Assembly (NCBI GenBank): GCA_035491895.1
Contig: DATJJY010000094.1
Location: 33,025-97,024, forward strand
Source of the DNA: Gemmatimonadales bacterium
Lineage (GTDB): Bacteria; Gemmatimonadota; Gemmatimonadetes; Gemmatimonadales; GWC2-71-9
DNA length: 64,000 bases
Direction: 5' to 3'
In this document: in pieces, positions 1 to 64,000 of the stretch
Layout: the number at the start of each line of letters is the position of its first letter
How positions within the stretch are numbered: the stretch's first letter is position 1
Made by a program: the position numbers and the translations under genes
Notes under the pieces: model-generated
Seen by the model: the letters and a program-made list of their open reading frames with translations, nothing else
The model's database searches: none
What the model was told of the DNA's origin: nothing

Positions 1-3000
1 CGCTCCTGATCGGGACCGAGGAAGGCGTCAAAGCGTCGCGGAACGGCGGTCTCGAGCCGTGGCAGCCGGTAGGCGGACGGATTTCGGGGCCGGTGTGGAC
101 GCTGTACCGGGACCGGGAGAGGAGCATGTGGTTCGGTACTCCGGACGCGCTCTATCACGCCACGCGGGGACGGCTCGACCGTTTCACGGCGGCCAACGGT
201 CTTCCCGCAGGCGGCGTCACGTCCATTCTCGAGACCCGGAACGGCCAGCTCTGGATCGGCGCGGACGGCGGCGGAGTGGCCCGGCTTGTCGGTGGTCGGT
301 TCCAGCAGTTCGCAGCCAAAGACGGCCTGTCGGATGATGCCGTCACCGCACTGCTCGAAGACTGGGAAGGAAGCCTCTGGGTCGGCACTCGGCACGGTGG
401 CCTCAACCGGTTTCGTGAGCCAATCCTCCCCATCTATACGCGGCGCGAGGGACTCTCCGCGAACGTCGTCTGGTCGGTCTACGGAGATCGGCAGCAGTCG
501 CTGTGGATCGGGACGCAGGACGGCGGCCTCGACCGTTTCCAGGACGGCCACTTTACCAGCTACACCGTCAAGGACGGCCTGCCGGGGAATTCGGTCTTCG
601 CCACGTTACAGACTTCAGATGGCGTGCTCTGGGCGGCCACCAACGCGGGGATCGCCCGATTGCGGCACGGCCGCTGGGAGAGCCTGGGGACCGGAGGGCC
701 GTTCCCGGGGGCGCGCGTGGCGGCTTTCCTGGAGGACCGGACCGGCGCGTTGTGGATCGGGGGCAACGGCCTGTATCGCTGGAAGGATGGCCGACTCCAC
801 GATTACACCCGGGAGGCCGGCATCTCCTCGGCCAATGTCCGCACCATCGTGGAAGATTCGGCCGGGAGTCTCTGGATCGGAACCCACGGACAGGGGCTGA
901 TCCGGCTCCAGAATGGCCGATTCACGATTCTCTCCTCCAAGCAGGGTCTCTCGAATGACGTGGTCGAGTCGTTGTACGCCGACCAGCATGGGCTCTGGGT
1001 GGGGACGGAGCGAGGTCTGAATCTGGTGCGGAACGGGCGCATCGCCGTGGTGCCGATCCACGCCACCGTGCTCCTGACCGACATGTTCGAGATTGTGCCG
1101 GACAACGTCGGGAATCTATGGCTGAGCTCCAATCAGGGATTGGTCAGTGCGAGCGAGCAGGCGTTGCTCGACGCCACCGCGGGAAAGCGGGAGAGCGTCG
1201 AGCTGCACGAGATGGTCTCGCTCGACGGCCGGCGCCGCATCGAGTTCAACGGTGCCTCGCAGAACGCCGGCTGGAAGAGCCCTGACGGGCGGCTCTGGTT
1301 TCCCAGCATCAAAGGGTTGGTGGTGGTCGACCCGGCCCACCTCTCGAGTAACACCGTCCCGCCGCCCGTCCACGTCGAACAACTGCTGGTGGACGGCCGC
1401 GCCGTCGACGTCGACGCAGCCGTGGATCTGCCGCCGAGCGGCGGCGGCCTCGAGCTGCACTATACCGCCACCAGCTTGCTGATTCCCGAGCGCGTCACCT
1501 TCCACTACCGGCTCGAAGGGTACGACCGGGACTGGGTCGACGCGGGTACGCGACGGGTGGCGTACTACACCCACGTGCCAGGTGGGCGGTATCGGTTCCA
1601 TGTCATCGCCGCCAACAACGACGGGGTGTGGAACGAGAGTGGTGCCGTACTGCCATTTCGGTTGGGGCTGCACGTCTACGAGACGTGGTGGTTCTACGCG
1701 CTCCTTGGATTGGCCGTAGCAGCGTCGGTGGTGTCCGTCTTTCGCTTTCGGGTGCGCCGCATCCAGCAACACGCCAGGCAACTGGCTGCGTTGGTCGAGG
1801 AGCGGACCGGTGAGCTCCAGCGTGAGGTCGAGGAACGGCGCCACGCGGAGGAGCGCTACCGGCACCTGTTCGACGCCAACCCGCAGCCCGTGTGGGTCAG
1901 CGATCGCGAAACACTCGCGTTCCTGGCCGTGAACGAGTCCGCGGTGCGGCACTACGGCTACACCCGTGAGGAGTTCTTCGCGATGCGCCTCACCGACCTG
2001 CAGCCGCCCGAGCAAGGGGCGGCCCTCCCGGAATGGATCCGCGCGGCGGGGGACGGGTGGCGGGGGACGAGCATGTGGCACCATCAAAAGAAGGACGGCG
2101 CGACCATCGAGGTCGAGGTGGCCGCCCATGCCTTCTCGTTTGCGGGCCGGCCGGCCGCCCTGATCGTCGCCGTGGACGTGACCGCGCGGCGCAACCTCGA
2201 AGACCGGATGCGCCAGGCGCAAAAGATGGAGGCCGTCGGCCAGCTGGCGGGAGGGATCGCCCACGACCTCAACAACGTCTTGACCGCCGTGATGGCGCAC
2301 GTGGACCTCGCCGTCACTGCGCTTCCACCCGACGCCACCCTGCTCGAAGACTTGACACAGGCCCAGGCCGCGGCGCATCGCGGCGCCGGTATGATCCGTA
2401 AGCTCCTCGGATTCAGTCGCCGCGAGCGGCTGGTCCTCAAACCGATGCGGTTGGAGCAGCTGGTGGGCGAGATCGCCGGCACGCTGCGCCGCATGCTGCC
2501 GGAGCGAATCGAGATCGCGGTGACCGAGGCGGCGAGCCTGCTGCCGGTGGCCGCGGATGCCGGCGCGGTGCAGCAGATGCTGCTCAATCTCGCGACGAAC
2601 GCCCGCGACGCGATGCCCGAGGGCGGGCGCTTGACGCTCGACCTGCAGCTGGCCACGCCGGCCGACGAGCTCATGGCGGCGCAGGACTGGGGCGCCCCGG
2701 GGCACTACGTCGTGCTGGCCGTGTCGGACACCGGATGTGGGATGGATGCCCGCACCCTGGCCCGGATCTTCGAGCCGTACTTCTCGACGAAGCCGCAGGA
2801 TCAGGGAACCGGACTCGGCATGGCCATGGTGTACGGCCTGATGAAGCAGCACCTCGGCTTCGTGCTCGTGCACAGTGTGCCGGGCACCGGGACCACGGTG
2901 CGGTTGTACTTCCCGGTCACGGCGGAATCGGTCCCGGAACCCGCGTCCCGGGTGCAGCACGCGGCGCAGAGCGGGAATCAGACGATCCTCGTGGTGGAGG

Positions 3001-3344
3001 ATCAGGAGTCGGTCCGCACCGCTGCGATCCGCACGCTGACCCGGTTCGGCTATCAGGTGCTGTCCGCAACCGACGGCGAAGAAGGACTGCAAGTGTGGCG
3101 CGCCAACGCGGACACCGTCGACCTGATCGTCTCGGACGCCATCATGCCGCGGATGGGCGGACTGGCCCTCTACGAGGCGGTGAGCCGGGATCGCACGGGG
3201 GTTCGCTTCCTGCTCACCAGCGGGTACACCGGCGAGGAGGTGCGCAAGAGCGCACCGGTCACGGCGGATCTGGTGTTTCTGTCGAAGCCCTGGACGGTCA
3301 GTGAACTGCTCACGGCGGTGCGCAAGATCCTGAAGCCGGCCTGA
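1..3344 (+). CDS. Hybrid sensor histidine kinase (beta-propeller/Y_Y_Y-type sensor, TM, PAS, HisKA, HATPase_c, C-terminal receiver); 5' end outside window
   Basis: ORF 93..3344 stays open in the same frame back to nt 3 (LLIGTEEGVKASRNGG...), so the N-terminus is cut by the window edge. Repeated ..LWIGT..GL.R.. propeller-type motifs. TM segment WWFYALLGLAVAASVVSVF. H-box GGIAHDLNNVLT. G-boxes DTGCGMD and GTGLGMAMV. Receiver ILVVEDQESVR...DLIVSDAIMPRMGG...LSKP. Confidence 0.93.
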   Translation, partial: LLIGTEEGVKASRNGGLEPWQPVGGRISGPVWTLYRDRERSMWFGTPDALYHATRGRLDRFTAANGLPAGGVTSILETRNGQLWIGADGGGVARLVGGRFQQFAAKDGLSDDAVTALLEDWEGSLWVGTRHGGLNRFREPILPIYTRREGLSANVVWSVYGDRQQSLWIGTQDGGLDRFQDGHFTSYTVKDGLPGNSVFATLQTSDGVLWAATNAGIARLRHGRWESLGTGGPFPGARVAAFLEDRTGALWIGGNGLYRWKDGRLHDYTREAGISSANVRTIVEDSAGSLWIGTHGQGLIRLQNGRFTILSSKQGLSNDVVESLYADQHGLWVGTERGLNLVRNGRIAVVPIHATVLLTDMFEIVPDNVGNLWLSSNQGLVSASEQALLDATAGKRESVELHEMVSLDGRRRIEFNGASQNAGWKSPDGRLWFPSIKGLVVVDPAHLSSNTVPPPVHVEQLLVDGRAVDVDAAVDLPPSGGGLELHYTATSLLIPERVTFHYRLEGYDRDWVDAGTRRVAYYTHVPGGRYRFHVIAANNDGVWNESGAVLPFRLGLHVYETWWFYALLGLAVAASVVSVFRFRVRRIQQHARQLAALVEERTGELQREVEERRHAEERYRHLFDANPQPVWVSDRETLAFLAVNESAVRHYGYTREEFFAMRLTDLQPPEQGAALPEWIRAAGDGWRGTSMWHHQKKDGATIEVEVAAHAFSFAGRPAALIVAVDVTARRNLEDRMRQAQKMEAVGQLAGGIAHDLNNVLTAVMAHVDLAVTALPPDATLLEDLTQAQAAAHRGAGMIRKLLGFSRRERLVLKPMRLEQLVGEIAGTLRRMLPERIEIAVTEAASLLPVAADAGAVQQMLLNLATNARDAMPEGGRLTLDLQLATPADELMAAQDWGAPGHYVVLAVSDTGCGMDARTLARIFEPYFSTKPQDQGTGLGMAMVYGLMKQHLGFVLVHSVPGTGTTVRLYFPVTAESVPEPASRVQHAAQSGNQTILVVEDQESVRTAAIRTLTRFGYQVLSATDGEEGLQVWRANADTVDLIVSDAIMPRMGGLALYEAVSRDRTGVRFLLTSGYTGEEVRKSAPVTADLVFLSKPWTVSELLTAVRKILKPA

Positions 3345-3423
3345 TGCAGGGACTCTAGTAGAGAGGTTGGGTGGCGGGCCCCCGCATCCGACTCGTGTGC
3401 GGAGACCCACCGACCCGCTGTCC

Positions 3424-4542
3424 TCAGCTCGCCGGCTTGCGCGAGCCGGACCGTTCCCAGTTGACGAACAGGAACCCACCCGGCGCGTCGAACTTCGGCT
3501 CTCCCTGCCCGGGGAGAATCTGGAGCTGCAGCTCATCGACCTTGTTCTTGGAGCAGTCCCAGCAGGCGAGTGCGTAATCGCCGTCCCGCCGCGTGCGCGA
3601 CAGCAGCATCACGTGCACCTGCGCGTTGTCGGTCACCAGGCTGTCGTTCTTGTAGAGGTGTCCGAACGCCCACAGCGCCACGGCGCTGTTGATCGTCGGC
3701 ACGAGCGGCGTATGCACGGCGGTATTGCCGTGGTAGTACAACCCCAGGATCACGCCACCGAAGCGCGGATGATGCGGCACGTCCTTCGTCTGCACGCGAT
3801 CGAGCACGAGCTTCCAGCGCGCCCCGTCCTGGGTGGTGAAATCGGCAGTACCGTCCACCGAATCACGCACTGCGCCTTTGTCCCAGGCCGTGAACGAGAA
3901 GTTGCCCGCGATCGGGGTCACGTTGTTCGAGTAGGGACCGTTTTTCACCTGCGACTCGAGCCCTTCCCGTTCGTTGCCGAACTGCTGGAGAATGGGAGCG
4001 GCGCTATCGGGGAAAGGGAAGGGGCCGGGAAGGATCTGGATGACGGGTCCTCCACTCGTCACCCGGATCGCCTGGACGCTCGCTGACGGCTCGTGCATTT
4101 CGTGATTGAGCGTTGCGCTGGCCGGCGCGGCGCTGTGGCCCAATGTCGGCGCGTTCTGGGCGCCCACGACTCTCAGATGCGTCTCCATACCCAGGTGTTT
4201 GTGCGAGTCCTCCCCCACCGGGCAGTAGACGTCATAGGTACCGGGCTTGAGCGTGAGCTGCAGTGTCGCACTCGAGCCCGGCTGAATGACGGCGGTCTCT
4301 TGTTCGACACCCTCTCCCTCGACCTCGAAGGCATGGGGGATGGTGCCGGCGTTCGTGACGCTGAACGTCACGGCGCCCGCCAGGACGGTGGCTTGCGAGA
4401 GCTCGACTTTCCATTCGGACAACTTGGCGCTGACCGCGGCAGGGTCGCTCGGCGCGCGGTGTGCCGGAGTCCCGGCGAGCGCCAGGGCGGCAAGCAAGAG
4501 CCGGCCGGCGCTGTGGGACGCAATGGCGTGCAAGGGGTGCAT
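3424..4542 (-). CDS. Secreted cupredoxin-domain protein fused to an unrecognised ~230-aa C-terminal domain
   Basis: 372-aa ORF with a GGAGGA RBS just upstream of the ATG (cat at 4540-4542). Signal-peptide-like N-terminus (LLLAALALAGTPA). N-terminal ~90 aa have candidate type-1 copper ligands: H in TIPHAFEVEG, and C/H/M in VYCPVGEDSHKHLGM. The remainder has no motif I recognise. Confidence 0.85.
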   Translation of the reverse strand: MHPLHAIASHSAGRLLLAALALAGTPAHRAPSDPAAVSAKLSEWKVELSQATVLAGAVTFSVTNAGTIPHAFEVEGEGVEQETAVIQPGSSATLQLTLKPGTYDVYCPVGEDSHKHLGMETHLRVVGAQNAPTLGHSAAPASATLNHEMHEPSASVQAIRVTSGGPVIQILPGPFPFPDSAAPILQQFGNEREGLESQVKNGPYSNNVTPIAGNFSFTAWDKGAVRDSVDGTADFTTQDGARWKLVLDRVQTKDVPHHPRFGGVILGLYYHGNTAVHTPLVPTINSAVALWAFGHLYKNDSLVTDNAQVHVMLLSRTRRDGDYALACWDCSKNKVDELQLQILPGQGEPKFDAPGGFLFVNWERSGSRKPAS

Positions 4543-4590
4543 ACGTGATCTTCCTCCAGAGAGAGTGCGACGGCAGTGTGGTCAGTGCTG

Positions 4591-4618
4591 GAGACTCCAG
4601 GCGCGGCGGGGTTATTCC
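4591..4618 (-). promoter_or_regulatory. Candidate ECF-type promoter for the cupredoxin-fusion gene (GGAATAA-N16-GTCTC)
   Basis: Reverse complement of 4591-4618 reads GGAATAA ccccgccgcgcctgga GTCTC. It lies ~50 nt upstream of the ATG at 4542. It mirrors the + strand copy 4 nt away. Confidence 0.45.
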
Positions 4619-4622
4619 GCCG

Positions 4623-4650
4623 GGAATAATCCCGCCGGTGCCTGAGTCTC
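4623..4650 (+). promoter_or_regulatory. Candidate autoregulated ECF-type promoter for the sigma/anti-sigma operon (GGAATAA-N16-GTCTC)
   Basis: Reads GGAATAA tcccgccggtgcctga GTCTC, ~33 nt upstream of the GTG at 4683. The geometry resembles the GGAAC-N16/17-GTCT class of ECF promoters. Confidence 0.45.
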
Positions 4651-4682
4651 CTCTGAAGGCCGACCAGACATTGTGAGGGCCG

Positions 4683-5207
4683 GTGGACTCAAGCGCGCTG
4701 GCGCGATTCGAAGCCGTCGTGTTGCCGCACTTGGACGCCGCCTACACGCTGGCCCGCTATCTGACGAGGAATGCGCACGATGCCGAAGACGTCGTGCAGG
4801 ACGCCTGTCTGCGGGCGCTCAAGTATTTCGACGGGTTCCGCGGGGAAGCAGCAAGCGCGCGCGCCTGGCTGCTCACCATCGTGCGCAACACCGCCCACAC
4901 GTGGCGCGGGCGCCAGCGTGGCGACGCGCTCACCACGGAGTTCGACGAGACGCAGCACAGCGAGGCTGTGGTGGATGACAGTCCCGAGGGACTGCTGCTG
5001 AAGCAGGACGCGAAGCACACCCTCGATCGTGCACTCGAACAGTTGGCGCCGGAATTCCGGGAGGTGATCGTGTTGCGCGAGCTCGAGGGATTGTCGTACA
5101 AGGAGATCAGCGAGGTGGCGGGCGTGCCGGTCGGCACGGTGATGTCGCGGCTGTCGCGGGCCCGCGCGCGTCTCCAGGAGGCGCTGCGTGAAGCGGAGGG
5201 GCGCTGA
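4683..5207 (+). CDS. ECF-family RNA polymerase sigma-70 factor
   Basis: 174 aa. Region 2: DAEDVVQDACLRALKYF...ARAWLLTIVRN. Region 4 HTH: REVIVLRELEGLSYKEISEVAGVPVGTVMSRLSRAR. Confidence 0.93.
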   Translation: MDSSALARFEAVVLPHLDAAYTLARYLTRNAHDAEDVVQDACLRALKYFDGFRGEAASARAWLLTIVRNTAHTWRGRQRGDALTTEFDETQHSEAVVDDSPEGLLLKQDAKHTLDRALEQLAPEFREVIVLRELEGLSYKEISEVAGVPVGTVMSRLSRARARLQEALREAEGR

Positions 5208-5976
5208 GGTGATCCATCCCGGCGAAGCACAACTGGACCTGTACCTGGACGGCGAGCTGGCTGCGGTCGATGCGCGCGAGCTGGAAGCGCACCTCGCACA
5301 GTGCGCCGAATGCGCCCGATTCCGGGAAGAGCGGCTCGCGCTGCGCGCGGCGATCAAGGCGAACGTTCCGACGTTCGAGGCATCGGACACCCTGCGTCAG
5401 CGCGTGCGGGCGTCCCTCCGCACGGCGGCGTCGGGCCAAACGCAGCGTCGCTTCACCTTCGGCGGCTGGTGGCGTCCACTGGCAATGGCCGCGTCCCTGG
5501 CGATCGTCGCGATCGGCAGCTGGAACCTGGCCATCGAGCGTGCGGCCGGCTCGGCCCTCGCCGATGACCTGCTGGCAAGCCATATCCGCTCACTGATGCC
5601 CGGTCACCTCACGGATGTGCTTTCTTCGGACCAGCACACGGTGAAGCCCTGGTTCAACGGCAGGCTCGACTACTCCCCTCCGGTCCACGACTTCGCCGGG
5701 CGCGGCTACCCCCTGCTCGGAGGACGACTCGACTACGTGGATGAGCGGACGGTCGCGGTGCTCGCGTATGGCCGGCGACAGCACCTGATCAACGTGTACC
5801 TGTGGCCCGCCACGCGCAGTCCGAGCGTTGCGCCCAAGACGCGCGACCGCCAGGGCTATCACGAGCTCCACTGGACCACGGCGGACTACACCTACTGGGT
5901 CGTCTCGGACCTTGGCTTGGCGGAGCTGCACGATTTCGTGCAGCTGGTCCAGCAGGCAGACACGCTCGCGCGATAG
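5188..5976 (+). CDS. Anti-sigma factor (zf-HC2 N-terminus, single TM, periplasmic C-terminal domain)
   Basis: Putative zinc-finger motif HLAQCAECARF. TM segment WWRPLAMAASLAIVAIGSW. Located directly after the sigma gene. The start is ambiguous: GTG 5188 overlaps the sigma gene by 20 nt, while in-frame GTG 5209 follows a GGAGGGG RBS. Confidence 0.85.
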   Translation: MKRRGAEVIHPGEAQLDLYLDGELAAVDARELEAHLAQCAECARFREERLALRAAIKANVPTFEASDTLRQRVRASLRTAASGQTQRRFTFGGWWRPLAMAASLAIVAIGSWNLAIERAAGSALADDLLASHIRSLMPGHLTDVLSSDQHTVKPWFNGRLDYSPPVHDFAGRGYPLLGGRLDYVDERTVAVLAYGRRQHLINVYLWPATRSPSVAPKTRDRQGYHELHWTTADYTYWVVSDLGLAELHDFVQLVQQADTLAR

Positions 5977-5977
5977 C

Positions 5978-7768
5978 TCAGGACGGAGCCTTCAGCTCGT
6001 GCAACTGCCGGTAGCGATTGCTCGACGCCACGAGCTCGCGGTGCGTGCCCATCGCCGCGACTCGGCCTTCCTCGAGCAATAGCACGAGGTCGGCGTCCTC
6101 GATGGACGCCAGGTCGTGCGTGATGCTGATGCACGTCTTGCCGGACATGAGGCGATCCAGCGCTTCCCGCACCTTGCCCTCGCTCTCCACGTCGAGCCCC
6201 GTCATCGGCTCGTCGAGAATGAGGATCGGCGCGTTGCGGACCAGCGCTCGCGCGATCGCGATGCGCTGGCGCTGCCCCCCCGACAAGGTGGCGCCCCGTT
6301 CGGCGATGACGGTGTCGTACCCGTCCTCCAGGTCTTGAATGAACTCGTCGGCGTTCGCGGCCCACGCCGCCGATTCGATCTCGAGGTCGGCCGCGTCGGG
6401 GCGGCCGTAGGCGATGTTCTCGCGGATCGTCGCGCCGAACAGGATCGCCTGCTGCAGTACCAGCCCGATGTTGCGCCGCAGCGACTTGATCTTGTAGTCC
6501 CCGATGTTTCGGCCGTCGATCCGGATCACACCGCTCTGCGGCTCGTACAACCGCAGGATCAGGGAGACGATGGTGGACTTACCCGCCCCCGACGCGCCTA
6601 CCAGCGCCAGGCGGCGGCCCGCCGGCACCGTGAACGAGACGTCGCGCAGCACCTCGCGGCCGTCGCCGTAATCGAACGACACGCGATCGAACTCGATCGC
6701 GCCCCGCAGCTCCGCCGCCTCGACGGCGCCGGCGTGGTCCATGATCTCGGGCTCGATGTCGAGCACCTCCGAAACGCGCTCCGCGCTCGCCATGGCTTTC
6801 GAGAAGTCGGTCGAGAGTGAGGCGAGGTTCTTCAACGGCTTGTACAGGCTGTTCAGGTACGCCACGACCAGTACCAGCGCCCCCGGCAGCAGCGTGCCGC
6901 GCAGCACCTCGAGCGCGCCGAACAGGACGGCCGCGGCCGTGCCGACCGCGGTGATGAGCTCCGATGAGCGACCGGCGGCGGCTCCCATCCGGGCCACGCG
7001 GATGCTCTCGATCACCGTTTCGGCCGTCACCTTGTCGAATTTCCGCATCTCGTGGGTTTCGCGCGCGAACGCCTGGACCAGCGGCACCGCCGAGAGCACT
7101 TCGCCCATACGAGCGGCGACCTGGCCCTCCTGCTTCTTCTGCGTCTTGACCGAGATCTTGGTCTTGCGGTACACGTGGAACAGGCTGTAGCCGAGGAACG
7201 GCATCGTCGCGAGGGAGATCACGCCGATCCGCCAATCGACGGTGAACAGGATCACGAGCATGCCCAGGACGGTCAACACCTGCGACGTGAATTTCAACAG
7301 CGAGTCCGCGAACCAATCCTTCAGCGTATTGGTATCGCCCGCGATCTTGGTCAGGAGATCGCCCGAGCGCGCCTTGGTGTGAAACGACAGGGACAGGCTC
7401 TGCAGGTGGGCGAACAGCTCCCGGCGCAGCGCATACACCGTGGTGTACCCGACGGAGGAGGTAATGAAAGTCTGGAAATAGGCGCACACACCCGACACGA
7501 GTGAGATCAGCACGATGCTCACGCACGCAGCCACGATGAACGGCACCGTACTGTCGGTGATGAGCGGCTGCAGGAATCGCAAGCTGTGGGGCAGCTCCTT
7601 GTGGAGCAGTCCGTGATCGATGATGAGTTTCAGCGGCCACGGCTTGGCGAGTTCGGTGAGAATGACGCCAATCGTGCACAACGCGGCGATCGCCAGGGGG
7701 CCTTTGGCCTCCCCCAGGTGGGTGACGAAGAACTGGCGGAACCGGGTGCGTCTGGCAGTGGCGGGCAT
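5978..7768 (-). CDS. ABC exporter, fused permease/ATPase (MsbA-like type I exporter)
   Basis: Six-TM exporter region plus nucleotide-binding domain: Walker A GASGAGKST, signature LSGGQRQR, Walker B ILILDEP. The ORF-track start is TTG 7774. The ATG at 7766-7768 (MPATARR...) is more likely. Confidence 0.93.
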   Translation of the reverse strand: MPATARRTRFRQFFVTHLGEAKGPLAIAALCTIGVILTELAKPWPLKLIIDHGLLHKELPHSLRFLQPLITDSTVPFIVAACVSIVLISLVSGVCAYFQTFITSSVGYTTVYALRRELFAHLQSLSLSFHTKARSGDLLTKIAGDTNTLKDWFADSLLKFTSQVLTVLGMLVILFTVDWRIGVISLATMPFLGYSLFHVYRKTKISVKTQKKQEGQVAARMGEVLSAVPLVQAFARETHEMRKFDKVTAETVIESIRVARMGAAAGRSSELITAVGTAAAVLFGALEVLRGTLLPGALVLVVAYLNSLYKPLKNLASLSTDFSKAMASAERVSEVLDIEPEIMDHAGAVEAAELRGAIEFDRVSFDYGDGREVLRDVSFTVPAGRRLALVGASGAGKSTIVSLILRLYEPQSGVIRIDGRNIGDYKIKSLRRNIGLVLQQAILFGATIRENIAYGRPDAADLEIESAAWAANADEFIQDLEDGYDTVIAERGATLSGGQRQRIAIARALVRNAPILILDEPMTGLDVESEGKVREALDRLMSGKTCISITHDLASIEDADLVLLLEEGRVAAMGTHRELVASSNRYRQLHELKAPS

Positions 7769-7949
7769 GCGCAACGATGGGCCGACTTCGGGTACTGGCG
7801 CAAGCGGGCGGACGCTCGGGCGGTCGGATGGGTGCGACGGAATAGCACCCGATGCGACAAGATGGTTAGGGTCGCACGGGGCGGGAGCCGTCGACTACCT
7901 GTTCTCCGTAGTCGGGGGGAGCAACCCGCCAGCGTGACTCCCAGGAACG

Positions 7950-8042
7950 TCACGATGTCCCGCGTCCGACGCCGAAGAGCAGCGCCCGAATCGCTCCGGC
8001 GCCGGCGAGCACGGTCACCAAACCGATCGCGGCGCCGGACAT
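7950..8042 (-). CDS. Small hydrophobic peptide (30 aa), not in the ORF track
   Basis: AAGGAG RBS 7 nt before the ATG (cat 8040-8042). Translation: MSGAAIGLVTVLAGAGAIRALLFGVGRGTS*. Third codon positions are almost all G/C, as in neighbouring genes. Lies 20 nt downstream of the DUF2182 stop. Confidence 0.5.
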   Translation of the reverse strand: MSGAAIGLVTVLAGAGAIRALLFGVGRGTS

Positions 8043-8062
8043 GCGGCGTCTCCTTTAGACTG

Positions 8063-8596
8063 TCAAGGGGAGACCATGATCGGCGCGTTCGCAATCAAGA
8101 CCGCTCCGACCACGAGGATCAGGACGCCAGCCGCCCGAGCCACGAGGCGCGGGCGTGGGGCGAACCGCTCGAGCGCGATGAGTGCCGCGACCAGCATGAC
8201 CGCGCCGCGGCGCATCATCCCGGTCACGATCAGAAAGGTCATCAACCCGGCGCAGCAGAGGCAGCACTGTACGCCGAGCCGCACGCCCTCCAGGAGCGCA
8301 TCGCGCCATGTCGCCCGCGCTTGCCGGACGAGCTCACGGCAGCAGACGAGGCGCCGCGCCTTCCACGGCGTCCACTGCGTAATGACCGCGATGAGCAGCG
8401 CCAAGGCGGCAACGAGCGGCGCCGGCCACCACCGGTCGGCGATCACCAGGACGGTGCCCAAGGCGTACGCCGCTACCCCGGCAGAGGCCCACACGGTGAA
8501 GTAGCCGAGGGCGACGAGCGTTCCTTGCACTGCGCCGCGACGATCGCGGACCAGGAGCGGCGCGAGCGATGGCAGCATCATCGCCACCATCATCAC
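8063..8596 (-). CDS. DUF2182-family integral membrane protein (predicted metal-binding), apparently N-terminally truncated
   Basis: 177 aa starting at GTG with the family-typical W..MMVAMMLPSLAP motif. From memory, family members carry ~70 more N-terminal residues. The frame is open upstream to 8755 but has no ATG/GTG/TTG and runs into the DUF899 gene. Confidence 0.6.
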   Translation of the reverse strand: MMMVAMMLPSLAPLLVRDRRGAVQGTLVALGYFTVWASAGVAAYALGTVLVIADRWWPAPLVAALALLIAVITQWTPWKARRLVCCRELVRQARATWRDALLEGVRLGVQCCLCCAGLMTFLIVTGMMRRGAVMLVAALIALERFAPRPRLVARAAGVLILVVGAVLIANAPIMVSP

Positions 8597-8651
8597 GGTC
8601 CAGGCGGCGAGATATCCCGGCGCGGCGCCGAGCCAGGAGGCGAACGACAGC

Positions 8652-9347
8652 TCAGCGGTCGTAGCGATCGTGGTGGCGCACCCAGCTCTGCGTGGCCTCG
8701 GGATCCTCGTCGCGCCCTTTGGGCACGAGATCGAGGATCTGGTACGTCCCGTTGATCATATCGATGCCGCGCGCGTACGTGGAATAGGTCCGGAACACCG
8801 TGCCGCTCGAGTCCTTCGTGAAGACGCTCAGGCCTTCGCGGTCGCCCATGCCGGGAACCACGGTCCCGAAGTTGTAGACCGGCAGCCCGCTGTCGGCCGG
8901 TGTGAAGGAAACGCGATAGTCGTAGTTGAACGAAGTGTTGCCCGAAGAAAGCCACTTGAACTTCCACCCCATGCGCTGCTGAAACGCCGCGATCTTGGCG
9001 CGGGGCGCGCGGGAGATGACGACGAACGACACGTCGCGCTGGCCGAGGTGCGCCATCATGCCGTCGTAGTGATCCGCCCAGAAGGAGCAGTGCGGGCAGC
9101 CGGCTTCGTCCGCGGGATTGAACATGAAGTGGTAGACAACGAGCTGGCTCTTCCCGGCGAAGAGATCGCTCAACGATTCCGGGCCGTTCGGGCCTTCGAA
9201 GACATAGGATTTCCCGACCTTCTCCCAGGGGAGCGCGCGGCGCTCTCGGCTCAGCGCGTCGCGCGCCCTGGTGAATTCCTTCTCCTTCTTGAGCAGTGCC
9301 GCGCGGGCGGCTTGCCACTGGTCGGGGGACACGATGGGATGCGACAT
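8652..9347 (-). CDS. DUF899 thioredoxin-like protein
   Basis: 231 aa. N-terminus MSHPIVSPDQWQAARAALLKKEKEFTRARDALSRERRALPW and ...VVYHFMF...CPHCSF are typical of the DUF899 family. Confidence 0.88.
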   Translation of the reverse strand: MSHPIVSPDQWQAARAALLKKEKEFTRARDALSRERRALPWEKVGKSYVFEGPNGPESLSDLFAGKSQLVVYHFMFNPADEAGCPHCSFWADHYDGMMAHLGQRDVSFVVISRAPRAKIAAFQQRMGWKFKWLSSGNTSFNYDYRVSFTPADSGLPVYNFGTVVPGMGDREGLSVFTKDSSGTVFRTYSTYARGIDMINGTYQILDLVPKGRDEDPEATQSWVRHHDRYDR

Positions 9348-9420
9348 ACGGTTTCTCCGTGAATGCGGGGTGGCGCTGGAGTGGTCGGGCTGCTAATATT
9401 CTACCATTCGGTTGAATGAT

Positions 9421-9765
9421 ATGGCAACCGCCACCCGACGCAATCGGTCGCTCGACCGGGTCTATGGCGCGATCGCGGATCCCACGCGGCGCGCGATGCT
9501 GGCCGTCCTGGCCGGCGGCGACGTCACCGTCGGCACCCTCGCCGGCCGTTTCCCCATCACCTTCAATGGTGCCTCCAAACACGTGAAGGTGCTGGAACGG
9601 GCCGGCCTCGTGACCCGTCGCGTCCGGGGCCGCGAGCACTGGCTGCGGCTCGAGCCCCGCCCGCTGCTCGACGCCGCCCGCTGGATCGAGCACTACCGCG
9701 CGTTCTGGGACACGCGACTGGCCGCGCTCGAGACGTTGCTGGTGCGGCACCATAACCGCGCTTGA
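9421..9765 (+). CDS. ArsR/SmtB-family transcriptional regulator
   Basis: Winged-HTH core: YGAIADPTRRAMLAVLAGGDVTVGTLAGRFPITFNGASKHVKVLERAGLVTRR. The ATG at 9421 is preferred over the TTG at 9412. Paired with an SRPBCC gene, a common arrangement. Confidence 0.9.
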   Translation: MATATRRNRSLDRVYGAIADPTRRAMLAVLAGGDVTVGTLAGRFPITFNGASKHVKVLERAGLVTRRVRGREHWLRLEPRPLLDAARWIEHYRAFWDTRLAALETLLVRHHNRA

Positions 9766-9876
9766 AAGCGCGGCTCGGCGCTTCGCGGGGGCCCTGAAGG
9801 GCAGGAGCCGCGTGAATAGTGATTGACGTCTTTCAAGACGTGTCGCGTCCGCGCCGAGCCCCGGCTTTAGCCGGGG
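9756..9876. repeat. Multi-hairpin intergenic element, family B copy 1
   Basis: Four hairpins: CCGCGCT-TGAA-AGCGCGG, GCCC-TGAA-GGGC, ACGTCTT-tc-AAGACGT and CCCCGGC-TTTA-GCCGGGG. GCTCGGCG (9773-9780) and CGCCGAGC (9852-9859) bracket the central hairpins. The same plan recurs at 10650-10723 and 14894-14998. Confidence 0.75.
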
Positions 9877-9903
9877 AATCAACGCGCCGCATCTGGGGGG
9901 TTG

Positions 9904-10332
9904 ATGACCGTTGATCCTGTTCCCGGTTCCCTCGTGGTGCGGCGCACCATCCCCGTGCCACGCGAGGAAGTCTTCGCCGCCTGGCTCGATCCGGAGACCC
10001 TCCCAACCTGGATGTGTCCCGGCGGGGGCCGGACCACGGCGGAGCTCGACCCCAAGGTCGGCGGGTCGTTCCGGATCGTGATGCATCATGGGAGCGAAGC
10101 GACCGAACACACCGGCACGTACCTCGTGATCGAGCCGCCCAGCCGGTTGTCGTTCACGTGGATCTCCAGCTACACCGATATGCTGCCGAGCGTGGTGACC
10201 GTCGAGTTCCACACGCGGGGCGACGGCACCGAAGTCGTCCTGACGCACGAGCGGCTCCCGGCTCGGCACGTGGACGCACACAAGAAGGGATGGGGAGAGA
10301 TTCTCGCCACGCTCGAGATAGCCCTGCGGTGA
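9904..10332 (+). CDS. SRPBCC/AHSA1-like (Aha1 domain) protein
   Basis: 142 aa. VVRRTIPVPREEVFAAWLDPETLPTWMCP... and ...RLSFTW... are typical of activator-of-Hsp90-ATPase-homolog-like SRPBCC proteins found next to ArsR regulators. Confidence 0.88.
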   Translation: MTVDPVPGSLVVRRTIPVPREEVFAAWLDPETLPTWMCPGGGRTTAELDPKVGGSFRIVMHHGSEATEHTGTYLVIEPPSRLSFTWISSYTDMLPSVVTVEFHTRGDGTEVVLTHERLPARHVDAHKKGWGEILATLEIALR

Positions 10333-10365
10333 GCTGATAGCGGACGGCTGACAGCTGAAAGCGAC

Positions 10366-10611
10366 CTACCGGTAGATCCACCACGCGATCGGCGCCGGGA
10401 GAAATGCCACGAGGTCGATGATCCCGCTCCACGGCCCGTGCTCCGAGCGGCGAAAGTCTCCGTCCCCCAGCTCGTGCGCGAATCCCACCGAGAAGACCGC
10501 CACGAGAATCGCCGCGGGCGGCGTTCCCAGGAACGCCAGGACCGCGGTCAGGCCGATTCCGACGAGGAAGTGCTCGACGAGGCCGACCGGCGTTATCCAG
10601 CTGGGGATCAT
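10366..10611 (-). CDS. Small integral membrane protein, unknown function
   Basis: 81 aa with 2-3 hydrophobic helices. Strong G/C bias at third codon positions when translated by hand. Confidence 0.7.
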   Translation of the reverse strand: MIPSWITPVGLVEHFLVGIGLTAVLAFLGTPPAAILVAVFSVGFAHELGDGDFRRSEHGPWSGIIDLVAFLPAPIAWWIYR

Positions 10612-10649
10612 GAAGTAGAAGATATGGTTCGTTGGTCGTCTCTTCCCGT

Positions 10650-10723
10650 GGCCTGAAGGCCCGGCTCGGCGAAGTGTGGCGTCCTTAAGGACGCGCGTAG
10701 TGCCCGAGCCGGCGCTTCAGCGC
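10650..10723. repeat. Multi-hairpin intergenic element, family B copy 2 (short form)
   Basis: GGCC-TGAA-GGCC, then GCTCGGCG (10664-10671), a central GCGTCC-TTAA-GGACGC, then CCGAGCC (10704-10710) and GCGC-TTCA-GCGC. Confidence 0.65.
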
Positions 10724-10737
10724 ACGGAGAGCACGGA

Positions 10738-11205
10738 CTACGATTGCTTCCGTGTCGCCGTAAACCGCCGGGCCGGACCCTGGGACGAATGGTCGACCGC
10801 CACCCATTGCTCCGTGCCGACGAGCGAGTCCCCGTGCAGGGCGACGGTGTAATTCATCATCGCCTGGGTATGCGTCTCGCTTTCCATCACCCGCGTGACG
10901 ATCTCGCTCGGCTTGAGCGCTTCGATATGCACGCCGGCGCTCGTGAGTGTTCCGGCCAACAGGCGCGGGGGCCCGTCCGGGGCGCCCGTGGCGCCGAGGG
11001 TCTGCCAGGTGCCGTGAATCGAGTCGCCGGTCACCTGCAGCTCGATGCGTGCATGCCCCTTGCCGGCGGACGACTCGACCCCGTTCATGATCCTGACCTG
11101 GGTGTCGAACTCGGTGAACCAGGTGCCTGCGATGGCGGCCTGGGCCGGAAGCGACAACGGTACGGCACACACCAGGCACGCGAGAACGACGAATCGGCGC
11201 ATCAT
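10738..11205 (-). CDS. Exported hypothetical protein
   Basis: The start was moved to MMRRFVVLACLVCAVPLSLPAQA (signal peptide). The 34 aa upstream in the ORF track look non-coding. No recognisable domain. Confidence 0.7.
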   Translation of the reverse strand: MMRRFVVLACLVCAVPLSLPAQAAIAGTWFTEFDTQVRIMNGVESSAGKGHARIELQVTGDSIHGTWQTLGATGAPDGPPRLLAGTLTSAGVHIEALKPSEIVTRVMESETHTQAMMNYTVALHGDSLVGTEQWVAVDHSSQGPARRFTATRKQS

Positions 11206-11305
11206 GCGCTCCGCGGGAAGGGATGACGAACAGATGCGCGGGCCCCCGATTCGGTCGCGCGGCCCGGGAGCAGGACATACTTTCTGCGCCAACCCCGGAG
11301 GCTCC

Positions 11306-13411
11306 ATGCGCGTCCGCGCTGCCGTTCTGCTCGCCGTCCTCGTCCCTCACACGTCGCGACTCGCCGCGCAGCGCGCGATCGCCGACACCGATCTCTACGC
11401 GTTCCACTGGGTGGCGGGGCCGCAGATTTCGCCGGACGGCAGGCAGGTGGCATACGTCCTCGTGACCGTGAACTCCAAGCATGACGGCTACGAGACGCGG
11501 ATCTGGGCCGTGGCCACCGACGGCAACAGCGCCCCGCGCCGCCTCACCGCCGGCCCGCACGACGCCGCGCCCCGCTGGTCCCCCGACGCGAAAACGCTGG
11601 CCTTTCTCCGTCCCGTCGGAGACGACGGGTCCCAGCTCTTCCTCTTGACCCTCGACGGCGGCGAGGCGGTGCAGCTGACCGACGTCCCCAGTGGCGCGTC
11701 GCCGGCGGTGTGGTCGCCCGATGGGCGCACCATCGCGTTCGTGAACGGCGCCACTTCCGAAGCGATCGCTCAGAAGGCGAAGGGCGGAGAGCCGCCGAAG
11801 AAGAGCGACGTGCGCGTGATCACGCGAGCCGAATTCCGCAGCGACGACGAGGGGTACGCCGACCCCGCGGAGCACGGCCACCTGTGGACGGTACCGGCCA
11901 TCGCGAGTGACAGGCCCCAGGCTGCCCACCAGGTTACTTCGGGCGCGTTCGACGAAGCGATCCGCCAATGGAGCCCCGATGGACGCCGCATCTACTTCGT
12001 CTCGCAGCGTGTGGTGGAAGACTATTACGGGCGCCCCGACCAGGACCTCTTCTCGGTTGCCGCGACGGGGGGCGGGGGCGGGCCGATCGATACCGTCGTG
12101 AACATCGACGGGCCGGTGAACGCGCCCGTCCTGTCCCCCGACGCGCGCGCCGTCGCATTCCAGGGATTCGTGAACCCGCAAGAACCCCGCTCATACCAGG
12201 AGCAAGACCTGTACATCTGGCGCGGCGGCCGGCTCACGAACCTGACGGCCGACTACGATTTCGATATCGGCTCCGGCGTCCTGGGTGACGAGGCGCCGCC
12301 GCGGGGAGGCGGAGGCGGGCCCATCGTGTGGTCCCCGGATGGCAAGTTCGTGATCGCGGCAACGACGGAGCACGGCCGCTCGAACCTCATCCGGTTCGAC
12401 GCCGCGAGCGGCGCCCGCACGGCGCTCACCACGGGCGATCACGCCATTCTCGCCTGGTCGGCGACGCCCGACGCTCGCACCCTGGCGCTCACCGTGAGTG
12501 ATCCCACGCACCTCACCGACCTCTACGCGCTCGACGCGACGACGAAGAAGTTGACCCAGCTGACCCACGCCAACGACTCGCTCTTTGCGGGGCTCACCTT
12601 GTCCGCCCCGGAGGACTTCTGGTATCCGAGCTTCGACGGCCGCAAAGTCGAGACGTGGATTCTGAAACCGCCCGGCTTCGACCCGTCGAAACGCTATCCC
12701 CTGATCCTCAACATCCACGGCGGCCCACACACGGCGTACGGGTACATCTTCTTTCACGAGATGCAGTGGATGGCGGCGAAGGGGTACGTGGTGCTCTATC
12801 CGAATCCCCGGGGGAGCACGACGTACGGGCAGGACTTCGGCAACGTCATCCAGTACAACTATCCGGGAGACGACTACAAGGATCTGCTGGTGGCGGTCGA
12901 CTCGGTGATCCGCCGCGGCTACATCGACACCACGAGGCTCGGCGTGACCGGAGGCTCGGGGGGCGGGTTATTGACCGATTGGGCCGTCACCCACACCCAT
13001 CGCTTCGCGGCGGCGGTTTCGCAGCGCGATGTCGCCGATTGGCTCGGCTTCTGGTACACGGCGGACTTCACCCTCTTCCAGCCGACCTGGTTCCGGTCGG
13101 TGCCGTTCCACGATCCGCAGGAATTCCTGCGCCGCTCGCCGGTCCAATACGTCGACTCGGTGACGACCCCGATCATGTTCGTGCTGGGAGACGAGGACCT
13201 GCGGGCGCCGGCGACGCAAGGCGGCGAGGCGATGTTCCGCGCGCTCAAGTACCTCCACAAGACGGCGGTGATGGTGCGGTTCCCCGGGGAATCCCACGAG
13301 CTGTCCCGTTCGGGGAAGCCGAACCACCGCGTCGAGCGGCTCGACCACATCCTGAACTGGTTTGACAAGTACCTGCTGGGCAAGGACATCGCGCTCTACG
13401 ACCAGCAGTAA
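11306..13411 (+). CDS. S9-family serine peptidase (prolyl oligopeptidase/acylaminoacyl-peptidase type) with N-terminal PD40/TolB-like propeller
   Basis: ATG at 11306 after a GGAG RBS, signal peptide MRVRAAVLLAVLV... Repeated SPDG motifs. Catalytic GGSGGG serine, GDEDLRAP aspartate and GESHEL histidine. Confidence 0.93.
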   Translation: MRVRAAVLLAVLVPHTSRLAAQRAIADTDLYAFHWVAGPQISPDGRQVAYVLVTVNSKHDGYETRIWAVATDGNSAPRRLTAGPHDAAPRWSPDAKTLAFLRPVGDDGSQLFLLTLDGGEAVQLTDVPSGASPAVWSPDGRTIAFVNGATSEAIAQKAKGGEPPKKSDVRVITRAEFRSDDEGYADPAEHGHLWTVPAIASDRPQAAHQVTSGAFDEAIRQWSPDGRRIYFVSQRVVEDYYGRPDQDLFSVAATGGGGGPIDTVVNIDGPVNAPVLSPDARAVAFQGFVNPQEPRSYQEQDLYIWRGGRLTNLTADYDFDIGSGVLGDEAPPRGGGGGPIVWSPDGKFVIAATTEHGRSNLIRFDAASGARTALTTGDHAILAWSATPDARTLALTVSDPTHLTDLYALDATTKKLTQLTHANDSLFAGLTLSAPEDFWYPSFDGRKVETWILKPPGFDPSKRYPLILNIHGGPHTAYGYIFFHEMQWMAAKGYVVLYPNPRGSTTYGQDFGNVIQYNYPGDDYKDLLVAVDSVIRRGYIDTTRLGVTGGSGGGLLTDWAVTHTHRFAAAVSQRDVADWLGFWYTADFTLFQPTWFRSVPFHDPQEFLRRSPVQYVDSVTTPIMFVLGDEDLRAPATQGGEAMFRALKYLHKTAVMVRFPGESHELSRSGKPNHRVERLDHILNWFDKYLLGKDIALYDQQ

Positions 13412-13415
13412 CGGG

Positions 13416-14837
13416 CTAACGCAGTCCCACCGACCCCTTTGCCGCGGCGATCAGTTTCGCGGGGTCGTATCCCGTCCCGGCGCGAAAGACGAGCTCGACC
13501 TTTTCGACGTCGGCGATCTGCGCCGCCGGATTGCCGTTCACGACCACGAGGTCGGCGTCCTTTCCGGCGGCGATCGACCCGATGCGGTCGGTGCGGCCGA
13601 GATACGTCGCGCCGTTCAGCGTCCCGATCCGGATCGCCTCGAGCGGCGTGAATCCCGCCTCCACCAGGAGCTCCAGGGCGCGCTGGTTCGCGTATCCCGC
13701 CACCACGCCGCCGTAGCCGGTCGGGTCCGTGCCGGTGAGCAGCAGCCCGCCGGCCTGCGCGTACATCCGCTCGAGTCGCATCTCCTTGCGCAACAGCCCC
13801 GTCCACGTGGAGTCGGTCGACGTCGCGATGCGCAGCCGCGTCCGCGTGTACTGATCGCGTGCCTCGGGGAGCATCGCATCGAGGACACCGGGAGGTGCGG
13901 CCGGGCGTCCCGGCGTGAGCGTTTCGAACACCGTGAGCGTTGACGTCAAGGCGACGTGCTTCGAGACGAGATAGGCGATGAGGTCCTTCGCGGCGGGCCC
14001 GTTGGGATCGAGGGCAATGAGCGACGCCACCACCGAATCGTTGGCGGGGCAGACATCCGGCTGCTTCCGAGGGACGAAGTCGGTGGCGACGAGGAAGCCG
14101 TGCTCGAGATCGTCGATCCCGAGGTCCGTCGCCTCGCGAAACGTGACGGAGCAGAGGTGGGCGGTGAGCTTGAGACCGCGGCGGTGCGCCTCCGCGATCG
14201 CCGCGCCCAGCTCGGCGCGCGAGATGTGCATGTACGCCTTGAACGACGTCGCGCCGAGATCCGCCCAGTAGCCCACCATGCGCCGCGCCTCGTCGGCGTC
14301 CTTCAGAGCATGGACCTGTGACAGCGGGAGGCCCGGTCCTTCGAGGTAGGGTCCGGTGACGTCCATCGTCGGCCCCGCCATCTCTCCAGCGGCGATGCTG
14401 CGCGCGATGTTCAGGTCGGCGTACGGCTCGATGCTGCCGCCGGTGCGCATCGTCGTCACCCCGCCCGCCAGGTAGAGCTTGGGGAAACTCCACCCCTGCT
14501 CCGTATACATCCCGTTGCCCGCCGGATAGAACATGTGCTCGTGCACCATCACGAACCCGGGGAGCACGGTGCGGCCCGTGAGGTCCTTCACGTCCGCGCC
14601 GGCCGGGACGGCGACACTCGCCGCCGGTCCCAGCGCGGCGATCGTGCCGTTCCTGATCACGATCGTCTGGTCGTCCTGCGCCGGCGCGCCCGTTCCGTCG
14701 ATCACGCGCACGTGGGTGAGCGCCACCACGGGAGACGACACGGCGACATAGGGGCGGACGGCGGGGCCGGGCGTTTGAGCAACCGCCCGCCCTGCCAGCG
14801 CCAGGGTTGTAACGGTGAACACGAGAGGAGTGCGCAT
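13416..14837 (-). CDS. Amidohydrolase-family metallo-hydrolase (imidazolonepropionase/Xaa-Pro dipeptidase-like), exported
   Basis: The true start is MRTPLVFTVTTLALAGRAVAQ (cat 14835-14837). The upstream part of the 664-aa track ORF is antisense to the PadR gene. HxH metal motif VMVHEHMF. C-terminal ...DADLVVVNGNP... is typical. Confidence 0.9.
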   Translation of the reverse strand: MRTPLVFTVTTLALAGRAVAQTPGPAVRPYVAVSSPVVALTHVRVIDGTGAPAQDDQTIVIRNGTIAALGPAASVAVPAGADVKDLTGRTVLPGFVMVHEHMFYPAGNGMYTEQGWSFPKLYLAGGVTTMRTGGSIEPYADLNIARSIAAGEMAGPTMDVTGPYLEGPGLPLSQVHALKDADEARRMVGYWADLGATSFKAYMHISRAELGAAIAEAHRRGLKLTAHLCSVTFREATDLGIDDLEHGFLVATDFVPRKQPDVCPANDSVVASLIALDPNGPAAKDLIAYLVSKHVALTSTLTVFETLTPGRPAAPPGVLDAMLPEARDQYTRTRLRIATSTDSTWTGLLRKEMRLERMYAQAGGLLLTGTDPTGYGGVVAGYANQRALELLVEAGFTPLEAIRIGTLNGATYLGRTDRIGSIAAGKDADLVVVNGNPAAQIADVEKVELVFRAGTGYDPAKLIAAAKGSVGLR

Positions 14838-14893
14838 GGCGGGTAGGATACGGCTTCCCAGGTGGTAGAGCGAGACCTGCGCCAATGCACGAC

Positions 14894-14998
14894 GGCTGAA
14901 ACCATCGCTCGGCGCCCGCGGCGACGCGTCTTGAAAGACGCACGGAACGGGCCATTCATGGCCCGTCGCGCAGCGCCGAGCGCCGGCTTTAGCCGGCG
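14894..14998. repeat. Multi-hairpin intergenic element, family B copy 3
   Basis: GCTCGGCG (14907-14914), GCGTCT-TGAA-AGACGC (14926-14941), GGGCCA-TTCA-TGGCCC (14949-14964), CGCCGAGC (14974-14981) and CGCCGGC-TTTA-GCCGGCG (14981-14998). Confidence 0.75.
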
Positions 14999-15061
14999 AA
15001 CAAAGCGGCCTGACTAAATCCTGAATTTCCCCCCCCTCGTGCAACCGTTTCCTCCCATGTA

Positions 15062-15075
15062 TTGTCGAATGACAA
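15062..15075. promoter_or_regulatory. Palindrome TTGTC-GAAT-GACAA, candidate PadR operator
   Basis: 14-bp perfect inverted repeat, 24 nt upstream of the PadR start, in an unusually AT-rich stretch. Confidence 0.4.
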
Positions 15076-15098
15076 GGTATCGCACCCAGGAGGCTCAC

Positions 15099-15431
15099 GT
15101 GGCCGAACGCGCCGATCTGCTGCAGGGGACGCTCGATCTGCTCATTCTCAAGACCCTCATCCTGGGCCCGCTGCACGGCTGGGGAATTTCGAAACGCCTG
15201 CGCCAGCTCTCCGCCGACGTGCTCGACGTCGGGCAGGGGAGTCTCTACCCGGCGCTGTATCGCCTTGAGGACAAGGGCTGGATCAGCGCGCACTGGGGCG
15301 AGAGCCCCGAGGGCCGGCGGGCCAGGTTCTACACCCTCACCGCGAGCGGACGGAAGCAGTTCGCCGCCGAGCGGTCGGAGTGGCGGCTGTTCTCGACCGC
15401 GGTGAATCACGTCCTCAAGGCGACCGCATGA
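15099..15431 (+). CDS. PadR-family transcriptional regulator
   Basis: GTG at 15099 follows an AGGAGG RBS. The LLQGTLDLLILKTLILGPLHGWGISKRL...GSLYPALYRLEDKGWI motif is classic PadR. Confidence 0.93.
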   Translation: MAERADLLQGTLDLLILKTLILGPLHGWGISKRLRQLSADVLDVGQGSLYPALYRLEDKGWISAHWGESPEGRRARFYTLTASGRKQFAAERSEWRLFSTAVNHVLKATA

Positions 15432-18061
15432 AGCGACTCCTGCGCCGCATCCGGGCGCTGTTCCGGGGCGAATCGTTGGACCGCGAGCTGTCCGACGAAA
15501 TCCGCCAGCACCTCGAGCTCGAGACCGAAGACCTCGTACGTACGAAGGGTCTCACTCCCGAGGAGGCCCGGCGGCAGGCGCTCGTCGCCTTCGGTGGAGT
15601 CGAGCGGTACCGCGAGGCGCAACACGACGCGCGCGGTGTGCGCTGGATCGAGGAATCTCTGGCGGACCTGCGCTACGCGTCCCGCGTCCTGTTGCGCAGC
15701 CCGGGCTACACGATCCCGGCGATCCTCGTGCTCGGGCTCGGGATCGGCGCCACGACCGCCGTCTTCAGTGTGGTGGCGACGGCGTTCGGTCGGCTCCCGT
15801 ACCCGAATGACGAGCAGCTGGTGCGGATCTACGAGCAGAACTCGCCGACCAATCGCTGGACCAACTCGGTAGCGGACTTCCAGGCGATCGAGGGCCAGGC
15901 GCATACGCTGAGCGCGGTGGGCGCGCTCTCGTTCCGCTCGGTGCCGGTCGCCGCGGGCGGCGATCCGCAGACGCTGACCGTCACACCGGTGACCTCGGGG
16001 TTCATGCGCGCCCTCGAGGTCCGGCCGATCATCGGGCGCCCGATCCAGCCCGCCGACGACCCGGTGGGTGCGCCGCCCGTCGTGGTCGTGAGCGATGCCT
16101 TTGCCCGGCGCACGCTGGGCGGCGCCGCGGTGGTGGGGAAGAGCATGATGATCGACGGCCGGGCCCACACCGTCATCGGGATCCTGCCGCCGGGGGTGCG
16201 CCGCCTGGCCGGGATTCGGTCCGACCTCTGGCCGGTGCTGCAGCTCGGCACCCCGACGCGGCGCGGGCCGTTCGGGCTGCTCGTCATCGGCCGGCTCAAG
16301 TCCGGTGTGACGCTGGAGGCGTGCCGCAAGGATCTCGCCGACGTGAGCCACCGGCTGCAGGGAGTGTGGTCCGATTTCTCCGACGCCGAAGCGCGTCTCA
16401 CCCCGTACTCGCTGCGCCGCATGATCCTGGGGGACGGGGCAGGCACCATCGGCGTCTTCGCCGCCGCTGTGCTGCTCGTGTTGTTGATCGCGGTGGCGAA
16501 TGTGGCGTCGCTCACCCTGGTGCGGACGACGGGGCGGTGGCACGAGCTGGCGCTGCGTGCGGCGCTCGGAGCGTCACGCACGCGGCTCGTGCGCCTCGTG
16601 ACGATCGAATGCGTTGCCCTCGCATCGGCCGGCGCGGTCCTCGGGGTAGCGCTCGGCGCCGCGGGGTTGCGGCTGCTCCTCGCGATCGGACCATTCATTC
16701 CGCGGCTTGACGAAGCCCGGCTCGATACACGGGCGGTGGCATTTGCCGTCGCCCTCGCCGTCCTCGCCGGCATCGTCGTCGCCGCCTATCCCCTCGTGTC
16801 GCTGTTGCGGCGGGATCCGAGCGGGGCGCTCGCGGGCGGAGAGCGGACGGTCGGTGGTGGGCAACACGCGCAGACCGTACGGGGCGCGTTCGTCGTCGGG
16901 GAATTCGCATTGGCGCTGCCGCTGCTCGCGGTGGCGGGGTTGCTGCTCAACAGCTTCCTGCGACTGCAGCGCGTCGATCCAGGCTTCGCGCCCGAGCCGG
17001 TCGCCACCGCCCGGGTCTCGCTCCCCGTCGCGCGCTACGGCAACGATACCGTCCTGGCAGAGTTCTGGCGCCGGATGCTCCCCACGCTCGGAACGCTGGG
17101 CGGCGGTGTGACCCTCGTCTCCCTCGGCGACGCCCTGCCACCCGATGCCAACCAGAACTTCAACCAGAACAACTTCGATCTGATCGACCATCCCGTCGGG
17201 GAAGGTCGGCCGCAGCCGACCGCTTCGTGGATTACGGTGACGCGGGACTATTTCGGGACGCTCGACGTCCCGCTGCTCGAGGGCCGGCTCTTCACGCCCG
17301 CCGATACGGGGAGCTCACCGCCGGTCGTCGTCGTGAGCCGCGCCTGGGCACACCACTACTTCCCGGGGGAGAACGCCGTGGGACGCCAGATGATCGAGGG
17401 CGGCTGCATCGCCTGCCCGCGCACCACGATCGTCGGTGTCGTCGGGGACGTGCGCTACGACGGTCTCACCCTTCCCGGCGAGGCGATCTACGGGCCGATG
17501 GAGCAGGGCCCGTGGCGGCGTACCGTCCATCTCTTCGTCCGCACCCGCGCCGGCGGGACCGACGCCCTCCCGGCGATTCGCGCGGCGCTCCTGGCGTTCG
17601 ATCCCGGCGTGTCGATCGATCAGCCGCAGGCGATGCGGGAGGTGTTCGCGGGCTCGATCGAGGAGCCGCGGCATCTGACGACGCTGCTCTCGGGGTTCGC
17701 CCTCGCCGCGCTCGCGCTCGCCGCCGTCGGCATCTTCGGCCTGCTCTCCTACGTCGTCGCGGCGCGCCGCCGCGAGATCGGCGTGCGCATGGCGCTTGGC
17801 GCCGACCGCCGGGCCGTGGTGGCGATGATCGTCAGCCGGGGATTGTGGCTCGCCGGGGTGGGCGCCCTCATCGGGCTCGTGATCGCCGTGGTCGGGACGC
17901 GGTGGCTCGCGGCGTCGCTGTTCCAGGTGAGTCCAACGGATCCAGTGACGCTCGGGCTCGTGACGCTGGCGTTGCTCGCCGTGGCGCTCGTTGCGTGCTG
18001 GGTGCCGGCGCACCGCGCCGCCGCCACCGATCCGGTGCAGGCGCTGCGGGCGGAGGCCTAG
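15428..18061 (+). CDS. Duplicated FtsX/MacB-type permease ('ADOP' family), no adjacent ATPase
   Basis: ATGA overlap with the padR stop. N-terminus ...LADLRYASRVLLRSPGYTIPAILVLGLGIGATT. Two MacB_PCD/FtsX halves with ~8 TM segments. The PadR plus orphan permease pairing is typical of this family. Confidence 0.92.
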   Translation: MKRLLRRIRALFRGESLDRELSDEIRQHLELETEDLVRTKGLTPEEARRQALVAFGGVERYREAQHDARGVRWIEESLADLRYASRVLLRSPGYTIPAILVLGLGIGATTAVFSVVATAFGRLPYPNDEQLVRIYEQNSPTNRWTNSVADFQAIEGQAHTLSAVGALSFRSVPVAAGGDPQTLTVTPVTSGFMRALEVRPIIGRPIQPADDPVGAPPVVVVSDAFARRTLGGAAVVGKSMMIDGRAHTVIGILPPGVRRLAGIRSDLWPVLQLGTPTRRGPFGLLVIGRLKSGVTLEACRKDLADVSHRLQGVWSDFSDAEARLTPYSLRRMILGDGAGTIGVFAAAVLLVLLIAVANVASLTLVRTTGRWHELALRAALGASRTRLVRLVTIECVALASAGAVLGVALGAAGLRLLLAIGPFIPRLDEARLDTRAVAFAVALAVLAGIVVAAYPLVSLLRRDPSGALAGGERTVGGGQHAQTVRGAFVVGEFALALPLLAVAGLLLNSFLRLQRVDPGFAPEPVATARVSLPVARYGNDTVLAEFWRRMLPTLGTLGGGVTLVSLGDALPPDANQNFNQNNFDLIDHPVGEGRPQPTASWITVTRDYFGTLDVPLLEGRLFTPADTGSSPPVVVVSRAWAHHYFPGENAVGRQMIEGGCIACPRTTIVGVVGDVRYDGLTLPGEAIYGPMEQGPWRRTVHLFVRTRAGGTDALPAIRAALLAFDPGVSIDQPQAMREVFAGSIEEPRHLTTLLSGFALAALALAAVGIFGLLSYVVAARRREIGVRMALGADRRAVVAMIVSRGLWLAGVGALIGLVIAVVGTRWLAASLFQVSPTDPVTLGLVTLALLAVALVACWVPAHRAAATDPVQALRAEA

Positions 18062-18106
18062 CGGCGGCGCTCGAGCCCTATTTCGTAGAGGAGCAGAATC
18101 CTCGTC

Positions 18107-18373
18107 TCACGACGCGGCGGGCGGGACATGGCCATCCGCCGGCGGTGGCCCGCCGCGTGCCTGCGCCGCGACCTCCATCAGCGCCTTTCGGAACGCACCG
18201 GGAGTGGACCACTTGCCGAAGTTGACGGCGAGCCGCAGCGGGATGAGCCCGAGGCGGATGGCCGCCCGTTCCCCCTCGGTGCTGACCGCCCAGGCCTGCT
18301 TGGCGAAGGGCATCGCATCGCTCGCGGAATTGCTGGGCTTGCTCTGCTTCGGCCGGCTCATGGGCTCGGACAT
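18107..18373 (-). CDS. Small hypothetical protein (88 aa)
   Basis: ATG (cat 18371-18373) follows a GGGAGG RBS. Third codon positions are nearly all G/C. MSEPMSRPKQSKPSNSAS... with no recognised domain. Confidence 0.6.
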   Translation of the reverse strand: MSEPMSRPKQSKPSNSASDAMPFAKQAWAVSTEGERAAIRLGLIPLRLAVNFGKWSTPGAFRKALMEVAAQARGGPPPADGHVPPAAS

Positions 18374-18449
18374 TAGCGTGTAACCTCCCGGTACGGCAAC
18401 AGTTCCGGGATCGGAAACCACCACGGCATGATGTTCGTAGGCGTGTTTC

Positions 18450-19253
18450 ATGATCTCGCTGCTCGCTCTCTCCCTGGCGCTCTCGGCTCCCCCTCTCGCT
18501 CCCCTCCAGGGCGTTCCCGGAACCCGCTACACCTTCCGCATCACAGTTGGCAGCGACGCTCCCATCGTGGGGACGGTGCGGGAGGGAACGCATCGCGCGC
18601 GCGTCGATGTGCGCAAACGTGGAGAGAATGAAGACGACTATCTCGTGATCACGCACGACGGGCACCGGGTGATCTCGGTGCATCCGTCGGACGGCGAGTA
18701 CTCGGTGGTCGACGATTCGGTGTTCGAGCGCATCGCCGGCGTCGGCCTGCAGGCGGTGTCCGGCACCGGGGTGGTGCGGTTTCGCGTGCACGACGCCCAC
18801 ATCGGCTCCGAACGGCTCGGGTCGGGTGACGTGGTGGCGGGATTCGCGACCGAGCACTATCGCCTGCAGCAGGATTACGCCGTGGACGTCAGCGCTTTCG
18901 GAATGCGCGGCGATCCGGTGCGCCAGCGCGTGGTGACCGACTTCTGGGTCGCGCCGCGGGCGCACCTGCTGCCGAATCCGCTGATCGCCATGCTGTCGCA
19001 GATCGGTACCGTGCTGGCGCAGTCGGATCCTGATTTCGTGCGCCGTTCCACAGCGGTGCGCGACTCGCTCTTTTCGGGAACGCCGGTGCGGATCGTCGTC
19101 ACCATCGTGACCGATGCCAAGGACGAGGCCGACAAGCCGCCCACGGTGCATCGCTTCGAGATCACCGAGATCGAGAACGCCAACTTCGATCCCGGCATCT
19201 GGGAAATCCCCACCGGGCTGCACCGCAGAGAGGGAATCTCCTTTAACTTCTGA
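18450..19253 (+). CDS. Exported hypothetical protein
   Basis: 267 aa with a hydrophobic N-terminus MISLLALSLALSAPPLAPLQG. Coding-like composition. The overlapping 381-aa minus ORF is a shadow. Confidence 0.75.
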   Translation: MISLLALSLALSAPPLAPLQGVPGTRYTFRITVGSDAPIVGTVREGTHRARVDVRKRGENEDDYLVITHDGHRVISVHPSDGEYSVVDDSVFERIAGVGLQAVSGTGVVRFRVHDAHIGSERLGSGDVVAGFATEHYRLQQDYAVDVSAFGMRGDPVRQRVVTDFWVAPRAHLLPNPLIAMLSQIGTVLAQSDPDFVRRSTAVRDSLFSGTPVRIVVTIVTDAKDEADKPPTVHRFEITEIENANFDPGIWEIPTGLHRREGISFNF

Positions 19254-19255
19254 GG

Positions 19256-20116
19256 ATGCCGGACGTCGCGCTCGTCACCTACGGCGAGCTTCCGGACCTC
19301 AACCCCGACGATCATCCGCTGCGCGCCGAGCTCACGGCACGCGGCGCGCGGACGCACGCCGTGCGTTGGGACGACCCGAGCGTCGACTGGCGCCGCTTCG
19401 ACGTCGTCGTGCTGCGCTCCTGTTGGGACTATCACCTGCGCACCGCGCAGTTTCGGGACTGGCTCGCGGCGCAGGAGCACGCCGGCACTCCGCTCTGGAA
19501 CCCCGCGGCCGTCGTGCGCTGGAACCTCGACAAGACCTACTTGCAGGACCTGAAAGAAGCCGGCGTCGCAGTCCCCGACACGATCTGGATCGAGCCCGGG
19601 CCGGCCCCCAACCTGACCGCACTGGTGACGTCGCGGCCATGGGACCGCGCCGTCGTGAAGCCGCGCATTTCGCTCTCGGCGCACGACACGTGGATCACCG
19701 ATCGGGCCGGCGCGGCGCGCGACCAGGAGCGGTTCGCTCGACTCGTGTCGGAACGGGGCGTGCTGGTGCAGGAGTTCGTACCGGAGGTCATGAGCGCTGG
19801 GGAGTTGTCGCTGGTGTACCTCGACGGCCGGTTCAGCCACGCCGTGTGCAAGCGCGCGGGGCGCGACGACTTCCGCGTGCAGCGCCAATACGGTGGCTCG
19901 GCGGAGCCGGTGGAGGCGAGCCCGGTGGCGCTCGGTGGAGCGGCGCGTGCGCTCGCCGCCGTTCCGGGGCGCTGGCTCTACGCACGGGTGGACGGCGTGG
20001 AGCGGGAGGGGCGGTTTCTCGTGATGGAGCTCGAGGTGATCGAGCCGGAGCTGTTTCTCGTCTGGTCCGAGGAAGCAGCGCGTCGTTTCGCCGACGCGAT
20101 CCTGACGCGGGCTTGA
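19256..20116 (+). CDS. ATP-grasp-fold protein (RimK/glutathione-synthetase-like)
   Basis: 286 aa. Pre-ATP-grasp N-terminus, then ...NLDKTYLQDLKEAGVAVPDT...VVKPRISLSAHD...LVQEF...ELSLVYLDG...YARVDG...MELEVIEPELF. Confidence 0.75.
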   Translation: MPDVALVTYGELPDLNPDDHPLRAELTARGARTHAVRWDDPSVDWRRFDVVVLRSCWDYHLRTAQFRDWLAAQEHAGTPLWNPAAVVRWNLDKTYLQDLKEAGVAVPDTIWIEPGPAPNLTALVTSRPWDRAVVKPRISLSAHDTWITDRAGAARDQERFARLVSERGVLVQEFVPEVMSAGELSLVYLDGRFSHAVCKRAGRDDFRVQRQYGGSAEPVEASPVALGGAARALAAVPGRWLYARVDGVEREGRFLVMELEVIEPELFLVWSEEAARRFADAILTRA

Positions 20117-20179
20117 CGGCGGAGCGCCCGGTCCCCATATGAGGGCGGGACGTTCCGTCTGGTCGGCCTATCACGCGAC

Positions 20180-20749
20180 ATGGGGGTGCGCATGGAGCAG
20201 CGGATCGGCTTTGGAAAGCGCCTGGGAGCTCTGGCCCTGGACTGTGTCTTCGTCATCATCCTGTCGGTTGTCGGCGGGACGACGATCGGTGGCTGGTTCG
20301 GCGCCTACACCGGAGCCCTGACGGCCGGTGCGGCGAGCGCCGCCGCGAGCGCCTCGGGTGATGCGCAGGCGGCGGCTGCCATGGGCGGGATCTTCGGCGC
20401 TATCATCGGCATGGCCCTGGCCGCGACGGTGATCGGCACGGTGTATTTCCTGCTCGAGGGATTCACCGGGTACACCCTTGGCAAGTTCATTCTGGGGATC
20501 CGGATTGCGAGCGACGACGGGACGGCCGCCGGCATCGGCAAGCTGCTGTTTCGGTACCTGGTGAAGAACTCCAACCTGGTTTTGTCGCTGTTGGCGCTGT
20601 TCACGGGTGTGACCGCATTGGCGACACTGGGTAAAGTGGCGGGGTTGCTCATCTTCGTCGGGTGCTTCTTCACGCTCGGCATGAAGCGGCAGGCGTTCCA
20701 CGACATGATCGCGAAGACGGCGGTGTATCCGAAGGGGGCGATAAAGTAG
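20180..20749 (+). CDS. RDD-family membrane protein
   Basis: GFGKRLGALALDCVFV...YTLGKFILGIRI...GMKRQAFHDMIAKTAV matches the RDD domain pattern. The start may be the ATG at 20192. Confidence 0.85.
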   Translation: MGVRMEQRIGFGKRLGALALDCVFVIILSVVGGTTIGGWFGAYTGALTAGAASAAASASGDAQAAAAMGGIFGAIIGMALAATVIGTVYFLLEGFTGYTLGKFILGIRIASDDGTAAGIGKLLFRYLVKNSNLVLSLLALFTGVTALATLGKVAGLLIFVGCFFTLGMKRQAFHDMIAKTAVYPKGAIK

Positions 20750-20750
20750 A

Positions 20751-20870
20751 ACGGTAGGAGACGGTAGGGGGCGGTAGGAGACGGTAAAGGGAAACGGCCG
20801 AGGCAACGTTGCCCGGCCGTTTTCTCGTCTCACCCCTACCGTCTCCTACCGTTCCCTACCGTCTCCTACC
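20751..20870. repeat. ~120-bp near-perfect palindrome built from 4 x 10-bp GGTAGG-containing repeats per arm
   Basis: Left arm: ACGGTAGGAG ACGGTAGGGG GCGGTAGGAG ACGGTAAAGG. Right arm: CCCCTACCG TCTCCTACCG TTCCCTACCG TCTCCTACCG. The arms flank a central hairpin. Confidence 0.9.
20792..20824. terminator. Central hairpin AAACGGCCG(A)GGCAAC/GTTGCCCGGCCGTTT followed by a short T-run; likely terminator for the RDD gene
   Basis: ~15-bp stem with one bulge, then TTTTC on the + strand, 43 nt after the stop codon. Confidence 0.5.
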
Positions 20871-21084
20871 GCCGCGACAGCCCCACCCCGAACTGAAACA
20901 GCTCCACGCTCGTCTGATCGAGCACCTGCTGGCCGTTGAATTTCACTTCCGCGCCGGTCGAACACGTCGCCGTTTCGCGGATCGATCCGCCAGGTCATCG
21001 CGCAGATCGACAACAGCCTCGACAACCTCAACCCGTCGGGACCCGGGATCGGGCAGAGCCGTTCACTCACCCACCTGAGTTCGC

Positions 21085-21114
21085 TTGACCGCGGTGCTGG
21101 CCCCCCTCTACGTT
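21085..21114 (+). promoter_or_regulatory. Possible sigma-70 promoter for tRNA-Leu (TTGACC-N18-TACGTT)
   Basis: The -35 is a good match and the -10 is weak. It ends 9 nt before the tRNA 5' end. Confidence 0.3.
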
Positions 21115-21123
21115 TATTCCCAC

Positions 21124-21205
21124 GCCCTGGTGGTGAAACTGGTAGACACGCTGTCTTGAGGGGGCAGTGCCGTAAGGCGTCCCGGTTCGAATCCGGGCCA
21201 GGGCA
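21124..21205 (+). tRNA. tRNA-Leu (anticodon GAG)
   Basis: Hand-folded. Acceptor GCCCTGG/CCAGGGC. Anticodon arm CTGTC-TTGAGGG-GGCAG. Long variable arm. T-arm CCCGG-TTCGAAT-CCGGG. Collinear with E. coli tRNA-Leu(GAG) as I remember it. CCA is not encoded. Confidence 0.9.
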
Positions 21206-21207
21206 TT

Positions 21208-21315
21208 ACTGCTAGACGCCCAGACGCACCGGGGAAAACAGTGAACAGATAGAGATAGGTAGGCCTACCTGTCCCCCGTTTACTGTTCTCCCCGGTGCGT
21301 CTGTGCTCTAGCAGT
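21208..21315. repeat. ~100-bp hairpin element, family A copy 1
   Basis: CTAGACGCCCAGACGCACCGGGGAAAACAG...GGTAGGCCTACC...CTGTTCTCCCCGGTGCGTCTGTGCTCTAG. The arms are mutual reverse complements. It begins 3 nt after the tRNA. Confidence 0.9.
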
Positions 21316-21327
21316 GCCTGTTCTTGT

Positions 21328-21349
21328 TATATCAACAGATATTGATATA
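21328..21349. promoter_or_regulatory. Inverted repeat TATATCAA-N6-TTGATATA, candidate ArsR operator
   Basis: Perfect 8-6-8 palindrome in an AT-rich stretch, ending 8 nt before the arsR GTG. Confidence 0.6.
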
Positions 21350-21357
21350 TTTAGGAC

Positions 21358-21684
21358 GTGCCAACCGCCACCCTCCCTCACCTCGACCGCGCCACCAGCT
21401 GGTTTCACGCCCTCTCGGACCCGACCCGGCTCGAGATCGTCGTGCTGCTGTCGCATGGCGAGCGCTGCGTGTGCGAGCTGCAGGACACGCTCTCGGCGGC
21501 GCAATCGCGCCTCTCGTTCCACCTCGGCGTGCTGAAGGACGCTGGCGTAGTGACCGACCGGCGGGAAGGGCGGTGGGTGTACTACGCCCTCAATCGCGAC
21601 GTACTCGACGGGATCGCGGGGTTCGCCCAGGCCGTGAAGCCGGGGAAGCACGCGGGCAGCTGCCGCGCCGCGTGCTGCCGCTGA
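21358..21684 (+). CDS. arsR: ArsR-family arsenite-responsive repressor
   Basis: HALSDPTRLEIVVLLSHGERCVCELQDTL (CVC metalloid site in the HTH) plus a C-terminal Cys cluster SCRAACC. Directly upstream of arsM. Confidence 0.9.
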   Translation: MPTATLPHLDRATSWFHALSDPTRLEIVVLLSHGERCVCELQDTLSAAQSRLSFHLGVLKDAGVVTDRREGRWVYYALNRDVLDGIAGFAQAVKPGKHAGSCRAACCR

Positions 21685-21701
21685 TTTTTTTTCTGCAACA
21701 T

Positions 21702-21717
21702 ATCAACAAAACTTGAT
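21702..21717. promoter_or_regulatory. Second ATCAA-N6-TTGAT inverted repeat between arsR and arsM
   Basis: Same half-sites and spacing as the operator at 21328-21349. Preceded by a GGCAGC/GCTGCC stem and a T8 run just after the arsR stop. Confidence 0.45.
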
Positions 21718-21734
21718 GGACTGCGAGGATCGAG

Positions 21735-22541
21735 ATGGACGATATCAAGGAGACGGTGCGGGCACGGTACGGCTCGGCAGCGTTGCGCGTGCTGCAGGCG
21801 GGAGAGCGGGCGACGTGCGGCAGCGCGGCCACGGGATGCTGCGATCCGGTGACCACGAATCTCTACCAGGCGGCCGAAACCGAATGGCTCCCCGAGCAAG
21901 CCGTGCTCGCCTCGCTTGGCTGCGGCAACCCGACGGCGCTCGCCCAGCTCGTTCCGGGAGAAGTGGTGCTCGACCTCGGGTCCGGAGGCGGGATCGACGT
22001 GCTGCTCTCGGCACACCGCGTCGCCCCCGCTGGGAAGGCCTATGGTCTCGACATGACCGACGCGATGCTCGAGCTGGCGCGTGACAACCAGCGCAAGGCC
22101 GGCGTGACCAACGCCGAGTTTCTCAAGGGGGACATCGAGCACATTCCGCTCCCCGACGCGTCGGTCGACGTCATCATCTCCAACTGCGTGATCAATCTGT
22201 CCGCCGACAAGCCGGCGGTGCTCGCCGAAGCGTTCCGCGTCCTCAAGCCCGGCGGGCGGTTCGCCGTCTCAGATGTGGTGGTGTGCGGTGAGATCCCCGA
22301 CGCGGTCCGGCGCAGCATGGAGCTGTGGGTCGGCTGCATCGCGGGGGCGCTCGAGGAGCAGGAGTTCCGGCATCTGCTGCAGGCGGCGGGGTTTACCGAT
22401 GTCGACATCGAGCCGACGCGAATCTATGAGTTCGAGGACGCGAGGGCCGTGCTGAGCGGGGCCGGGCTCGACGCCGACACGCTCGCCCGGGAGGTGTGCG
22501 GGCGGATCAAAGGAGCGTTCGTGCGGGCACGGAAACCATGA
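21735..22541 (+). CDS. arsM: Arsenite S-adenosylmethionine methyltransferase
   Basis: N-terminal Cys pairs ([13 protein letters not shown]). SAM motif [12 protein letters not shown]. ...[12 protein letters not shown]... and ...[13 protein letters not shown]... are characteristic of ArsM. Confidence 0.92.
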
Positions 22542-22549
22542 GCTGGTAC

Positions 22550-22666
22550 CTGCACGACTAGACGCACAGACGCACCGGGGAAAACAGCGAACAGATGAGG
22601 CCGGGTAGGCCTACCTGAGACCCGATATCTGTTCTCCCCTGTGCGTCTGTGCGTCTAGTATTGCAG
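22550..22666. repeat. ~100-bp hairpin element, family A copy 2 (same orientation as copy 1)
   Basis: CTAGACGCACAGACGCACCGGGGAAAACAG...GGTAGGCCTACC...CTGTTCTCCCCTGTGCGTCTGTGCGTCTAG. About 85 of ~100 positions are identical to copy 1 by hand alignment. It starts 9 nt after the arsM stop. Confidence 0.9.
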
Positions 22667-22693
22667 TTTCCCGTCTTTTAGGTCGTAGACCTT

Positions 22694-25237
22694 TTAGTAG
22701 TCGTAGATATGATCCACCACGAGCCGCCCCCGTGTCCCTGCTGCAAGGACGTCGAGGAGATCACGCGCGTCGACCGCCAGCACGACGCGCATCCACCCGC
22801 GGTCGGTGGGGACGGCGTACGCGGCGACGACCGTAGAGCGGGGTGGCGCCTCCCAATCCCGCGGCGCCGTGCCGGTCAGCGTGACGATCTCGTTTCCCGA
22901 GACCTCGGCGACGCGCACGCGTGACGCATCCCGCGACAGGCCGAGCAGGGCATCGCGGAACGCCGCGTAGCGCGGCACGCTGAGCAGGGCGTAGCGGCGG
23001 TCGAGCCAGGCGACGCGCCGGAGATGAACCGGAGCCGTATCGACCGCGAGGGAATCGCTCCATCCCGCGACCACGACGTAGCGCTGCGCTTCGTCGGGTG
23101 AATACGCCGTCGCGGTGCCGAGTCCGATCAGCGTCGCGTAGATCGCCTTGAAGCCGTATTCCGCGGACAGCCACAGCCGGCGCTCCCACTTTCTCAGGAT
23201 GCCGGGCCCGGTCCAGGGAACGTCGGTCCAGAGGTGCACCAGCGCGTGCGCGAACGAGAACTCGTACCACCCCTTCTCGTTGATGAGCCGGGCGTACTGC
23301 GAGGCCACCGTCGCGGCGTAGCGGTCTTCCGCGGTGCCGTCGATCGGTGCGTCCTGCTCCGAGAGGCGCCCGACGGTCTCCTCGTAGAGTCCCTTCAGGC
23401 CGTATTCGACGGCGGTGCTCAGCCCGATGACGCCGAGCATCAGATGCGTGCCGAATCCCGCCGGGGAGCGCGTCCGGCTGGCGCGCCAGGTGGCGAAATA
23501 GCTGCGCCAAAACGTCCCCACCGATTGGACGTACGGGAATTCGCTGGGCGGCTTCAGTGCGGAGAGCCACCGGGCGTACGCCTCGCTCGTGTACACCAGG
23601 TCCCACTCCGGATGCGTGAGGTATTCGGCGCCTTCGTCCCGCTGATATCCCGCCACGGTGTCGAGGGCGATGCGGACCTCGCCGGGGAGCACCGCCGGCA
23701 TGTGGGCGGCGGAGACGTCGGGGACGCGGCCATCGGGGCCGGGCTCGTACAGGTCCCACAGCGTGTTGGTGAACTTGTTGGTCGGATCGACCTGCCGCTT
23801 TACGGCGAAGAGGTCGGCGGCCCCCGGGTACGCCCGCGCGAACTGGTCGCGCGTCGCGACCGGCTGATACGGCAGGTAATAGCGTCCCCCGCAAGCGATC
23901 GCGGCCTCGATCAGCTCGCGGGTCCAGCGGCCGACCTCCGTCCGGGCCGGGGCGTCGGTCCCCTGTTGGTAATAGAGGACGTAGGCGAAGACTTCCGTCC
24001 TGGCCCAGGCGAGGTCCGTCCCCGGGTCGGCGTTCGCATGGCGGATCGAGACGTTGACGGCGTTGACCTGATGGCGCTGCAGGATCTGCCGCATGCGCGG
24101 GACGAACACCGGCAGGCTGTCGGAGGGAACGAAGTACTCCTGCAGCACGTACGTGGTGCGCGCCCGCGAGGCCGGCTCCAGCTCACTGACGTCGTAACTC
24201 GCCTCGTAATTGCGCCACGTGACCGGGTGCCCTTTGAACATCAACGGATCGAGGATGTGCTGCCGCAGCCATTTGCCGATGCGCCCGCTCGTGATCACCC
24301 GGTATGCGAGCCGGTGACCCCACGACGCCTGGTCGGCGGGTTGGATCCGCTCCGGGACAGTGACCGGGAGGTCGGTGCGAACGTAGGAGACGGCGTGGGT
24401 CGTTTCGTACGCCGGTGGATAGATGTCGGAATTATGGAAGATGACGCTCGAGTCGGGCTGGACGCGCCGGCGGAAGTACGCCAGGTAGTCGGCGACGGCG
24501 AGGGTGGTATCGACCCGCTGCACGCGTGTATCGAGGGCGAGGTCCAGCGTCACATCGGCGATCACGCCGAGCGCGCCGTAGCCGCCGATGGCGCCGTAGA
24601 ACAGCTCCGGGTGCTCGGTGGGGCTGGCGCGCACGACGCGGCCGTCGGCGAGCACGAGGGTGATGGCGCGTACGGAGCGGACCACCGGTCCCTGTCCGAT
24701 GTAGCGGCCGTGGGCGTTCACCGAGAGGGCGCCGCCCACGGTGAACGTGTTGTACGTCTGCATGATCTGCACCGACAACCCGGCGGGGTCGATCGCTTGC
24801 TGCACCTCGCGCCAGCGGGTGCCGGAATGCACGGTGATGGTGCGCACCGCCGTGTCGAGCGCCACGACCCCGTGGAAATTCCGCAGGTCGAGCTGCAGTC
24901 CGTCGGGAGTGGCCGTCTGCCCGCCCATGCTGTAGCGTCCTCCGCCGATGGAGATCGGCCCGGGAGAGGCGGCCACGAGACGCGAGATCTCGTCCACGGA
25001 GCGGGGCGCGGCGACGCGGTCCATCGTGATGGGGTAGAGACCGGTTACCTCGGTCACCCGGGTGCTCGAATCGGGAAGCGTGATCACCGGGACGTCCGGC
25101 GCGCGGCAGAATCCGACGATGCTGACGCCCACACCGAACAGCAGAATCGCGGCCAGGCCCCGGCTGATATAGCGAAGCCAGCGCCTCACCCTACCTTGTG
25201 GAGTAGCGGCCTTCTTCCGGGAGCGGAACCATGCCAT
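22694..25237 (-). CDS. Membrane-anchored FAD-linked oxidase (PCMH/FAD_binding_4 type) with a ~350-aa unrecognised C-terminal region
   Basis: N-terminal TM segment LAAILLFGVGVSIVGF. FAD-binding motifs ISIGGGRYSMGGQ and ...VNAHGRY... After about residue 490 there is no motif I recognise. Confidence 0.88.
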   Translation of the reverse strand: MAWFRSRKKAATPQGRVRRWLRYISRGLAAILLFGVGVSIVGFCRAPDVPVITLPDSSTRVTEVTGLYPITMDRVAAPRSVDEISRLVAASPGPISIGGGRYSMGGQTATPDGLQLDLRNFHGVVALDTAVRTITVHSGTRWREVQQAIDPAGLSVQIMQTYNTFTVGGALSVNAHGRYIGQGPVVRSVRAITLVLADGRVVRASPTEHPELFYGAIGGYGALGVIADVTLDLALDTRVQRVDTTLAVADYLAYFRRRVQPDSSVIFHNSDIYPPAYETTHAVSYVRTDLPVTVPERIQPADQASWGHRLAYRVITSGRIGKWLRQHILDPLMFKGHPVTWRNYEASYDVSELEPASRARTTYVLQEYFVPSDSLPVFVPRMRQILQRHQVNAVNVSIRHANADPGTDLAWARTEVFAYVLYYQQGTDAPARTEVGRWTRELIEAAIACGGRYYLPYQPVATRDQFARAYPGAADLFAVKRQVDPTNKFTNTLWDLYEPGPDGRVPDVSAAHMPAVLPGEVRIALDTVAGYQRDEGAEYLTHPEWDLVYTSEAYARWLSALKPPSEFPYVQSVGTFWRSYFATWRASRTRSPAGFGTHLMLGVIGLSTAVEYGLKGLYEETVGRLSEQDAPIDGTAEDRYAATVASQYARLINEKGWYEFSFAHALVHLWTDVPWTGPGILRKWERRLWLSAEYGFKAIYATLIGLGTATAYSPDEAQRYVVVAGWSDSLAVDTAPVHLRRVAWLDRRYALLSVPRYAAFRDALLGLSRDASRVRVAEVSGNEIVTLTGTAPRDWEAPPRSTVVAAYAVPTDRGWMRVVLAVDARDLLDVLAAGTRGRLVVDHIYDY

Positions 25238-25650
25238 CGGATCGCGCCTTGCGCTGGAGTGCGTTCGGGTTCGGCATCTTTTTCGCGCTGGTCGTCGTAC
25301 TGGGCTACATCCCGTCGCTCAACGGCGGAGCGGGCCACGTCGCGATGACGGCGAACGGAGAGCACCAGATGATGGGGCTCTACATGATCGGAGCCGCCGA
25401 CGACGTCACTCACGGCCTGACCGCCGTCCTCCTGCTCGCCGCGTCATTCACGTCGGCGCGCGCCAGCCGCCTGGGCCTGCTCGTGTTCGGATGCTACTAC
25501 GCCGTCGATGCGGCGATCTATCTGGTGACCGGCGTCGTCCAGCAGCGCCCCTTGCTTTCGAACATCCTCTTGAACCTGCCGCACGTCGTCATCTCCGCCA
25601 TCATGCTGACGCTCGTATTCCGCGGCAGGAGGGCGTTGCTCGCGGCCTGA
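25231..25650 (+). CDS. Small membrane protein (DUF4383-like)
   Basis: 139 aa with four hydrophobic segments (FGFGIFFALVVVLGYIPSL...). The family assignment is tentative. Confidence 0.75.
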   Translation: MPSDRALRWSAFGFGIFFALVVVLGYIPSLNGGAGHVAMTANGEHQMMGLYMIGAADDVTHGLTAVLLLAASFTSARASRLGLLVFGCYYAVDAAIYLVTGVVQQRPLLSNILLNLPHVVISAIMLTLVFRGRRALLAA

Positions 25651-25657
25651 CGTCCGG

Positions 25658-26479
25658 TCAGGAAAAGGCGCGGTTCAGGTCGATCGACTGGGCCGTCGCC
25701 TTGGCGAGGGCGGCGAACGTCCCGTGCGTGGCGATCTCTTTCGCGGCAGGGAGAAACCCCGCCCACGCCGACCGGGCCAGCGCGCCCCCGGTGCTGATGC
25801 GCCGCACCCCCAGCTCCGCCAGTCTTGCAACGGTCGTCCAGTCGCCGCCTACGAGGACGTTGACCGGCTTCGGCGCCACGGCCCGGACGATGGCCGTGAT
25901 GTCGGCGGCCGTCCGGATTCCCGGGGCAAAGACGCAATCGGCACCGGCCGCGGCGTAGGCGGTGAGGCGGCGAATCGTCTCCACCAGATCGGGGCGCCCG
26001 ACGACGAACCCCTCGGAGCGCCCGGTGAGCAGCACGCCGTTTCCGAGGGCGTCGATGGCGCGCCGGGCCGCGCGGACGCGCTCCACCGCGAGGTCGAATT
26101 CGAACAACGGCTCGGCCGCGTCTCCGGTCGAGTCTTCGATCGACAGCCCGGCGATCCCGGTCTGAGCGGCGGCGGCGACGTTCCGGGCGACCGCCTCCGG
26201 CGCCGCGGCGAAGCCATGCTCGAAATCGGCGGAGACCGGGACGTCGACCGCCGCGGCGACGGCGCGGTAGTGGGCCAGCGCGTCTTCCAGGGCGACGCCG
26301 TTGTCGGGGCGTCCCATCGTCCAGGCGAACCCCGAGCTGGTGGTAGCGAGGGCGGGGAAGCCGAGCTGCGCGAGCAGCCGGGCGCTCCCCTGGTCCCAGG
26401 GGTTGGGGATGACGAAGCAGCCGGACAGGTGCAGCCGGTGGAACTCGCGGATGCGGTCGGTGGGAGGCATGGCGCTCAT
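25658..26479 (-). CDS. Isocitrate lyase/PEP mutase-family protein
   Basis: FVIPNPWDQGSARLLAQLGFPALATTSSGFAW... and ...GLSIEDS... are typical of the ICL/PEPM superfamily. Confidence 0.88.
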   Translation of the reverse strand: MSAMPPTDRIREFHRLHLSGCFVIPNPWDQGSARLLAQLGFPALATTSSGFAWTMGRPDNGVALEDALAHYRAVAAAVDVPVSADFEHGFAAAPEAVARNVAAAAQTGIAGLSIEDSTGDAAEPLFEFDLAVERVRAARRAIDALGNGVLLTGRSEGFVVGRPDLVETIRRLTAYAAAGADCVFAPGIRTAADITAIVRAVAPKPVNVLVGGDWTTVARLAELGVRRISTGGALARSAWAGFLPAAKEIATHGTFAALAKATAQSIDLNRAFS

Positions 26480-26521
26480 CTTAACGCGTCGTGGTGGGCC
26501 GCGCAGACCCAGCCGCGGCGC

Positions 26522-27781
26522 TCAGCCGCGCTTCAAGGACTCGGCGCGCTCGATCAGGAGCGTCCGCTCGCGGGCGTTGCGCGTGAGCCCGGCCGCCCGC
26601 TCCAGCTCCGCACGCGCCTCCTCCGAGCGACCCAGTTTCGCGAGAAAGTCGGCGCGCACCGCCGGCAGCAGGTAGTACTCGCGCATCGCCGGCTCATCCC
26701 GCAGGGGATCGACGATCTCCAGTCCCGCCGCGGGCCCGAACGCCATCGCGTAGGCGACGCCGCGGTTCAGCTCGACCACCGGCGAGGGCGTCAGCTGGGC
26801 AAGGGCATCGTACAGCGCCGTGATGCGGGTCCAGTCGGTTTCCTCAGGGCTGGTGGCGCGGGCGTGGCAGGCGGCGATGGCCGCCTGCACCGTGTAGGGA
26901 CCGTACGCGCCGCCGAGCGATTCGGCACGCTCGAGTGCCGCCAGCCCGCGGCGGATCAACAGCTGGTCCCAGCGGGCGCGATCCTGATCGAGCAGCAGAA
27001 TCGGCTCGCCGCTCGGGGACAGGCGCGCCCGGAGCCGTGAGCTCTGGATCTCGAGCAGGGCGACGAGGCCGTGCACTTCGGGCTCCTGCGGCATGAGCTC
27101 GGCCAGTACGCGGCCTAGCCGTACGGCATCCTCGCACAGCGCCGGTCGGGCCCAGTCATCCCCCGCCGTCGCCGAGTAGCCTTCGTTGAAGACGAGGTAA
27201 ATCACCGCGAGCACCGACGACAGCCGGGCTGCGCGGTCGTCACCGCGCGGCACCTCGAAGGGGACGTGGGCTTCCCGCAGCGTCCGTTTCGCCCGCACGA
27301 TGCGCTGGGCGATCGTCGCCTCGGGAACGAGAAAGGCGCGTGCGATCTCGTCGGTCGTGAGGCCGCCGAGGAGTCGGAGGGTGAGTGCCACCCGCGCCTC
27401 GGGCGAGAGCACCGGGTGGCAGGTGGTAAACACGAGGCGCAGGATGTCGTCGCCGAAATCGTCGTCCAAGAGGTCAAGGTCGGGGGCGGTACGCTCCTGC
27501 TCCGCGGCGAGCTCGTAGGTCAGGCCGGCGTGTTTGGCATCGAGCATCTTGCGGCGTCGCAGTAGATCGATGGCGCGATGCTTGGCCGCGGCCATGAGCC
27601 AGGCTCCCGGGTTGTCCGGAACCCCTGACTCGGGCCACCGCTCGAGCGCCGCGACCAGCGCGTCCTGCGCGAGGTCTTCGGCGAGACCGACATCCTTCAC
27701 CAGGCGCGCGAGTCCACCGATCAGTCTGGCGGATTCGATCCGCCAGACTGCCTCGATGGCGCGATGCGCTTCGGATGACAT
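26522..27781 (-). CDS. ECF sigma factor with long C-terminal TPR-like extension (COG4941 / ECF42-like)
   Basis: The start at MSSEAHRAIEAVWRIESARLIGGLARL overlaps the upstream YCII stop by 1 nt. Region 2: LAQDALVAALERW...PGAWLMAAAKHRAIDLLRR. Region 4: LGGLTTDEIARAFLVPEATIAQRIVRAKR. The ~230-aa helical C-terminal extension is present and no anti-sigma gene is adjacent. Confidence 0.9.
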   Translation of the reverse strand: MSSEAHRAIEAVWRIESARLIGGLARLVKDVGLAEDLAQDALVAALERWPESGVPDNPGAWLMAAAKHRAIDLLRRRKMLDAKHAGLTYELAAEQERTAPDLDLLDDDFGDDILRLVFTTCHPVLSPEARVALTLRLLGGLTTDEIARAFLVPEATIAQRIVRAKRTLREAHVPFEVPRGDDRAARLSSVLAVIYLVFNEGYSATAGDDWARPALCEDAVRLGRVLAELMPQEPEVHGLVALLEIQSSRLRARLSPSGEPILLLDQDRARWDQLLIRRGLAALERAESLGGAYGPYTVQAAIAACHARATSPEETDWTRITALYDALAQLTPSPVVELNRGVAYAMAFGPAAGLEIVDPLRDEPAMREYYLLPAVRADFLAKLGRSEEARAELERAAGLTRNARERTLLIERAESLKRG

Positions 27782-28134
27782 CAGGCCGGAGAATTCACCG
27801 GCGCTTCGTACAACTGGCGTAGCTCGCACTCTCCTTCACCGGTGAAGGTGAGGAATCGCCGCACCAGCTCGACCGCATCCTCCTTCGACGCTGCATTGAG
27901 GATGGCGAATCCGCCGACCACTTCCTTCGCTTCCGTGAACGGTCCGTCGGTCACCGTCACCTTCCCCTTCGCGAGCCGAATGCGCGCGCCCAGCGCACTG
28001 GGCAGGCATCCTTCGGTGGAGACGAGCTCGCCCGCTTTCATCGACTCCTCGATGTAGCGGCCCATCCGGTCCATCTCCTCCTGCGTGGGTGGAGCGTTGC
28101 GCTCCGCCGTCTTGTAAATCGAGAGGAATCGCAT
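27781..28134 (-). CDS. YCII-related (DGPF-motif) protein
   Basis: 117 aa from MRFLSIYK... Carries the TVTDGPFTEAKEVVGGF motif. The upstream part of the 289-aa track ORF is spurious. Confidence 0.88.
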   Translation of the reverse strand: MRFLSIYKTAERNAPPTQEEMDRMGRYIEESMKAGELVSTEGCLPSALGARIRLAKGKVTVTDGPFTEAKEVVGGFAILNAASKEDAVELVRRFLTFTGEGECELRQLYEAPVNSPA

Positions 28135-28154
28135 GGATCTCACCGTCCTTTCTG

Positions 28155-28574
28155 TTAGCGTTGCTTGGATGCCTGAGCGCGCAGCCGGGCTTCCTGATCG
28201 CGCAGTTCCGGCGTGAGATTGGGGCCGAAGTCGTCCGCCTCGAACACCTGGCGGATCTCGATCACCGTGCCGCCGTCGAACGGGGCCCGCTTCATCCAGG
28301 CGATCGCCTCGTCCTTGTTCTTGACCTGAATCAGCCAGAATCCGGCGATCAGCTCCTTGGATTCGGTGAACGGCCCGTCGGTGACGGTCGTCCTGCCGCC
28401 CGAGAATTTGATGCGCGCCCCTTTCGAGGTGGCGTGCAACCCCTCGCCGGCGAGCATCACGCCGGCCTTCACCATCTCTTCGTTGAACTTGCCCATCTTG
28501 CTCAGGATCTCCTGGTCGGGGAGCACCCCCGCCTCGGAATCCTTGTTCGCTGGGACAATCACCATGAACCTCAT
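28155..28574 (-). CDS. YCII-related (DGPF-motif) protein
   Basis: 139 aa from MRFMVIVPANK... after an AAGGAG RBS. Carries the TVTDGPFTESKELIAGF motif. Confidence 0.88.
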   Translation of the reverse strand: MRFMVIVPANKDSEAGVLPDQEILSKMGKFNEEMVKAGVMLAGEGLHATSKGARIKFSGGRTTVTDGPFTESKELIAGFWLIQVKNKDEAIAWMKRAPFDGGTVIEIRQVFEADDFGPNLTPELRDQEARLRAQASKQR

Positions 28575-28681
28575 AGTCACTCCTTGCGTGTGTGAGCGCT
28601 TTGCAATCGTCTCTACCCCTGCGACGAATGAAAGGCTGGGCGATCGACATGCTTTTAAGTGCTTGATTCCATGTGCGATGG

Positions 28682-28846
28682 GATGGAGACGTCGAGACGG
28701 CGAGGGAGACGCCAACCCGCCAAGCCGCCGAAAGGACGCCAAGGAACCAGGAGCTAGGAAGGTCCTAATACCCGATTCCTGGGCCTCCACTCGGCGGCTC
28801 GGCGGCGCGGCGTCTGCCTAGTCGGCTCGCCGTCTCGGCGTCTATC
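28682..28846. promoter_or_regulatory. ~165-bp inverted-repeat cis-element in the divergent promoter region
   Basis: Right arm (28791-28846): TCGGCGGCTCGGCGGCGCGGCGTCTGCCTAGTCGGCTCGCCGTCTCGGCGTCTATC. Reverse complement of the left arm (28682-28731): TCGGCGGCTTGGCGGGTTGGCGTCTCCCTCGCCGTCTCGACGTCTCCATC. They are the same sequence apart from an ~8-nt indel and a few substitutions. Confidence 0.8.
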
Positions 28847-28867
28847 TTCGAGGTGAAAGGAGAGTGC

Positions 28868-29980
28868 ATGAGCAGCGTTCGCGTTCTCGTCGGCACCCGC
28901 AAGGGTGCTTTTATCCTGACCTCGGACGGCAAGCGCCAGAAATGGGACGTGGCGGGGCCGCACTTCGCCGGGTGGGAGATCTACCACGTCAAAGGGTCGC
29001 CCGTCGACAAGAACCGGCTTTACGCGTCGCAATCCTCCGGGTGGTTCGGCCAGCAGATCCAGCGATCCAATGACGCCGGCAAGACGTGGGAGCCGGTGGG
29101 GAACAAGTTCGTCTACGAGGGCGTCCCCGGTACGCATCAGTGGTACGACGGCACGCCGCATCCCTGGGAGTTCAAGCGCGTGTGGCACCTCGAGCCGTCG
29201 CTCGACGACCCCGACGCCGTGTACGCCGGCGTGGAAGACGCCGCGTTGTTCCACACGACGGACGGCGGGCAGAGCTGGGCGGAGCTGCCGGGCCTGCGCG
29301 GGCACGGGTCCGGGCCCCACTGGCAGCCCGGCGCCGGCGGGATGTGTCTCCACACGATTCTCATCGATCCGGGCAATCCGAAGCGCATGTTCATCGCGAT
29401 CTCGGCGGCGGGGGCGTTCCGCACCGACGACGCCGGGCGCAGCTGGCGGCCGATCAACCGCGGTCTCAAGTCCCAGGGCATTCCCGATCCCGAGGCCGAG
29501 GTCGGGCACTGCGTGCACCGCATCGCACAGCACCGCTCGCGCCCCGACGTGCTCTTCATGCAGAAGCACTGGGACGTCATGCGCTCCGACGACGCCGGCG
29601 ACACGTGGCGCGAGGTGAGCGGCAATCTCCCCACCGACTTCGGGTTCCCGATCGACGTGCACGCGCATGAGCCGGAGACGATCTACGTCGTCCCGATCAC
29701 GAGCGATTCCTACCACTATCCGCCCGACGGCAAACTGCGCGTCTATCGCAGCCGCACCGGCGGCAACGAATGGGAAGCGCTGACCAAGGGACTGCCGCAG
29801 CGCGACTGCTACGTGAACGTGCTGCGCGACGCGATGGCGGTGGATGCGCTCGACCATTGCGGGATCTACTTCGGCACGACGGGCGGCCAGGTATACGTCT
29901 CGGCCGATGCCGGCGACAACTGGACCGCGATCGTGCACGACCTCCCCGCGGTGCTGTCGGTCGAGGTGCAGACGCTGTGA
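28868..29980 (+). CDS. Asp-box (BNR) beta-propeller protein, sialidase-fold-like, no signal peptide seen
   Basis: ATG at 28868 after an AAGGAG RBS. Five SxDxGxTW-type Asp-boxes: [34 protein letters not shown] and SADAGDNW. Confidence 0.88.
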
Positions 29981-30276
29981 TGGTCCGCGTCGCGCTTCCG
30001 GCCCACCTCAAGACGCTGGCGAGCGTGTCGGACGAAGTGGAGCTGCAGGTGGCGGCGCCGGTGACGCAGGGCAGGGTGCTCGATGCCCTCGAAGCCCGCT
30101 ATCCAATGCTGCGCGGGGCGATCCGCGACCACGTCACGCTCGAGCGCCGGCCGTTCGTGCGCTTCTTCGCCTGCGCGCGGGACCTGTCGCACGAACGGCC
30201 CGACGCCCCGCTCCCCGAGGCGGTCCAGTCGGGGACCGAGCCGTTTCTCGTCGTGGGAGCGATGGCGGGAGGGTAG
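29980..30276 (+). CDS. MoaD/ThiS-like ubiquitin-fold (beta-grasp) protein ending in Gly-Gly
   Basis: 98 aa. TGATG overlap with the upstream gene. [14 protein letters not shown]...[12 protein letters not shown]...[10 protein letters not shown] has MoaD-like length, pattern and C-terminal GG. Confidence 0.8.
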
Positions 30277-30320
30277 AAATACCTTGACGGCCCTCCCACT
30301 CTTTATGACTATGTTCCACT

Positions 30321-33296
30321 GTGAACGCGTTCGCAGATTTGTTCGCCGGCGGGGGCGAGATGGGCGCCCTCATGCGCTCGACCGACTGGGCGAAGACACG
30401 GCTCGGTCCGGTCGAGGGCTGGCCGAGCAGTCTCCGCACCATGCTGGGAGTGGTCCTCGGTAGCCGATTCCCCATGCTGCTGTGGTGGGGCCCCGACCTG
30501 CTGCACCTGTACAACGACGCCTACCGTCCGATCCTGCGGAACAAGCACCCCGCCTCGCTGGCCGCACCGGCCGCGGAGGTGTGGGCCGAGGTCTGGGATG
30601 TCGCCGGCCCCATGGCGCGCAGCGTCCAGGAGGGAGGTCCCGCGACCTGGACGGAGGACCTCCAGCTCTTCATCAACAGCGGAGGCATGGCCGAGGAGAC
30701 GTACTTTACTTTTTCGTACAGCCCCGTTCCGGGCGATGACGGACGAGTCGGCGGTCTCCTCAATACGGTGCAGGAAACGACCGCGAAGGTCCAAGGCGAA
30801 CGCCAGATCCGGATGCTGCACGACCTGGCGGCGCGGGCGGCCGAGGCCAAGTCCGAACACGAAGCGTACGGTAGAGTGATGGAGGTGCTCTCGGGCAACG
30901 AATTGGATCTCCCGTTCGCGCTGCTCTATGTGGTGAACGAGCAGGCCGACGAGGCCCGGCTCGTCGGCGCCAGCGGGTGGACGGCGTATGAGGGCGGCGG
31001 CAAGCCGACCCATATCGCGATCACGGAGGATACACGCGCGGCGTCCTGGCCCTTCATGGAGGCCGTGCGAACCGCGCGCGAAGTGATTGTCGACGATCTG
31101 GCCGCGCGCTTCGGACCACTTCCGCCGGGTCGCTGGAATGCGCGACCCGAACGGGCGATCATCCTGCCCCTGCGGCGCGCCGGCCAATCGGTGCCCTATG
31201 CGGTGCTCGTTGCGGGCATCAGCCCGCACCGCGCGTTCGACGATCGGTATCGGATGTTCTTCCAGGTCACCGCCGATCAGGTGGCGAACGTCGTCGCGAA
31301 GGTTCGCGCCTACGAGAGCGAGCGGAAGCGCGCTGAGGCGCTCGCCGAGCTCGATCGAGCCAAGACGACCTTCTTCAGCAACGTCTCCCATGAATTCCGG
31401 ACGCCGCTGACGCTCCTCCTCGGCCCGGTCGAAGACGCCCTGGCGTTGCCCGGCGGAACGCTCCAGGGAGACGACCTCGAGGCGGTGCATCGCAGCGCGC
31501 TGCGGCTCCTGCGACTCGTGAACAGTCTGCTCGACTTCGCCCGCATCGAGGCAGGACGGGTACAGGTGTCGTTCGTCCCGACCGATCTCGCGAGCCTGAC
31601 GGCCGACGTGGCCAGCTCGTTCCGCTCGCTGGTCGAGCGGGCCGGCTTGAGGCTCGTGGTCGATTGTCCTCCGATTGCCGAGCCGGTGTACGTGGACACC
31701 GCGCAGTGGGAGAAAATCACGCTCAACCTCCTCTCCAATGCGTTCAAGTTCACGCTCCGGGGGGAGATCGCCGTCACGCTGCGCGCGCAGGACGATCGTG
31801 TCGAGTTGACCGTGCGCGATACCGGCACCGGGATCCCATCCCACGAGCTGCCGCGAATTTTCGAGCGGTTTCACCGCGTCGCTGGGGCGGCGGGCCGCAG
31901 TTTCGAAGGCACGGGCATCGGTCTTTCATTGGTGCACGATCTGGTGAAGCTGCACGGCGGATCGGTGCGTGTCGCGAGCGTGGAGGGTCAGGGCAGCACG
32001 TTCGTGGTGTCGCTGCCGACCGGCCGCGCGCACCTGCCCGCCGAGCGGGTCGCCGATCGGGCAGCGCCGTCGTCCACGTCGAGCGCGGCGCCGTATCTGC
32101 TGGAGGCCTCGCGGTGGCTCGACACGGGGCAAGACGGCGGGCCGGTGGCCGAGGCGCCCTTCGACGACGATCCCTCTCCTGCCGACCTCCGCACGGCGTC
32201 TCGCCGCGAGCGCGCCCGCGTCCTCGTCGTCGACGACAACGCCGACATGCGGGACTATCTCGCCAAGCTCCTGTCCACGCGCTGGCAGGTGGACGTCGTG
32301 CCCGACGGCCGGGCGGCCCTCACGTCGGCGCTCGGCCATCCGCCCGACCTGGTGCTGAGCGACATCATGATGCCCGGGATGGACGGATTCGCGCTGGTCC
32401 GCGAGCTGCGCGCCCACGCCGCGACCAGTCAGGTGCCCGTGGTGCTGCTTTCAGCGCGGGCCGGCGAGGAGGCGCTGCTCGAAGGGCTCGACACGGGGGC
32501 GGATGACTACCTGGTCAAACCGTTCGCCGCGCGTGAGCTGCTGGCGCGCGTGCACACCCACATCGAGCTGGCGCGGCTGCGGCGGGAATGGGCGAGCGAG
32601 CTGGAGCGTGCCAACAACGAGCTCGAGGCCTTCAGCTATTCGGTCTCCCATGATCTGCGTGCTCCGCTGCGGGCGATCGACGGGTTCAGCCAGGCATTGC
32701 TCGCCGACTACGGGCACACGCTCGACGAGCAGGGACAGGAGTATCTCGTCCGCGTGCGGTCGGCTACGCAGCGCATGGCGCAGCTCATCGATGATCTCCT
32801 GAGCCTCGCAAAAATCACGCGCGCATCGTTGAGTCGTCAGCGTGTGGACCTCACCGCGCTGGCGCGGCAGGTGTTGGGGGAGCTGGGAATTCGCGACCCG
32901 GGTCGAAGGATCGACTGCCTGGTAGCGGATGGCCTCGTCGTCCAGGCGGACCCTCGTCTCCTCAGGGTGATGCTGGCGAATCTCCTGGGCAACGCCTGGA
33001 AGTTCACCGCGAAACAGCGGACCGCGAAGATCGCGGTCGGCCGGGAGACCACGGGAGGCGAAGCGGCGTTCTTCGTCCGCGACAACGGTGCGGGCTTCGA
33101 TATGGCGCACGCCGCGAAGCTCTTCGCGCCGTTCCAGCGCCTCCATTCGGAGGCCGAGTTCGAGGGCACCGGGATCGGGCTCGCCACCGTACATCGCGTC
33201 GTCAGTCGGCACGGCGGTCGCATCTGGGCCGAAGCGTCGCCGGGTCAGGGCGCGACGTTCTTGTTCACGCTCGGCGAACCAGCCGGAGCCGGGTAG
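30321..33296 (+). CDS. Multidomain sensor kinase: PAS-like + GAF + HisKA/HATPase + receiver + second HisKA/HATPase
   Basis: H-box 1 FFSNVSHEFRTPLT with G-box GTGIGLSLV. Receiver VLVVDDNADMRDYL...DLVLSDIMMPGMDG...VKP. H-box 2 FSYSVSHDLRAPLR with G-box GTGIGLATV. Confidence 0.92.
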   Translation: MNAFADLFAGGGEMGALMRSTDWAKTRLGPVEGWPSSLRTMLGVVLGSRFPMLLWWGPDLLHLYNDAYRPILRNKHPASLAAPAAEVWAEVWDVAGPMARSVQEGGPATWTEDLQLFINSGGMAEETYFTFSYSPVPGDDGRVGGLLNTVQETTAKVQGERQIRMLHDLAARAAEAKSEHEAYGRVMEVLSGNELDLPFALLYVVNEQADEARLVGASGWTAYEGGGKPTHIAITEDTRAASWPFMEAVRTAREVIVDDLAARFGPLPPGRWNARPERAIILPLRRAGQSVPYAVLVAGISPHRAFDDRYRMFFQVTADQVANVVAKVRAYESERKRAEALAELDRAKTTFFSNVSHEFRTPLTLLLGPVEDALALPGGTLQGDDLEAVHRSALRLLRLVNSLLDFARIEAGRVQVSFVPTDLASLTADVASSFRSLVERAGLRLVVDCPPIAEPVYVDTAQWEKITLNLLSNAFKFTLRGEIAVTLRAQDDRVELTVRDTGTGIPSHELPRIFERFHRVAGAAGRSFEGTGIGLSLVHDLVKLHGGSVRVASVEGQGSTFVVSLPTGRAHLPAERVADRAAPSSTSSAAPYLLEASRWLDTGQDGGPVAEAPFDDDPSPADLRTASRRERARVLVVDDNADMRDYLAKLLSTRWQVDVVPDGRAALTSALGHPPDLVLSDIMMPGMDGFALVRELRAHAATSQVPVVLLSARAGEEALLEGLDTGADDYLVKPFAARELLARVHTHIELARLRREWASELERANNELEAFSYSVSHDLRAPLRAIDGFSQALLADYGHTLDEQGQEYLVRVRSATQRMAQLIDDLLSLAKITRASLSRQRVDLTALARQVLGELGIRDPGRRIDCLVADGLVVQADPRLLRVMLANLLGNAWKFTAKQRTAKIAVGRETTGGEAAFFVRDNGAGFDMAHAAKLFAPFQRLHSEAEFEGTGIGLATVHRVVSRHGGRIWAEASPGQGATFLFTLGEPAGAG

Positions 33297-33301
33297 ATCA
33301 G

Positions 33302-34705
33302 CTACACCGCCGCTACCTTGATCGCGCGCCACTTGCCCTGCCGGAATCGCAGGGCGCTCAGCGCGCAGCGCGTGATGTGACCGCACAGGATCGCGGTCCA
33401 GATGTCGGCCGGGTGCAGGCCCCGGGTCGTCTGCCAGAACGTGCACAGGCCGATCGGCACGACGATCTGCGACGCGATCGAGATGAACAGGGGCGAGCGG
33501 GTGTCGCCCGTCCCTTGAAGTCCGCCCGTGTAGGTGAGGGCGACGGTCACGAAGAGTCCTGACACGCTCAGGAATCCCAGCAGCTGCACTCCTACCGCGA
33601 CGACCGACGGGTCGGTCATTCCGAACAATCCGAGCAGGGCGCGCGGGATCGTGAGGAACAGCACGCCGATCGTCGCGGCCAGGCCGAGGCCGATCCCGGC
33701 GGCCTTGTGTACACCCTGAATCGACCGCTCCGGCTGTCCCGCCCCGAGATTCTGCCCCGCGACGGTCGCCGCCGCTCCCATCAGTCCGACTGACGTCCAC
33801 GTGATGAACGAGAACAGCTCCGTGTAGCCGATCGCGTAGGCCGCCTGCGCCTGGCCGCTCAGCGGCAGCGACCCGATGAACCGCAGCAGCAGCACGCCGG
33901 CCACGTTCATGGCGACGCCCTGCACTCCCGTGGGCAGGCCGAAGCGGAACAGCTCCCGGATGACCCGCCAGTCGGGCCGCCAGTCCATGCCGCGGTGCCA
34001 CATCACCGGGAGTGATCCGGAGAAGAGCAGGTAGAAGGCGACGACGCTCACGACGAGCCCCGCCACCGTCGTGCCGACGGCTGCGCCCGCAGTTCCCATT
34101 CGCGGTAGCGGCCCGAGCCCCGTGATGAACGCGACGTTGCAGGCCACGTTGAGCACGGTGAGGAGGATGCCGAGGCGCAGCGGGGTCCGGGCATCCCCGG
34201 CGGCCCGGAGCGCGCCGCCGACCATGAAGAAACACAGCGTGCCAAGACTGCCGACGAACATGATGCGGAGAAAAGGCAGCGCCTGTTCGCGCACGGCCGG
34301 GGCCGCGTGCACCACACCGAGCAGCGTCGGGGCGAGGACCCATCCCAGCGGCGCGAGCAGGAAGCCCCACAACGCGACGGCCGCGAGAAACGCCTGGTAC
34401 ACGGTGCGGTTGACCTGCTCGGGCTGGTTGGCGCCGGCGAAGCGGGATACCAATACGCCCATGCCGCTGAACACCGACATGACGAAGACGATGACGACGA
34501 TGAAGATCTGGATCGCCACGCCGATCGCGGCGTTGCCGGCGTAGCCCACGAGGTGGCCGACCAGCGCGTGATCGACCATCCCCTGGAGCCCGCCGATGAG
34601 GTTCTGCATCATCGTGGGCCAGGCCAGCATCCACACGGCGCGGGTCAGCGGTCCTTCGACGATCGAGCGGTCGAGGGGACGAGCGGTTCGTGTGGACGTG
34701 GCCAT
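33302..34705 (-). CDS. MATE-family efflux transporter
   Basis: 467 aa, 12 TM, ...LAWPTMMQNLIGGLQGMVDHALVGHL... is typical of MATE/NorM. Confidence 0.92.
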   Translation of the reverse strand: MATSTRTARPLDRSIVEGPLTRAVWMLAWPTMMQNLIGGLQGMVDHALVGHLVGYAGNAAIGVAIQIFIVVIVFVMSVFSGMGVLVSRFAGANQPEQVNRTVYQAFLAAVALWGFLLAPLGWVLAPTLLGVVHAAPAVREQALPFLRIMFVGSLGTLCFFMVGGALRAAGDARTPLRLGILLTVLNVACNVAFITGLGPLPRMGTAGAAVGTTVAGLVVSVVAFYLLFSGSLPVMWHRGMDWRPDWRVIRELFRFGLPTGVQGVAMNVAGVLLLRFIGSLPLSGQAQAAYAIGYTELFSFITWTSVGLMGAAATVAGQNLGAGQPERSIQGVHKAAGIGLGLAATIGVLFLTIPRALLGLFGMTDPSVVAVGVQLLGFLSVSGLFVTVALTYTGGLQGTGDTRSPLFISIASQIVVPIGLCTFWQTTRGLHPADIWTAILCGHITRCALSALRFRQGKWRAIKVAAV

Positions 34706-34706
34706 G

Positions 34707-36125
34707 CTAGACCGCGCGCTGCTTCCAGCGCCCGCGCCGGAACAGCAGCACGCTCACGAGGGCGAGGGACGAGTACCCGATCGTGATTGCCAGGAAGGCC
34801 CCGAAGGGCCCCAGCCGCAGCACGCGCGCCAGCACGTAGGCGAGCGGAATCTCCCAAAGCCAGAAGCAGGCGAGGTTGATCCACGTCGGCGTCCAGGTGT
34901 CGCCCGCGCCGTTGAACGCGGTGGTCAGCACCATGCCCAGCGCGTAGAACACGAAGCCGTAGCTCATCGTGCGCAGCGCGAGGGCGCCGATCGGGGCGGC
35001 GGCGGCATCCTGCGTGAACAGGCCGACGATCGGCTGGGCGAGGGCGATGAATGCCAGTCCCACGACGCCGAGCACCACCATGTTGTACCGGCCGGCGATC
35101 CACACGGCACGCTCGGCGCGATCGGGGTCCTTGGCCCCGAGTGATTGACCCACCATCGTCGCCGCGGCGTTCGACAGCCCCCAGGACGGGAGGAGACAGA
35201 AGATCACCAACCGGATGGCGATCGTGTACCCGGCCAGCGCCGCGCTCCCGAACGTCGAGATGATGCGCACGATCCCGATGTAGCTCGCCGTGCCCACCAG
35301 CACCTGGAACGTCCCCGAGCCGGAGAGCCGGACCAGGTGGGCCATCAGCGCGGGCCGCAGCGCGATGTGGGGTCGGCGCACGGTGACCCGCGCATCGCCG
35401 CGACGCAGCCGGTACAGCTGGTACAGCACCCCTGAGCCGCGCCCGATCGTCGTGGCGATCGCGGCGCCCGTGACTCCCAAACGGGGGAAGGGGCCGAGGC
35501 CGAAGATCAGACACGGCCCCAGCAGGATGTTGATCGCGTTCGCGAACCAGAGGACCCGCATCGCGATCGCCGCGTCGCCTGCGCCGCGGAAGATCGCGTT
35601 GATGAGAAACAGCAGGAGCACCGTGGCGCTCCCGCCCAGCATCGTGCGGGTGTATCCGGAGCCGATCGCCGTGACCGCTGGTGAGGCGCCCATCAGGGCG
35701 AGGAGTCGCGGGGCGAGTGTAACGCCAAGAACCGCGACCGAGGCCGCGACCACGAGCCCCAGCGCGATGCCCTGGACGGCCGCTTCGGCCGCCGCGTCGG
35801 GGCGCTTTTCGCCGATGCGGCGCGCCACCACCGCCGCCACTCCGATCGACAGCCCCATCGCGGCGGTGTAGACGAGCGTCAGCATCGACTCCGTCAGGCC
35901 GACGGTCGCCACCGCGTCCGGACCGAGGTGCGACACCCAGAACACGTCCACCACTGCGAAGACCGACTCCATCGCCATCTCGAGCACCATCGGGATGGCG
36001 AGCAGGATGATCGCCCGGTTGAGCGAGCCCGCGGTGTAGTCGTGGGGGACGCCGCGCACCGCGTCCTTGACCACGGACCACCATGTGTCCCGGGCTGGCA
36101 ATGTGCTGGTCAACTCCGGATTCAT
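34707..36125 (-). CDS. MATE-family efflux transporter (tandem paralog)
   Basis: The start was moved to MNPELTS (cat 36123-36125). ...LAIPMVLEMAMESVFAVVDVFWVSHLG... The stop lies 1 nt before the next MATE start. Confidence 0.9.
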   Translation of the reverse strand: MNPELTSTLPARDTWWSVVKDAVRGVPHDYTAGSLNRAIILLAIPMVLEMAMESVFAVVDVFWVSHLGPDAVATVGLTESMLTLVYTAAMGLSIGVAAVVARRIGEKRPDAAAEAAVQGIALGLVVAASVAVLGVTLAPRLLALMGASPAVTAIGSGYTRTMLGGSATVLLLFLINAIFRGAGDAAIAMRVLWFANAINILLGPCLIFGLGPFPRLGVTGAAIATTIGRGSGVLYQLYRLRRGDARVTVRRPHIALRPALMAHLVRLSGSGTFQVLVGTASYIGIVRIISTFGSAALAGYTIAIRLVIFCLLPSWGLSNAAATMVGQSLGAKDPDRAERAVWIAGRYNMVVLGVVGLAFIALAQPIVGLFTQDAAAAPIGALALRTMSYGFVFYALGMVLTTAFNGAGDTWTPTWINLACFWLWEIPLAYVLARVLRLGPFGAFLAITIGYSSLALVSVLLFRRGRWKQRAV

Positions 36126-37003
36126 TTCGGCACCCGACGCGCGAGGATGACGCCGGCGAGGCAGAGCACCCCGCCGAATACGGCAACGAGCTGCGGAACT
36201 TCTCCCAGGACGAGCCAGCTCATCCCGATCGTGATCGGCGGGACGAGATACGCGGTGGCGGCGAGTCGGCTCGCCGTACCGCGCGCGAGCGCGTACGCCC
36301 ATGTCGTGAACGCGACGGAGGTTGGAAATACACCCAGGTAGCCCATCCACGCGAGGTCCACGGGTGATGCGGTGCGGACGTCGTGCAGCAGCCGTGGCGC
36401 GTAGGGTAGACAACAGACCACCCCGATGACGCAGCAGGTCCACGTCACCTGCAACGCGCTGAGACGGGACAGAACCGGTTTCTGCGCCACGACGCCTCCG
36501 GCAGACGAAGTCGTGGCGACGACGCACAGCAGCACGCCCCAGAGCGGCGCATTCCCCGACCTGGTAGCGATACCGATGCAGATCACTCCGGCGAACGCCA
36601 CCGCGCCGCCCACGAGCAAGCCGGAGGTCAGCCGCTCCTTCAGGAACAGCGCGGCCAGCGCCATGATCATGAGCGGTGCGATATTCACGACCATCGCCGC
36701 CGTGCCGGCGTCGACCACGCGCTCGGCGCTGTTGAGCGTGACGTTGTACAGCCCGAACCACAGAAAGCCGGCGATGCAGAGCAGTCCCACTTCGCGCCAC
36801 GTTGGTCGGATGGCGCCGCGGCGCAGCAGGAGGATCCCCAGCAGAGTGCTGCCGATCAGGAGGCGGCCCAGCGCCAGGGCACCGGGTGCGAGCGTGCGCG
36901 TCGCGGCGCGGATGCCGACGTAGGCCGAGGACCAGAGACAGATCGAGACGAGCGCGGCCGCGAGTGGCCGCCAATCCTTCGTTTCGCGAGCGGGGGCGGT
37001 CAT
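36122..37003 (-). CDS. EamA/DMT-family transporter
   Basis: The start was moved to MTAPARE (cat 37001-37003). Ten TM segments forming two EamA halves. ATGA overlap with the MATE gene. Confidence 0.88.
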   Translation of the reverse strand: MTAPARETKDWRPLAAALVSICLWSSAYVGIRAATRTLAPGALALGRLLIGSTLLGILLLRRGAIRPTWREVGLLCIAGFLWFGLYNVTLNSAERVVDAGTAAMVVNIAPLMIMALAALFLKERLTSGLLVGGAVAFAGVICIGIATRSGNAPLWGVLLCVVATTSSAGGVVAQKPVLSRLSALQVTWTCCVIGVVCCLPYAPRLLHDVRTASPVDLAWMGYLGVFPTSVAFTTWAYALARGTASRLAATAYLVPPITIGMSWLVLGEVPQLVAVFGGVLCLAGVILARRVPK

Positions 37004-37103
37004 ATTATCGGATACCGAACATATCCCGAAGCCGAGAGCGCCGCAACCGCGATGATATTTCCTGAGCCCCAAGCACGAACCGTTTCACGAGGGATCAGAG
37101 TCC

Positions 37104-37370
37104 ATGTGCAGAAACATCAAGACGCTCGCCAATTTCGAGCCGCCGGCGACGGACGACGAGATTCAAGCATCGGCGATACAGTTCGTTCGCAAGTTGAGCG
37201 GGTCGACGCATCCATCGCGCGCCAACGAGGCGGCGTTCAACACCGCAATCGCGGAAGTCACCGCGTCGGCGCGACGGCTGATCGACGCCCTGACGACCAC
37301 CGCTCCGCCCCGCAATCGTGAGGAAGAGGCGAGAAAGGCGCGGGAGCGGGCTGCGAAGCGGTTCGGCTGA
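37104..37370 (+). CDS. DUF2277-family protein
   Basis: MCRNIKTLANFEPPATDDEIQASAIQFVRKLSG matches the conserved DUF2277 N-terminus. Confidence 0.85.
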   Translation: MCRNIKTLANFEPPATDDEIQASAIQFVRKLSGSTHPSRANEAAFNTAIAEVTASARRLIDALTTTAPPRNREEEARKARERAAKRFG

Positions 37371-37397
37371 TACATTGATGCAACTCACGAGACAGCC

Positions 37398-37970
37398 ATG
37401 ACTACGGCGACCGCATCCCATACCGACCTGTCGTTCCGCGCCAAGCTCAACGGCCCCTGGCACCGGACGGCGCTCCGCATCTTCAGCGTCATCGTGCTCG
37501 CGCACCTCGCCGAGCACATCGTCCAGGCCTGGCAGGTATACGTGCTCGGCTGGCCGTTGATGGAAGCGCGCGGGATTCTGGGGCAGTGGTTCCCCTGGCT
37601 CGTCCATTCCGAAGTCATGCATTACGGCTATGCGCTGATCATGCTGATCGGGCTGTGGCTGTTCCTGCCCGGATTCGTGGGGCGGGCGCGGAAATGGTGG
37701 CTCGCCGCGCTGATCATCCAGTTCTGGCACCACTTCGAGCACTTGCTGCTGCAGGCGCAGGTCGTCTTCGGCCACAATCTCTTCGGCAGGCCGGTGCCGA
37801 CGAGTATCATCCAGCTGTGGATTCCGCGGCTCGAGCTGCATCTCTTCTACAACACCATCGTGTTCATCCCGATGGCGGTGGCGATGTATTACCACCTCCT
37901 CCCGCCGGCGCAGGATCGTCCTCTGGCGCGGTGCAGCTGTGCTCTGCACGCGGAACCCGTGACGGCGTGA
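37398..37970 (+). CDS. Histidine-rich integral membrane protein, unknown function
   Basis: 190 aa, ~5 TM, with clustered His motifs (HLAEH, HSEVMH, WHHFEH, ELHLF). Confidence 0.75.
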   Translation: MTTATASHTDLSFRAKLNGPWHRTALRIFSVIVLAHLAEHIVQAWQVYVLGWPLMEARGILGQWFPWLVHSEVMHYGYALIMLIGLWLFLPGFVGRARKWWLAALIIQFWHHFEHLLLQAQVVFGHNLFGRPVPTSIIQLWIPRLELHLFYNTIVFIPMAVAMYYHLLPPAQDRPLARCSCALHAEPVTA

Positions 37971-38791
37971 CCTCCCGCTGTACCGACTGGAAGCCGTTCG
38001 TCGGTGCGCTCGGTCTCGTGATGGTCACGGCGACCCTGGTCTTCGCGCACGACCTGTTTCTCAAGCCCGAGTCGTATTTCGTCCCGCCGCAGACCACCGT
38101 GCGGATCGCCGTCCTGAACGGCTCGTTCACGGCAAGCGAAGCGTCCGTCACGCCGGACCGGTTGCGCGACCTGAGTCTCGTCGGCCCCGCAGGGCGGCAC
38201 GCGCTCTCGCACGACGCCTGGACGCCGGTCGGCGATTCGACATGGCTCACGGTGCAAACCGGCGGCGCCGGCACCTACTTGATCGGCGCATCGCTCTTGC
38301 CGCGTGCGCTGACGCTCCCCGCCGCTGAATTCAACAGCTACCTGAAAGAGGACGGGATCCCGGACGTCCTGGAAGCGCGCACGCGCCGGGGAGAGCTGGA
38401 CCGGCCGGCCCGCGAGCGATACCAGAAGCATGTCAAGACCATCCTCCAGGCCGGCGAACCGCGCGGTGATGCGTTTGCGACCGTCCTCGGATATCCCGCG
38501 GAGATCGTACCGCTCGCCAATCCCTACGGGGCGCGCATCGGTGACACCGTCGCGTTCCGTTGCCTGCTGGACGGGAAACCGCTGGTGCAGCAGCTCGTGA
38601 TCGCGGGCGGGGAGCGCGACGGGAAGACGATCGCGGATCGCTCGGTCCGCAGTGATTCGGACGGCCTCGTCCGTTTCACACTGGAGTCGGCGGGGAAGTG
38701 GTACGTGAAATTCATTCACATGGAAGCGGTCGCCCGGGACAGCGTCGACTACGAATCGAAGTGGGCGACGCTCACCTTCGAGCTGCGCTGA
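37967..38791 (+). CDS. DUF4198-family periplasmic protein (nickel/cobalt-uptake-associated fold)
   Basis: The GTG at 37967 overlaps the upstream stop (GTGA). Signal peptide ...LVMVTATLVFA/HDLFLKPE. ...GTYLIGASL...AAEFNSYLKEDGIPDVLE...RERYQKHVKT matches DUF4198 as I recall it. Confidence 0.8.
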   Translation: MTSRCTDWKPFVGALGLVMVTATLVFAHDLFLKPESYFVPPQTTVRIAVLNGSFTASEASVTPDRLRDLSLVGPAGRHALSHDAWTPVGDSTWLTVQTGGAGTYLIGASLLPRALTLPAAEFNSYLKEDGIPDVLEARTRRGELDRPARERYQKHVKTILQAGEPRGDAFATVLGYPAEIVPLANPYGARIGDTVAFRCLLDGKPLVQQLVIAGGERDGKTIADRSVRSDSDGLVRFTLESAGKWYVKFIHMEAVARDSVDYESKWATLTFELR

Positions 38792-39372
38792 TGCCGCGCA
38801 GGATTTTCCTGCTGTCGCCCGCTAACTGCAGCGGCAAGCGGGCGGGGTGGTTGCTTCGCGAGGACGGCGGCTCTCCCCTGGCTCAGCGGTTGCGAGCGGA
38901 AGGGGCGACGATCGGCGAAATCTTCACCTTCATGAGCGGGCTGTACTTCCGCGGCAAAATGGCGTATGCCAGGACCTTCGCCGACCCCAATGCCGGTTAC
39001 TCCGGCCTTCACGTCATCGTCCCTGGTCTCGGGCTTTGCCCGCCGGATGTCAAGATCGATCTCCCGGGACTGCGCGCGATCGCGAGGGTTCGAGTCGACC
39101 TCGACGATCGTCGCTACGTCGGTCCCCTGCGGCGCGACACCGCCCTCCTCGCGGCGCGCATGGATCCCTCGGATACCGTCGTGTTGCTCGGCAGCCTCGC
39201 GACGCCCAAATACATCGAGCCGTTGAGGGAGATTCTAGGGGCCCGGCTGTGCTTTCCTGAGGAATTCATCGGGCGGGGTGATATGAGTCGTGGATCGCTG
39301 ATGCTGCGGTGTGCCGCGGAGCGACGCGAGCTGACGTACGTCGCGCACGTGCCCGCGGACAGCCCTGCATGA
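38791..39372 (+). CDS. Conserved hypothetical protein (no recognised domain)
   Basis: 193 aa. TGATG overlap upstream and ATGA overlap downstream. MPRRIFLLSPANCSGKRAGWLL...FMSGLYFRGKMAYA...FIGRGDMSRGSLMLR. Confidence 0.8.
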   Translation: MPRRIFLLSPANCSGKRAGWLLREDGGSPLAQRLRAEGATIGEIFTFMSGLYFRGKMAYARTFADPNAGYSGLHVIVPGLGLCPPDVKIDLPGLRAIARVRVDLDDRRYVGPLRRDTALLAARMDPSDTVVLLGSLATPKYIEPLREILGARLCFPEEFIGRGDMSRGSLMLRCAAERRELTYVAHVPADSPA

Positions 39373-40466
39373 CGAAAGGCGCCCCCGCCTTTCCCATCGA
39401 GCCGCCGATCGAGCCGATGCTGGCGAAGGCGGCGGAGACGATCCCCGAGGCCGGTGTTTTCTTGTTTGAGCCGAAGTGGGACGGGTTCCGTGCCATCGTG
39501 TTCCGCGGCAAGACCGACCTCTACATCCAGAGCCGCGACCTAAAGCCGCTGGACCGCTACTTCCCGGAGGTCCACGACACCCTGCTCGAGCAGCTGCCGA
39601 AAGGGTGCGTAATCGACGGCGAAATCGTCATCGCCACGTCCGACGGACTCGACTTCGGTCTGCTGCAGATGCGTTTGCATCCCGCCGCGTCCCGCGTGGC
39701 GAAGCTGGCTCAGGCAACGCCGGCGTCGTTCGTCGCGTTCGACGTGCTCGCTGCGCAGGGCAAGAGCACGATGGACCTGCCGCAAACCGAACGGCGCGCG
39801 CTGCTCGAGAAGATGCTGAGCCAGGCCCGCCCGCCACTGCACGTGACACCGATGACCGATGACCGAAGACTCGCAGCGCAATGGCTCGAGCAATTCGAAG
39901 GTGCCGGCCTCGACGGCGTCGTCGCCAAGCCGGTTGCCGGGACCTACCAACCCGGCAAGCGCGCCATGGTCAAGATCAAGCACGTGCGCAGCGCCGATTG
40001 CGTTGTGGCCGGCTTCCGCTGGCACAAATCGGGGAAGGACGCGGTGGGCTCGCTGCTGCTCGGGCTGTACGACGCGCAGCGGCAGCTGCAGCACGTCGGC
40101 GTGACGTCGTCGTTCTCGATGGTGGTGCGCAAGCAGCTGGTGAAGGAGCTAGCGCCGCTGCGCAAGAACGCCCTCGCGCACCATCCGTGGCGTGGCTGGG
40201 CCGAGGCGGAGGCGACCGGCCGGATGCCCGGAGGCCAGAGCCGCTGGAGCCAGGGGAAGGATCTGTCGTGGGAGCCGCTGCGCATCGAGCGCGTGTGCGA
40301 AGTGAAGTACGACCACATGGAGGGCGACCGCTTCCGTCACGGCACGACGTTTCTGCGGTGGCGACCCGACAAGGACCCGGCCGATTGCCGCTACGACCAG
40401 CTCGAGGTCACGCGCCCGTTCGCTCTGAAGAAGGTGTTCGCCGCGAAATCACGACCAGGCCGATAA
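39369..40466 (+). CDS. ATP-dependent DNA ligase (LigC/LigD-ligase-domain type)
   Basis: Adenylation motif I EPKWDGFR. ...VIDGEIV..., ...FVAFDVL..., LDGVVAKP and MVKIKH motifs. OB-fold C-terminus. Confidence 0.92.
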   Translation: MTKGAPAFPIEPPIEPMLAKAAETIPEAGVFLFEPKWDGFRAIVFRGKTDLYIQSRDLKPLDRYFPEVHDTLLEQLPKGCVIDGEIVIATSDGLDFGLLQMRLHPAASRVAKLAQATPASFVAFDVLAAQGKSTMDLPQTERRALLEKMLSQARPPLHVTPMTDDRRLAAQWLEQFEGAGLDGVVAKPVAGTYQPGKRAMVKIKHVRSADCVVAGFRWHKSGKDAVGSLLLGLYDAQRQLQHVGVTSSFSMVVRKQLVKELAPLRKNALAHHPWRGWAEAEATGRMPGGQSRWSQGKDLSWEPLRIERVCEVKYDHMEGDRFRHGTTFLRWRPDKDPADCRYDQLEVTRPFALKKVFAAKSRPGR

Positions 40467-41735
40467 CTCGGGGTCGTTGGGATCGAGCCGTCCCTGGCGT
40501 GGCCGGAGCTTTGCGGGAACGTTCTCCAGGTTGATGCGGATGCGGGTCCACGTCGTGAACCGTCCGCGCATCGAGTCCACCAGGACGTCTTTCGGTTTGA
40601 GATACGCAGCCACCTTGGCGTGACGTTGCTTCCACCGTTTCAGCCCCTCGAGCGCCTCTTTCTTCAGCCGCGATCGGCCGATTTCGATCAACGGATGCTG
40701 CTCCGCCCGAGCCTTCGACGGCTGTACCCGTTTCGGCTCCCCGGGCTGCTTGCGAAAATGGGGCGGCCACGCGGCGTCGCCCAGTCCCGCGCGCTCGTCC
40801 TGCGCCGCCAGCTCGAGTAGCGCGTCGAGTGATCCCGCGTGCGTGTCGATTCCGGCGTGGCGGTCGCCGATCTCGGCGAAGCGCCGCGGCATCGTGGCAA
40901 GGGTGAAGTCGGTGGGATCGCACGTATCCACCTCGTCCCAATCGAGCGGCGCCGACACGCGGGCCTCGGGGGTGGGTCGCACCGAATAGGCCGAGGCCAC
41001 CGTGCGGTCCTTGGCGTTCTGGTTGTAGTCGATGAAGACGCCGTGGCGCTCTTCCTTCCACCATTTACTGGTGGCGAGCTTGGGCGCGCGCCGCTCGACG
41101 TCGCGGGCGAGTGCCAGGGCAGCACGGCGCACGTCGCCGAACTCCCAGCGGGGCGCGATGCGCACGACGATGTGCATGCCGCGGCTCCCCGAGGTTTTGG
41201 GCCAACCGACCAGCCCCACGTCCGAGAGCGCCGCCTGGACCACGCGGGCCACCTGGCGCACCTGGGGCCACTTGATCCCGGGGACAGGATCGAGGTCCAC
41301 GCGCAGCTCGTTCGGGTGATCGAGATCGTCGATGCGCACGGGGTGCGGGTGCAGCTCGAGGCAGGCGAGATTCGCCATCCAGGCGAGAGCGGCAGCGTCA
41401 CGCGGCACGACTTCCTCGGCAGTGCGCCCGGAGGGGAAAGTGAGCGTCACCACCTCGATCCACGGTGGGCGCGACTCCGGCGCCCGCTTCTGAAAGAAGA
41501 ACTCCCCTTTGATCCCGTTGGGGTAACGCACCAACACGTTGGGGCGGTCGCCGGCGCCGCGCAGCGCCCCCTCGGCGACGGCGAGGTAATAGCGCACCAG
41601 GTCACGCTTCGAGTACTGGGGCTTCGGGAAGAGCACCTTGTCGGGATTCGTAATCGCGACTTCCCGACCCGACACGCTGACCAGCTCCTGCTCGCCGGTC
41701 GGCGCCTTCGCTCGAGGTTTCGCGGCTCGGGGCAT
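40449..41735 (-). CDS. Stand-alone LigD-type primase-polymerase (Prim-Pol) with ~120-aa C-terminal extension
   Basis: ...ITNPDKVLFP...YPNGI.GEFFFQK...RVDLDP...KTSGSRGMHIVV...IDYNQN... are AEP/LigD-Pol motifs. The 3' end overlaps the ligase 3' end by 18 nt. Confidence 0.9.
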   Translation of the reverse strand: MPRAAKPRAKAPTGEQELVSVSGREVAITNPDKVLFPKPQYSKRDLVRYYLAVAEGALRGAGDRPNVLVRYPNGIKGEFFFQKRAPESRPPWIEVVTLTFPSGRTAEEVVPRDAAALAWMANLACLELHPHPVRIDDLDHPNELRVDLDPVPGIKWPQVRQVARVVQAALSDVGLVGWPKTSGSRGMHIVVRIAPRWEFGDVRRAALALARDVERRAPKLATSKWWKEERHGVFIDYNQNAKDRTVASAYSVRPTPEARVSAPLDWDEVDTCDPTDFTLATMPRRFAEIGDRHAGIDTHAGSLDALLELAAQDERAGLGDAAWPPHFRKQPGEPKRVQPSKARAEQHPLIEIGRSRLKKEALEGLKRWKQRHAKVAAYLKPKDVLVDSMRGRFTTWTRIRINLENVPAKLRPRQGRLDPNDPELSAWS

Positions 41736-41756
41736 TCGTGAAAGGATAGCCCATCG

Positions 41757-42386
41757 CTACGGCGAGCGCCCGTAGCGCAGCAGGACGTTGCCCGACGGGA
41801 ACGGCTTGGCTTCGAGCAGCTCCAGTCCCACGCTCTTCGGCACCCCGGCAAGGAGCGACCGGCCGTCCCCCAGAAGCAGGGGGCTGACGATGAACTGATA
41901 CTCGTCGATCAGCCCGTGCTGCGTCAGCTGTGAAGCGATGGAGCCGCTCCCGAAGATCAACATGCCACCGCCGCCCCCCGGCTGTTGTTTCATCTTCTCG
42001 ATCGCCCTCGGGTCGAGCTCGCGCAGCAGGCTCGAGTTGCTCCACGTCACGTCCTTGCGCGTTCTGGAGAACACGATCTTCTTCGCCGCATTGATCCAGA
42101 TCGCCATGCCGCGCATTTCCACGGACCGTTCCGGACCATGGGGACTCGGCGCGGTCCCGGAATTGTCGAGTGCGTGCGGCCAGAACGATTCGAATTGCTC
42201 ATAGGTGCGACGGCCGAAGAGAATCGTGCCCGGGTCGGGCCCGTTCCCCATGGCCGCCTGGCGATCGGCATCGGCCATGATCGAGCGGTCGAGCTCGGGG
42301 TCTTGGACCACCCAACCGAGGCCTCCGTCCGGAGCAGCGAAGTACCCGTCCGCACTCACATGATTGAACGCCACGATCCGTCGCAT
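41757..42386 (-). CDS. Dihydrofolate-reductase-like (RibD C-terminal domain) protein
   Basis: MRRIVAFNHVSADGYFAAPDG...ILFGRRTYE...MLIFGSGSIASQL...DEYQFIVSPLLLG. Confidence 0.88.
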   Translation of the reverse strand: MRRIVAFNHVSADGYFAAPDGGLGWVVQDPELDRSIMADADRQAAMGNGPDPGTILFGRRTYEQFESFWPHALDNSGTAPSPHGPERSVEMRGMAIWINAAKKIVFSRTRKDVTWSNSSLLRELDPRAIEKMKQQPGGGGGMLIFGSGSIASQLTQHGLIDEYQFIVSPLLLGDGRSLLAGVPKSVGLELLEAKPFPSGNVLLRYGRSP

Positions 42387-42399
42387 GCGTCACTCCTTC

Positions 42400-42762
42400 C
42401 TAGTCTCGGGACACAATCGATTGTCCCACGGGGCGAATTTCGATGGCGCCACCGCCCACGACGATCGGGCAGGAGCGCGACAGCTCGACCGCCTGTGCCA
42501 GGTCGCGCGCCTCGACGACGATGAACCCCAGGACCATGTCCTTGGCTTCGGCGTAGGGGCCGTCGCTGAGGACGCCGTCCTTGCCGCGCACCATATGCCC
42601 CGTGGGCTCGAGCGGGAGTCCCGGGCTCTTCAGGTGACCCCTCGTCTCGAGGTCCTTGAACCAGGCCAGCATCGCCTGGATGCTCTGTTGCGCGCGCTCC
42701 GGTCCCATCGCCTCGCGCTGCTCGGCGGCCGACGCTCGAAACAAGTAGACGAATTGGCTCAT
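42400..42762 (-). CDS. YCII-related protein
   Basis: The start was moved to MSQFVYLFRAS after a GAGGAG RBS. Carries the ...LSDGPYAEAKDMVLGF... motif. Confidence 0.85.
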   Translation of the reverse strand: MSQFVYLFRASAAEQREAMGPERAQQSIQAMLAWFKDLETRGHLKSPGLPLEPTGHMVRGKDGVLSDGPYAEAKDMVLGFIVVEARDLAQAVELSRSCPIVVGGGAIEIRPVGQSIVSRD

Positions 42763-42909
42763 TGTGATGGTCTCCTCATGAGCTCCCCAGTCGGGCCCGT
42801 GTGTTGCTACACGCTTGACGAACGAGCCGTCCTCAGCCGGACAATGGTATGGCACCGGTGGCGGCCCCTTCATTAGAGGCGCATCTTACTGAGCGTTCTC
42901 CCCCATGCA

Positions 42910-45135
42910 ATGATCGACATGTTCTTCTCTCGGCGGGTCGCCACCGCCCTCCTGATCGCCCCTGGTGCGCTCGCGGCCCAGGATCCCGCCCGCGTTGCCC
43001 GGCCGGCGCGCATTGCCTCCGTGCCGCACATCGATGGACGGCTCGACGAAGCGGTGTGGCAGCAGGCAGAGCCCTTGACCGGCTTCGTGCAGCGGCAGCC
43101 CCAGGAGGGAGCGCCGAGCACGGAGCTGACCGAGGTGCGCATCCTCACCGACGGTGAGGCGCTGTACATCGGGGCGTGGCTGTTCGACCGCGACCCGGCG
43201 GCGATCGTCCACGGTGAACGGGTGCGGGACGTCGATCTCACCAACAGCGATTATGTCGCCATCATCTTCGATACGTTTGCTGACCGGCAAAACGGCTTCG
43301 TGTTCGCCACGACGCCGACGGGCATCGAGTACGACGGACAGGTGATCAAGGAGGGGGAGGGCGGCGGAGTGTTTCAGCAGGGGCAGAGCCGGGCGCAGGC
43401 CGGATCGGCCGGTGGGTTCAACCTGAACTGGGACGCGAGCTGGACCGTGGCGACCAGCGTGGACAGCCTGGGGTGGTATGCGGAGTTCCGGATTCCCTTC
43501 GCCACGCTGCGGTACGGTAATGCACGGGAGCAGACCTGGGGCCTCAACGTCGCGCGCGGCATCCGCCGCCGCAACGAAGAGTCGTTCTGGTCACCCATTC
43601 CAATTCAGTACAGCCTCTACCGGGTGTCGCGCGCCGGACACCTCGTCGACCTCGAGGTGCCGCGCCAGCGGATCGCCACCATCACGCCGTATGTCCTGAC
43701 GTCGGCACAACACCTCTACTCGCCCGATTCGGTCGCCGCGGTTTGGGACTCGACCAACTTTCCCAACGAGATCGGGGTGGACGCCAAGCTGGGAATCACG
43801 CCGAGTCTCACGCTCGACGCCACCTACAACACCGACTTCGCCCAGGTCGAGGTCGATCAGCAACAGACCAACCTCACCCGGTTTCCCTTGTTCTTTCCCG
43901 AGAAGCGGCCGTTTTTTCTGGAGAACGCGGGCGTGTTTTCAGCCGGCACGCCACAGGCCGTGGAGATGTTCTTCAGCCGGCGCATCGGCATCGATACGTT
44001 GGGCAACCCCGTTCCCATTGCCGGCGGCGGTCGGTTGACCGGGAAGGTGGCCGGGCTCACGGTGGGAGTGTTGCAGTTGTTCACGGAGAAGGAAGCAGGA
44101 ATCCAGCCGGCCAATTCGTATTCCGTCTCACGCGTGTTGAAAGAGTGGGGGAGATCGCGCATCGGCGTGCTCGCGGTGCACCGCCTCGCCACACGGGACG
44201 GCCGCGACCGCAACACCACGCTGGCCGCTGACGGTCGCCTCGCGCTCAGCGACCCGGTGACGCTCGACTGGTGGGTGGCGAAGACCAGCACACCGGGACG
44301 CACTGGCCGGGACGACGCGTTCAGCGGGCGCCTGGGGTTCAAGAACAGCCGGTGGGACAACGGGCTGCGATTCGCGCAGGTGGGGGAGGATTTCAATCCC
44401 GAAGTCGGATTCCTGAGCCGCAGCGGGTACCGGTATTACGAGCCCTCGGTCTTCTACACGATGCCGTTGCAGCACCGCTACCTGCGCTACTGGCTGCCGC
44501 ATATCACCTACCGCGGCTACTTCGGTTTCGACGGCAGCGTGCAGTCGGACTGGCTACACCTCGATCTCGGTCAGGCTGAGCTCAACAACGGCGGACAGAT
44601 CGGCCCGGAGGTGAACATCTATCGCGAGGGGCTCACGCAGCCGTTCGACATCGCGACCGGGGTGACGCTGCCGGCGGGCGTTTACCACTGGACCAGTCTG
44701 GGGTTCGACTTCGGGACCAACCCGAGTGCGCCGCTGGCGTTTCTGACCAAGATCCAGGCGGGGCAGTTCTACAATGGGACGCTGTACGGCTGGACCTCGA
44801 CGACGACGGTGCGGGGATCATCGCTCACCGCGTCGCTGCAATTCGATTACAACCGGGTCCGGCTCGACCAGGGGAATTTCGTCCGGTCGCTCGTGGGCAT
44901 ACGCCTGGGATACTTCTTTACGCCGCGGCTGTTCGTTCAGTCGTTGGTGCAATACAACAACCAGGCCGAGGTGTTCTCGGCGAACATCCGCTTCGGCTGG
45001 CTCAACACGGCGGGGACCGGCCTGTTCGTGGTGCTCAAGACCGCCGACACCGCGACCGGTTTCTCTGCCTGGGAGCGGCCGATTGCGCGGTCGCTCCAAG
45101 TCAAATTCACCCGCCAGTTCGGTACCGGCGGTTAG
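42910..45135 (+). CDS. CBM9-like/DUF5916 exported (probably outer-membrane) protein
   Basis: Signal peptide ...LIAPGALAAQ. ...HIDGRLDEAVWQQAEPLTGFVQRQPQEG...ALYIGAWLFD... is the typical N-terminus of this family. The C-terminal region is large and beta-rich. Confidence 0.85.
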   Translation: MIDMFFSRRVATALLIAPGALAAQDPARVARPARIASVPHIDGRLDEAVWQQAEPLTGFVQRQPQEGAPSTELTEVRILTDGEALYIGAWLFDRDPAAIVHGERVRDVDLTNSDYVAIIFDTFADRQNGFVFATTPTGIEYDGQVIKEGEGGGVFQQGQSRAQAGSAGGFNLNWDASWTVATSVDSLGWYAEFRIPFATLRYGNAREQTWGLNVARGIRRRNEESFWSPIPIQYSLYRVSRAGHLVDLEVPRQRIATITPYVLTSAQHLYSPDSVAAVWDSTNFPNEIGVDAKLGITPSLTLDATYNTDFAQVEVDQQQTNLTRFPLFFPEKRPFFLENAGVFSAGTPQAVEMFFSRRIGIDTLGNPVPIAGGGRLTGKVAGLTVGVLQLFTEKEAGIQPANSYSVSRVLKEWGRSRIGVLAVHRLATRDGRDRNTTLAADGRLALSDPVTLDWWVAKTSTPGRTGRDDAFSGRLGFKNSRWDNGLRFAQVGEDFNPEVGFLSRSGYRYYEPSVFYTMPLQHRYLRYWLPHITYRGYFGFDGSVQSDWLHLDLGQAELNNGGQIGPEVNIYREGLTQPFDIATGVTLPAGVYHWTSLGFDFGTNPSAPLAFLTKIQAGQFYNGTLYGWTSTTTVRGSSLTASLQFDYNRVRLDQGNFVRSLVGIRLGYFFTPRLFVQSLVQYNNQAEVFSANIRFGWLNTAGTGLFVVLKTADTATGFSAWERPIARSLQVKFTRQFGTGG

Positions 45136-45166
45136 TCTGTCGGGCCCGACGCGCTCCCCACCTCGA

Positions 45167-46804
45167 ATGGCCTTGAATCGGGTCGTGCTGCGGCTGCTTG
45201 CCGTTGCCGGGCTCGCCGCCTGCAAGGACGACGTGACCCAGACCCATCCGCCGAATTCCCAATCCGTGTCGGTGCTCACGCAGCACAACGACAACACCCG
45301 GGCCGGATGGAACGCGCACGAGACCGTGCTGACCACGAGCAACGTGAACCAGCAACGGTTCGGCAAGGTGCTCACGCTCGCCGTGGACGACCAGGTGTAC
45401 GCCCAGCCGCTGGTCGTCGGCCACGTCCACATCTCGGGCGGCGACCACAACGTCGTTTATGTCGCCACGGTCAACAACACGCTGTACGCGTTCGACGGCG
45501 ACGACGGCACCCGGTACTGGGTCAAGAACTATTCGGCGCCCGGCATGCGGCCGCCGCGCAATACCGACATGACGGGGGCCTGTGGCGGCTCGTACGCGGA
45601 TTTCAGCGGCAACATCGGCATCGTCGGCACGCCCGTGATCGATTCGGTGAGACAAACGCTGTACGTCGTGGCTCGCAGTACCGACGGCAACGCCTTCGTG
45701 CAGCACCTGCACGCCATCAGCATCATCGACGGGAGTGAAGCGTCCGGCAGCCCCATGCCGATCACCGCCACCTATCCCGGCAACGGTGACGGCAGCGTGA
45801 ATAACGTGATCACTTTCAACGGGCAAACACAGAACCAGCGACAGGGGCTGACGCTCGTGAACGGCGTCGTGTACGTGACGTTTTCATCCCATTGCGACTG
45901 GGGGCCGTATCACGGCTGGGTCCTCGGTTACGATGCCGTCACCCTGCAGCAGCGCGTAGTCTACAATGCGACTCCCAACGGGTATGCCGGCGGTATGTGG
46001 GAGAGCGGTGCCGGGGTGGCGGCGGATGCCGCGGGCAACCTGTATGTGGTGGCGGGCAACGGTACCGTCGGCGACTCCGGTGATCCCACGAACCCGACGA
46101 ATCGTGGGGAGAGCGCCCTGAAGCTCACTCCGTCCGGATCGACTCTGCAGGTCGCAAGCTACTTCACGCCCACCGACTACCAGTTTCTCAACGACAACGA
46201 TGTGGACTACGGCTCCGTGGGTGCGCTGCTGATTCCCAATGCGAACTACTACCTCACCGGCGGCAAGGACGGGAACCTGTATCTCCTGAATAAGGACGCC
46301 ATGGGCGGGTATCAGGCATCCTCCAACCAGGTGCAGCAGGTCGTCCAGCTGACCAGCAGTGAGATGCATTGCCAGCTGGCCTATTACAAGGGAAGCACTC
46401 AGGAATTCGTCTATGTGTGGCCCGAGAACAATCCACTGCGCGCCATCCCGTTCGATCGTGGCACCAACCAGCTCGATCGCCAGATCGAGCGTTCCTTCAC
46501 CCTCGGTGGGCCGACGGGGCACAGCGGGGCCATGCTCACGGTTTCATCGGACGGCTCCAAGGATGGCACGGCGATTGTCTGGGCATCCTATGCCGTCGCC
46601 GGTGATGCGGAACATGACGTCAGCCTCGGCATTCTGCGGGCCTTCGACGCGAATGATATCACCCGGGAGCTCTGGAGCACGCAGCAGAACGTCAACCGCG
46701 ACGGACCGGGGATGTATGCCAAATTCGCATCGCCGACGGTCGCCAACGGACACGTGTACCTGCCCACGTTTTCCAACCAGGTCGTCGTGTACGGATTGCA
46801 ATGA
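45167..46804 (+). CDS. PQQ-like beta-propeller lipoprotein
   Basis: The start was moved to MALNRVVLRLLAVAGLAAC (lipobox). ...VYAQPLVV...VVYVATVNNTLYAFDGDDG..., ...LYVVAGNG... and ...HVYLPT... are propeller repeats. Confidence 0.85.
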   Translation: MALNRVVLRLLAVAGLAACKDDVTQTHPPNSQSVSVLTQHNDNTRAGWNAHETVLTTSNVNQQRFGKVLTLAVDDQVYAQPLVVGHVHISGGDHNVVYVATVNNTLYAFDGDDGTRYWVKNYSAPGMRPPRNTDMTGACGGSYADFSGNIGIVGTPVIDSVRQTLYVVARSTDGNAFVQHLHAISIIDGSEASGSPMPITATYPGNGDGSVNNVITFNGQTQNQRQGLTLVNGVVYVTFSSHCDWGPYHGWVLGYDAVTLQQRVVYNATPNGYAGGMWESGAGVAADAAGNLYVVAGNGTVGDSGDPTNPTNRGESALKLTPSGSTLQVASYFTPTDYQFLNDNDVDYGSVGALLIPNANYYLTGGKDGNLYLLNKDAMGGYQASSNQVQQVVQLTSSEMHCQLAYYKGSTQEFVYVWPENNPLRAIPFDRGTNQLDRQIERSFTLGGPTGHSGAMLTVSSDGSKDGTAIVWASYAVAGDAEHDVSLGILRAFDANDITRELWSTQQNVNRDGPGMYAKFASPTVANGHVYLPTFSNQVVVYGLQ

Positions 46805-49431
46805 CGCCGAACACTCCCGACCGCCTCGCCGCCGTCCTCGCCGACCGCTATCGCATCGAGCGCGAGCTGGGGGTGGGCGGCATGGCCACCGTCTACCTCG
46901 CACGCGACGTGCGGCACGACCGTGAAGTTGCTCTCAAAGTGCTCCGCCCCGAGCTCGCTGCCGTGCTCGGGGCGGATCGGTTTCTCAACGAGGTGCGCAT
47001 CACCGCCCGCCTGGACCACCCACACATCGTCACGCTCATCGATTCCGGGGAATCGGACGGCTTTCTGTGGTACGTCCTTCCCTACATCCGCGGGGAGTCG
47101 TTGCGAGGCAAGCTGGACCGCGAACGGCAGCTGGGACTCGAGGAGGCGGTCGCGATTACCCGCCAGATCGCCGGCGCGCTTGACTTCGCACATCAGCACG
47201 GCGTGATTCATCGCGACATCAAGCCCGAAAATATCCTGTTGCACGAGGGTGAAGCGATGCTAGCCGACTTCGGCATCGCGCTCGCCGTCAAAGAAGCGGG
47301 TGGCAACCGGCTCACCGAGACGGGGCTGTCGTTAGGCACGCCCCAGTACATGAGTCCGGAGCAGGCCACCGGCGACCGCCGACTCGATGCGCGTTCGGAC
47401 GTCTATTCACTGGCCGCCGTGCTGTACGAGATGCTGGCGGGGGAGCCCCCCGTGACGGGCCCGACCGCGCAGGCCATGATCGCCAAGCTGTTGACCGAGC
47501 GGCCGACCCGGCTGCGGGTGGTCCGAGACAGCGTGCCGGAGGGCGTCGACATGGCAGTGGCCAAAGCACTGGCCAAGACGCCCGCCGACCGGTTTTCCAG
47601 CGCGGGGGATTTCGTGGCCGCGCTCCGGCACGCGGTGGCTGCAGCCCCGCCTTCGATCATGACCTGGCGCCGCCGCAATGTGTTGTTCGGAGCCGCGGGA
47701 GCGGTAGCTGTCGTCGTACTGGCGTTCGGTGTCTGGCGTCTGGTGCGGCCTCGACTGCCGGGCCTCGCACTCGGCCGCTCGCAGCAGGTCACCGCCGACC
47801 CGGGCCTCGAGATTCAGCCCGCCCTCTCGCCCGATGGCAGGGTCGTCGCTTACGCCGCCGGAAACTCGGCGCGGATGCGGATCTTTCTCCGGCCGGTGGG
47901 CGGCGGACGAACGCTTCCGTTGACGGACGATTCCACGGCCATCGAGGCACAGCCACGCTGGTCGCCCGATGGCAACAGCCTCCTGTTTCTGACTCGCGGC
48001 GGCGTGTCCATCGCGCCGGCTCTCGGTGGGGAGTCCCGCCCGGTCGTGCCACCCTCGGCGACCGTGAACGTCGCCACGGCGGCCTGGTCCCCGAATGGTC
48101 GCGAGATCGCCTTCGTCCGTGCCGAATCCCTGCTCGTGGTTCCGGTCGACGGCGGCCCGGCCCGCCTTCTCGCGACCACCCTCGACCTGCATTCCTGTGT
48201 CTGGTCGCCGACCGGCAAATGGATCGCGTGCGTGGCTCTGAACTCCGAGTCGGTACTGCCTGGCACCACGTTCGGCAATCTGGCGCCGAGCGCCCTCCTC
48301 CTATTTCCCGCAACCGGCGGCGCTCCGATCCGCCTGGTCGAGGCAAAGGCGTTCAACCAGAGTCCCGTATGGACGCCCGACGGCGGGCAACTCCTGTTCG
48401 TCTCCAATCGCGATGGTCCGCGCGACGTTTACGCCATGTCGCTCTCGTCGTCGGGGCGGTCGCGCGGAGCGTTGACCCGTCTCACGACCGGGCTCGGAGC
48501 GATATCGATTTCACTGTCGGCGGACGGCCGGCGGCTCGCGTACGCTGTGTACACAGCCCGCGCCAACATCTGGTCGCTCCCCATTCCTTCGGGCGCTCCC
48601 ATCACCGCGGATCGCGCGGTGCCGGTCACCAGCGGCAATCAGGTGATCGAATCGATGCATGTGTCGCTGGACGGCCGCTGGCTGCTGTACGATTCGGATC
48701 TGCATGGAAACTCGGACATCTACCGCATGCCCCTGTCCGGGGGCTCCGCCGAGCAGCTCACCGACGACCCGGCCGATGAATTTGCTCCGGATCTGTCACC
48801 CGACGGCCGTGCCATCACGTATCACTCGTGGCGCACCGGGACGCGGGACATCGAAGTGAAGCCGCTCGACGGCGGGCCGGTGCAGCACGTTACCGTCACG
48901 CCGGCCCAGGAGAGCTACCCCCGCTGGTCACCCGACGGACGGACGATCGCGTTCATCAATCAGGTGACCCCGTTTTCTCTGTTCCTGACGCGGAGGGAAA
49001 GCAACGGGCGTTGGTCCACGCCTACGCTGCTCGGCTCGAACGCCGTGGGTGATGCCTGGTCGCCCGATGGGCGCAGCATCGCCTCTGTCCAGGCCGAATC
49101 GGACAGGCGTTCCGGCGCCATCGTGGTCGTACCAGCCGACGGCGGCACACCGCGCCGCGTGTCCGATCTCTTGCCGACGGTGCCCCTGGTGGAGGAGGTG
49201 GAGTGGAGTCCGGATGGCCGGACGCTGTACTACAAGACGCACGATGCACAGGGGCGGGCATCGTTCTGGGCGGTGAACGCCGCAGGCGGACGTCCCCGCC
49301 TGCTGGTCCGGTTCGACGACTTGAGCCGGCTGTCTTCGCGCCGGGACTTCGCGACGGATGGAAGGCTATTGTATTTCGCGATCCAGGACCGGCAGAGCGA
49401 CGTATTCGTGGCTGAATTGTTCGCAAGGTGA
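46801..49431 (+). CDS. Ser/Thr protein kinase with TM segment and C-terminal TolB/PD40-like propeller repeats
   Basis: ATGA overlap upstream. GVGGMATVYLA...VALKVL, HRDIKPENILL, DFGIA and GTPQYMSPEQ. TM segment VLFGAAGAVAVVVLAFGVW. Many SPDG/WSPDG repeats. Confidence 0.93.
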   Translation: MTPNTPDRLAAVLADRYRIERELGVGGMATVYLARDVRHDREVALKVLRPELAAVLGADRFLNEVRITARLDHPHIVTLIDSGESDGFLWYVLPYIRGESLRGKLDRERQLGLEEAVAITRQIAGALDFAHQHGVIHRDIKPENILLHEGEAMLADFGIALAVKEAGGNRLTETGLSLGTPQYMSPEQATGDRRLDARSDVYSLAAVLYEMLAGEPPVTGPTAQAMIAKLLTERPTRLRVVRDSVPEGVDMAVAKALAKTPADRFSSAGDFVAALRHAVAAAPPSIMTWRRRNVLFGAAGAVAVVVLAFGVWRLVRPRLPGLALGRSQQVTADPGLEIQPALSPDGRVVAYAAGNSARMRIFLRPVGGGRTLPLTDDSTAIEAQPRWSPDGNSLLFLTRGGVSIAPALGGESRPVVPPSATVNVATAAWSPNGREIAFVRAESLLVVPVDGGPARLLATTLDLHSCVWSPTGKWIACVALNSESVLPGTTFGNLAPSALLLFPATGGAPIRLVEAKAFNQSPVWTPDGGQLLFVSNRDGPRDVYAMSLSSSGRSRGALTRLTTGLGAISISLSADGRRLAYAVYTARANIWSLPIPSGAPITADRAVPVTSGNQVIESMHVSLDGRWLLYDSDLHGNSDIYRMPLSGGSAEQLTDDPADEFAPDLSPDGRAITYHSWRTGTRDIEVKPLDGGPVQHVTVTPAQESYPRWSPDGRTIAFINQVTPFSLFLTRRESNGRWSTPTLLGSNAVGDAWSPDGRSIASVQAESDRRSGAIVVVPADGGTPRRVSDLLPTVPLVEEVEWSPDGRTLYYKTHDAQGRASFWAVNAAGGRPRLLVRFDDLSRLSSRRDFATDGRLLYFAIQDRQSDVFVAELFAR

Positions 49432-50951
49432 CTATGGGCCCAAGAGAAAGTCCTCAGAAGCGGCGCGTGGCGCACCTGGCGCTCCTAATGATGTGCACGG
49501 TCGCGCCGCTGCGTTCCCTGGTCGCCCAGTGCCCGGACGGCTCACCGCCGCCGTGCGGGCGGCCCGCGCGCGCGCCCGCGCCGCCACCCAACAGCGTGGC
49601 CGTGCTCTATCTCGACAACCTCTCCCGCGACACCGCCGACGCATTCCTCGCCGACGGCCTCACGGAGGAGATCATCATCCGGCTGGGGCAGGTGCCGCGC
49701 CTGGAAGTGAAATCGCGCTATGAGGTGCAGCGGTTCCGCGGCCGCGCGGCGCAGGATCTGCCGGCCCTCGGCAGGGCCCTCGACGCAGCCTACCTGGTGA
49801 CCGGGAGCGTGCAGCGCGCCGGCGACCGGGTGCGCATGCGGTACGAAGTGATCCGCGCGGCCACGCGCGCGCAGGTCGCCGGCGACGTCATCGACCGGGC
49901 CTCGAGCGATGTCCTGACGCTCGAATCCGACATCGCGTCGGTCGTCGCGACGGCCATCACCGGCCACCTGTTGCCGGACGAGCGCACCCGCCTCACGCGG
50001 CCGCTGACTCGGAACCCCGCCGCGTACGAGCAGTACCTGCGCGGGCTCCAGGCGGCACACAACTTCGGCGACGAGGCGGCGCTCCGCAGCGCCGTGGCCT
50101 ATTTCAATCGCGCCATCGCACTCGATTCCGGATTCGCCGCCGCCTACTCGGGCAAGGCGGTGGCGTGGAGCATGCTCGCGGACGGTTACGTGACGCCGCT
50201 CGAGGGGTACGGGCAGACGCGCGTGGCCGCGAACCAGGCACTGGCGCGCGATTCCTCGCAGGCCCTGGCGTGGGCGATGCTGGCGAATGCGGCGTTCGCG
50301 CTGGACCTCGACGCGCCCCAATGCGCGCTCCTCGCGCGTCGCGGGATCGCGCTCGATCCGCACGGCGGGTGGTCGCGTCTCTTCCTGTCCGGGGCGCTGT
50401 GGGCGGAGGGCAAGACCGATTCCGCCCTCGTCGAAGCGCGGCGCGCGTGGCAGAACGACTCGTTGTTCGTCATCATGAGTGTCAGCTACATCAACATGCT
50501 GGTCGAGAGCGGCCACCTCGACACGGCCGCCGTGATGATCCCGCGCATCCGGGCCATCCTCCCGGCCGCGGACGCCGACGCGCTCGAGGGGATGCTCGTC
50601 GGTGCGCGGGGTAACTGGCGCGATGCGGTCCGGCTCCTGGGGTGGCGCTACTATGGCGGCGCGTTCGACGCGGGGATGTACGTGCGCGCATTGCTCGCGC
50701 TGGGGGACACCGTCGCCGCGCGCGCCACCGTCGATTCGATGCTGGCAGCGCGCACGCCGGGCTACTACAACCCCGTGGCACTGGCGCGGGCCTATACGGC
50801 ACTGGGTGACATCGACCGCGGCATCGAGTGGCTGGGCCGTGCGTTCGAGGAGCGGACCGCCATGGTTGCCTGGGTGCGCCAGTATCCCGAGCTGGCGCCA
50901 TTGCGCGCCGATCCGCGCTATGCGGCGCTCGACCGGCAGTTCCGTTTCTGA
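49428..50951 (+). CDS. Exported TolB-N-like + TPR protein with N-terminal CPDGSPPPCG motif
   Basis: GTGA overlap with the kinase stop (an alternative ATG lies at 49434). Signal peptide, then QCPDGSPPPCG, then SVAVLYLDNLSRDTADAFLADGLTEEII.RL. TPR-like C-terminal half. Confidence 0.85.
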   Translation: MTMGPRESPQKRRVAHLALLMMCTVAPLRSLVAQCPDGSPPPCGRPARAPAPPPNSVAVLYLDNLSRDTADAFLADGLTEEIIIRLGQVPRLEVKSRYEVQRFRGRAAQDLPALGRALDAAYLVTGSVQRAGDRVRMRYEVIRAATRAQVAGDVIDRASSDVLTLESDIASVVATAITGHLLPDERTRLTRPLTRNPAAYEQYLRGLQAAHNFGDEAALRSAVAYFNRAIALDSGFAAAYSGKAVAWSMLADGYVTPLEGYGQTRVAANQALARDSSQALAWAMLANAAFALDLDAPQCALLARRGIALDPHGGWSRLFLSGALWAEGKTDSALVEARRAWQNDSLFVIMSVSYINMLVESGHLDTAAVMIPRIRAILPAADADALEGMLVGARGNWRDAVRLLGWRYYGGAFDAGMYVRALLALGDTVAARATVDSMLAARTPGYYNPVALARAYTALGDIDRGIEWLGRAFEERTAMVAWVRQYPELAPLRADPRYAALDRQFRF

Positions 50952-52453
50952 TGAGCCCCGCCGCCGCGATGGCGTTCCTGTTCGCGGTCGGCGCCGCGGG
51001 GCACCTGGAAGGGCAGTGCCCCGACGGCTCGCCGCCGCCGTGCGGTCGCGCCGCCGCCCGCACCACGGTCCCGCCCACCAGCCTCGCCGTGCTCTACTTC
51101 GAGAATGCGTCCCGCGACACGGCCGACGCGTATCTGGCTGAGGGCATCACCGAAGAGATCATCAGCCGATTGAGCGAAGTCGGACGACTGCAGGTCAAGT
51201 CGCGCTACCAGGTGCGGCGCTTCCGGACCGATACGACGGGCGACGCCGCGGAGATCGGGCGCCAGTTGGCGGTCGCGCGCATCGTCACCGGCTCGGTGCG
51301 CCGCGCCGGCAATCAGCTGCGCGTGACGGCCGAGATGGTGCGCACCGCGACGGGCGACGTGGTCTGGAGCGAGCGGTATGACCGCGCCGACACCGACGTC
51401 CTCTCGCTGCAGGAGGACCTCGCCAGCGCCGTCGCGACCGCCGTCACGGGTCACCTGCTCCCGGCCGAACGTGCGGTGCTCGCGGCGCAGCCGACGAGGA
51501 ATCCGGCAGCCTACGATGCCTATCTCCTGGGTCGGTTCTATTGGAACAAGCGCACCGCACCGGATCTGGTAGCGGCAGCGGCCCATTTCGAGCAGGCGAT
51601 CCGGGCCGACTCGAGCTACGCGCAGGCGTGGTCGGGCCTGGCGGACGCCTATGTGCTCTTTCTTCCCGCCGAGTACGACGTCCCCGGCATCAACCCCGAC
51701 TCGATCCTGACCCTGGCCGAGCACGCCGCCCGCCGGGCACTGGCGCTGGCCCCGCAGCTCGGTGAGGCGTACGCGTCACTGGGCGAGATCCTCGAATACC
51801 GCCTGCAATGGGTGGAAGCGCGGGCGGCGTTCGAGCGCGGCGTCGCTCTGAGCCCGCGGTATCCGACGGCGCATCTGTGGTACGGCTATGACCTGATGGT
51901 GTGGAACCGATGGGACCTAGCGGTCCGGGAAATCGAGCAGGCCAAGCAGCTCGACCCCCTTTCCGTCGTGACCACCGTGTCGCTCGCCGCTGCGTACGAC
52001 GGTGCCGAACGAGTCCCTGAGGCCGCTGCGATGTTCGCGCAGGCCCGTGGGCTGGCACCGGACCATCCGCTCGTCCTCATCTTCGCATCGATCCACGACC
52101 TCACGCGCGCAGACTTTGAGCGCCTGGCCGTGGACTATTCGCACCTGCTCCGTCTCACCGGAATGGACAGCGCGGCCGCAGTCGACCTGGAGCACCGCCT
52201 GCGAGACCCGGCCCAGCGGGGTGCCGCATTGCGGGAAACCGTAGACCGTCCCGGTCGCGTCTCCTGGCGCGCTCTCGTCTATCGGGCGCTCGATGGGGAC
52301 GATCGCATGATCCAGTACTTGTCGACGGTGGAGCGCGATCCCAAGATGTCCGATGTGGGAAGCCTGCTCATCTGCGGATGCCTGGGATCGCGCCTCCGCG
52401 CCGATCCCCGGATGCAGGCGGTTCTGCAGCGGTTCGGCTTCCCCCGGCCTTGA
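50951..52453 (+). CDS. Tandem paralog of the previous gene (CPDGSPPPCG + TolB-N-like + TPR)
   Basis: TGATG overlap. MSPAAAMAFLFAVGAAGHLEGQCPDGSPPPCG...SLAVLYFENASRDTADAYLAEGITEEII.RL. Confidence 0.85.
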   Translation: MSPAAAMAFLFAVGAAGHLEGQCPDGSPPPCGRAAARTTVPPTSLAVLYFENASRDTADAYLAEGITEEIISRLSEVGRLQVKSRYQVRRFRTDTTGDAAEIGRQLAVARIVTGSVRRAGNQLRVTAEMVRTATGDVVWSERYDRADTDVLSLQEDLASAVATAVTGHLLPAERAVLAAQPTRNPAAYDAYLLGRFYWNKRTAPDLVAAAAHFEQAIRADSSYAQAWSGLADAYVLFLPAEYDVPGINPDSILTLAEHAARRALALAPQLGEAYASLGEILEYRLQWVEARAAFERGVALSPRYPTAHLWYGYDLMVWNRWDLAVREIEQAKQLDPLSVVTTVSLAAAYDGAERVPEAAAMFAQARGLAPDHPLVLIFASIHDLTRADFERLAVDYSHLLRLTGMDSAAAVDLEHRLRDPAQRGAALRETVDRPGRVSWRALVYRALDGDDRMIQYLSTVERDPKMSDVGSLLICGCLGSRLRADPRMQAVLQRFGFPRP

Positions 52454-52474
52454 AGGCGGCCCGGGGCGCCGTCG

Positions 52475-53233
52475 TTACGAGGCGCGCCCGATCTGATGGA
52501 CTCCTGCGAATCGTGCGAAGCGAACGGGCGTCGTGGACCTGCCGCGCGCCGCCAGGCGCAGCTCGCTGAAGTGGGCCCCCCATCCGACGGAGAACGTTCG
52601 CAACAGGTTCGTTCCCACGATCCCGTCGATGTCCGTGGTGCGCAGCGCGCGCTCGAGGGAGGCCGGCAGTTGACCGCACTCGAGGCTGACCGGCTGATCG
52701 CCGAACACGAGCGGCACCTGTCGCAGCTCCGTCGCGAACTCACCGAGTCCCGGATACGAGTCCCGCGCCACCCCGACGCATGGGTGGGCCCTGGTGTCGA
52801 CGTCCCGCAGGCACGACAACGTGGCGCCCGTGTGAAACAGCACCCGCCGCTTCCCACCTGCCAGCTCGACCTCCACCACGGGCATTCCCGCGACGGTCTC
52901 CAGCCGTGCGCCGCGAGCGTGGGGCCGAGCGGCGTCGTCGTCGAAGACGACTCGGCCGGCTTCGGGATCGATGGCGACGGCCGAGCAGCCGAGCACGTCG
53001 CTGCCGAGCACTACGTCGATGTTGATGCCGATGACCTCGCTCCATTGCTCCACGGTCATGCCGTGGTAACGCTGGAGTGCGGGAATCTCCCGATCGAGGA
53101 ATTCGAAGGACGGTCGACGTCCGATCGAGACCGGGCATCCGGTATTCAACAGCAGCGCCTGGGCGTCGTGGTAAACGACGAGATGCCCCTGGCGCAGCTC
53201 CATTGGGTATCGACGCACGAATGTCCTCAGCAT
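52475..53233 (-). CDS. Hypothetical protein, two retropepsin-like half-domains with non-canonical active-site positions
   Basis: Internal repeat: ALLLNTGCPVSIG...IDVVLGSDVL and RVLFHTGATLSCL...IDGIVGTNLL. The start is uncertain (53233 MLRTF... or 53203 MELRQ...). Confidence 0.65.
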   Translation of the reverse strand: MLRTFVRRYPMELRQGHLVVYHDAQALLLNTGCPVSIGRRPSFEFLDREIPALQRYHGMTVEQWSEVIGINIDVVLGSDVLGCSAVAIDPEAGRVVFDDDAARPHARGARLETVAGMPVVEVELAGGKRRVLFHTGATLSCLRDVDTRAHPCVGVARDSYPGLGEFATELRQVPLVFGDQPVSLECGQLPASLERALRTTDIDGIVGTNLLRTFSVGWGAHFSELRLAARGRSTTPVRFARFAGVHQIGRAS

Positions 53234-53363
53234 GAGTTGCCGGGCGCGGGTTCGCAGGCAAATACAGGTCCAAGGAAGAGTGCGGCAGCAGCCGTATGGT
53301 AACTCAGTGGATGTAGGGTTTTTTCTGACGAAGCGGGCTGAAGGGGCTATCTTACCCTGCCGC

Positions 53364-54593
53364 ATGAGCGAATCCTCCACGCCGCATGGGGCTCGGGCCC
53401 AGGCCGCGGCAGTGATCACCAGGCTTCCCTGTCAGCGACACCTGTTCGACATCCCCGAGGACATCGCTTACCTGAACTGCGCCTACATGTCACCGCTGTT
53501 GCGCCGAGTCACCGAGGCTGGACAACGCGCGGTGGCGCGCAAGGCACACCCGTGGGACATCACGCCGGCGGACTTCTTCTCTGATGTCGCTGTTGCGCGC
53601 CGCCGCTTCGCGCAGCTGCTCGGCGGTGGCACCGGCGAAGACGACATCGCGATCGTGCCGGCCGTCAGCTACGGGATGGCTGTGGCCTGCGCCAACCTGC
53701 CGCTCGCGCGTGGCCAGACGGTGCTGTTGCTCGACGAGGAGTTTCCCTCGGTCATCCTGCCCTGGCGGGAGCGGGCGCGGGAGGCGGGGGCTCGGGCGGT
53801 GCTGCTGCCGCGGCCCGCGGACGACGACTGGACCAGCGTGATTCTCGAGGCGATCGATGAGCGCACGGCGATCGCCGCGCTCCCCGCGCTCCATTGGACC
53901 GACGGCGCGCTCATCGACCTCCCGCGGGTGGCGGCGCGATTGCACGACGTCGGCGCGGCGCTGGCGGTGGACGCGACGCAGTCACTCGGCGCCATGCCGT
54001 TCCCGATGTCCGAGGTGCGTCCCGACTTTCTCGTCGCGGCGTCATACAAGTGGCTGCTCGGTCCGTACAGTCTGGGATTCCTCTATGTTGCCCCGCAGCG
54101 CCAGAATGGTCGGCCGATTGAGCATAACTGGATCACGCGGGTGGGCTCGCAGGATTTCACCGCGCTCACGAACTACGCCGGCGAGCTGGGGTTCCAGCCG
54201 GGGGCGCGTCGCTTCGATGTGGGGGAGACTCCGAACTTCGCATTGATGCCTATGGCGATCGCCGCGCTGGACCAAATCCTGGAGTGGGGGGTGCCGCACA
54301 TTGCCGAGACCATCGCCTCACTGACCGGCTCGCTGGTGGCGCGCGCCGCCGAGCATGGTCTCGAGGCGGTGCCGGCCGTGCGCCGCGCCCCCCACTATGT
54401 CGGCCTCCGCTTTCCGGCCGGAGTGCCTCCTGAGCTAGCGCAGCGACTGGCAGCGGAGCGCGTGTTCGTGAGCGTGCGCGGTCGCGGGGCGCTGCGAGTG
54501 ACGCCGCATGTCTACAATACTGAGGCCGAGATCGACCGCCTGGTCGCGGCGATCGCGGCGGCTTCCTCCTCGACTGGCAGTGACGTTCTATGA
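53364..54593 (+). CDS. Class-V aminotransferase-fold PLP enzyme
   Basis: The start was moved to MSESSTPHG. ...YLNCAYMSP..., ...AVDATQSLG... and ...AASYKWLLGP (PLP lysine). Confidence 0.88.
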   Translation: MSESSTPHGARAQAAAVITRLPCQRHLFDIPEDIAYLNCAYMSPLLRRVTEAGQRAVARKAHPWDITPADFFSDVAVARRRFAQLLGGGTGEDDIAIVPAVSYGMAVACANLPLARGQTVLLLDEEFPSVILPWRERAREAGARAVLLPRPADDDWTSVILEAIDERTAIAALPALHWTDGALIDLPRVAARLHDVGAALAVDATQSLGAMPFPMSEVRPDFLVAASYKWLLGPYSLGFLYVAPQRQNGRPIEHNWITRVGSQDFTALTNYAGELGFQPGARRFDVGETPNFALMPMAIAALDQILEWGVPHIAETIASLTGSLVARAAEHGLEAVPAVRRAPHYVGLRFPAGVPPELAQRLAAERVFVSVRGRGALRVTPHVYNTEAEIDRLVAAIAAASSSTGSDVL

Positions 54594-56122
54594 CGACGGT
54601 CGTGGTTGTAGGCGCCGGCATCAACGGGTTGGTCGCGGCGCACTATCTCCGGCGCGGCGGCTGCAACGTCACACTGCTGGAGCGCGCCGAGTGGGTCGGC
54701 GGCGCGTGTGTCTCCGACGTCGCCACCGTCGATGGGCGCTCGCAGCGCTACGCTGTCGGGGCGTCCGTCCTCGGTCTCATGCCCGATTTCATTTATCGGG
54801 AGACGGGGCTCGCCGACCGGCTCGAGACGTTCGTCCCCGATCACGCCAAGCGGATCTACTTCCCGGATCCGCAGGCCAGCGCCTGGATCCATCGCGACCC
54901 CGGCGAGCTGGACCGCGAGCTCCACGAGCGTTGGGGGGAGCGCGGCGACGTCGCCGCATTCCGGCACGACGAAGCCAAGGTGGTGGCGTTTCTGCAGGAG
55001 GGATACCGCAACGCCGTGGCGCCGACCCTCGCCGCCGCGCGCGACCGCCTGGGGAAGAACCTCGTCCGGCTCTGGATTTCCGGGAGCGCCCGCGATCTGC
55101 TGCGCCACTATTTCACCGCCGACCACACCAGGATCTACATGGCGATGACGGTGACGGAGAGCGGACCGGTTTCGCTGCGGGATCGGTATTCCGCCTTCAC
55201 GTTGCCGCTGATGGACTCGGGGTCGGTGTTCGACGGCTACTACGGATTCGTGAAGGACGGGATCTGGCGGGTGACCGAGGAGCTGGCCCAGATCAACCGG
55301 GAGCTGGGCGTCGACATCCGACTCGCCGCCCGGGTGGAGCAGGTGGACCCGAGCATCGGGAAGCTGCGCTACGCCCAGGCGGGGAAAACGGCGCAGCTGC
55401 CGTTCGATCATCTGGTGCTGGCCACCGACCCGCTCACCGCCGCTCGCGTCATCGGGGATAGTGCGTTCACCGCGCGCGTCGAGGCGAAGCGCTTTCTCGG
55501 CTCGAGCGGCAAGCTCACCCTCCTGTTCCAGCGCCCGGCAGTCTGGAAGGAGGGCACCGCCGGCCCCCACAGCGAGGCGGCGTTCCGGTTCATCTTCGCC
55601 GTCGAATCACTGGAGCAATTCGAGCGCGCGACGCTCCGTCCGGTGTCGGACGGCGTCGATTACGAGCCGGGATACATCCAGATCTATCCTGAAGGGGCGG
55701 CGATGCGGCAGCTCGGTCTCACGGAGCCCTTGGATCGTTTGACGCTGTTCTTCAAGAACCTGGCGCTCGACCGTGAAGGAGCGGTCCTGCCCGAAGTCGC
55801 CGAGGCGGTCAAGGAGCAGCTGTTTCGTCACCTCGCGAACCCGGAGGACTGCGTGTGGAGCCGGTTGCTCACCCCGCGGGACCTGCAACAGCTCTTTCTG
55901 TTTCCGGGCGGCAACCTGGACCACACGATGCTGGTGGGGGGACAGACGTTCTTCGATCGCCAGTTCGCGGCGGACCCCGCCCGGAATTTCTACCGCTTCG
56001 GCGCCTGGTCGAACGTGGACTACTGCGGCGCGGGGGCATACCCCTGCGGCTCGATCGCCGGGACGCCTGGCTACATGTGCGCCCGGCAGCTGCTGGCCGC
56101 CTTGCCTCCGCATGATATCTGA
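54590..56122 (+). CDS. FAD/NAD(P)-dependent oxidoreductase (phytoene-desaturase-like)
   Basis: ATGA overlap upstream. Dinucleotide fold VVVVGAGINGLVAAHYLRRGGCNVTLLER...GG. Confidence 0.88.
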   Translation: MTTVVVVGAGINGLVAAHYLRRGGCNVTLLERAEWVGGACVSDVATVDGRSQRYAVGASVLGLMPDFIYRETGLADRLETFVPDHAKRIYFPDPQASAWIHRDPGELDRELHERWGERGDVAAFRHDEAKVVAFLQEGYRNAVAPTLAAARDRLGKNLVRLWISGSARDLLRHYFTADHTRIYMAMTVTESGPVSLRDRYSAFTLPLMDSGSVFDGYYGFVKDGIWRVTEELAQINRELGVDIRLAARVEQVDPSIGKLRYAQAGKTAQLPFDHLVLATDPLTAARVIGDSAFTARVEAKRFLGSSGKLTLLFQRPAVWKEGTAGPHSEAAFRFIFAVESLEQFERATLRPVSDGVDYEPGYIQIYPEGAAMRQLGLTEPLDRLTLFFKNLALDREGAVLPEVAEAVKEQLFRHLANPEDCVWSRLLTPRDLQQLFLFPGGNLDHTMLVGGQTFFDRQFAADPARNFYRFGAWSNVDYCGAGAYPCGSIAGTPGYMCARQLLAALPPHDI

Positions 56123-56135
56123 CTATAGTCAGATA
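56116..56135. promoter_or_regulatory. 20-bp perfect palindrome TATCTGACTA/TAGTCAGATA, candidate MarR operator
   Basis: Contains the upstream gene's TGA stop (56120-56122) and ends 1 nt before the ATG at 56136. Confidence 0.55.
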
Positions 56136-57017
56136 ATGGACGGCGTCGCCCAGGTTCGTAGCTTCAATCGCACAGTGACTCACCAAGTCGGCGCACTCGA
56201 CGGCCATTTCCTGGGGCGCGCTCGCTCGCTCGGCGCCTCCCGGCTGCTGTTCGAAATCGGCGCGAACGGCAGCGACGTCCGGCGGCTCCGGGCCCGCCTC
56301 GGCCTGGACTCAGGGTATGTGAGCCGTCTCCTGCGAGGCCTTGAGTCCGAAGGACTGATTCGCACCGGCCGATCGTCGCAGGACGCTCGCGTACGCGACG
56401 TGACGCTCACGCGGGCTGGCAAGCGCGAGTTGGCCGTCTTGAACCGCCTCTCGGACCAGGCCGCCCGGTCGCTGCTTGGCCGGCTCACCCCGGAGCAACG
56501 CAGCGCGCTCGTGGCCGCTATGGGGTCCGTCGAGCGCCTGCTGCGCGCGGTGGATACGCGCCTGCAGGTGGTGAACCCCAGAAGCCGCGGTGCCCGGTAT
56601 TGCCTCGAACGCTATTTCGAGGAGCTGGCCGCCCGGTTCGAGGCCGGTTTCGATCCGAGCCGCGGGATATCCGCCTCGCCGGAAGAGCTGACGCCGCCGC
56701 ACGGCTTCTTTCTCCTCGCCACGCTGCATGACGAGCCGGTCGGGTGCGGCGCCCTCAAGTGCCACAAGGAGTACGGCGAGATCAAGCGGATGTGGGTCGC
56801 GGCGTCGGCGCGCGGCCTGGGGATCGGGAAGCGGATCCTCGAGCGGCTCGAGGCGCTGGCGCTCGAGCGGCACATCCCGCTGCTCCGGCTCGAGACCAAC
56901 AAGGCGCTGACCGAGGCTCAGTCCCTCTACAGGAGCAGCGGATACCGGGAAGTTCACCCCTTCAACGACGAGCCCTACGCGCATCACTGGTTCGAGAAAA
57001 CCCTATCGCGTCGCTGA
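56136..57017 (+). CDS. MarR-type HTH fused to GNAT acetyltransferase
   Basis: wHTH: LGASRLLFEIGANGSDVRRLRARLGLDSGYVSRLLRGLESEGLI. GNAT: ...GCGALK...IKRMWVAASARGLGIGKRILERLE... The start could instead be the ATG at 56112. Confidence 0.88.
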   Translation: MDGVAQVRSFNRTVTHQVGALDGHFLGRARSLGASRLLFEIGANGSDVRRLRARLGLDSGYVSRLLRGLESEGLIRTGRSSQDARVRDVTLTRAGKRELAVLNRLSDQAARSLLGRLTPEQRSALVAAMGSVERLLRAVDTRLQVVNPRSRGARYCLERYFEELAARFEAGFDPSRGISASPEELTPPHGFFLLATLHDEPVGCGALKCHKEYGEIKRMWVAASARGLGIGKRILERLEALALERHIPLLRLETNKALTEAQSLYRSSGYREVHPFNDEPYAHHWFEKTLSRR

Positions 57018-57093
57018 CATGCTTGCCACGATCCTGTCGACAACGGCGGTGTACTGAGCGACGTCCCGCCACACCGCACACTCAGGAGGATCG

Positions 57094-57987
57094 ATGAACA
57101 TTCGCGTGTTGGTCATCTTCCTCTCGATATGGCCCGCCGCGCTCGCCGGCCAGCAGCCCACGACCCACGGCGAGCTCCCCGCCGTGTCCCCCGACGGGTC
57201 GCTGATCGCGTTTCTGTCGGACCGCACCGGGGCGAACAACGTATTCGTGATCGGGGTGGACGGATCGGCGGAGCGGCAGATCTCCCAGAACGGCGCCGGT
57301 ACGCCGCGGTTCTCGCGCGATGGCCGGAGCATCTTGTTCGCCGGTCCGGGGGCTGACAGTGGCCACGTCTTCGCCGTCGCGCTGGACGGCAGCAATCGGC
57401 GCCTGTTGGCGACCGTTCCCGGACGCAGCCCCGTGCTGTCGCCCGACGGCCACCGCGTGGCCTTCCTGATCGGGCCCTGGACGTCGACCACCACGGCGGT
57501 CGCCAACGCCGACGGCTCCGGGGTCCTCCCGCTCGCGGGCGGCGGCCGAACCACCGCGTGGAACGCAGCCTGGTCTCCCGACGGTCAACGCATCGCCTAT
57601 ACCTACGGCGACTCGAGCCGCCTGCTGCAGGTGCACGTGGTCAATGCCGACGGGACGGGCGATCAGGTGGCGACACACGTCGACCGGTCGGAAGGATCGG
57701 CTCAGATGCCTGCCTGGTCGCCTGATGGACGGCGCCTGGCGGTGCAGGTGAGCGCTCAGCACAAGGGCCACATCTGGGTCATCGACCTGGCGACCAGCGC
57801 CGCCCAGAAGCTCGCCCCGCACGGCGATTCCATTGCCGACGAGGTCCCTGCCTGGTTCCCCGACGGCACGCGGATCGCCTTTCAAAGCAATCGCTCCGGG
57901 CGCGAGGAGATCTGGGTGATGAACGCCGACGGCACCGGCGTCCGTCAGGTGACGGGCATCGGCCCGGAAACCCCCAAGCGCAACTAG
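57094..57987 (+). CDS. Exported TolB/PD40-like beta-propeller protein
   Basis: AGGAGG RBS and a signal peptide. Repeated SPDG...IAF motifs (6-7 blades). Confidence 0.88.
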   Translation: MNIRVLVIFLSIWPAALAGQQPTTHGELPAVSPDGSLIAFLSDRTGANNVFVIGVDGSAERQISQNGAGTPRFSRDGRSILFAGPGADSGHVFAVALDGSNRRLLATVPGRSPVLSPDGHRVAFLIGPWTSTTTAVANADGSGVLPLAGGGRTTAWNAAWSPDGQRIAYTYGDSSRLLQVHVVNADGTGDQVATHVDRSEGSAQMPAWSPDGRRLAVQVSAQHKGHIWVIDLATSAAQKLAPHGDSIADEVPAWFPDGTRIAFQSNRSGREEIWVMNADGTGVRQVTGIGPETPKRN

Positions 57988-58075
57988 GCGACGCGGGACG
58001 GCCGTTCGTGCCACGCCGGCGCCGTTTCGTCGCATTCTGCTTCCTGCCGCCCGGGCGGCAGAGTTTCTTTACCAC

Positions 58076-59215
58076 GTGAAGCTCCAGCTGCTCGGCGCGA
58101 GTCTGCTGCTGCTGTGCACGCAGGCTGAGTCGGCACAGACCACGATCCCCCTGACGCCGGAGCGGTGGACCGCGACGGACTCGTTGCGGTTTACTACCTA
58201 CCTCGGACGACCCAGCCTCTATATCAACCGCGGCGTTGCCTTGGCGACCGGCGTGGAATTCCGTGACGGCACGCTGGAATACGACATGGCGACGCCGCGG
58301 GGCGGCAACTTCATGGGGGCCGTCTTCCACGCGACGTCGGCCGAGAACTCGGAAGTCGTGTTCTTCCGGCCGGGGCAAAGCGGTACGATGGAGTCGGTGC
58401 AGTACGCGCCGGCGCTGAACGGCGTCGCGGCCGCGTGGCAGATCTATCACGGCGACGACGCGAACGCCGCGGTAGCCCTCGCGTTCGACGCCTGGTTGCA
58501 CGTCCGCATCGACGTCGCCGGCGTTACCGCTCGGCTCTATCTGGACAACGACACGACAGCAGTGCTGACAGTGCCGCGGCTGGCAGGCGTCAGCGGCTCG
58601 TCCGTCGGTGTGTGGACGGGATTCTACGGTCGCGGTGCGTACTTCTCGAACATCCGCTTCACGCCCCGTGCCCCCGTTCCGTCGGCGCCGGCGCCTCCGC
58701 TCCCTCAGGGTACGATCACGGACTGGGATCTGTCGCAAGTGCTCGACGCCGCGCAGCTCACGCCCGGCGCGCTCCCCGATCTCGCCAAGATCCAATGGGA
58801 CAAGGTTCATCCCGAGGCCCAGGGGTTCGTGCTGGTCAATCGGTACCGGCGCACCCCCAATGCGGGGATTCCCATCGAGGCGGCGACGGGTGCGCCTATG
58901 GTCGACAGCATCATGGGCGACCGGGTGGCGGGCTCGAAAGTGGTACTCGCGCGGGCTACGATCCAATCGGATCGCGCCGGGCTGCGCCGCATGCTGTTCG
59001 GCTACAGCGACGGCGTCGTGGTCTACTGCAATGGCCAGCCGCTGTTCTTCGGGATGAATGCTTCCCGCCTGCGGTCGAGCGATCTGGGACAGTCCGCGAT
59101 GGACCGGGTGGGCAACGCGCTCTACCTGCCGCTGAATCAGGGTAAGAACGAGCTGGTCTTCGCGGTCACGGAGTTCACGGGTGGCTGGGCGTTCTGGGCT
59201 CGACTCGATCCCTGA
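58076..59215 (+). CDS. Exported hypothetical protein (possibly concanavalin/LamG-like N-terminal domain)
   Basis: Signal peptide MKLQLLGASLLLLCTQAESAQ. Coding-like composition. The domain guess is weak. Confidence 0.75.
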   Translation: MKLQLLGASLLLLCTQAESAQTTIPLTPERWTATDSLRFTTYLGRPSLYINRGVALATGVEFRDGTLEYDMATPRGGNFMGAVFHATSAENSEVVFFRPGQSGTMESVQYAPALNGVAAAWQIYHGDDANAAVALAFDAWLHVRIDVAGVTARLYLDNDTTAVLTVPRLAGVSGSSVGVWTGFYGRGAYFSNIRFTPRAPVPSAPAPPLPQGTITDWDLSQVLDAAQLTPGALPDLAKIQWDKVHPEAQGFVLVNRYRRTPNAGIPIEAATGAPMVDSIMGDRVAGSKVVLARATIQSDRAGLRRMLFGYSDGVVVYCNGQPLFFGMNASRLRSSDLGQSAMDRVGNALYLPLNQGKNELVFAVTEFTGGWAFWARLDP

Positions 59216-59236
59216 GCCGTAGCCGTCCGGCCGAGC

Positions 59237-60061
59237 TTAGAACTCGAACTCGAGGCGCGAAGCGAAGACCAGTCGATTCCCCGCGGTAGTCGTACCCGCG
59301 CCTACGCTCAGGCCGAGCCATACCTCGCCCAGTCGGAGATCGACGCCGGGGAAGAGCTGGTGGACCCGGGTCGATGGCGCGAGTGGCGTCGCGGCTTCTC
59401 CCCAGGCGCCGTGGTACTCGAGCTTGGCTATGGTGCGGGAAGACACGCGGTAGGCCACGATGGCGCTGGGCTCGAACTCCCACCCTTCCTCGGTACCGCC
59501 CGCTTCACCCGCACCGAAGTCACGCTCGAAATTGGCGTTCACCCCCAGGCGCAGAGCACCGAACCGCTTTTCGAGAATCGGCGTCAGCTCGACGGTAGGC
59601 GACGCGCCGCCGTACGCGGGCCGTGGCGCTTCGAGCTCGGCTGAGAAGCCGAGGTCGAGCGGCAGGTTCCAGCGCGCCGGGGCGTGCAGGCGCGAGCGCA
59701 GCCGCCACCCCGCGTATTCGGCGCCGACACCGGGCCGGTAGGCGGTGAGCAGGTATGCCGAGGCCTCCCAGTCGGCACCGATCCCGTGCGTCAACTCGAA
59801 CGTGAGATGCGTCTGGTGCTGGCTCGGTGCCACCGTGCCGTTGAACGCGGTGGTGCCACGTGCCGTGTAGTTGAGATGCGTTTCGAGCTCCCACTCGCCG
59901 CGAGCGGCGGTTGCAGCGGGGTAGACGACGATTTCGAAGGGATCCTGCGACGCTAGGCGCCCCGCGACGAGGAATAGTGCGACGCCGGCCGGAACGAACT
60001 GTCGAATGCGCAGACTTCCCGTCCTTCTGGTGTTGACGACAAGGGAGCGAAGAAGGGGCAA
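59237..60061 (-). CDS. Probable outer-membrane beta-barrel protein
   Basis: Signal-like N-terminus, alternating beta-strand pattern and a C-terminal ...RLEFEF* aromatic terminus. The TTG start is uncertain. Confidence 0.7.
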   Translation of the reverse strand: MPLLRSLVVNTRRTGSLRIRQFVPAGVALFLVAGRLASQDPFEIVVYPAATAARGEWELETHLNYTARGTTAFNGTVAPSQHQTHLTFELTHGIGADWEASAYLLTAYRPGVGAEYAGWRLRSRLHAPARWNLPLDLGFSAELEAPRPAYGGASPTVELTPILEKRFGALRLGVNANFERDFGAGEAGGTEEGWEFEPSAIVAYRVSSRTIAKLEYHGAWGEAATPLAPSTRVHQLFPGVDLRLGEVWLGLSVGAGTTTAGNRLVFASRLEFEF

Positions 60062-60094
60062 TCAAACCGTGGAAGACAGCTCCGTCAAGACTAC

Positions 60095-60111
60095 TTGAGA
60101 AACATTCTCAA
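60095..60111. promoter_or_regulatory. Palindrome TTGAGAA-aca-TTCTCAA in a divergent promoter region
   Basis: 7-3-7 perfect inverted repeat in an AT-rich stretch, between the OMP and beta-lactamase-family genes. Confidence 0.35.
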
Positions 60112-60198
60112 TGGTACCGTGGCGCTTTGGGCCAGGGGCTTGTCGATTTGCGGTGGCTCCGATCGTCGTTTCTCAGACTGCATTCCGGAGGGGTGACC

Positions 60199-61470
60199 AT
60201 GAAACGGCGTGAGTTCGTGCGGGTGTCTGGCGCCGCGCTCGCGGCAGGTGTCTGGGGAGGGAGCGGCTGTATGAAATCGCGCCGACTGCAGTCGGACATC
60301 GCTCGACTCCGTGACGCGATGGCCCCGCGAGTGGCGCAGCACCAGTTCCCCGGCGCGGTCTGGCTGGTGGCGCAGGGCGACGACGTCGCGGTCGACACGA
60401 TCGGCGTGACGGCGATCGACGGAACGACACCGATGCGCCGCGACACGATCTTTCGCATCGCCTCCATGACGAAGGCGGTTACGGCGACGGCGGTGTTGAT
60501 GCTCGTCGAAGCGGGCAAGCTCTCCCTCGATACGCCGGCGGAGCGCTGGCTCCCCGAGCTCGCGAACCGCCGGGTGCTGCGCCGTCTCAATGGCCCGGTC
60601 GACGACACGGTGCCGGCGATCCGGGCCATCACCGTGAAGGATCTGCTCGCGTTTACGCTCGGCTTCGGGCTGCTCTTCGACCCGACGCTGCCGATCCAGC
60701 AAGCCATCGACGGGCTGCAGCTCGTCAACGCGGCACCGGTGCCGATGACGCCGCACGCGCCGGACGAATGGATGCGGCGCTTCGGTTCGCTGCCGCTCAT
60801 GCATCAGCCGGGCAAGCAGTGGATGTACAACACGGGGAGCCTGCTGCAGGGCGTGCTCGTGCGGCGCGCCGCCGGACAACCGCTCGAATCGTTTGTGCGT
60901 GAGCGGATCACCGAGCCCCTCGGCATGCGCGACACGGCCTTCTTCGTGCCCCCGGAAAAGCTCGATCGCTACGCCGGATGCGGCGTGTACACCGATCCGC
61001 AGAGCCGGACGCAGTCGCGCATGGACAAGGACGGCGCCGCCAGCGCCTACGCGACGCCGCCGGTGTTTCCTTCGGGGGCGGCGGGGCTCGTGTCGACGGT
61101 GGACGACTACTTCACGTTTGCGCGCATGCTGCTGCGGGGCGGCGTGCACGCGGGCAAACGGTTCTTGAGCGAGCAAGCGGTCCGCGACATGACGACCGAT
61201 CGGCTCACACCGTCACAGAAGAACCCCGCGTCCTTCTTCCCGGGGTTCTTCGATACGCGCGGCTGGGGCTACGGCGTGAGCGTCATTACGGCGGCCGACC
61301 CGGTCTCCCCGGTGCCCGGCCGCTACGGATGGGACGGGGGCTTTGGGACGTCGTGGATCAACGACCCGGCGCGCGATCTCGTCGCCATCGTCATGACCCA
61401 GTCGACCGACTTCCTGTTCAACGGGGGGCTGACGGAGTTCTGGCGCGGCGTGTACGGGCTCGTCTCCTAA
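60199..61470 (+). CDS. Serine hydrolase, beta-lactamase/transpeptidase-like family, Tat-type signal
   Basis: MKRREFVRVSGAALAAG (twin-arginine motif). SxxK motif in FRIASMTKAVTA. Confidence 0.9.
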   Translation: MKRREFVRVSGAALAAGVWGGSGCMKSRRLQSDIARLRDAMAPRVAQHQFPGAVWLVAQGDDVAVDTIGVTAIDGTTPMRRDTIFRIASMTKAVTATAVLMLVEAGKLSLDTPAERWLPELANRRVLRRLNGPVDDTVPAIRAITVKDLLAFTLGFGLLFDPTLPIQQAIDGLQLVNAAPVPMTPHAPDEWMRRFGSLPLMHQPGKQWMYNTGSLLQGVLVRRAAGQPLESFVRERITEPLGMRDTAFFVPPEKLDRYAGCGVYTDPQSRTQSRMDKDGAASAYATPPVFPSGAAGLVSTVDDYFTFARMLLRGGVHAGKRFLSEQAVRDMTTDRLTPSQKNPASFFPGFFDTRGWGYGVSVITAADPVSPVPGRYGWDGGFGTSWINDPARDLVAIVMTQSTDFLFNGGLTEFWRGVYGLVS

Positions 61471-62108
61471 CCGAATCGCTCGAAGCGGTACGCCAGCTCC
61501 GGACCGCCGTCACCCTCGTACGCGAGTTGCCCGATCAGCAGGGTGAACGGCTCGAGGTATCGCGCAATCCGTAGCGGCCCCGCGTCCACGGGATCGAAAC
61601 CGACATCGCGGATCAGGCCCGCGGCCAGCTTTTTCGCCCCGGGGTCGTCGCCGCAGTACGCCAGGCTCGGTCGGTTGGCTTTGCGCTTCGCCGCGAACAC
61701 GCCGAACAACACCTCGCTGGGCACGGTGCCGAAGGCGGAGACGATACGGGCCCGGCGGACCTTCTTGGCGAGCTCCTCGGCGCCCGAGGAGGTATGGGCG
61801 ATCACGAGCCCAGTGTCGTCGGCATTCATCGGGATCGAGCAGGTGAGGATGACCTTCCCGGACACGTCGCCCGCCTGTTTCAGGACGTCATCGACGCGGG
61901 ACCAGTGCACTGCCAGCAACAACGCGTCCGCGTCGCGCGCGGCCTCAGCCGGTGTGCCGGCCCGCGCGTTCCCCTTCGCCTCACGGGCAAGTCGCTTCAG
62001 CTTCTGCTCGCTGCGCGCGTAGCTGAAGACCACATCGTGTCCGGCGCGCGCGAAGAGCGTTCCCAGCTTCCCGCCCATCAGCCCTGAACCCAGAATGCCG
62101 ACGCGCAT
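61467..62108 (-). CDS. NADP-dependent oxidoreductase, F420-dependent NADP reductase-like
   Basis: Rossmann motif MRVGILGSGLMGGKLGTLFARAGHDVV. Length and pattern are as in the NpdG/F420 oxidoreductase family. Confidence 0.82.
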   Translation of the reverse strand: MRVGILGSGLMGGKLGTLFARAGHDVVFSYARSEQKLKRLAREAKGNARAGTPAEAARDADALLLAVHWSRVDDVLKQAGDVSGKVILTCSIPMNADDTGLVIAHTSSGAEELAKKVRRARIVSAFGTVPSEVLFGVFAAKRKANRPSLAYCGDDPGAKKLAAGLIRDVGFDPVDAGPLRIARYLEPFTLLIGQLAYEGDGGPELAYRFERFG

Positions 62109-62110
62109 GG

Positions 62111-63112
<1,002 letters not shown>

Positions 63113-63226
63113 TTACTGCTGGTCGCTGACTTGTTCCATCCAGTCTACGGCTTTGCCATCGAGCCGTTCCTGAATGGCGATGTGCGTCATCGCGGTGGTG
63201 GGCGTAGCGCCGTGCCAGTGGCAATC
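63113..63226 (-). pseudogene. C-terminal remnant of a cupin-domain gene
   Basis: The minus frame reads ...[37 protein letters not shown]. This matches the conserved C-terminus (..[33 protein letters not shown]) of a cupin family I recall. There is no N-terminal part and an in-frame TAG lies just upstream. Confidence 0.6.
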
Positions 63227-63253
63227 GTAACGGTGCAGGGATCGCCGCAATAG

Positions 63254-63383
63254 GTGGAGTGGCTACTGGTGCGCGTGCTCGAGGATTGGTGTCCGCCGTT
63301 CCCCGGCTACTTCCTCTACTACCCTCGTCAACGGACAGCTCCCAGCGGCCCTCGGGGCGCTCATCGAAACCCTGCGCCTGTAG
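63254..63383 (+). pseudogene. C-terminal remnant of a LysR-family regulator gene, with frameshift
   Basis: Reads [23 protein letters not shown], then after a +1 shift near 63335, QLPAALGALIETLRL*. This is the typical LysR C-terminus. Stops (taa tag) lie immediately upstream, so about 260 codons are missing. Confidence 0.6.
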
Positions 63384-63516
63384 CTGGTTCGATAGGAATC
63401 CCCGCCTCTCACAGGGGGTGCGAATGACGGGGTTAGGCTTAGCTTCTCCGTTCGGTCGGCGTCGCTCGTCGGTGAATGTGCAGCAGGCGGCGCACCACTT
63501 GCTCGATTGGGATTTC

Positions 63517-64000
63517 ATGGACCAGGGCCGCCGCAGTCTCACCCATCAGACGATCGCCGGATTACTCTGGACAGCAGGCGGCAAGGGCGCTTACGGCGTT
63601 CTGCAGCTCGTGGTCCTTGCCATCCTGGCTCGACTATTGACTCCGGCTGATTTCGGCACCGTCAGCGCCGCCCTGATCGTCATCGGGCTATCCGGAATCG
63701 TTTCGCAGCTCGGTATGGGGCCGGCTCTCGTGCAGCGGTCCGAACTCGAGCGCCGGCACATCGATACCGCGTTCTCCGCGTCGGTGACACTGGATACACT
63801 CCTCGGCGCTGCGATCTGGCTAGGGTCCCCCTTTGTGTCGAGATTCTTCCGCAGCGGGGATGTGGAACCGGTGCTCCGCGCCCTTGCCTGGGTGTTTCCG
63901 CTCCAAGGCCTGGCCACGGTAGCCGAATCACTCATGAAGCGTGAATTGCGCTTCCGATCGCTCGCCAACCTTGATGTCATCTCGTATGGGGCAGGCTACG
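63517..64000 (+). CDS. Polysaccharide biosynthesis/flippase (Wzx/MOP-superfamily) protein, 3' end outside window
   Basis: Not in the ORF track because no stop is reached. Hand translation: MDQGRRSLTHQTIAGLLWTAGGKGAYGVLQLVVLAILARLLTPADFGTVSAALIVIGLSGIVSQLGMGPALVQR... In-frame GTGs at 63472 and 63478 are alternative starts. Confidence 0.75.
   Translation, partial: MDQGRRSLTHQTIAGLLWTAGGKGAYGVLQLVVLAILARLLTPADFGTVSAALIVIGLSGIVSQLGMGPALVQRSELERRHIDTAFSASVTLDTLLGAAIWLGSPFVSRFFRSGDVEPVLRALAWVFPLQGLATVAESLMKRELRFRSLANLDVISYGAGY

Follow-up and report, generated by a model that had tools for sequence, protein, structure and literature searches.

The window, that is, the whole stretch of 64,000 nucleotides that was analysed, contains an ECF sigma factor gene and, on the opposite strand, a gene for a cupredoxin-fusion protein, and the two genes diverge from a short intergenic region (Table 1). 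The sigma gene is followed by an anti-sigma factor gene, an order that was also found at the ortholog loci. All three reading frames had the extents and orientations that were originally claimed for them. The anti-sigma factor carries the zinc-binding motif HLAQCAEC (HxxxCxxC, the ZAS motif), then one hydrophobic segment, WWRPLAMAASLAIVAIGSW, and then an extracytoplasmic domain of ~140 aa that matches no known family. When the anti-sigma sequence was searched against the PDB, only weak matches were found, to an anti-sigma domain. As listed, its reading frame overlaps the sigma gene by 20 nt (window 5188-5209). In many orthologs the alignment begins no earlier than residue ~8, so translation may in fact start from the GTG at 5209, which immediately follows the sigma stop codon.

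Table 1. Genes and predicted promoter elements at the divergent sigma-cupredoxin locus (positions in the window)
Feature	Position	Strand	Description
ECF sigma factor gene	4683..5207	+	174 aa, GTG start; Pfam Sigma70_r2 and Sigma70_r4_2
Ribosome-binding site of the sigma gene	4675-4679	+	GAGGG
Anti-sigma factor gene	5188..5976	+	262 aa, N-terminal zf-HC2
Cupredoxin-fusion gene, predicted target	3424..4542	-	372 aa, signal-peptide-like N-terminus, Cupredoxin_1 domain
Ribosome-binding site of the cupredoxin gene	reverse complement of 4550-4557	-	GGAGGAAG
Predicted ECF promoter, + arm	4623..4650	+	predicted to drive the sigma/anti-sigma operon
-35 box of the + arm	4623-4629	+	(G)GGAATAA, with G4622 in front
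Spacer of the + arm		+	16 nt, tcccgccggtgcctga
-10 element of the + arm	4646-4650	+	GTCTC
Predicted ECF promoter, - arm	4591..4618	-	predicted to drive the cupredoxin-fusion gene
-35 box of the - arm	reverse complement of 4612-4618	-	GGAATAA
Spacer of the - arm		-	16 nt, ccccgccgcgcctgga
-10 element of the - arm	reverse complement of 4591-4595	-	GTCTC
Gap between the -35 boxes	4619..4622		4 nt, GCCG

In the cupredoxin-fusion protein the cupredoxin domain is N-terminal, and residues H70, C107, H114 and M119, which form a type-1 copper ligand set, are invariant. More than 2000 close relatives were found, and those that carry a name originate from Gemmatimonadetes MAGs. A PDB sequence search with this protein gave weak matches only, to cupredoxins, and the AlphaFold model of the full protein had a mean pLDDT of 39.9 and was unusable. 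Convergent with the cupredoxin gene is a reading frame for a 1083-aa hybrid histidine kinase (window 93-3344, plus strand; Reg_prop, Y_Y_Y, PAS, HisKA, HATPase_c and receiver domains). An 806-aa reading frame on the opposite strand (window 1116-3536, minus strand) had no family match and is probably a shadow ORF of G+C-rich sequence.

Two exact matches to GGAATAA-N16-GTCTC were found in the 64-kb window, compared with 0.01 expected from 100 dinucleotide-preserving shuffles, and 0 of the 100 shuffles reached two matches. The original prediction of this motif on both strands, with the two boxes 4 nt apart, was thus exact. When up to two mismatches were allowed, just two further matches appeared in the window, which is not above chance, and the relaxed pattern GGAATA-N17-GTC had no window sites besides the twin pair. 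A search for additional regulon members through motif copies within the 64-kb window accordingly yielded none beyond chance. The imperfect palindrome that had been described for the 60 bp was also confirmed; it consists of ungapped 29-nt arms (4590-4618 and 4623-4651) with 79% complementarity. The end of the + arm lies 32 nt from the sigma start, and that of the - arm 48 nt from the cupredoxin start. No sigma-70-like promoter or terminator was found in the intergenic region.

The arms have the bipartite form of ECF promoters, with a -35 box of the GGAA(C/T) type, a -10 element of the GT(C/T) type and a fixed spacing of ~16-18 nt. One box is located upstream of the ECF sigma/anti-sigma operon and is co-oriented with it, and a copy precedes the neighbouring target gene. 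Since Pecf12_up807, whose sequence is given in -60..+20 coordinates, has GTT at -9..-7, we infer that transcription would start at ~4655 (+/-2) from the + arm and at ~4586 (+/-2) from the - arm. The hexamer GAAGGC at window 4655-4660, on the predicted sigma-ward start site, is conserved. A nearly invariant G was also seen in the sigma-ward spacer at window 4634 (column 17 of alignment A2), five nt past the -35 heptamer; no such residue occurs in the spacer on the cupredoxin side.

Conservation was analyzed in 80 species-level Gemmatimonadota genome loci that encode the cupredoxin protein, which gave 81 sequences with the window. The divergent layout of sigma/anti-sigma and cupredoxin genes was kept in ~62 of the 80 loci. 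A loose scan for GGAA-N-GTC detected the twin boxes in most of the loci. Strict twins, for which we required GGAAT-N18-GTC on each strand and a separation of no more than 8 nt, were present in 61 of the 81 sequences (window included). Their inter-box gap was mostly 4 nt (47 twins), with 2, 3 and 5 nt in 9, 4 and 1 twins, respectively. When whole intergenic regions were aligned by MAFFT without anchoring on the motif, the invariant blocks were TTATTCCCG..GGAATA, both GAC/GTC triplets and the two ribosome-binding sites, and the spacers were variable. The + arm reads GGGAATAA(A/T)-N-GTC(T/C) in orthologs; before cupredoxin orthologs the - arm reads GGAATA(A/G/C)-N-GTCT(C/T), including at loci without a partner box. 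The -10 element was GTC in nearly all orthologs. Across the 80 loci, x in GGAATA-Nx-GTC was 17 in 150 of 162 occurrences, against a chance expectation of ~2 at x = 17 (a back-of-envelope estimate at 66% G+C).

The two arms also occur apart from each other. Where the sigma gene is absent or another gene is inserted, a lone box is found ~45-50 nt upstream of the cupredoxin start. Some loci have a gene for a DUF2214-like membrane protein or a plastocyanin-like lipoprotein inserted between sigma and cupredoxin; there, the twin boxes remain with the sigma gene, and a separate single box precedes the cupredoxin gene. Conversely, five twins (loci L011, L025, L033, L054 and L055) have no adjacent sigma gene, indicating that the recognising sigma need not be encoded next door. 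At L011 (~3230-3340) the sigma gene is cut to its first ~13 codons (MESSELARFEAVV...), followed by unrelated sequence, and the twin boxes are intact. Locus L055 shares a MAG with L001, which encodes the sigma.

Among known systems, the sigma factor came closest to group ECF12. Its best NCBIfam family was PRK12533 (NF009185), at 210.6 bits, below the cutoff of 248, compared with 309.6 bits for the Ralstonia homolog, and its best solved relative was M. tuberculosis SigH. We compared it with a reference library of 86 sigmas from 43 groups, two each (Rhodius 2013, PMC3817407 supplement), from which the ECF2xx groups were omitted. In this two-per-group library without ECF2xx, the best BLASTP matches were ECF12_808 (41%, 113 bits) and ECF12_807 (40%, 105 bits), and ECF02 came next at 87 bits. 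The score to TIGR02947 (SigH_actino) was 106.8 against a cutoff of 251.6, and the anti-sigma factor reached 40.9 bits with antisig_RsrA, whose cutoff is 62.5. The main text of Casas-Pastor et al. 2021 mentions neither Gemmatimonadetes nor cupredoxin.

The likeness to ECF12 (SigR/SigH/RsrA-RshA) extends to the promoter and the anti-sigma factor. ECF12 promoters have the form GGAAT-N18-19-GTT (PMC10012870), as does Pecf12_up807 (PMC3817407 supplement). The window arms share the -35 core GGAAT and the 18 nt to the G of the -10 element, the anti-sigma factor has the ZAS motif HxxxCxxC, and the sigma operon of the window, like those of ECF12, appears autoregulated. In contrast, the -10 element is GTC in the window and GTT in ECF12, the host is a gemmatimonad, and the anti-sigma factor is membrane-anchored with its extracytoplasmic domain, whereas RsrA is small and soluble. 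A small soluble anti-sigma factor of the RsrA/RshA type was considered and rejected, since the window protein has 262 aa, a hydrophobic segment and a C-terminal domain of ~140 aa. The system would work like an ECF12 member and is probably related to one; because its anti-sigma factor is not RsrA-like in architecture, we did not file it as a plain member.

A second precedent is ECF26, for which a consensus of -35 GGAATA and -10 GT has been given and in which divergent target genes are common (PMC6180224). The validated ECF26 promoter Pecf26_up601, TGGAATAA-N16-GTTTA (PMC3817407 supplement), has the identical -35 heptamer GGAATAA and 16-nt spacer, and ECF26 anti-sigma factors likewise combine an anti-sigma domain, a transmembrane segment and a periplasmic domain. 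The sigma encoded at the rpoE6 position of S. meliloti pSymA, however, is no more than 36% identical to the window sigma. Membership in ECF26, which the promoter consensus had suggested, was rejected on the sigma sequence; ECF26_837 ranked 11 at 68.6 bits, compared with 113 bits for ECF12_808. That S. meliloti sigma (RpoE6), used as a positive control, found ECF26 first (109 and 105 bits). The S. meliloti RpoE1/RpoE4 regulon includes the cupredoxin azu2 (PMC6180224). The original prediction had likened the arms to GGAAC-N16/17-GTCT. The ECF-promoter geometry implied by this comparison held, and the closest precedents are instead GGAAT-N18-GTT of ECF12 and GGAATAA-N16-GT of ECF26.

The closest named sigma family is found at the betaproteobacterial PRK12533 loci of Ralstonia, Cupriavidus and Caballeronia (~47-53% identity). 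Upstream of their sigma genes, these loci carry GGAATA boxes in divergent orientation, with a -10 element GTA or GTT after 16 nt, and the divergent partner in Ralstonia is a metallophosphoesterase, as in the more distant gemmatimonad-type twins. They differ from the window in that the boxes are ~30-36 nt apart, compared with 4 nt, with an A/T tract between them, and in the target gene. Divergent GGAATA boxes ~30-36 nt apart were seen in Ralstonia (L081 3370-3440), in Cupriavidus (L082 3385-3455) and on a Gemmatirosa plasmid (L083), and the A/T tract lies between the boxes of the two betaproteobacterial loci, L081 and L082. The divergent gene at L081 is annotated as a serine/threonine protein phosphatase.

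We also scanned metagenome sequences with the pattern GAC-N17-TATTCC-N4-GGAATA-N17-GTC, without any gene information, and at least 120 stretches matched. The matches listed comprised 80 loci with 81 twin sites, of which 72 adjoin a homolog of the sigma gene, the cupredoxin gene or both, and 51 adjoin both. The remaining twins among these listed matches include some beside more distant homologs of the sigma (50-57% identity), whose divergent partner is a TAT-signal metallophosphoesterase. A second twin of the same geometry was found between an MPN/JAMM-like gene (HSHPGG motif) and a gene for a DUF2214-like membrane protein at L139, L087, L096, L100, L132 and L136. At L139 the twins are at 470-525 and 2397-2452, the second twin being 1.9 kb from the sigma-cupredoxin twin. 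The twin geometry also occurs at a sigma and DUF2214 pair.

These sites bear on the size of the regulon, which had been predicted to be minimal. Within this window the prediction stands: there is no further motif copy, and tblastn searches of the window for homologs of the DUF2214-like, MPN-like and metallophosphoesterase proteins found none. It does not extend to relatives, where the box also precedes DUF2214-like, MPN/JAMM-like and plastocyanin-like lipoprotein genes and second cupredoxin paralogs; because relatives carry the same box before these extra genes, the term minimal regulon has to be limited to the window.

Taken together, the conserved boxes and spacing, the lone boxes before relocated cupredoxin genes and the match with ECF12/ECF26 geometry support the proposed reading of the element as ECF promoters. 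Very probably, the 60-bp element represents back-to-back divergent promoters that are both recognised by the adjacent ECF sigma and form an auto-amplifying sigma/anti-sigma switch. We infer recognition by the adjacent sigma and weighed it against the improbable case that the ECF promoters are read by a paralogous ECF sigma encoded elsewhere. Such a sigma would accommodate the five twins that persist where the adjacent sigma gene is missing or only 13 codons long, as well as the fact that GGAAT-type -35 boxes are common to ECF12 and ECF26. In the gene-blind scan, however, 66 of the 81 twin sites among the matches listed abut a homolog of the window's sigma, and for L055 the same MAG does encode this sigma, at L001. 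The sigma/anti-sigma operons of ECF groups with anti-sigma factors are, moreover, autoregulated as a rule (PMC6180224).

The inverted repeat TTATTCC-N4-GGAATAA could alternatively serve a dimeric helix-turn-helix regulator as the operator from which both genes are controlled, with the promoters located elsewhere. Half-sites of 7 nt with a 4-nt gap are typical of operators, and 47 of the 61 twin loci share this gap length. An operator, however, has no need of the GTC that follows each half-site at a constant 17 nt in 150 of 162 occurrences. The distance between half-sites varies from 2-5 nt to ~30-36 nt (Ralstonia, Cupriavidus and Gemmatirosa), and isolated half-sites with their GTC precede relocated cupredoxin genes. 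The half-sites of the operator of a dimeric factor would keep a fixed distance and act only as a pair; the varying distance and the lone half-sites therefore led us to reject this candidate. The region has no sigma-70-type promoter to be regulated, and the motif equals known ECF12/ECF26 promoters. An operator is thus highly improbable.

The palindrome might also act as a structure, whether as a cruciform in DNA or, in RNA, as a hairpin of the leader, attenuator, sRNA or repeat-element type. RNA folding of the region gave -53 kcal/mol with z = -7.7, the 29-nt arms are 79% complementary, and an Rfam search of the intergenic region gave weak hairpin-like matches (E = 0.05-0.5), all far below their gathering scores. 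To compare conservation of the boxes with conservation of base-pairing, as the original prediction had proposed, we used 47 aligned ortholog 60-mers and a shuffle control. Palindrome positions were paired in 70.7% of cells, compared with 69.7% after shuffling; the spacer columns were mostly unpaired, and covariation was not clearly above the control. Spacer identity was 6.89/16 within a locus and 6.47/16 between loci. Thus, the boxes were conserved, the spacers were free and total pairing equalled the shuffle control, so the orthologs did not conserve hairpin potential alone. The window's own spacers were 10/16 alike, in the top ~11% of loci, which is in the upper tail but not outside the distribution; this unusual likeness leaves room for a lineage-specific structural role. 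A structured RNA or intrinsic terminator was rejected, there being no excess pairing, no T-tract terminator and no Rfam match near its gathering score. With the element lying between divergent gene starts, where transcripts from the predicted starts would exclude it, and with spacers scarcely more alike within than between loci, a structural function is hardly credible. The palindrome is best explained as a side effect of two promoters mirroring each other across 4 nt and not as a selected hairpin.

Additional information on the predicted target came from the C-terminal part of the cupredoxin-fusion protein (residues ~155-372, window 3427-4080, minus strand), which matched no Pfam family and had no significant fold match in the PDB. 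The family of this domain is small, with 210 clusters at E <= 0.001, and its members either stand alone (~246 aa) or are joined to a module of the cupredoxin, cytochrome c or fasciclin type. CWDC (a CxxC motif), HHPRFGG and YYHGNT are invariant among close orthologs, and the CWDC, FGG and H-G-T cores remained invariant when divergent standalone homologs were added. On the basis of these motifs, the domain may be an uncharacterised periplasmic redox domain, and the copper ligand set together with CWDC would point to periplasmic copper or thiol-redox chemistry of the target.

One distant standalone homolog of the domain, P0271 (L205 4344-7000, on a 538-kb metagenome contig), adjoins an ECF12-type sigma gene that has an 84-aa ZAS anti-sigma factor beside it. 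GGAAC-N18-GTTGG was found upstream of both the P0271 gene and the neighbouring ECF12-type sigma gene, which provides independent support for the reading of the window element as promoters. At this locus a Thioredoxin_9 gene is divergent from the P0271 gene, and the intergenic region upstream of the P0271 gene contains a run of ~23-nt tandem repeats (GGTCCGCGGCGGATCGCGGCGAG-like).

In the promoter reading, the system would operate as follows. In the resting state, the membrane-anchored zinc-finger anti-sigma factor would hold the sigma factor. An extracytoplasmic or redox signal, plausibly a copper- or thiol-related one, would release the sigma, which would then direct RNA polymerase to both arms, so that they are fired together. 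Transcription from the right arm would produce the sigma/anti-sigma operon and thereby positive autoregulation, and transcription from the left arm would produce the secreted cupredoxin fusion. Each promoter would be self-contained, with GGAATA(A) as the -35 box, GTC as the -10 element and a fixed spacing of 17 nt between GGAATA and GTC. The centres of the two GGAAT cores are separated by only ~9 bp, which may leave too little room for two holoenzymes at once; strictly simultaneous firing is therefore not assured.

This is the expected architecture for an autoregulated ECF system, a stress-response switch of a common type, and is not surprising. Divergent promoter pairs that share one short intergenic region and are co-regulated are described as common in bacteria (PMC4469952). 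Like E. coli-type divergent transcription units, the window has opposite-strand promoters in one short intergenic region that would be regulated together; unlike them, its arms share one box and presumably one alternative sigma, and their -35 boxes are 2-5 nt apart across the family. Only the tight abutment of the -35 boxes and the recurrence of the same geometry at other gene pairs are unusual. Literature searches for GGAATAA with ECF and for back-to-back ECF promoters found no ECF example with 2-5 nt spacing.

The back-to-back layout at 2-5 nt could be a selected bidirectional ECF promoter module and not an accident of a short intergenic region, an idea that we regard as unlikely. The twin geometry at other gene pairs is compatible with such a module, and inheritance through duplication explains it equally well. 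If the module were real, a pair of sigma region-4 domains would be placed next to each other, in the manner of the two halves of a dimeric repressor. The holoenzymes would then help or exclude each other, which would set either a fixed ratio or an alternation between the sigma/anti-sigma operon and the effector.

To our knowledge, almost no promoters have been mapped in the Gemmatimonadota, an abundant soil phylum. The present analysis provides a comparatively supported consensus, (G)GGAATA-N17-GTC, for an ECF sigma family of this phylum and defines a small regulon for which MAGs can be searched. It would tie that regulon to a secreted cupredoxin that is fused with an uncharacterised domain containing a conserved CxxC motif. 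The tight geometry of the twin boxes also makes the locus a convenient natural system for asking whether 60 bp can accommodate two ECF holoenzymes.

Follow-up and report, generated by a model that had tools for sequence, protein, structure and literature searches.

Hairpin clusters between genes of the window

In the 64 kb stretch of Gemmatimonadales DNA analyzed here (the window), a gene for an ArsR-family regulator of 114 aa (positions 9421–9765, plus strand; Pfam HTH_20 at 1e-10) is followed on the same strand by a gene for an SRPBCC/AHSA1-domain protein of 142 aa (9904–10332; Pfam AHSA1 at 3e-28). The ArsR stop codon and the SRPBCC ATG at 9904 are separated by 138 nt, and a 121-base hairpin cluster, c1 (9756–9876), lies between the two genes. 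This cluster comprises H1 (CCGCGCT-TGAA-AGCGCGG, 9756–9773), H2 (GCCC-TGAA-GGGC, 9791–9802), H3 (ACGTCT-TTCA-AGACGT, 9826–9841) and H4 (CCCCGGC-TTTA-GCCGGGG, 9859–9876), and its left core GCTCGGCG (9773–9780) pairs with its right core CGCCGAGC (9852–9859). The same plan is repeated at 10646–10727 and 14890–14998, with terminal inverted repeats of 24–26 nt. The first of these copies, c2 (10633–10738), is a short three-hairpin form, in which H1 (10650–10661) and GCTCGGCG (10664–10671) are followed by the central palindrome GCGTCCTTAAGGACGC (10679–10694), CCGAGC (10704–10709) and H4 (10712–10723); it is bordered by two minus-strand genes, by the start of one (81 aa) and by the stop codon of the other (155 aa). 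The second, c3 (14887–15001), is a four-hairpin form with H1 (14890–14907, one mismatch), GCTCGGCG (14907–14914), H2 (14926–14941), H3 (14947–14966), CGCCGAGC (14974–14981) and H4 (14981–14998), and fills the divergent gap between an amidohydrolase gene (13416–14837, minus strand) and a PadR gene (15099–15431, plus strand). The four c1 hairpins, the bracket formed by GCTCGGCG and CGCCGAGC and both further copies had been described in an earlier note on this DNA, and all were found where that note had placed them.

We searched the window using a covariance model built from 47 copies of other genomes, which recovered exactly these three copies: c1 (extent 9754–9879, match 9755–9877, 51.4 bits, E 3.5e-9), c3 (47–48 bits, both strands) and c2 (match 10645–10730, 37.9 bits), with the next best match at 15.9 bits (E = 0.1). 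The copies also exceed chance expectation: the two-end pattern matched three times in the window versus 0.00 times expected (100 shuffles). Moreover, 10 of the 12 perfect hairpins in the 64 kb (stem of at least 4, TGAA/TTCA/TTAA/TTTA loop) lie within c1, c2 and c3.

Empty sites in relatives and the ArsR gene end

The last two ArsR codons and the stop codon (CGC GCT TGA, 9757–9765) are element sequence, and, as the earlier note had stated, the TGA (9763–9765) is held in the loop of H1. The window protein ends in ...LVRHHNRA, and its homologues in ...LVRRRGAR. This exact ArsR protein is present on 6 metagenome contigs, and c1 is identical (0/121 mismatches) in two independent metagenome assemblies (L132 and L133) and is therefore not an assembly artefact. 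Downstream of the element, the non-coding spacer before the SRPBCC gene contains a stretch (9883–9907, plus strand) that aligns with the 3' end of the ArsR gene in the empty loci L119, L120 and L122, a moderate match as judged by eye; it appears to be a relic of the original ArsR 3' end, and encloses the old overlapping stop/start ATGA (9904–9907).

None of c1, c2 and c3 is present in L122 or in L119, which has the gene order of the window at 88–93% nucleotide identity; L120 lacks c1, and the covariance model detected no copy anywhere in these three loci. In all three, the end of the ArsR gene overlaps the SRPBCC gene by 4 nt, which bears out the proposal that the element entered a normally tight gene pair. 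The gap at c2 measures 126 nt in the window versus 13–14 nt in L119 and L122, both empty, and the gap at c3 measures 261 nt versus 117 nt in L119, where the element is absent. Because the site is empty in close relatives that keep this gene order, and the two genes overlap there by 4 nt, c1 is interpreted as an insertion into the last ArsR codons. As judged from this comparison, c1 came to lie in the final few codons of the ArsR gene, changed the tail from RRRGAR to RHHNRA and provided a new TGA from its first loop; two genes that share 4 nt in relatives are now 138 nt apart, with strongly folding DNA in the gap. The translational coupling of the pair would have been lost through this event. 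On the same grounds, c2 and c3 are recent insertions of a similar kind, in a co-directional and a divergent gap, respectively. In principle, the filled and empty sites could also reflect precise deletions, and the presence of c1 in L072 (85% identity), yet not in the closer L119, requires recombination, loss or a second insertion.

A dispersed family in Gemmatimonadota

The copies share a common plan, H1 (TGAA loop)–GCTCGGC–H2 (TGAA/TAAA)–H3 (TTCA/TTTA)–GCCGAGC–H4 (TTCA/TTTA), and every element is an inverted doublet. Because its ends are inverted, either strand presents the same series from 5' to 3': a pair of hairpins with T(G/A)AA loops, next GCTCGGC, and finally the mirror image of both. 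The dispersed elements are 66–125 nt long, and in some lineages the inverted similarity runs 10–30 nt further out, so that the termini are approximate. Using the strict two-end pattern, we found at least 118 loci in about 72 species-level Gemmatimonadota MAGs, in line with the earlier description of a dispersed REP/MITE-like family. The labels of these loci all begin with Gemmatimonad, except for those of L083 (Acidobacteria), L086 and L116 (uncultured bacterium) and L035, a Polyangia locus in which coding sequence matches by chance. At E < 1e-3, the covariance model registered 257 strand-hits across 100 of the pattern loci, and the fetched loci, 784 kb in total, hold at least 138 copies.

Conservation extends beyond the positions used for the search. 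The core GCTCGGC/GCCGAGC is invariant, with its seventh base, which lies outside the search pattern, kept in 128–129 of 130 copies; the middle hairpins, likewise outside the pattern, keep their order of TGAA/TAAA loops followed by TTCA/TTTA loops. In the stems, 96.8% of cells pair, compared with 28–39% when partners were slid, and changes on both sides were seen in 19 of 29 pairs. With a crude gene caller of our own, from which all gene-context statistics derive, 99 of the 101 copies with both neighbours called were intergenic, in co-directional, convergent and divergent gaps, and the median distance from a copy to the neighbouring stop codon was 28 nt. Convergent gaps were somewhat over-represented (23/99 copies versus 87/622 gaps), and divergent gaps, of the c3 type, held 11 of the 99 copies.

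No described element could be assigned, as the earlier note had anticipated. Rfam gave 0 matches at gathering thresholds in the window and 0 at E ≤ 1 in 9600–15100, and a literature search on Gemmatimonadetes with REP, RAYT, REPIN, IS200 or MITE returned nothing relevant and no prior description of the element.

The strong covariation of the stems and the very stable folds (z-scores of –4.3 to –6.2, both strands) could also be expected of hairpins selected primarily as RNA, either as a cis-acting 3'-UTR stabilizer or terminator or as a small RNA family. REP-type elements have been co-opted as mRNA stabilizers, and the many copies within about 30 nt of a stop codon, together with the excess in convergent gaps, would agree with such a role. 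However, the elements are two-fold symmetric and score nearly equally on both strands, they also occupy divergent promoter gaps such as that of c3, none contains a T-tract or matches Rfam at E ≤ 1, their presence differs between close relatives, and they make up both ends of a transposase unit (see below). We regard a primarily structured-RNA family as improbable to a high degree; of the two readings offered in the earlier note, the REP/MITE-like one is thus retained and the structured-RNA one is set aside.

Several other candidates were considered and rejected. A consensus scan gave no terminator-like site in any element, all of them being free of T-tracts. Integron attC sites and CRISPR-like arrays were discarded, since the arrays are tandem duplications in which the spacer repeats as well; such tandem arrays occur in L085 (186 bp), in L068 and L100 (196 bp) and in L089 and L114 (140 bp). 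The restriction site CTGAAG was dismissed as the closing pair covaries (C-G, G-C, T-A) and just the T(G/A)AA centre is kept, and an ArsR or PadR operator was dismissed as the neighbour genes are unrelated across loci.

A Y1 transposase unit with the element at its ends

The earlier note had proposed a search for a RAYT/IS200-like transposase elsewhere. The 64 kb window contains no transposase gene; an IS200-like Y1 gene was found outside it. An ORF of L097 (1468–1875) matches Pfam Y1_Tnp at 1.9e-16, and Y1 homologues occur in 7 of the approximately 120 loci chosen by the element, between or adjoining copies; these genes were located via ORFs between paired copies, as the crude gene caller missed most of them. 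We then considered 80 metagenome loci chosen by the Y1 protein alone. The gene lies between a left half and a right half at fixed distances in 41 of them; in 7 more, elements border it on both sides, at least one of them as a full copy (48/80 both-sided in total). A further 24 loci carry the element on one side, and the remaining 8 lack it.

The unit has a median length of 533 bp and is ordered as left end [H1–GCTCGGC–H2], Y1 gene and right end [H3–GCCGAGC–H4], the ends being mutual inverted copies over 24–35 nt. When the Y1 gene is removed, the ends of L127 and L129 align without gaps to the short copies, including c2 of the window, and the short form retains the transposase stop codon, inside CGTGTAGTG. 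For the four-hairpin type, both junctions, left end to Y1 and Y1 to right end, match on contig CAYWNR010000087.1, and c1 corresponds to the left and right ends of the unit joined.

The Y1 proteins have a median length of 132 aa and carry the motifs [DN]HVH and YVRxQxx[KR]H. Of 120 homologues, 115 have the second motif, and Y---NP is absent from all. They score 47–65 bits against the NCBIfam IS200 model, around its cut-off of 55, and their PDB sequence matches, at about 1e-8, are IS608, ISDra2 and other IS200-family TnpA; the E. coli RAYT was not matched in this search. By its motifs, the transposase is IS200-like (Y---Q) and no canonical RAYT. Degenerate copies were also observed, with an in-frame stop codon (L050), a frameshift (L012) or a Tyr to His change (L018); L050 and L018 are orthologous Y1 loci of two species, and one contig carries two Y1 genes 3.4 kb apart (L156 and L209).

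HUH transposition leaves no target duplication, yet about 6–12 nt of target apparently occur on both sides at the c1 and c2 junctions (by eye), which speaks against mobilization by Y1. These apparent duplications, together with the terminal inverted repeats, might suggest a classical MITE, mobilized by a DDE enzyme that reads the 24–35 nt repeats and duplicates its target, the association with Y1 being incidental. However, 127 copies revealed no general target duplication (exact repeats of at least 7 nt, 8 seen versus 4 expected), no DDE transposase recurs among the neighbour genes, and the precise position of Y1 between the halves was found in loci chosen independently of the element. Clustering of recurrent neighbours in search of a transposase yielded abundant paralogues only, presumably ADOP-type permeases. 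A DDE-driven MITE accordingly seems to us very unlikely, and mobilization by the Y1 enzyme is preferred. The bases adjoining H1 and H4 are T/G and A/C only, and no fixed target motif or tetranucleotide was found with termini that are themselves uncertain and with filled and empty sites of different species that are too divergent for alignment.

Comparison with known systems

The REP/BIME/REPIN sequences associated with RAYT (TnpA-REP; E. coli, Pseudomonas; PMC2817692, PMC3116915, PMC6006769) are likewise short, extragenic and GC-rich palindromes that occupy many sites of a genome. Both systems include inverted doublets able to fold into one long hairpin, several subfamilies may occur per genome, the Y1/HUH gene is often flanked by copies, and the repeats lie near gene 3' ends. 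In contrast to a REP, which is one imperfect palindrome, half of a Gemmatimonadales element consists of two hairpins with T(G/A)AA loops plus GCTCGGC, and the 5' GT[AG]G or CGTC tag of REPs has no conserved counterpart. The RAYT gene lies between whole REPs, whereas the Gemmatimonadales Y1 gene usually lies between the halves of one element.

If a domesticated, single-copy RAYT of class 2 maintained the elements as a canonical REP/REPIN population, this would agree with the high copy number and with the extragenic inverted doublets. Full copies surround several Y1 genes (L050, L095, L102, L123 and L130) in the manner of a REPtron, one Y1 copy (P0122) has the same genomic context in four samples, and JGI annotation names many of these proteins RayT. 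The enzyme nevertheless has the IS200 signature Y---Q instead of the Y---NP of RAYT and reaches 28 bits against the NCBIfam RAYT model REP_Tyr_transpos (cut-off 80); the GT[AG]G tag is found in 11.5% and 4.6% of copies versus a background of 6.5%, and the commonest arrangement, half–gene–half, is that of an insertion sequence. In the classification of Quentin et al. (2018, PMC6006769), the motif evidence points toward class 1 or class 3. There is thus little to recommend a canonical RAYT system, and an IS200-type unit remains the favoured reading.

The closest relatives by sequence are found in the IS200/IS605 family (IS200, IS608, ISDra2), which shares with the present unit a small Y1 protein (about 132 aa here) with HuH and Y---Q, a length of about 0.5 kb, hairpins at both ends and derivatives reduced to the ends; a general target duplication was not seen in the present element, apart from the possible ones at the c1 and c2 junctions. 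Canonical members, in contrast, have no terminal inverted repeats and carry two end hairpins that are read on the same strand, whereas the Gemmatimonadales ends are inverted over 24–35 nt and contain two hairpins each. Canonical members also insert 3' of a fixed tetra- or pentanucleotide, a target of a kind not defined for the present element, and, unlike in IS200/IS605, short copies far outnumber Y1 genes. The palindrome-associated elements of haloarchaea are miniature derivatives of the IS200/IS605 family.

In TIRtrons (Di Nocera et al. 2013, PMC3733652), a Y1 gene, TIRYT, is likewise flanked by partly self-complementary inverted repeats, and moderately abundant solo repeats occur singly, as dimers or in clusters. 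Most TIRYT proteins carry HTH domains at the C terminus, are accompanied by GGGGWSAS repeats and belong to class 2.1 (PMC6006769), whereas the Gemmatimonadales Y1 is short and class-1-like and its repeats lack the GGGGWSAS motif; Gemmatimonadetes were outside the TIRYT survey (PMC3733652). The TnpA-Y1 proteins of subclass 1.2 (PMC6006769) are similarly short, with DH[IV]H and with Y---Q followed by a conserved His (YIKNQKEHH, compared with YVRxQxx[KR]H here). Subclass 1.2 has been reported mainly in Cyanobacteria and Bacteroidetes, and with no REP-like sequences associated (PMC6006769). By contrast, the association with REP-like sequences is strong in Gemmatimonadales, where putative membership in the subclass is judged from motifs alone. 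Finally, the Correia/NEMIS elements of Neisseria and RUP are also small, non-coding and intergenic, with inverted-repeat ends, and can alter the ends of neighbouring genes. They are DDE-type MITEs that have defined target duplications and match the ends of DDE insertion sequences, neither of which was found for the Gemmatimonadales element.

Proposed origin and implications

These results suggest that the window copies are, in all probability, non-autonomous miniatures of a Gemmatimonadales-specific Y1 (HUH) transposon of the IS200 type, about 533 bp long, from which its only gene, for the small Y1 enzyme, has been deleted, and that they moved in trans, c1 into the end of the ArsR gene. The element itself is best read, from its sequence organization, as a REPIN/MITE-like non-autonomous element mobilized in this manner. 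The dispersed copies would consist of the left end and the right end of the unit after loss of the Y1 gene. A transposase encoded elsewhere in the genome would recognize the hairpins on transiently single-stranded DNA and would cut and rejoin the hairpin ends as IS200/IS605 TnpA and RAYT do, so that the miniature copies may move into intergenic DNA, often adjoining stop codons.

We tentatively raise the possibility, which we would not yet favour, that the family is an undescribed REPIN-like population maintained across Gemmatimonadota by an IS200-class Y1 enzyme (class-1.2-like, Y---Q...H), intermediate between selfish IS200 and domesticated RAYT/REPIN. If this were true, it would involve a new recognition logic, in which an invariant GCTCGGC accompanies two hairpins per end whose T(G/A)AA loops are fixed, the same on both strands. 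The combination of an IS200-type enzyme and symmetric REPIN-like multi-hairpin ends offers a system for studying the origin of REP/RAYT from IS200-like elements, as well as for asking how Y1 enzymes read hairpins.

For genome annotation, these repeats can be marked in MAGs by means of the covariance model and the two-end pattern; unannotated copies swell the share of sequence called 'intergenic', make ORF calls too short or too long and interrupt assemblies. To our knowledge, the mobile-element biology of Gemmatimonadota, which are abundant soil bacteria, is almost undescribed. In this phylum, the family represents a lineage-wide source of intergenic variation, which can rewrite gene ends, such as the ArsR tail and its stop codon, can break translational coupling, and also has promoter regions among its targets, as in the case of c3 upstream of PadR.

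Architecture of the elements in the window

The first element (c1, 9754–9879) lies between the co-directional ArsR gene (9421–9765) and SRPBCC/AHSA1 gene (ATG at 9904), which are separated by 138 nt, and comprises four hairpins, H1 to H4: CCGCGCT-TGAA-AGCGCGG (9756–9773), whose loop holds the ArsR stop codon TGA (9763–9765), GCCC-TGAA-GGGC (9791–9802), ACGTCT-TTCA-AGACGT (9826–9841) and CCCCGGC-TTTA-GCCGGGG (9859–9876). Both middle hairpins are flanked by GCTCGGCG (9773–9780) and CGCCGAGC (9852–9859), and the outer 26 nt are inverted copies of each other, as are the ends of the other two copies (10646–10727 and 14890–14998). The three copies occupy three different gene contexts: c2 (10633–10738) separates two minus-strand genes, with the stop codon of one (155-aa secreted protein) on one side and the start of the other (81-aa membrane protein) on the other side, and c3 (14887–15001) lies where an amidohydrolase gene (13416–14837, minus strand) and PadR (15099–15431, plus strand) diverge. 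The hairpins, loops and bracketing pair that an earlier note had described at 9756–9876 were accordingly all found, and its two further copies (10650–10723 and 14894–14998) share the same plan and have inverted-repeat ends.

We compared the window with shuffled sequences, a check of the kind that the earlier note had named, and found three matches to the two-end pattern, compared with 0.00 in 100 shuffles. Of 12 perfect hairpins with TGAA, TTCA, TTAA or TTTA loops in the 64 kb, 10 were inside the three elements, and the folding of c1–c3 was stronger than that of shuffled sequences on both strands (z –4.3 to –6.2). These three tests indicate that the architecture is not due to chance. Other long palindromic intergenic elements were observed at 21218–21306, 22545–22671 and 20749–20873, two of which share AGACGCACCGGGGAAAACAG arms (29 and 43 nt), while in the third the arms measure 35 nt and contain many GGTAGGAGAC repeats; all of them probably represent additional families of dispersed repeats.

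A dispersed family with covarying stems

Scanning one genome per species with the two-end pattern yielded at least 118 loci, from about 72 assemblies as judged by accession prefix. A covariance model built from 47 foreign copies, none of them from the window, detected only the three copies in the window (51, 47–48 and 38 bits; next match, 15.9 bits), and gave 257 strand-hits at E < 1e-3 in 100 of the fetched loci, almost always on both strands. The dispersed family claimed from the window alone is therefore borne out. All but four of the listed loci are labelled Gemmatimonadales, Gemmatimonadota or Gemmatimonadaceae. Locus L035 (Polyangia) lacks hairpins and appears to be a chance match in coding sequence; L083, a 3.7 kb contig labelled Acidobacteria, is yet syntenic with a Gemmatimonadales locus; and L086 and L116 carry no label more specific than 'uncultured bacterium'.

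The plan common to the 131 non-redundant matches listed is H1(TGAA)-GCTCGGC-H2-H3-GCCGAGC-H4(TTCA/TTTA); a short form, the type of c2, has one central palindrome (…CTTAAG…). The search pattern constrained the outer loops and six core bases only and left the inner hairpins free; the inner loops were nevertheless TGAA/TAAA and then TTCA/TTTA, in that order, and the seventh core base was conserved in 128–129 of 130 copies. Inverted similarity reaches 10–14 nt past H1 and H4, and about 30 nt in some lineages. Stems vary between and within subfamilies and are fully compensated, for example in H1 inside one subfamily (CCCATCC/GGATGGG, CCCACCC/GGGTGGG, CCCACGC/GCGTGGG and CACACTC/GAGTGTG). In a MAFFT alignment of the 47 copies, 96.8% of cells were paired, compared with 28–39% when the partners were slid, and both sides had changed at 19 of 29 pairs, although this covariation lies largely between a few subfamilies and the independent events are fewer than the cell counts suggest. 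Stem covariation implies selection for hairpin formation.

A variant subfamily at L095 (5988–6072 and 6560–6644) has 5-nt loops (CCCTGAGAGGG, CCCTTACAGGG and GGGCTCTCAGCCC) replacing T(G/A)AA, and keeps the GCTCGGC/GCCGAGC core; its copies flank a Y1 transposase gene. Tandem arrays that repeat element and spacer together, with periods of 186, 196 and 140 bp, were observed in L085 (2875–3739; 4.7 copies, 94% identity), L100/L068 (contig CAYWNR010000087.1, 8080–8430), L089 and L114, the last two with unequal copy numbers.

No prior description of the family was found in full-text literature searches, and Rfam gave no match to the elements even at E ≤ 1. The REP survey of Di Nocera 2013 (PMC3733652) covered eight phyla, Gemmatimonadetes not among them, and the name Gemmatimonadetes does not occur in Quentin 2018 (PMC6006769). 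The earlier view that the element cannot be assigned to a described one still stands.

Filled and empty insertion sites

We gathered relatives by an ArsR protein search and fetched the contigs of close homologues, in which the orthologous order is DUF899, ArsR, SRPBCC, 81-aa gene, 153-aa gene, S9 peptidase, amidohydrolase, PadR and permease. In L119, which is 88–93% identical to the window at the nucleotide level, ArsR and SRPBCC overlap by 4 nt (GTGA) with no element between them, in agreement with the tight coupling that the earlier note had presumed. The spacing between the 81-aa and 153-aa genes is 14 nt in L119 and 126 nt in the window, and the amidohydrolase–PadR gap is 117 and 261 nt, respectively. 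In L122, the c1 and c2 sites are empty and another palindromic element occupies the c3 site; in L120, only the c1 site is empty, the c2 position being occupied by a TonB-dependent receptor gene and the locus ending before the c3 site. The covariance model found no copy anywhere in L119, L120 or L122. The amidohydrolase–PadR gap of L122 (7400–7540) and L072 (reverse complement, 4620–4670) contains a different long palindrome, GACGCCAAGCCGCCGAGCCGC … GCGGCTCGGCGGCTTGGCGTC, which also has GCCGAGC/GCTCGGC, in reversed order; the same gap therefore carries different elements according to lineage.

Downstream of c1, a relic of the old ArsR 3΄ end persists at 9883–9907, including the old ATGA overlap, and the ArsR C-terminus, …LVRRRGAR in homologues, is …LVRHHNRA in the window, of equal length. 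Because of this relic and the changed tail, we infer that c1 inserted into the last few ArsR codons and that the element supplies CGC GCT TGA, as the earlier note had proposed for the stop codon. The exact window ArsR protein is encoded by six metagenome contigs, all of which have the 138-nt gap; c1 was identical in two of these and c2 in one. The filled c1 allele is real and widespread. Copy c1 also occupies the same site in L072, a locus about 85% identical to the window. Two separate insertions could be considered; however, the segment from the ArsR 3΄ end to SRPBCC is 83.7% identical between the window and L072 and 78% between the window and L119, while elsewhere the window is nearer to L119, which suggests that the segment may have recombined instead. 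L072 also has a right-half element (H3-GCGCCGAGC-H4; reverse complement, 672–762) in the space from SRPBCC to the 81-aa gene, which in the window is only 33 nt (10333–10365), and lacks the 155-aa gene and c2.

No general target duplication was found across copies, although at the c1 and c2 junctions 6–12 nt of target seem to have been duplicated. Such duplication would be unexpected for an HUH enzyme.

A Y1 transposase linked to the elements

By inspecting ORFs between paired copies, we found a 135-aa ORF in L097 matching Pfam Y1_Tnp (IS200-like transposase, 1.9e-16). Homologues were detected by tblastn in 7 of about 120 element-chosen loci, and none was detected in the 64 kb window; of the RAYT/IS200-like transposase for which the earlier note had proposed a search, an IS200-like Y1 is thus present in other loci and absent from the window. 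The Y1 gene lies between two copies in L050, L095, L012 and L102. Starting from the protein, contigs encoding five Y1 homologues were tested, and copies were observed on both sides of the gene in L123, L125, L126, L130 and L131. L127 and L129 have the gene inside an element, with H1-GCTCGGC-central hairpin upstream and its 3΄ end overlapped by GCCGAGC-H4.

In a second protein-chosen test, a Y1 alignment was used to scan metagenomes and yielded 80 loci, 57 of which have at least 350 nt on both Y1 flanks. A solo left half about 95 nt upstream and a solo right half 30–70 nt downstream were present in 41/80 loci (30/57 in the subset), elements on either side of the gene, at least one of them a full copy, in 7/80 (7/57), an element on one side only in 24/80 (16/57), and no element within 400 nt in 8/80 (4/57), the relaxed half-site patterns giving about one spurious match in the 64 kb window.

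Several Y1 genes are decayed: that of L018 (2502–2855) has His for the catalytic Tyr (IRHIEGQ), that of L050 (7309–7662), an orthologous locus in a second species, has an in-frame stop, that of L012 (414–766) is frameshifted, and that of L095 (6090–6494) no longer encodes the Y motif, its 3΄ end being overlapped there by a partial element. On contig Ga0209239_1000751, two members of the Y1 family (L156 and L209) are separated by about 3.4 kb; therefore, at least some genomes carry more than one Y1 copy.

The parent unit and its miniature copies

With a median length of 533 bp, the Y1 unit carries two hairpins at each end, the ends being mutually inverted. Its consensus is 5΄-TTTATCCGT GCCCTAAAGGGC CGGCTCGGCC ACTACACGCGTCCTAAAGGACGC … Y1 on the left and Y1 … AGCCCTTCAGGGCT CGTGTAGTG GCCGAGCCGG CGCTTCAGCG CACGGATAAA-3΄ on the right. 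When the gene was removed in silico, the L127 and L129 ends aligned without gaps to short copies, including c2; the Y1 stop codon lies within CGTGTAGTG, which is kept in short copies, c2 having GCGCGTAGTGCCCGAGCC. For the four-hairpin type (c1 and c3), both the left end–Y1 and Y1–right end junctions are present on contig CAYWNR010000087.1, and the junction sequence CCAACTCC is common to this unit and the miniature copies. This gap-free alignment and these shared junctions show that the dispersed elements are the joined left and right ends of the Y1 unit. G[TC]AG is enriched 2–4 nt from the core, in the 11 nt adjoining GCCGAGC (29% and 22% of copies, background 6.6%); in the short form it coincides with the region of the transposase stop codon and extends the core stem (GCTCGGCCACTAC/GTAGTGGCCGAGC).

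Enzyme class

Among 120 Y1 homologues (median length 132 aa), the HuH motif [DN]HVH was found in 110 and the tyrosine motif YVRxQxx[KR]H in 115. By the classification of Quentin et al. 2018 (PMC6006769), Y---Q denotes class 1 (IS200) and Y---Q--HH subclass 1.2, and RAYTs form class 2 (Y---NP). The NCBIfam IS200 model scored 47–65 bits on Y1 (cut-off 55) and the RAYT model 28 bits (cut-off 80); the PDB sequence search matched TnpA of IS608, ISDra2 and other IS200-family members (about 1e-8), and did not match the E. coli RAYT. The system resembles REPIN/RAYT in its abundant inverted-doublet hairpin elements and rare Y1 gene, sometimes flanked by full copies. However, it fails two defining tests of that family, since the tyrosine motif is Y---Q, not Y---NP, and the canonical REP tag GT[AG]G next to the hairpins is not conserved across family copies. 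The IS200 family is a better fit, although the ends of canonical IS200/IS605 elements are not inverted repeats, unlike those of the Gemmatimonadales unit.

Genomic context

Context counts are approximate, as they come from a simple GC3-based gene caller written for this analysis. Of 101 copies with both neighbours called, 99 were intergenic, in 65 co-directional, 23 convergent and 11 divergent gaps (background, 455, 87 and 80 gaps). As to the preference for gene ends that the earlier note had raised, the median distance to a neighbouring stop codon was 28 nt, and a few copies overlap the stop. Because none of the hairpins is followed by a T-tract, the elements are not simply terminators.

Just downstream of orthologous genes, L004 (2623–2718) and L101 (442–536) carry copies of two different subfamilies at an orthologous site, GCGCGAGTGAAC… and CCCATCCTGAAGG…, respectively, which suggests that the same intergenic sites are used repeatedly. 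In L088 (3384–3480, 3581–4400), a paralogous ArsR–SRPBCC pair overlaps by 17 nt, and a copy of another subfamily lies about 100 nt upstream of ArsR, in the promoter region.

Proposed mechanism

The architecture, the stem covariation, the make-up of each miniature copy as left end plus right end, the linkage to Y1, the orthologous presence and absence and the consequences for ArsR were observed directly in this analysis. The family is of a recognisable kind, namely a miniature element that is non-autonomous and belongs to a Y1 transposon. Because the ends are inverted, either strand would offer the same signal, a T(G/A)AA hairpin pair followed by GCTCGGC. By analogy with IS200/IS605 and RAYT biochemistry, the Y1 enzyme may bind these hairpins on single-stranded DNA, cut near them through a 5΄-phosphotyrosine link and then move the miniature copies in trans.

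Follow-up and report, generated by a model that had tools for sequence, protein, structure and literature searches.

A candidate REP-like gene-end palindrome with tandem decamers in Gemmatimonadales

The 64-kb stretch of DNA analysed here (the window) carries a long palindrome at positions 20751-20871, directly downstream of a gene for an RDD-family membrane protein, in which left-hand repeat units, an A-tract, a GC hairpin, a T-tract and inverted right-hand units follow one another. From the letters alone, this structure had previously been read as a near-perfect palindrome too elaborate for a terminator, and as either an iteron-type protein-binding array or a foldback element (the sequence-only reading). 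The locus therefore raises the question of what kind of element this is, whether it occurs elsewhere and what it may do between the genes on either side.

Structure of the locus in the window

The features of the locus, with the methods by which they were located, are as follows.

20180 to 20749, plus strand: gene for an RDD-family membrane protein (open reading frame list, translation, Pfam RDD 2.1e-15)
20751 to 20790, plus strand: left array of four 10-bp RGRCGGTAGG-type units (pattern match, repeat search, TRF)
20791 to 20830, no strand assigned: core hairpin with an A-rich leader and a T-rich trailer (sequence, inverted-repeat search, RNA fold)
20831 to 20871, minus strand: right array of four units, CCTACC at 20835, 20845, 20855 and 20865 (pattern match, repeat search, TRF)
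20866 to 20962, minus strand: 3' remnant of a convergent gene, about 97 nt (blastn to orthologous loci)
20965 to 21061, plus strand: 3' remnant of a gene for a 430-aa protein, its last 97 nt (blastn; context, outside the element)
21124 to 21205, plus strand: tRNA-Leu(GAG) (ARAGORN; Rfam tRNA model 47.3 bits)
21206 to 21317, no strand assigned: 'family A' palindrome, copy 1, with GGTAGGCCTACC at its apex (inverted-repeat search, blastn)
22545 to 22671, no strand assigned: 'family A' palindrome, copy 2 (inverted-repeat search, blastn)

The RDD gene ends in the TAG at 20747-20749, and a single base separates this stop codon from the first decamer. The units of the left array read, in order, ACGGTAGGAG ACGGTAGGGG GCGGTAGGAG ACGGTAAAGG, of which three are perfect and the innermost is degenerate (GGTAAA); the four iterons per arm counted in the sequence-only reading are thus accurate for the right arm, and for the left arm only if this degenerate unit is included. 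The left array reads GGTAGG in the sense of the RDD gene and presents TAG in all three frames on three-frame translation. The right array reads GGTAGG on the minus strand, which is the sense of the formerly convergent gene, and the TAG of its outermost unit (20866-20868) is the stop codon of that gene. Between the arrays, the hairpin region (about 20792-20830) reads AAACGGCCGaGGCAAC/GTTGCCCGGCCGTTT, then TTTTCT, with the stem at 20795-20819 formed by CGGCCGaGGCAAC / GTTGCCCGGCCG and followed by the trailer TTTTCTCGTCT. A U-tract is encoded on both strands, as TTTTCT after the stem and as TTTCCCTTT on the opposite strand. A scan with a simple intrinsic-terminator consensus did not list the core hairpin because its stem is bulged.

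The inverted-repeat search paired 20752-20786 with 20837-20871 over 35 nt, with 94% of the positions complementary; with the arms offset by one unit, 22 nt paired at 100%. The palindrome is therefore real and near-perfect as had been proposed, with a match of 33/35 in the symmetric register, in place of the about 35 of 36 positions first counted by hand. TRF found a period of 10 in each arm and, for the right arm, also a period of 20 at 100% matches. A two-unit pattern matched six times in the window, always inside the palindrome, against 0.61 matches expected, and none of 100 shuffles reached six. Folded as RNA, the palindrome gave -101.5 kcal/mol (z = -12.25), which none of 200 shuffles equalled. 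A chance origin is excluded. It is also no known RNA family: Rfam gave no match to the palindrome at the gathering threshold, and at E <= 1 it returned generic long-hairpin miRNA models only, far below their thresholds.

Errors of library construction or assembly can create palindromes, and one metagenome contig (L115), 99.9% identical to the window through the left arm and the hairpin, ends inside the right arm. The locus is nevertheless reproduced in independent assemblies: in two other JGI samples there are contigs whose RDD protein is identical and whose next gene lies at the same distance of 609 nt, six diverged orthologous contigs and dozens of MAGs from unrelated studies carry homologous elements that differ in unit number, and the flanks of the palindrome are not inverted copies of each other. 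The assembly artefact, which the sequence-only reading had itself named as a danger, is effectively refuted already, and we give a chimeric foldback almost no weight.

Downstream of the palindrome, the remnants of two genes are fused. Window positions 20860-20962 align to L116, L117, L120, L121 and L122 at 84-96% identity (blastn), where the convergent gene is intact and encodes a small secreted or outer-membrane-like protein with the C-terminus ..FQFGVGLSRR*; a Pfam search with the intact ORF (203 aa, L120) gave no match. Positions 20965-21061 match L120 5526-5622, within the ORF at 4367-5659 of that contig, and L117 3626-3724. Together, the two remnants mark a deletion of about 1.76 kb in the lineage of the window. 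The next transcription unit downstream is the tRNA-Leu(GAG) gene, and the palindrome stands between it and the RDD gene.

Immediately beyond the tRNA gene lies the first of two 'family A' palindromes, both centred on GGTAGGCCTACC (at 21258 and 22604). The sequence-only reading had linked them to the decamer palindrome through the word GGTAGG, and this word is indeed shared; nothing beyond it is, and 'family A' is a separate dispersed family with only the hexamer in common. Small hairpin repeats of the kind that flank RAYT-like genes are also present in the window, at 9756-9876 and 14890-14998.

A repeat family in Gemmatimonadales

The pattern GGTAGG-N4-GGTAGG-N4-GGTAGG was searched in one genome per species across 185,579 species and was found at no fewer than 114 loci; among the matches listed, 35 belong to Gemmatimonadales/Gemmatimonadota (22 MAGs), and the RGRCGGTAGG unit was present at 32 loci or more, in about 19 Gemmatimonadales MAGs. 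The listed matches outside Gemmatimonadales were mostly unrelated simple repeats of 5 or 10 bp. The search for further GGTAGG-iteron palindromes that the sequence-only reading had called for was thus productive in Gemmatimonadales MAGs; the coding regions of the window are likewise similar only to Gemmatimonadales loci, among all loci collected. From 210 units of about 25 genomes we derived the consensus R-G-R-C-G-G-T-A-G-G, in which 8 of 10 positions are conserved. Most Gemmatimonadales loci are inverted pairs with 1 to about 10 units per arm, and the arms are often unequal.

A core of the form CGGCCGRGGC-loop-GCCYCGGCCG, with its A-rich leader and T-rich trailer, occurs in 11 instances within all the DNA collected, at five independent sites (the RDD site, L020, L049/L104, L054 and L082), and arrays flank it in 11/11 instances, in loci that had been selected for having arrays. 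The core stems are identical in the 10 aligned copies from these five sites, and the loops differ. The unlinked copies L020 and L049 share the junction TTGCCGTCTCWTACC, and the left-arm order agac, gggc, agac is common to the window and L104 despite their different loci. Since core, junctions and arm order are shared, the composite is a dispersed element and not a local terminator with odd flanks. The 'foldback element' of the sequence-only reading was in this sense well seen, as the structure belongs to a family of palindromic repeats dispersed over many loci and has been retained by relatives at the orthologous position. The window copy has every part of the full family definition, namely at least two in-phase units, an inverted second array and a core with A- and T-tracts. 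The core hairpin is missing from many other copies, and there are also one-sided copies and copies inside ORFs, from which it follows that the units persist without any terminator.

Five additional arrays in about 270 kb of non-seed Gemmatimonadales DNA, and the one in the 64-kb window, correspond to about one array per 50-65 kb, which extrapolates from these incomplete genomes to roughly several dozen to 100 copies per genome. The gene neighbours of the arrays are housekeeping genes (glnA, gltA, pyk, rpmA and genes for TonB-dependent receptors). A Pfam scan of 61 array-adjacent proteins returned housekeeping families only, with no recurrent mobility gene or transposase. An origin from phage or plasmid was rejected: blastn against 72,556 plasmids gave no match, and in the 58 viral contigs with a match to the pattern the arrays are unrelated and no palindrome of this type is present. 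Full-text literature searches for the unit and for intergenic repeats of Gemmatimonadota found no description, and this is apparently an undescribed, Gemmatimonadales-specific family of short gene-end repeats.

The orthologous site was compared in 23 metagenome loci encoding RDD relatives. All relatives with at least 73% RDD identity have an element between the RDD gene and the convergent ..FQFGVGLSRR* gene, with the following forms: 2-3 and 5 units with core (L116), 3-4 units per arm with core (L120, L121), degenerate units with core (L118), 3 and about 8 units without core (L122), one unit per arm (L117) and, in L119, a palindrome of GGTGGAGG units instead. No presence/absence polymorphism or empty site was found among these relatives. 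That relatives might carry only the central hairpin, a possibility raised by the sequence-only reading, is contradicted by these arrays. Unit number at the RDD site has changed repeatedly and independently in each arm. In L116, L120 and L121, the TAG of the outermost in-phase unit is the stop of both genes, and the RDD gene of the close orthologs ends on the TAG of a slightly degenerate outermost unit (aaGTAGGggac); in L117 and the window the distance from the RDD stop to the TAG of the first unit is 8 nt instead of 10. Relatives at 62-66% identity have an unrelated GC hairpin, GTCGCGACGCGCGG..CCGCGCGTCGCGAC, at the same place, and their RDD gene is two codons longer and ends in TAA. All site variants fold into hairpins. 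In this series a hairpin is therefore always present between the two gene ends, and in one clade the GGTAGG element has taken the place of the unrelated hairpin.

Within copies, the two arms are complementary to a degree of 0.900, against 0.898 for arms taken from different loci (permutation p = 0.41), and on this co-variation test selected arm pairing was rejected. One arm of L083 has moreover drifted to GGTAAG. As arm pairing is not locus-specific and drift of a single arm occurs, selection or homogenisation acts on the unit sequence, and pairing of the long stem is not what is conserved. The remark that the array is more than a terminator needs has thus proved sound, as the unit sequence is conserved across genomes though arm pairing is not locus-specific. 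The mutational profile of degenerate units had no position that clearly stood out.

The unit subtype is uniform within a genome. The window, DASSIL, DATFTG, CAZXKN and other genomes have RGACGGTAGG (AC), and DASUAL, DASZNX, DASYRZ and others have RGGCGGTAGG (GC). An orthologous copy in the central loop of an MFS transporter follows the same rule, its subtype tracking the genome (AC in L002 and L072, GC in L023), which hints at concerted evolution of dispersed copies or at a co-evolving trans-acting factor.

Gene ends, stop codons and known repeats

As judged from a heuristic ORF table, a gene ends no more than about 10 nt away from nearly every array, and about 60% of the array-adjacent stops are the TAG of an in-phase unit, at offsets of +5, +15, +25 or -5, -15, -25. 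In inverted arrays, gene 3' ends read into the GGTAGG strand (the window and about 30 other loci), and in palindromic copies both convergent genes meet GGTAGG first. Where a one-sided array stands between co-directional genes, GGTAGG is on the sense strand in 8/9 cases; in L043, rpmA, a Plug-domain gene and a 23S_rRNA_IVP gene stand in succession with an array after each. The arrays keep away from promoter-type regions between divergent genes. As 10 bp is no whole number of codons, three successive GGTAGG units carry TAG in every frame, as verified in both arms; read from the opposite strand, the units contain no stop codon at all. Where an array lies inside an ORF, it is CCTACC that stands on the sense strand, or else the TAG in frame has been altered by mutation. 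In a DUF1501 ORF, the array lies after the Tat signal, in a linker, where it encodes PYRPLPSPT. In the MFS transporter, the whole palindrome lies inside the central loop, and the ORF stays open through TAG>CAG in L002 and L072 and through TAG>TAT in L023. A search for empty sites among MFS homologs found array-derived loop sequence in all of the 120 best (>=65% identity), and no insertion boundary could be defined.

The closest known kind is the GTAG-tagged REP/BIME of E. coli, Pseudomonas and Stenotrophomonas (SMAG). GTAG-tagged REPs are found mainly no more than 20 bp from an ORF 3' end, where the neighbouring genes are convergent or unidirectional; their ends often give a TAG stop, some copies are intragenic and some form tandem-reiterated clusters (Di Nocera et al. 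2013, PMC3733652), and REP heads commonly read GTAGG (Nunvar et al. 2010, PMC2817692). The decamer family resembles them in being short, dispersed, hairpin-forming and intergenic, with GTAG(G), a location near ORF 3' ends and TAG stops, and also in its intragenic in-frame copies, its tandem clusters and the proposed roles in termination and mRNA stabilisation. REPs number more than about 100 copies per genome, a value to be set against the extrapolated number given above, and gene contexts match. A REP is defined, however, as a stem-loop ending on one side in a single GT(A/G)G tag that stays unpaired (PMC3733652, PMC2817692), whereas in the decamer family GTAG stands inside every unit and the arms are mutually complementary. 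Moreover, the REP unit is an imperfect palindrome of 20-40 nt, the decamer is non-palindromic and present in 1 to about 10 copies per hairpin side, and only some copies of the decamer family have a stem-loop body. On these defining features, membership among canonical GTAG-REPs fails.

No association with RAYT genes emerged from the four lineage genes inspected. A tblastn search with Y1-transposase sequences gave one Y1_Tnp gene, in L088, that lies 1.6 kb from an array, and three homologs of it were taken from other Gemmatimonadales contigs. The four Y1_Tnp/RayT-like genes (L088, L196, L200, L201) are flanked by hairpin repeats of CACGCTGAAGCGTG or of CCCACTCTTCAGAGTGGG / ACTGCGCTTGAAGCGCAGT, and none of them by GGTAGG arrays.

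Other known systems share single traits with the decamer family. Rickettsia palindromic elements (RPE) and intragenic REPs are similar as in-frame palindromic repeats that add short peptide segments; in contrast to RPE, most decamer copies are extragenic at gene ends, and unit structure and lineage are unrelated. In the DNA uptake sequences of Neisseria (DUS) and Pasteurellaceae (USS), inverted pairs of a word of about 10 bp downstream of genes form terminator hairpins, and a conserved, inverted word of this length 3' of genes is what the decamer family has in common with them. Tandem arrays are not known as a feature of DUS. An uptake role was rejected for the window, where GGTAGG occurs 20 times outside the element, mid to low among 30 letter permutations (3 to 60), so that neither this word nor CGGTAGG is over-represented outside the element within the 64 kb; the other CGGTAGG matches (67, 59448, 59593, 59736) are ordinary coding sequence. 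Mycobacterial MIRU are tandem intergenic units of 40-100 bp with variable copy number that are oriented with genes and overlap stop codons. The decamer arrays are likewise tandem, variable in number, placed at gene junctions, oriented with the genes and overlapping with stops; they differ in having 10-bp units, set as inverted arrays around a hairpin, and in belonging to a different phylum.

Plasmid iterons and the centromere arrays bound by ParR or omega consist of phased short direct repeats, sometimes in two blocks around a core, and the phased repeats that flank the core of the decamer element are alike in this respect. Taken as a replication or partition site, the iteron-type array of the sequence-only reading nevertheless finds no support: no rep or par gene is nearby, the neighbours in the window are RDD, tRNA-Leu and ArsR genes, no plasmid match was obtained, and dozens of chromosomal copies are dispersed beside housekeeping genes.

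Function, competing readings and significance

We consider it probable that the palindrome is a dispersed, non-autonomous, REP-like gene-end module which supplies stop codons and a bidirectional terminator and whose arrays are prone to slippage. Its full architecture is (RGRCGGTAGG)n, A-tract, CGGCCGRGGC-loop-GCCYCGGCCG, T-tract, (CCTACCGYCY)m, a symmetric module between gene ends. A gene from either side enters the GGTAGG strand and meets a TAG within three units whatever its frame, so that translation would stop; the central hairpin with its U-tract would then terminate transcription or stabilise the RNA. Termination or stabilisation by the core is what we infer from its sequence, and the hairpin would form co-transcriptionally, before the opposite arm is made. 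In the window, the copy would end the RDD gene and insulate tRNA-Leu, and its right arm would formerly have served the convergent gene, of which the deletion has left only the stump. That the arrays are palindromic may then be a by-product of serving two convergent genes; arms of unequal length, and one-sided copies where the genes are co-directional, fit such an origin. Unit number drifts fast and independently per arm, most simply by replication slippage or unequal exchange, and slippage is probably the source of the variation in array length. The dispersal of the copies suggests that the element was once mobile. A terminator role leaves the conservation of the unit across genomes and the AC/GC subtypes unexplained.

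These two features are what a duplex-binding protein would account for. The arrays could be phased dsDNA platforms for a lineage-specific protein that coats both arms, such as a nucleoid-associated protein, a regulator or a ParR/omega-like ribbon-helix-helix protein, and the terminator hairpin would then be incidental. The period of exactly 10 bp is one helical turn, unit positions are conserved across genomes with no maintenance of arm pairing, and a subtype that is uniform per genome and differs at the orthologous copies of L002/L072 and L023 is what co-evolution with a factor would give. The strict strand rule and the overlap with stop codons point, however, to a constraint on transcript or translation that symmetric duplex binding does not predict; furthermore, unit number at one orthologous site ranges from 1 to about 10, arrays shun the promoter-type divergent regions and no candidate protein gene is linked to them. 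We regard a binding platform as unlikely. A reading in which the functional part is the G-rich array on the sense strand, acting as a two-tier G-quadruplex, by R-loop formation, by ribosome holding at an SD-like UAGGAGG or through an RNA-binding protein, would accommodate the strand rule, since genes always enter the G-rich strand, as well as the one-sided arrays after three consecutive genes of L043, rpmA among them. The units have AGGAG or AGGAGG directly after UAG, and the arms score +/-1.15 in G4Hunter, near the 99.9th percentile of the window (1.26). This score is below the usual thresholds of 1.2-1.5 and suggestive at best, and structures of two tetrads are the only possible ones. Pairing with the C-rich arm would compete with them wherever a copy is palindromic, and arrays keep no fixed distance to downstream start codons. 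We hold such a role, and with it the idea that the inverted arm exists only since the convergent gene needs the same feature, to be very doubtful, more so than protein binding.

Alternatively, the palindrome could be a purely selfish MITE- or REP-like element without host function, its GTAGG units serving a transposase from another locus, for instance a RAYT or a different HUH enzyme, as multiple binding or cleavage sites, and gene ends being places that tolerate insertions. Consistent with this are the dispersed composite with its shared internal junctions, the copies within ORFs (the MFS central loop and the DUF1501 linker), the existence of RAYT-like genes in Gemmatimonadales, the GTAGG head typical of REPs that RAYTs recognise (PMC2817692) and a Pseudomonas REPIN among the matches of the genome scan (L039), whose head similarly repeats CCTACCagct in tandem. 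The element has inverted arms, as the terminal inverted repeats of a MITE would be; yet no target-site duplication is visible, as the outer boundaries of independent copies show no consistent direct repeat and gene stop codons account for their CTAG or TAG flanks. All four RAYT-like genes inspected are flanked by other hairpin repeats, the RDD site is never empty down to 73% identity, and the sense-strand rule of the one-sided arrays suggests selection after insertion. A selfish element without function is, on balance, improbable, to about the same degree as the binding platform.

The decamer RGRCGGTAGG could be the recognition site of a putative lineage-specific, co-evolving trans-acting factor, since the AC and GC subtypes go with the genome rather than the locus, even at the orthologous copy inside an ORF; this is a proposal that we put forward tentatively and consider to have a modest chance at most. 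If it is correct, a new repeat-and-factor system would be at hand, either a mobilisation or homogenisation machinery other than RAYT or a phased protein platform at gene ends, which would be analogous to REP/RAYT yet architecturally distinct, with tandem heads of one helical turn replacing the tagged hairpin. The genome-specific subtype raises the question of concerted evolution versus a co-evolving factor in the way that REPIN/RAYT does in proteobacteria.

Gemmatimonadota are abundant soil bacteria, nearly all of them known from MAGs alone. For such genomes the decamer family explains recurrent contig breaks and spurious ORFs in assemblies, and it serves as a marker of gene ends. Since unit number changes between close relatives, the loci could be used as VNTR-like markers for uncultured populations. 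As a natural design the element is compact, the 10-bp period giving stops in three frames and in both directions around a shared putative terminator. We describe it as a lineage-specific, REP-like gene-end palindromic repeat with unusual tandem decamers one helical turn apart.

Surroundings of the RDD and tRNA-Leu genes

Relative to three metagenome contigs carrying RDD orthologs (L117, L120 and L122), about 1.76 kb is missing from the window downstream of its GGTAGG palindrome, an array of phased 10-bp RGRCGGTAGG units in inverted arms located 3' of the RDD gene (20751-20871). The deletion mostly removed a convergent gene for a 203-aa secreted or outer-membrane-like protein and the gene for a 430-aa protein, of which only the 3' ends remain, joined at 20962/20965. 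The features of this region and its counterparts were as follows:

Window 20866-20962, minus strand: 3' remnant of the convergent 203-aa gene
Window 20965-21061, plus strand: 3' remnant of the 430-aa protein gene
Window 21206-21317: family A palindrome, copy 1
Window 22545-22671: family A palindrome, copy 2
L120, about 5860-6100: family A copies
L016, about 5040-5165 and 5830-5940: family A copies
L119 2915-3025: palindrome of GGTGGAGG-type units at the orthologous RDD site

In L119, another RDD-bearing contig (RDD identity 78%), GGTGGAGG-type units instead of GGTAGG ones make up the palindrome, which may be either a divergent subtype of the GGTAGG element or its replacement. REP heads have GTGG as their alternative form.

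Family A palindromes are about 110 nt long, with GGTAGGCCTACC at the apex and AGACGCAC repeats in the arms, and are also dispersed in L016, a Gemmatimonadales MAG. The two window copies enclose an ArsR and SAM-methyltransferase gene pair immediately 3' of tRNA-Leu, and in the orthologous L120 two family A copies are adjacent, with no such cassette in between; the cassette looks like one gained or lost between family A copies. An Rfam search of the whole window at the gathering threshold returned no match, the tRNA-Leu (21124-21205) included, and in a search of a sub-region the same tRNA reached 47.3 bits, the gathering score being 29; the whole-window miss appears to be an effect of the search filter, not biology.

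GGTAGG arrays at gene junctions and in coding sequence

Arrays of the GGTAGG type were found between and within genes at other loci:

L043 2540-2600, 3036-3080 and 3885-3930: sense-strand arrays, genes on the minus strand
L002 2692-2819, L072 7895-7989 and L023 72-146: in-frame palindrome in an MFS transporter gene (PF07690)
L038 4327-4516: arms around the start of a DUF1501 gene

In L043, an array follows each of three successive genes: rpmA, the gene for a CarboxypepD_reg/Plug protein, and a 23S_rRNA_IVP gene of lower GC content that encodes a four-helix bundle. Arrays occupy nearly all gene junctions along this stretch of L043, to which L100 appears to be orthologous. The central cytoplasmic loop of the MFS transporter, variable in length across 120 homologs, holds an entire palindrome with the reading frame kept, and the sole unit with a potentially in-frame TAG is altered to CAG (L002 and L072) or TAT (L023). 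The L038 arms are separated by about 105 nt containing the DUF1501 start codon and Tat signal, and the CCTACC arm encodes ..PYRPLPSPT.. between signal peptide and domain.

Look-alike arrays and RAYT-associated repeats

Similar arrays outside Gemmatimonadales, Y1_Tnp/RayT-like genes of Gemmatimonadales with their own repeats, and a third repeat family were located as follows:

L039 6720-6965: REPIN-like long hairpin, Pseudomonas sp. dw_612
L088 6100-6760, L196 1079-1812, L200 160-240 and L201 950-1660: Y1_Tnp/RayT-like genes with own repeats
Window 9756-9876 and 14890-14998, L033 5137-5251: small-hairpin clusters of the third family

The Pseudomonas hairpin, in which the GTAGG head is repeated 3-5 times on one side as CCTACCagct with 10-bp spacing, gives an independent example, from a classical REP lineage, of heads reiterated in tandem. 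Three near-identical phage contigs (L147, L174 and L175) carry three CCTACCgcgc units adjoining short GC palindromes; these are possibly phage iterons, and do not belong to the Gemmatimonadales family.

The third-family clusters are enclosed by GCTCGGCGC / GCGCCGAGC, and their hairpin loops have the form ...CTTGAAAG..., as CGCGCTTGAAAGCGCG, GACGTCTTTCAAGACGT and CCGGCTTTAGCCGG. They resemble the small hairpin repeats beside the Y1_Tnp/RayT-like genes, which read GTCGACACGCTGAAGCGTGCGCC, or CCCACTCTTCAGAGTGGG with ACTGCGCTTGAAGCGCAGT. These genes with their flanking hairpins are a classical RAYT/REP arrangement within Gemmatimonadota.
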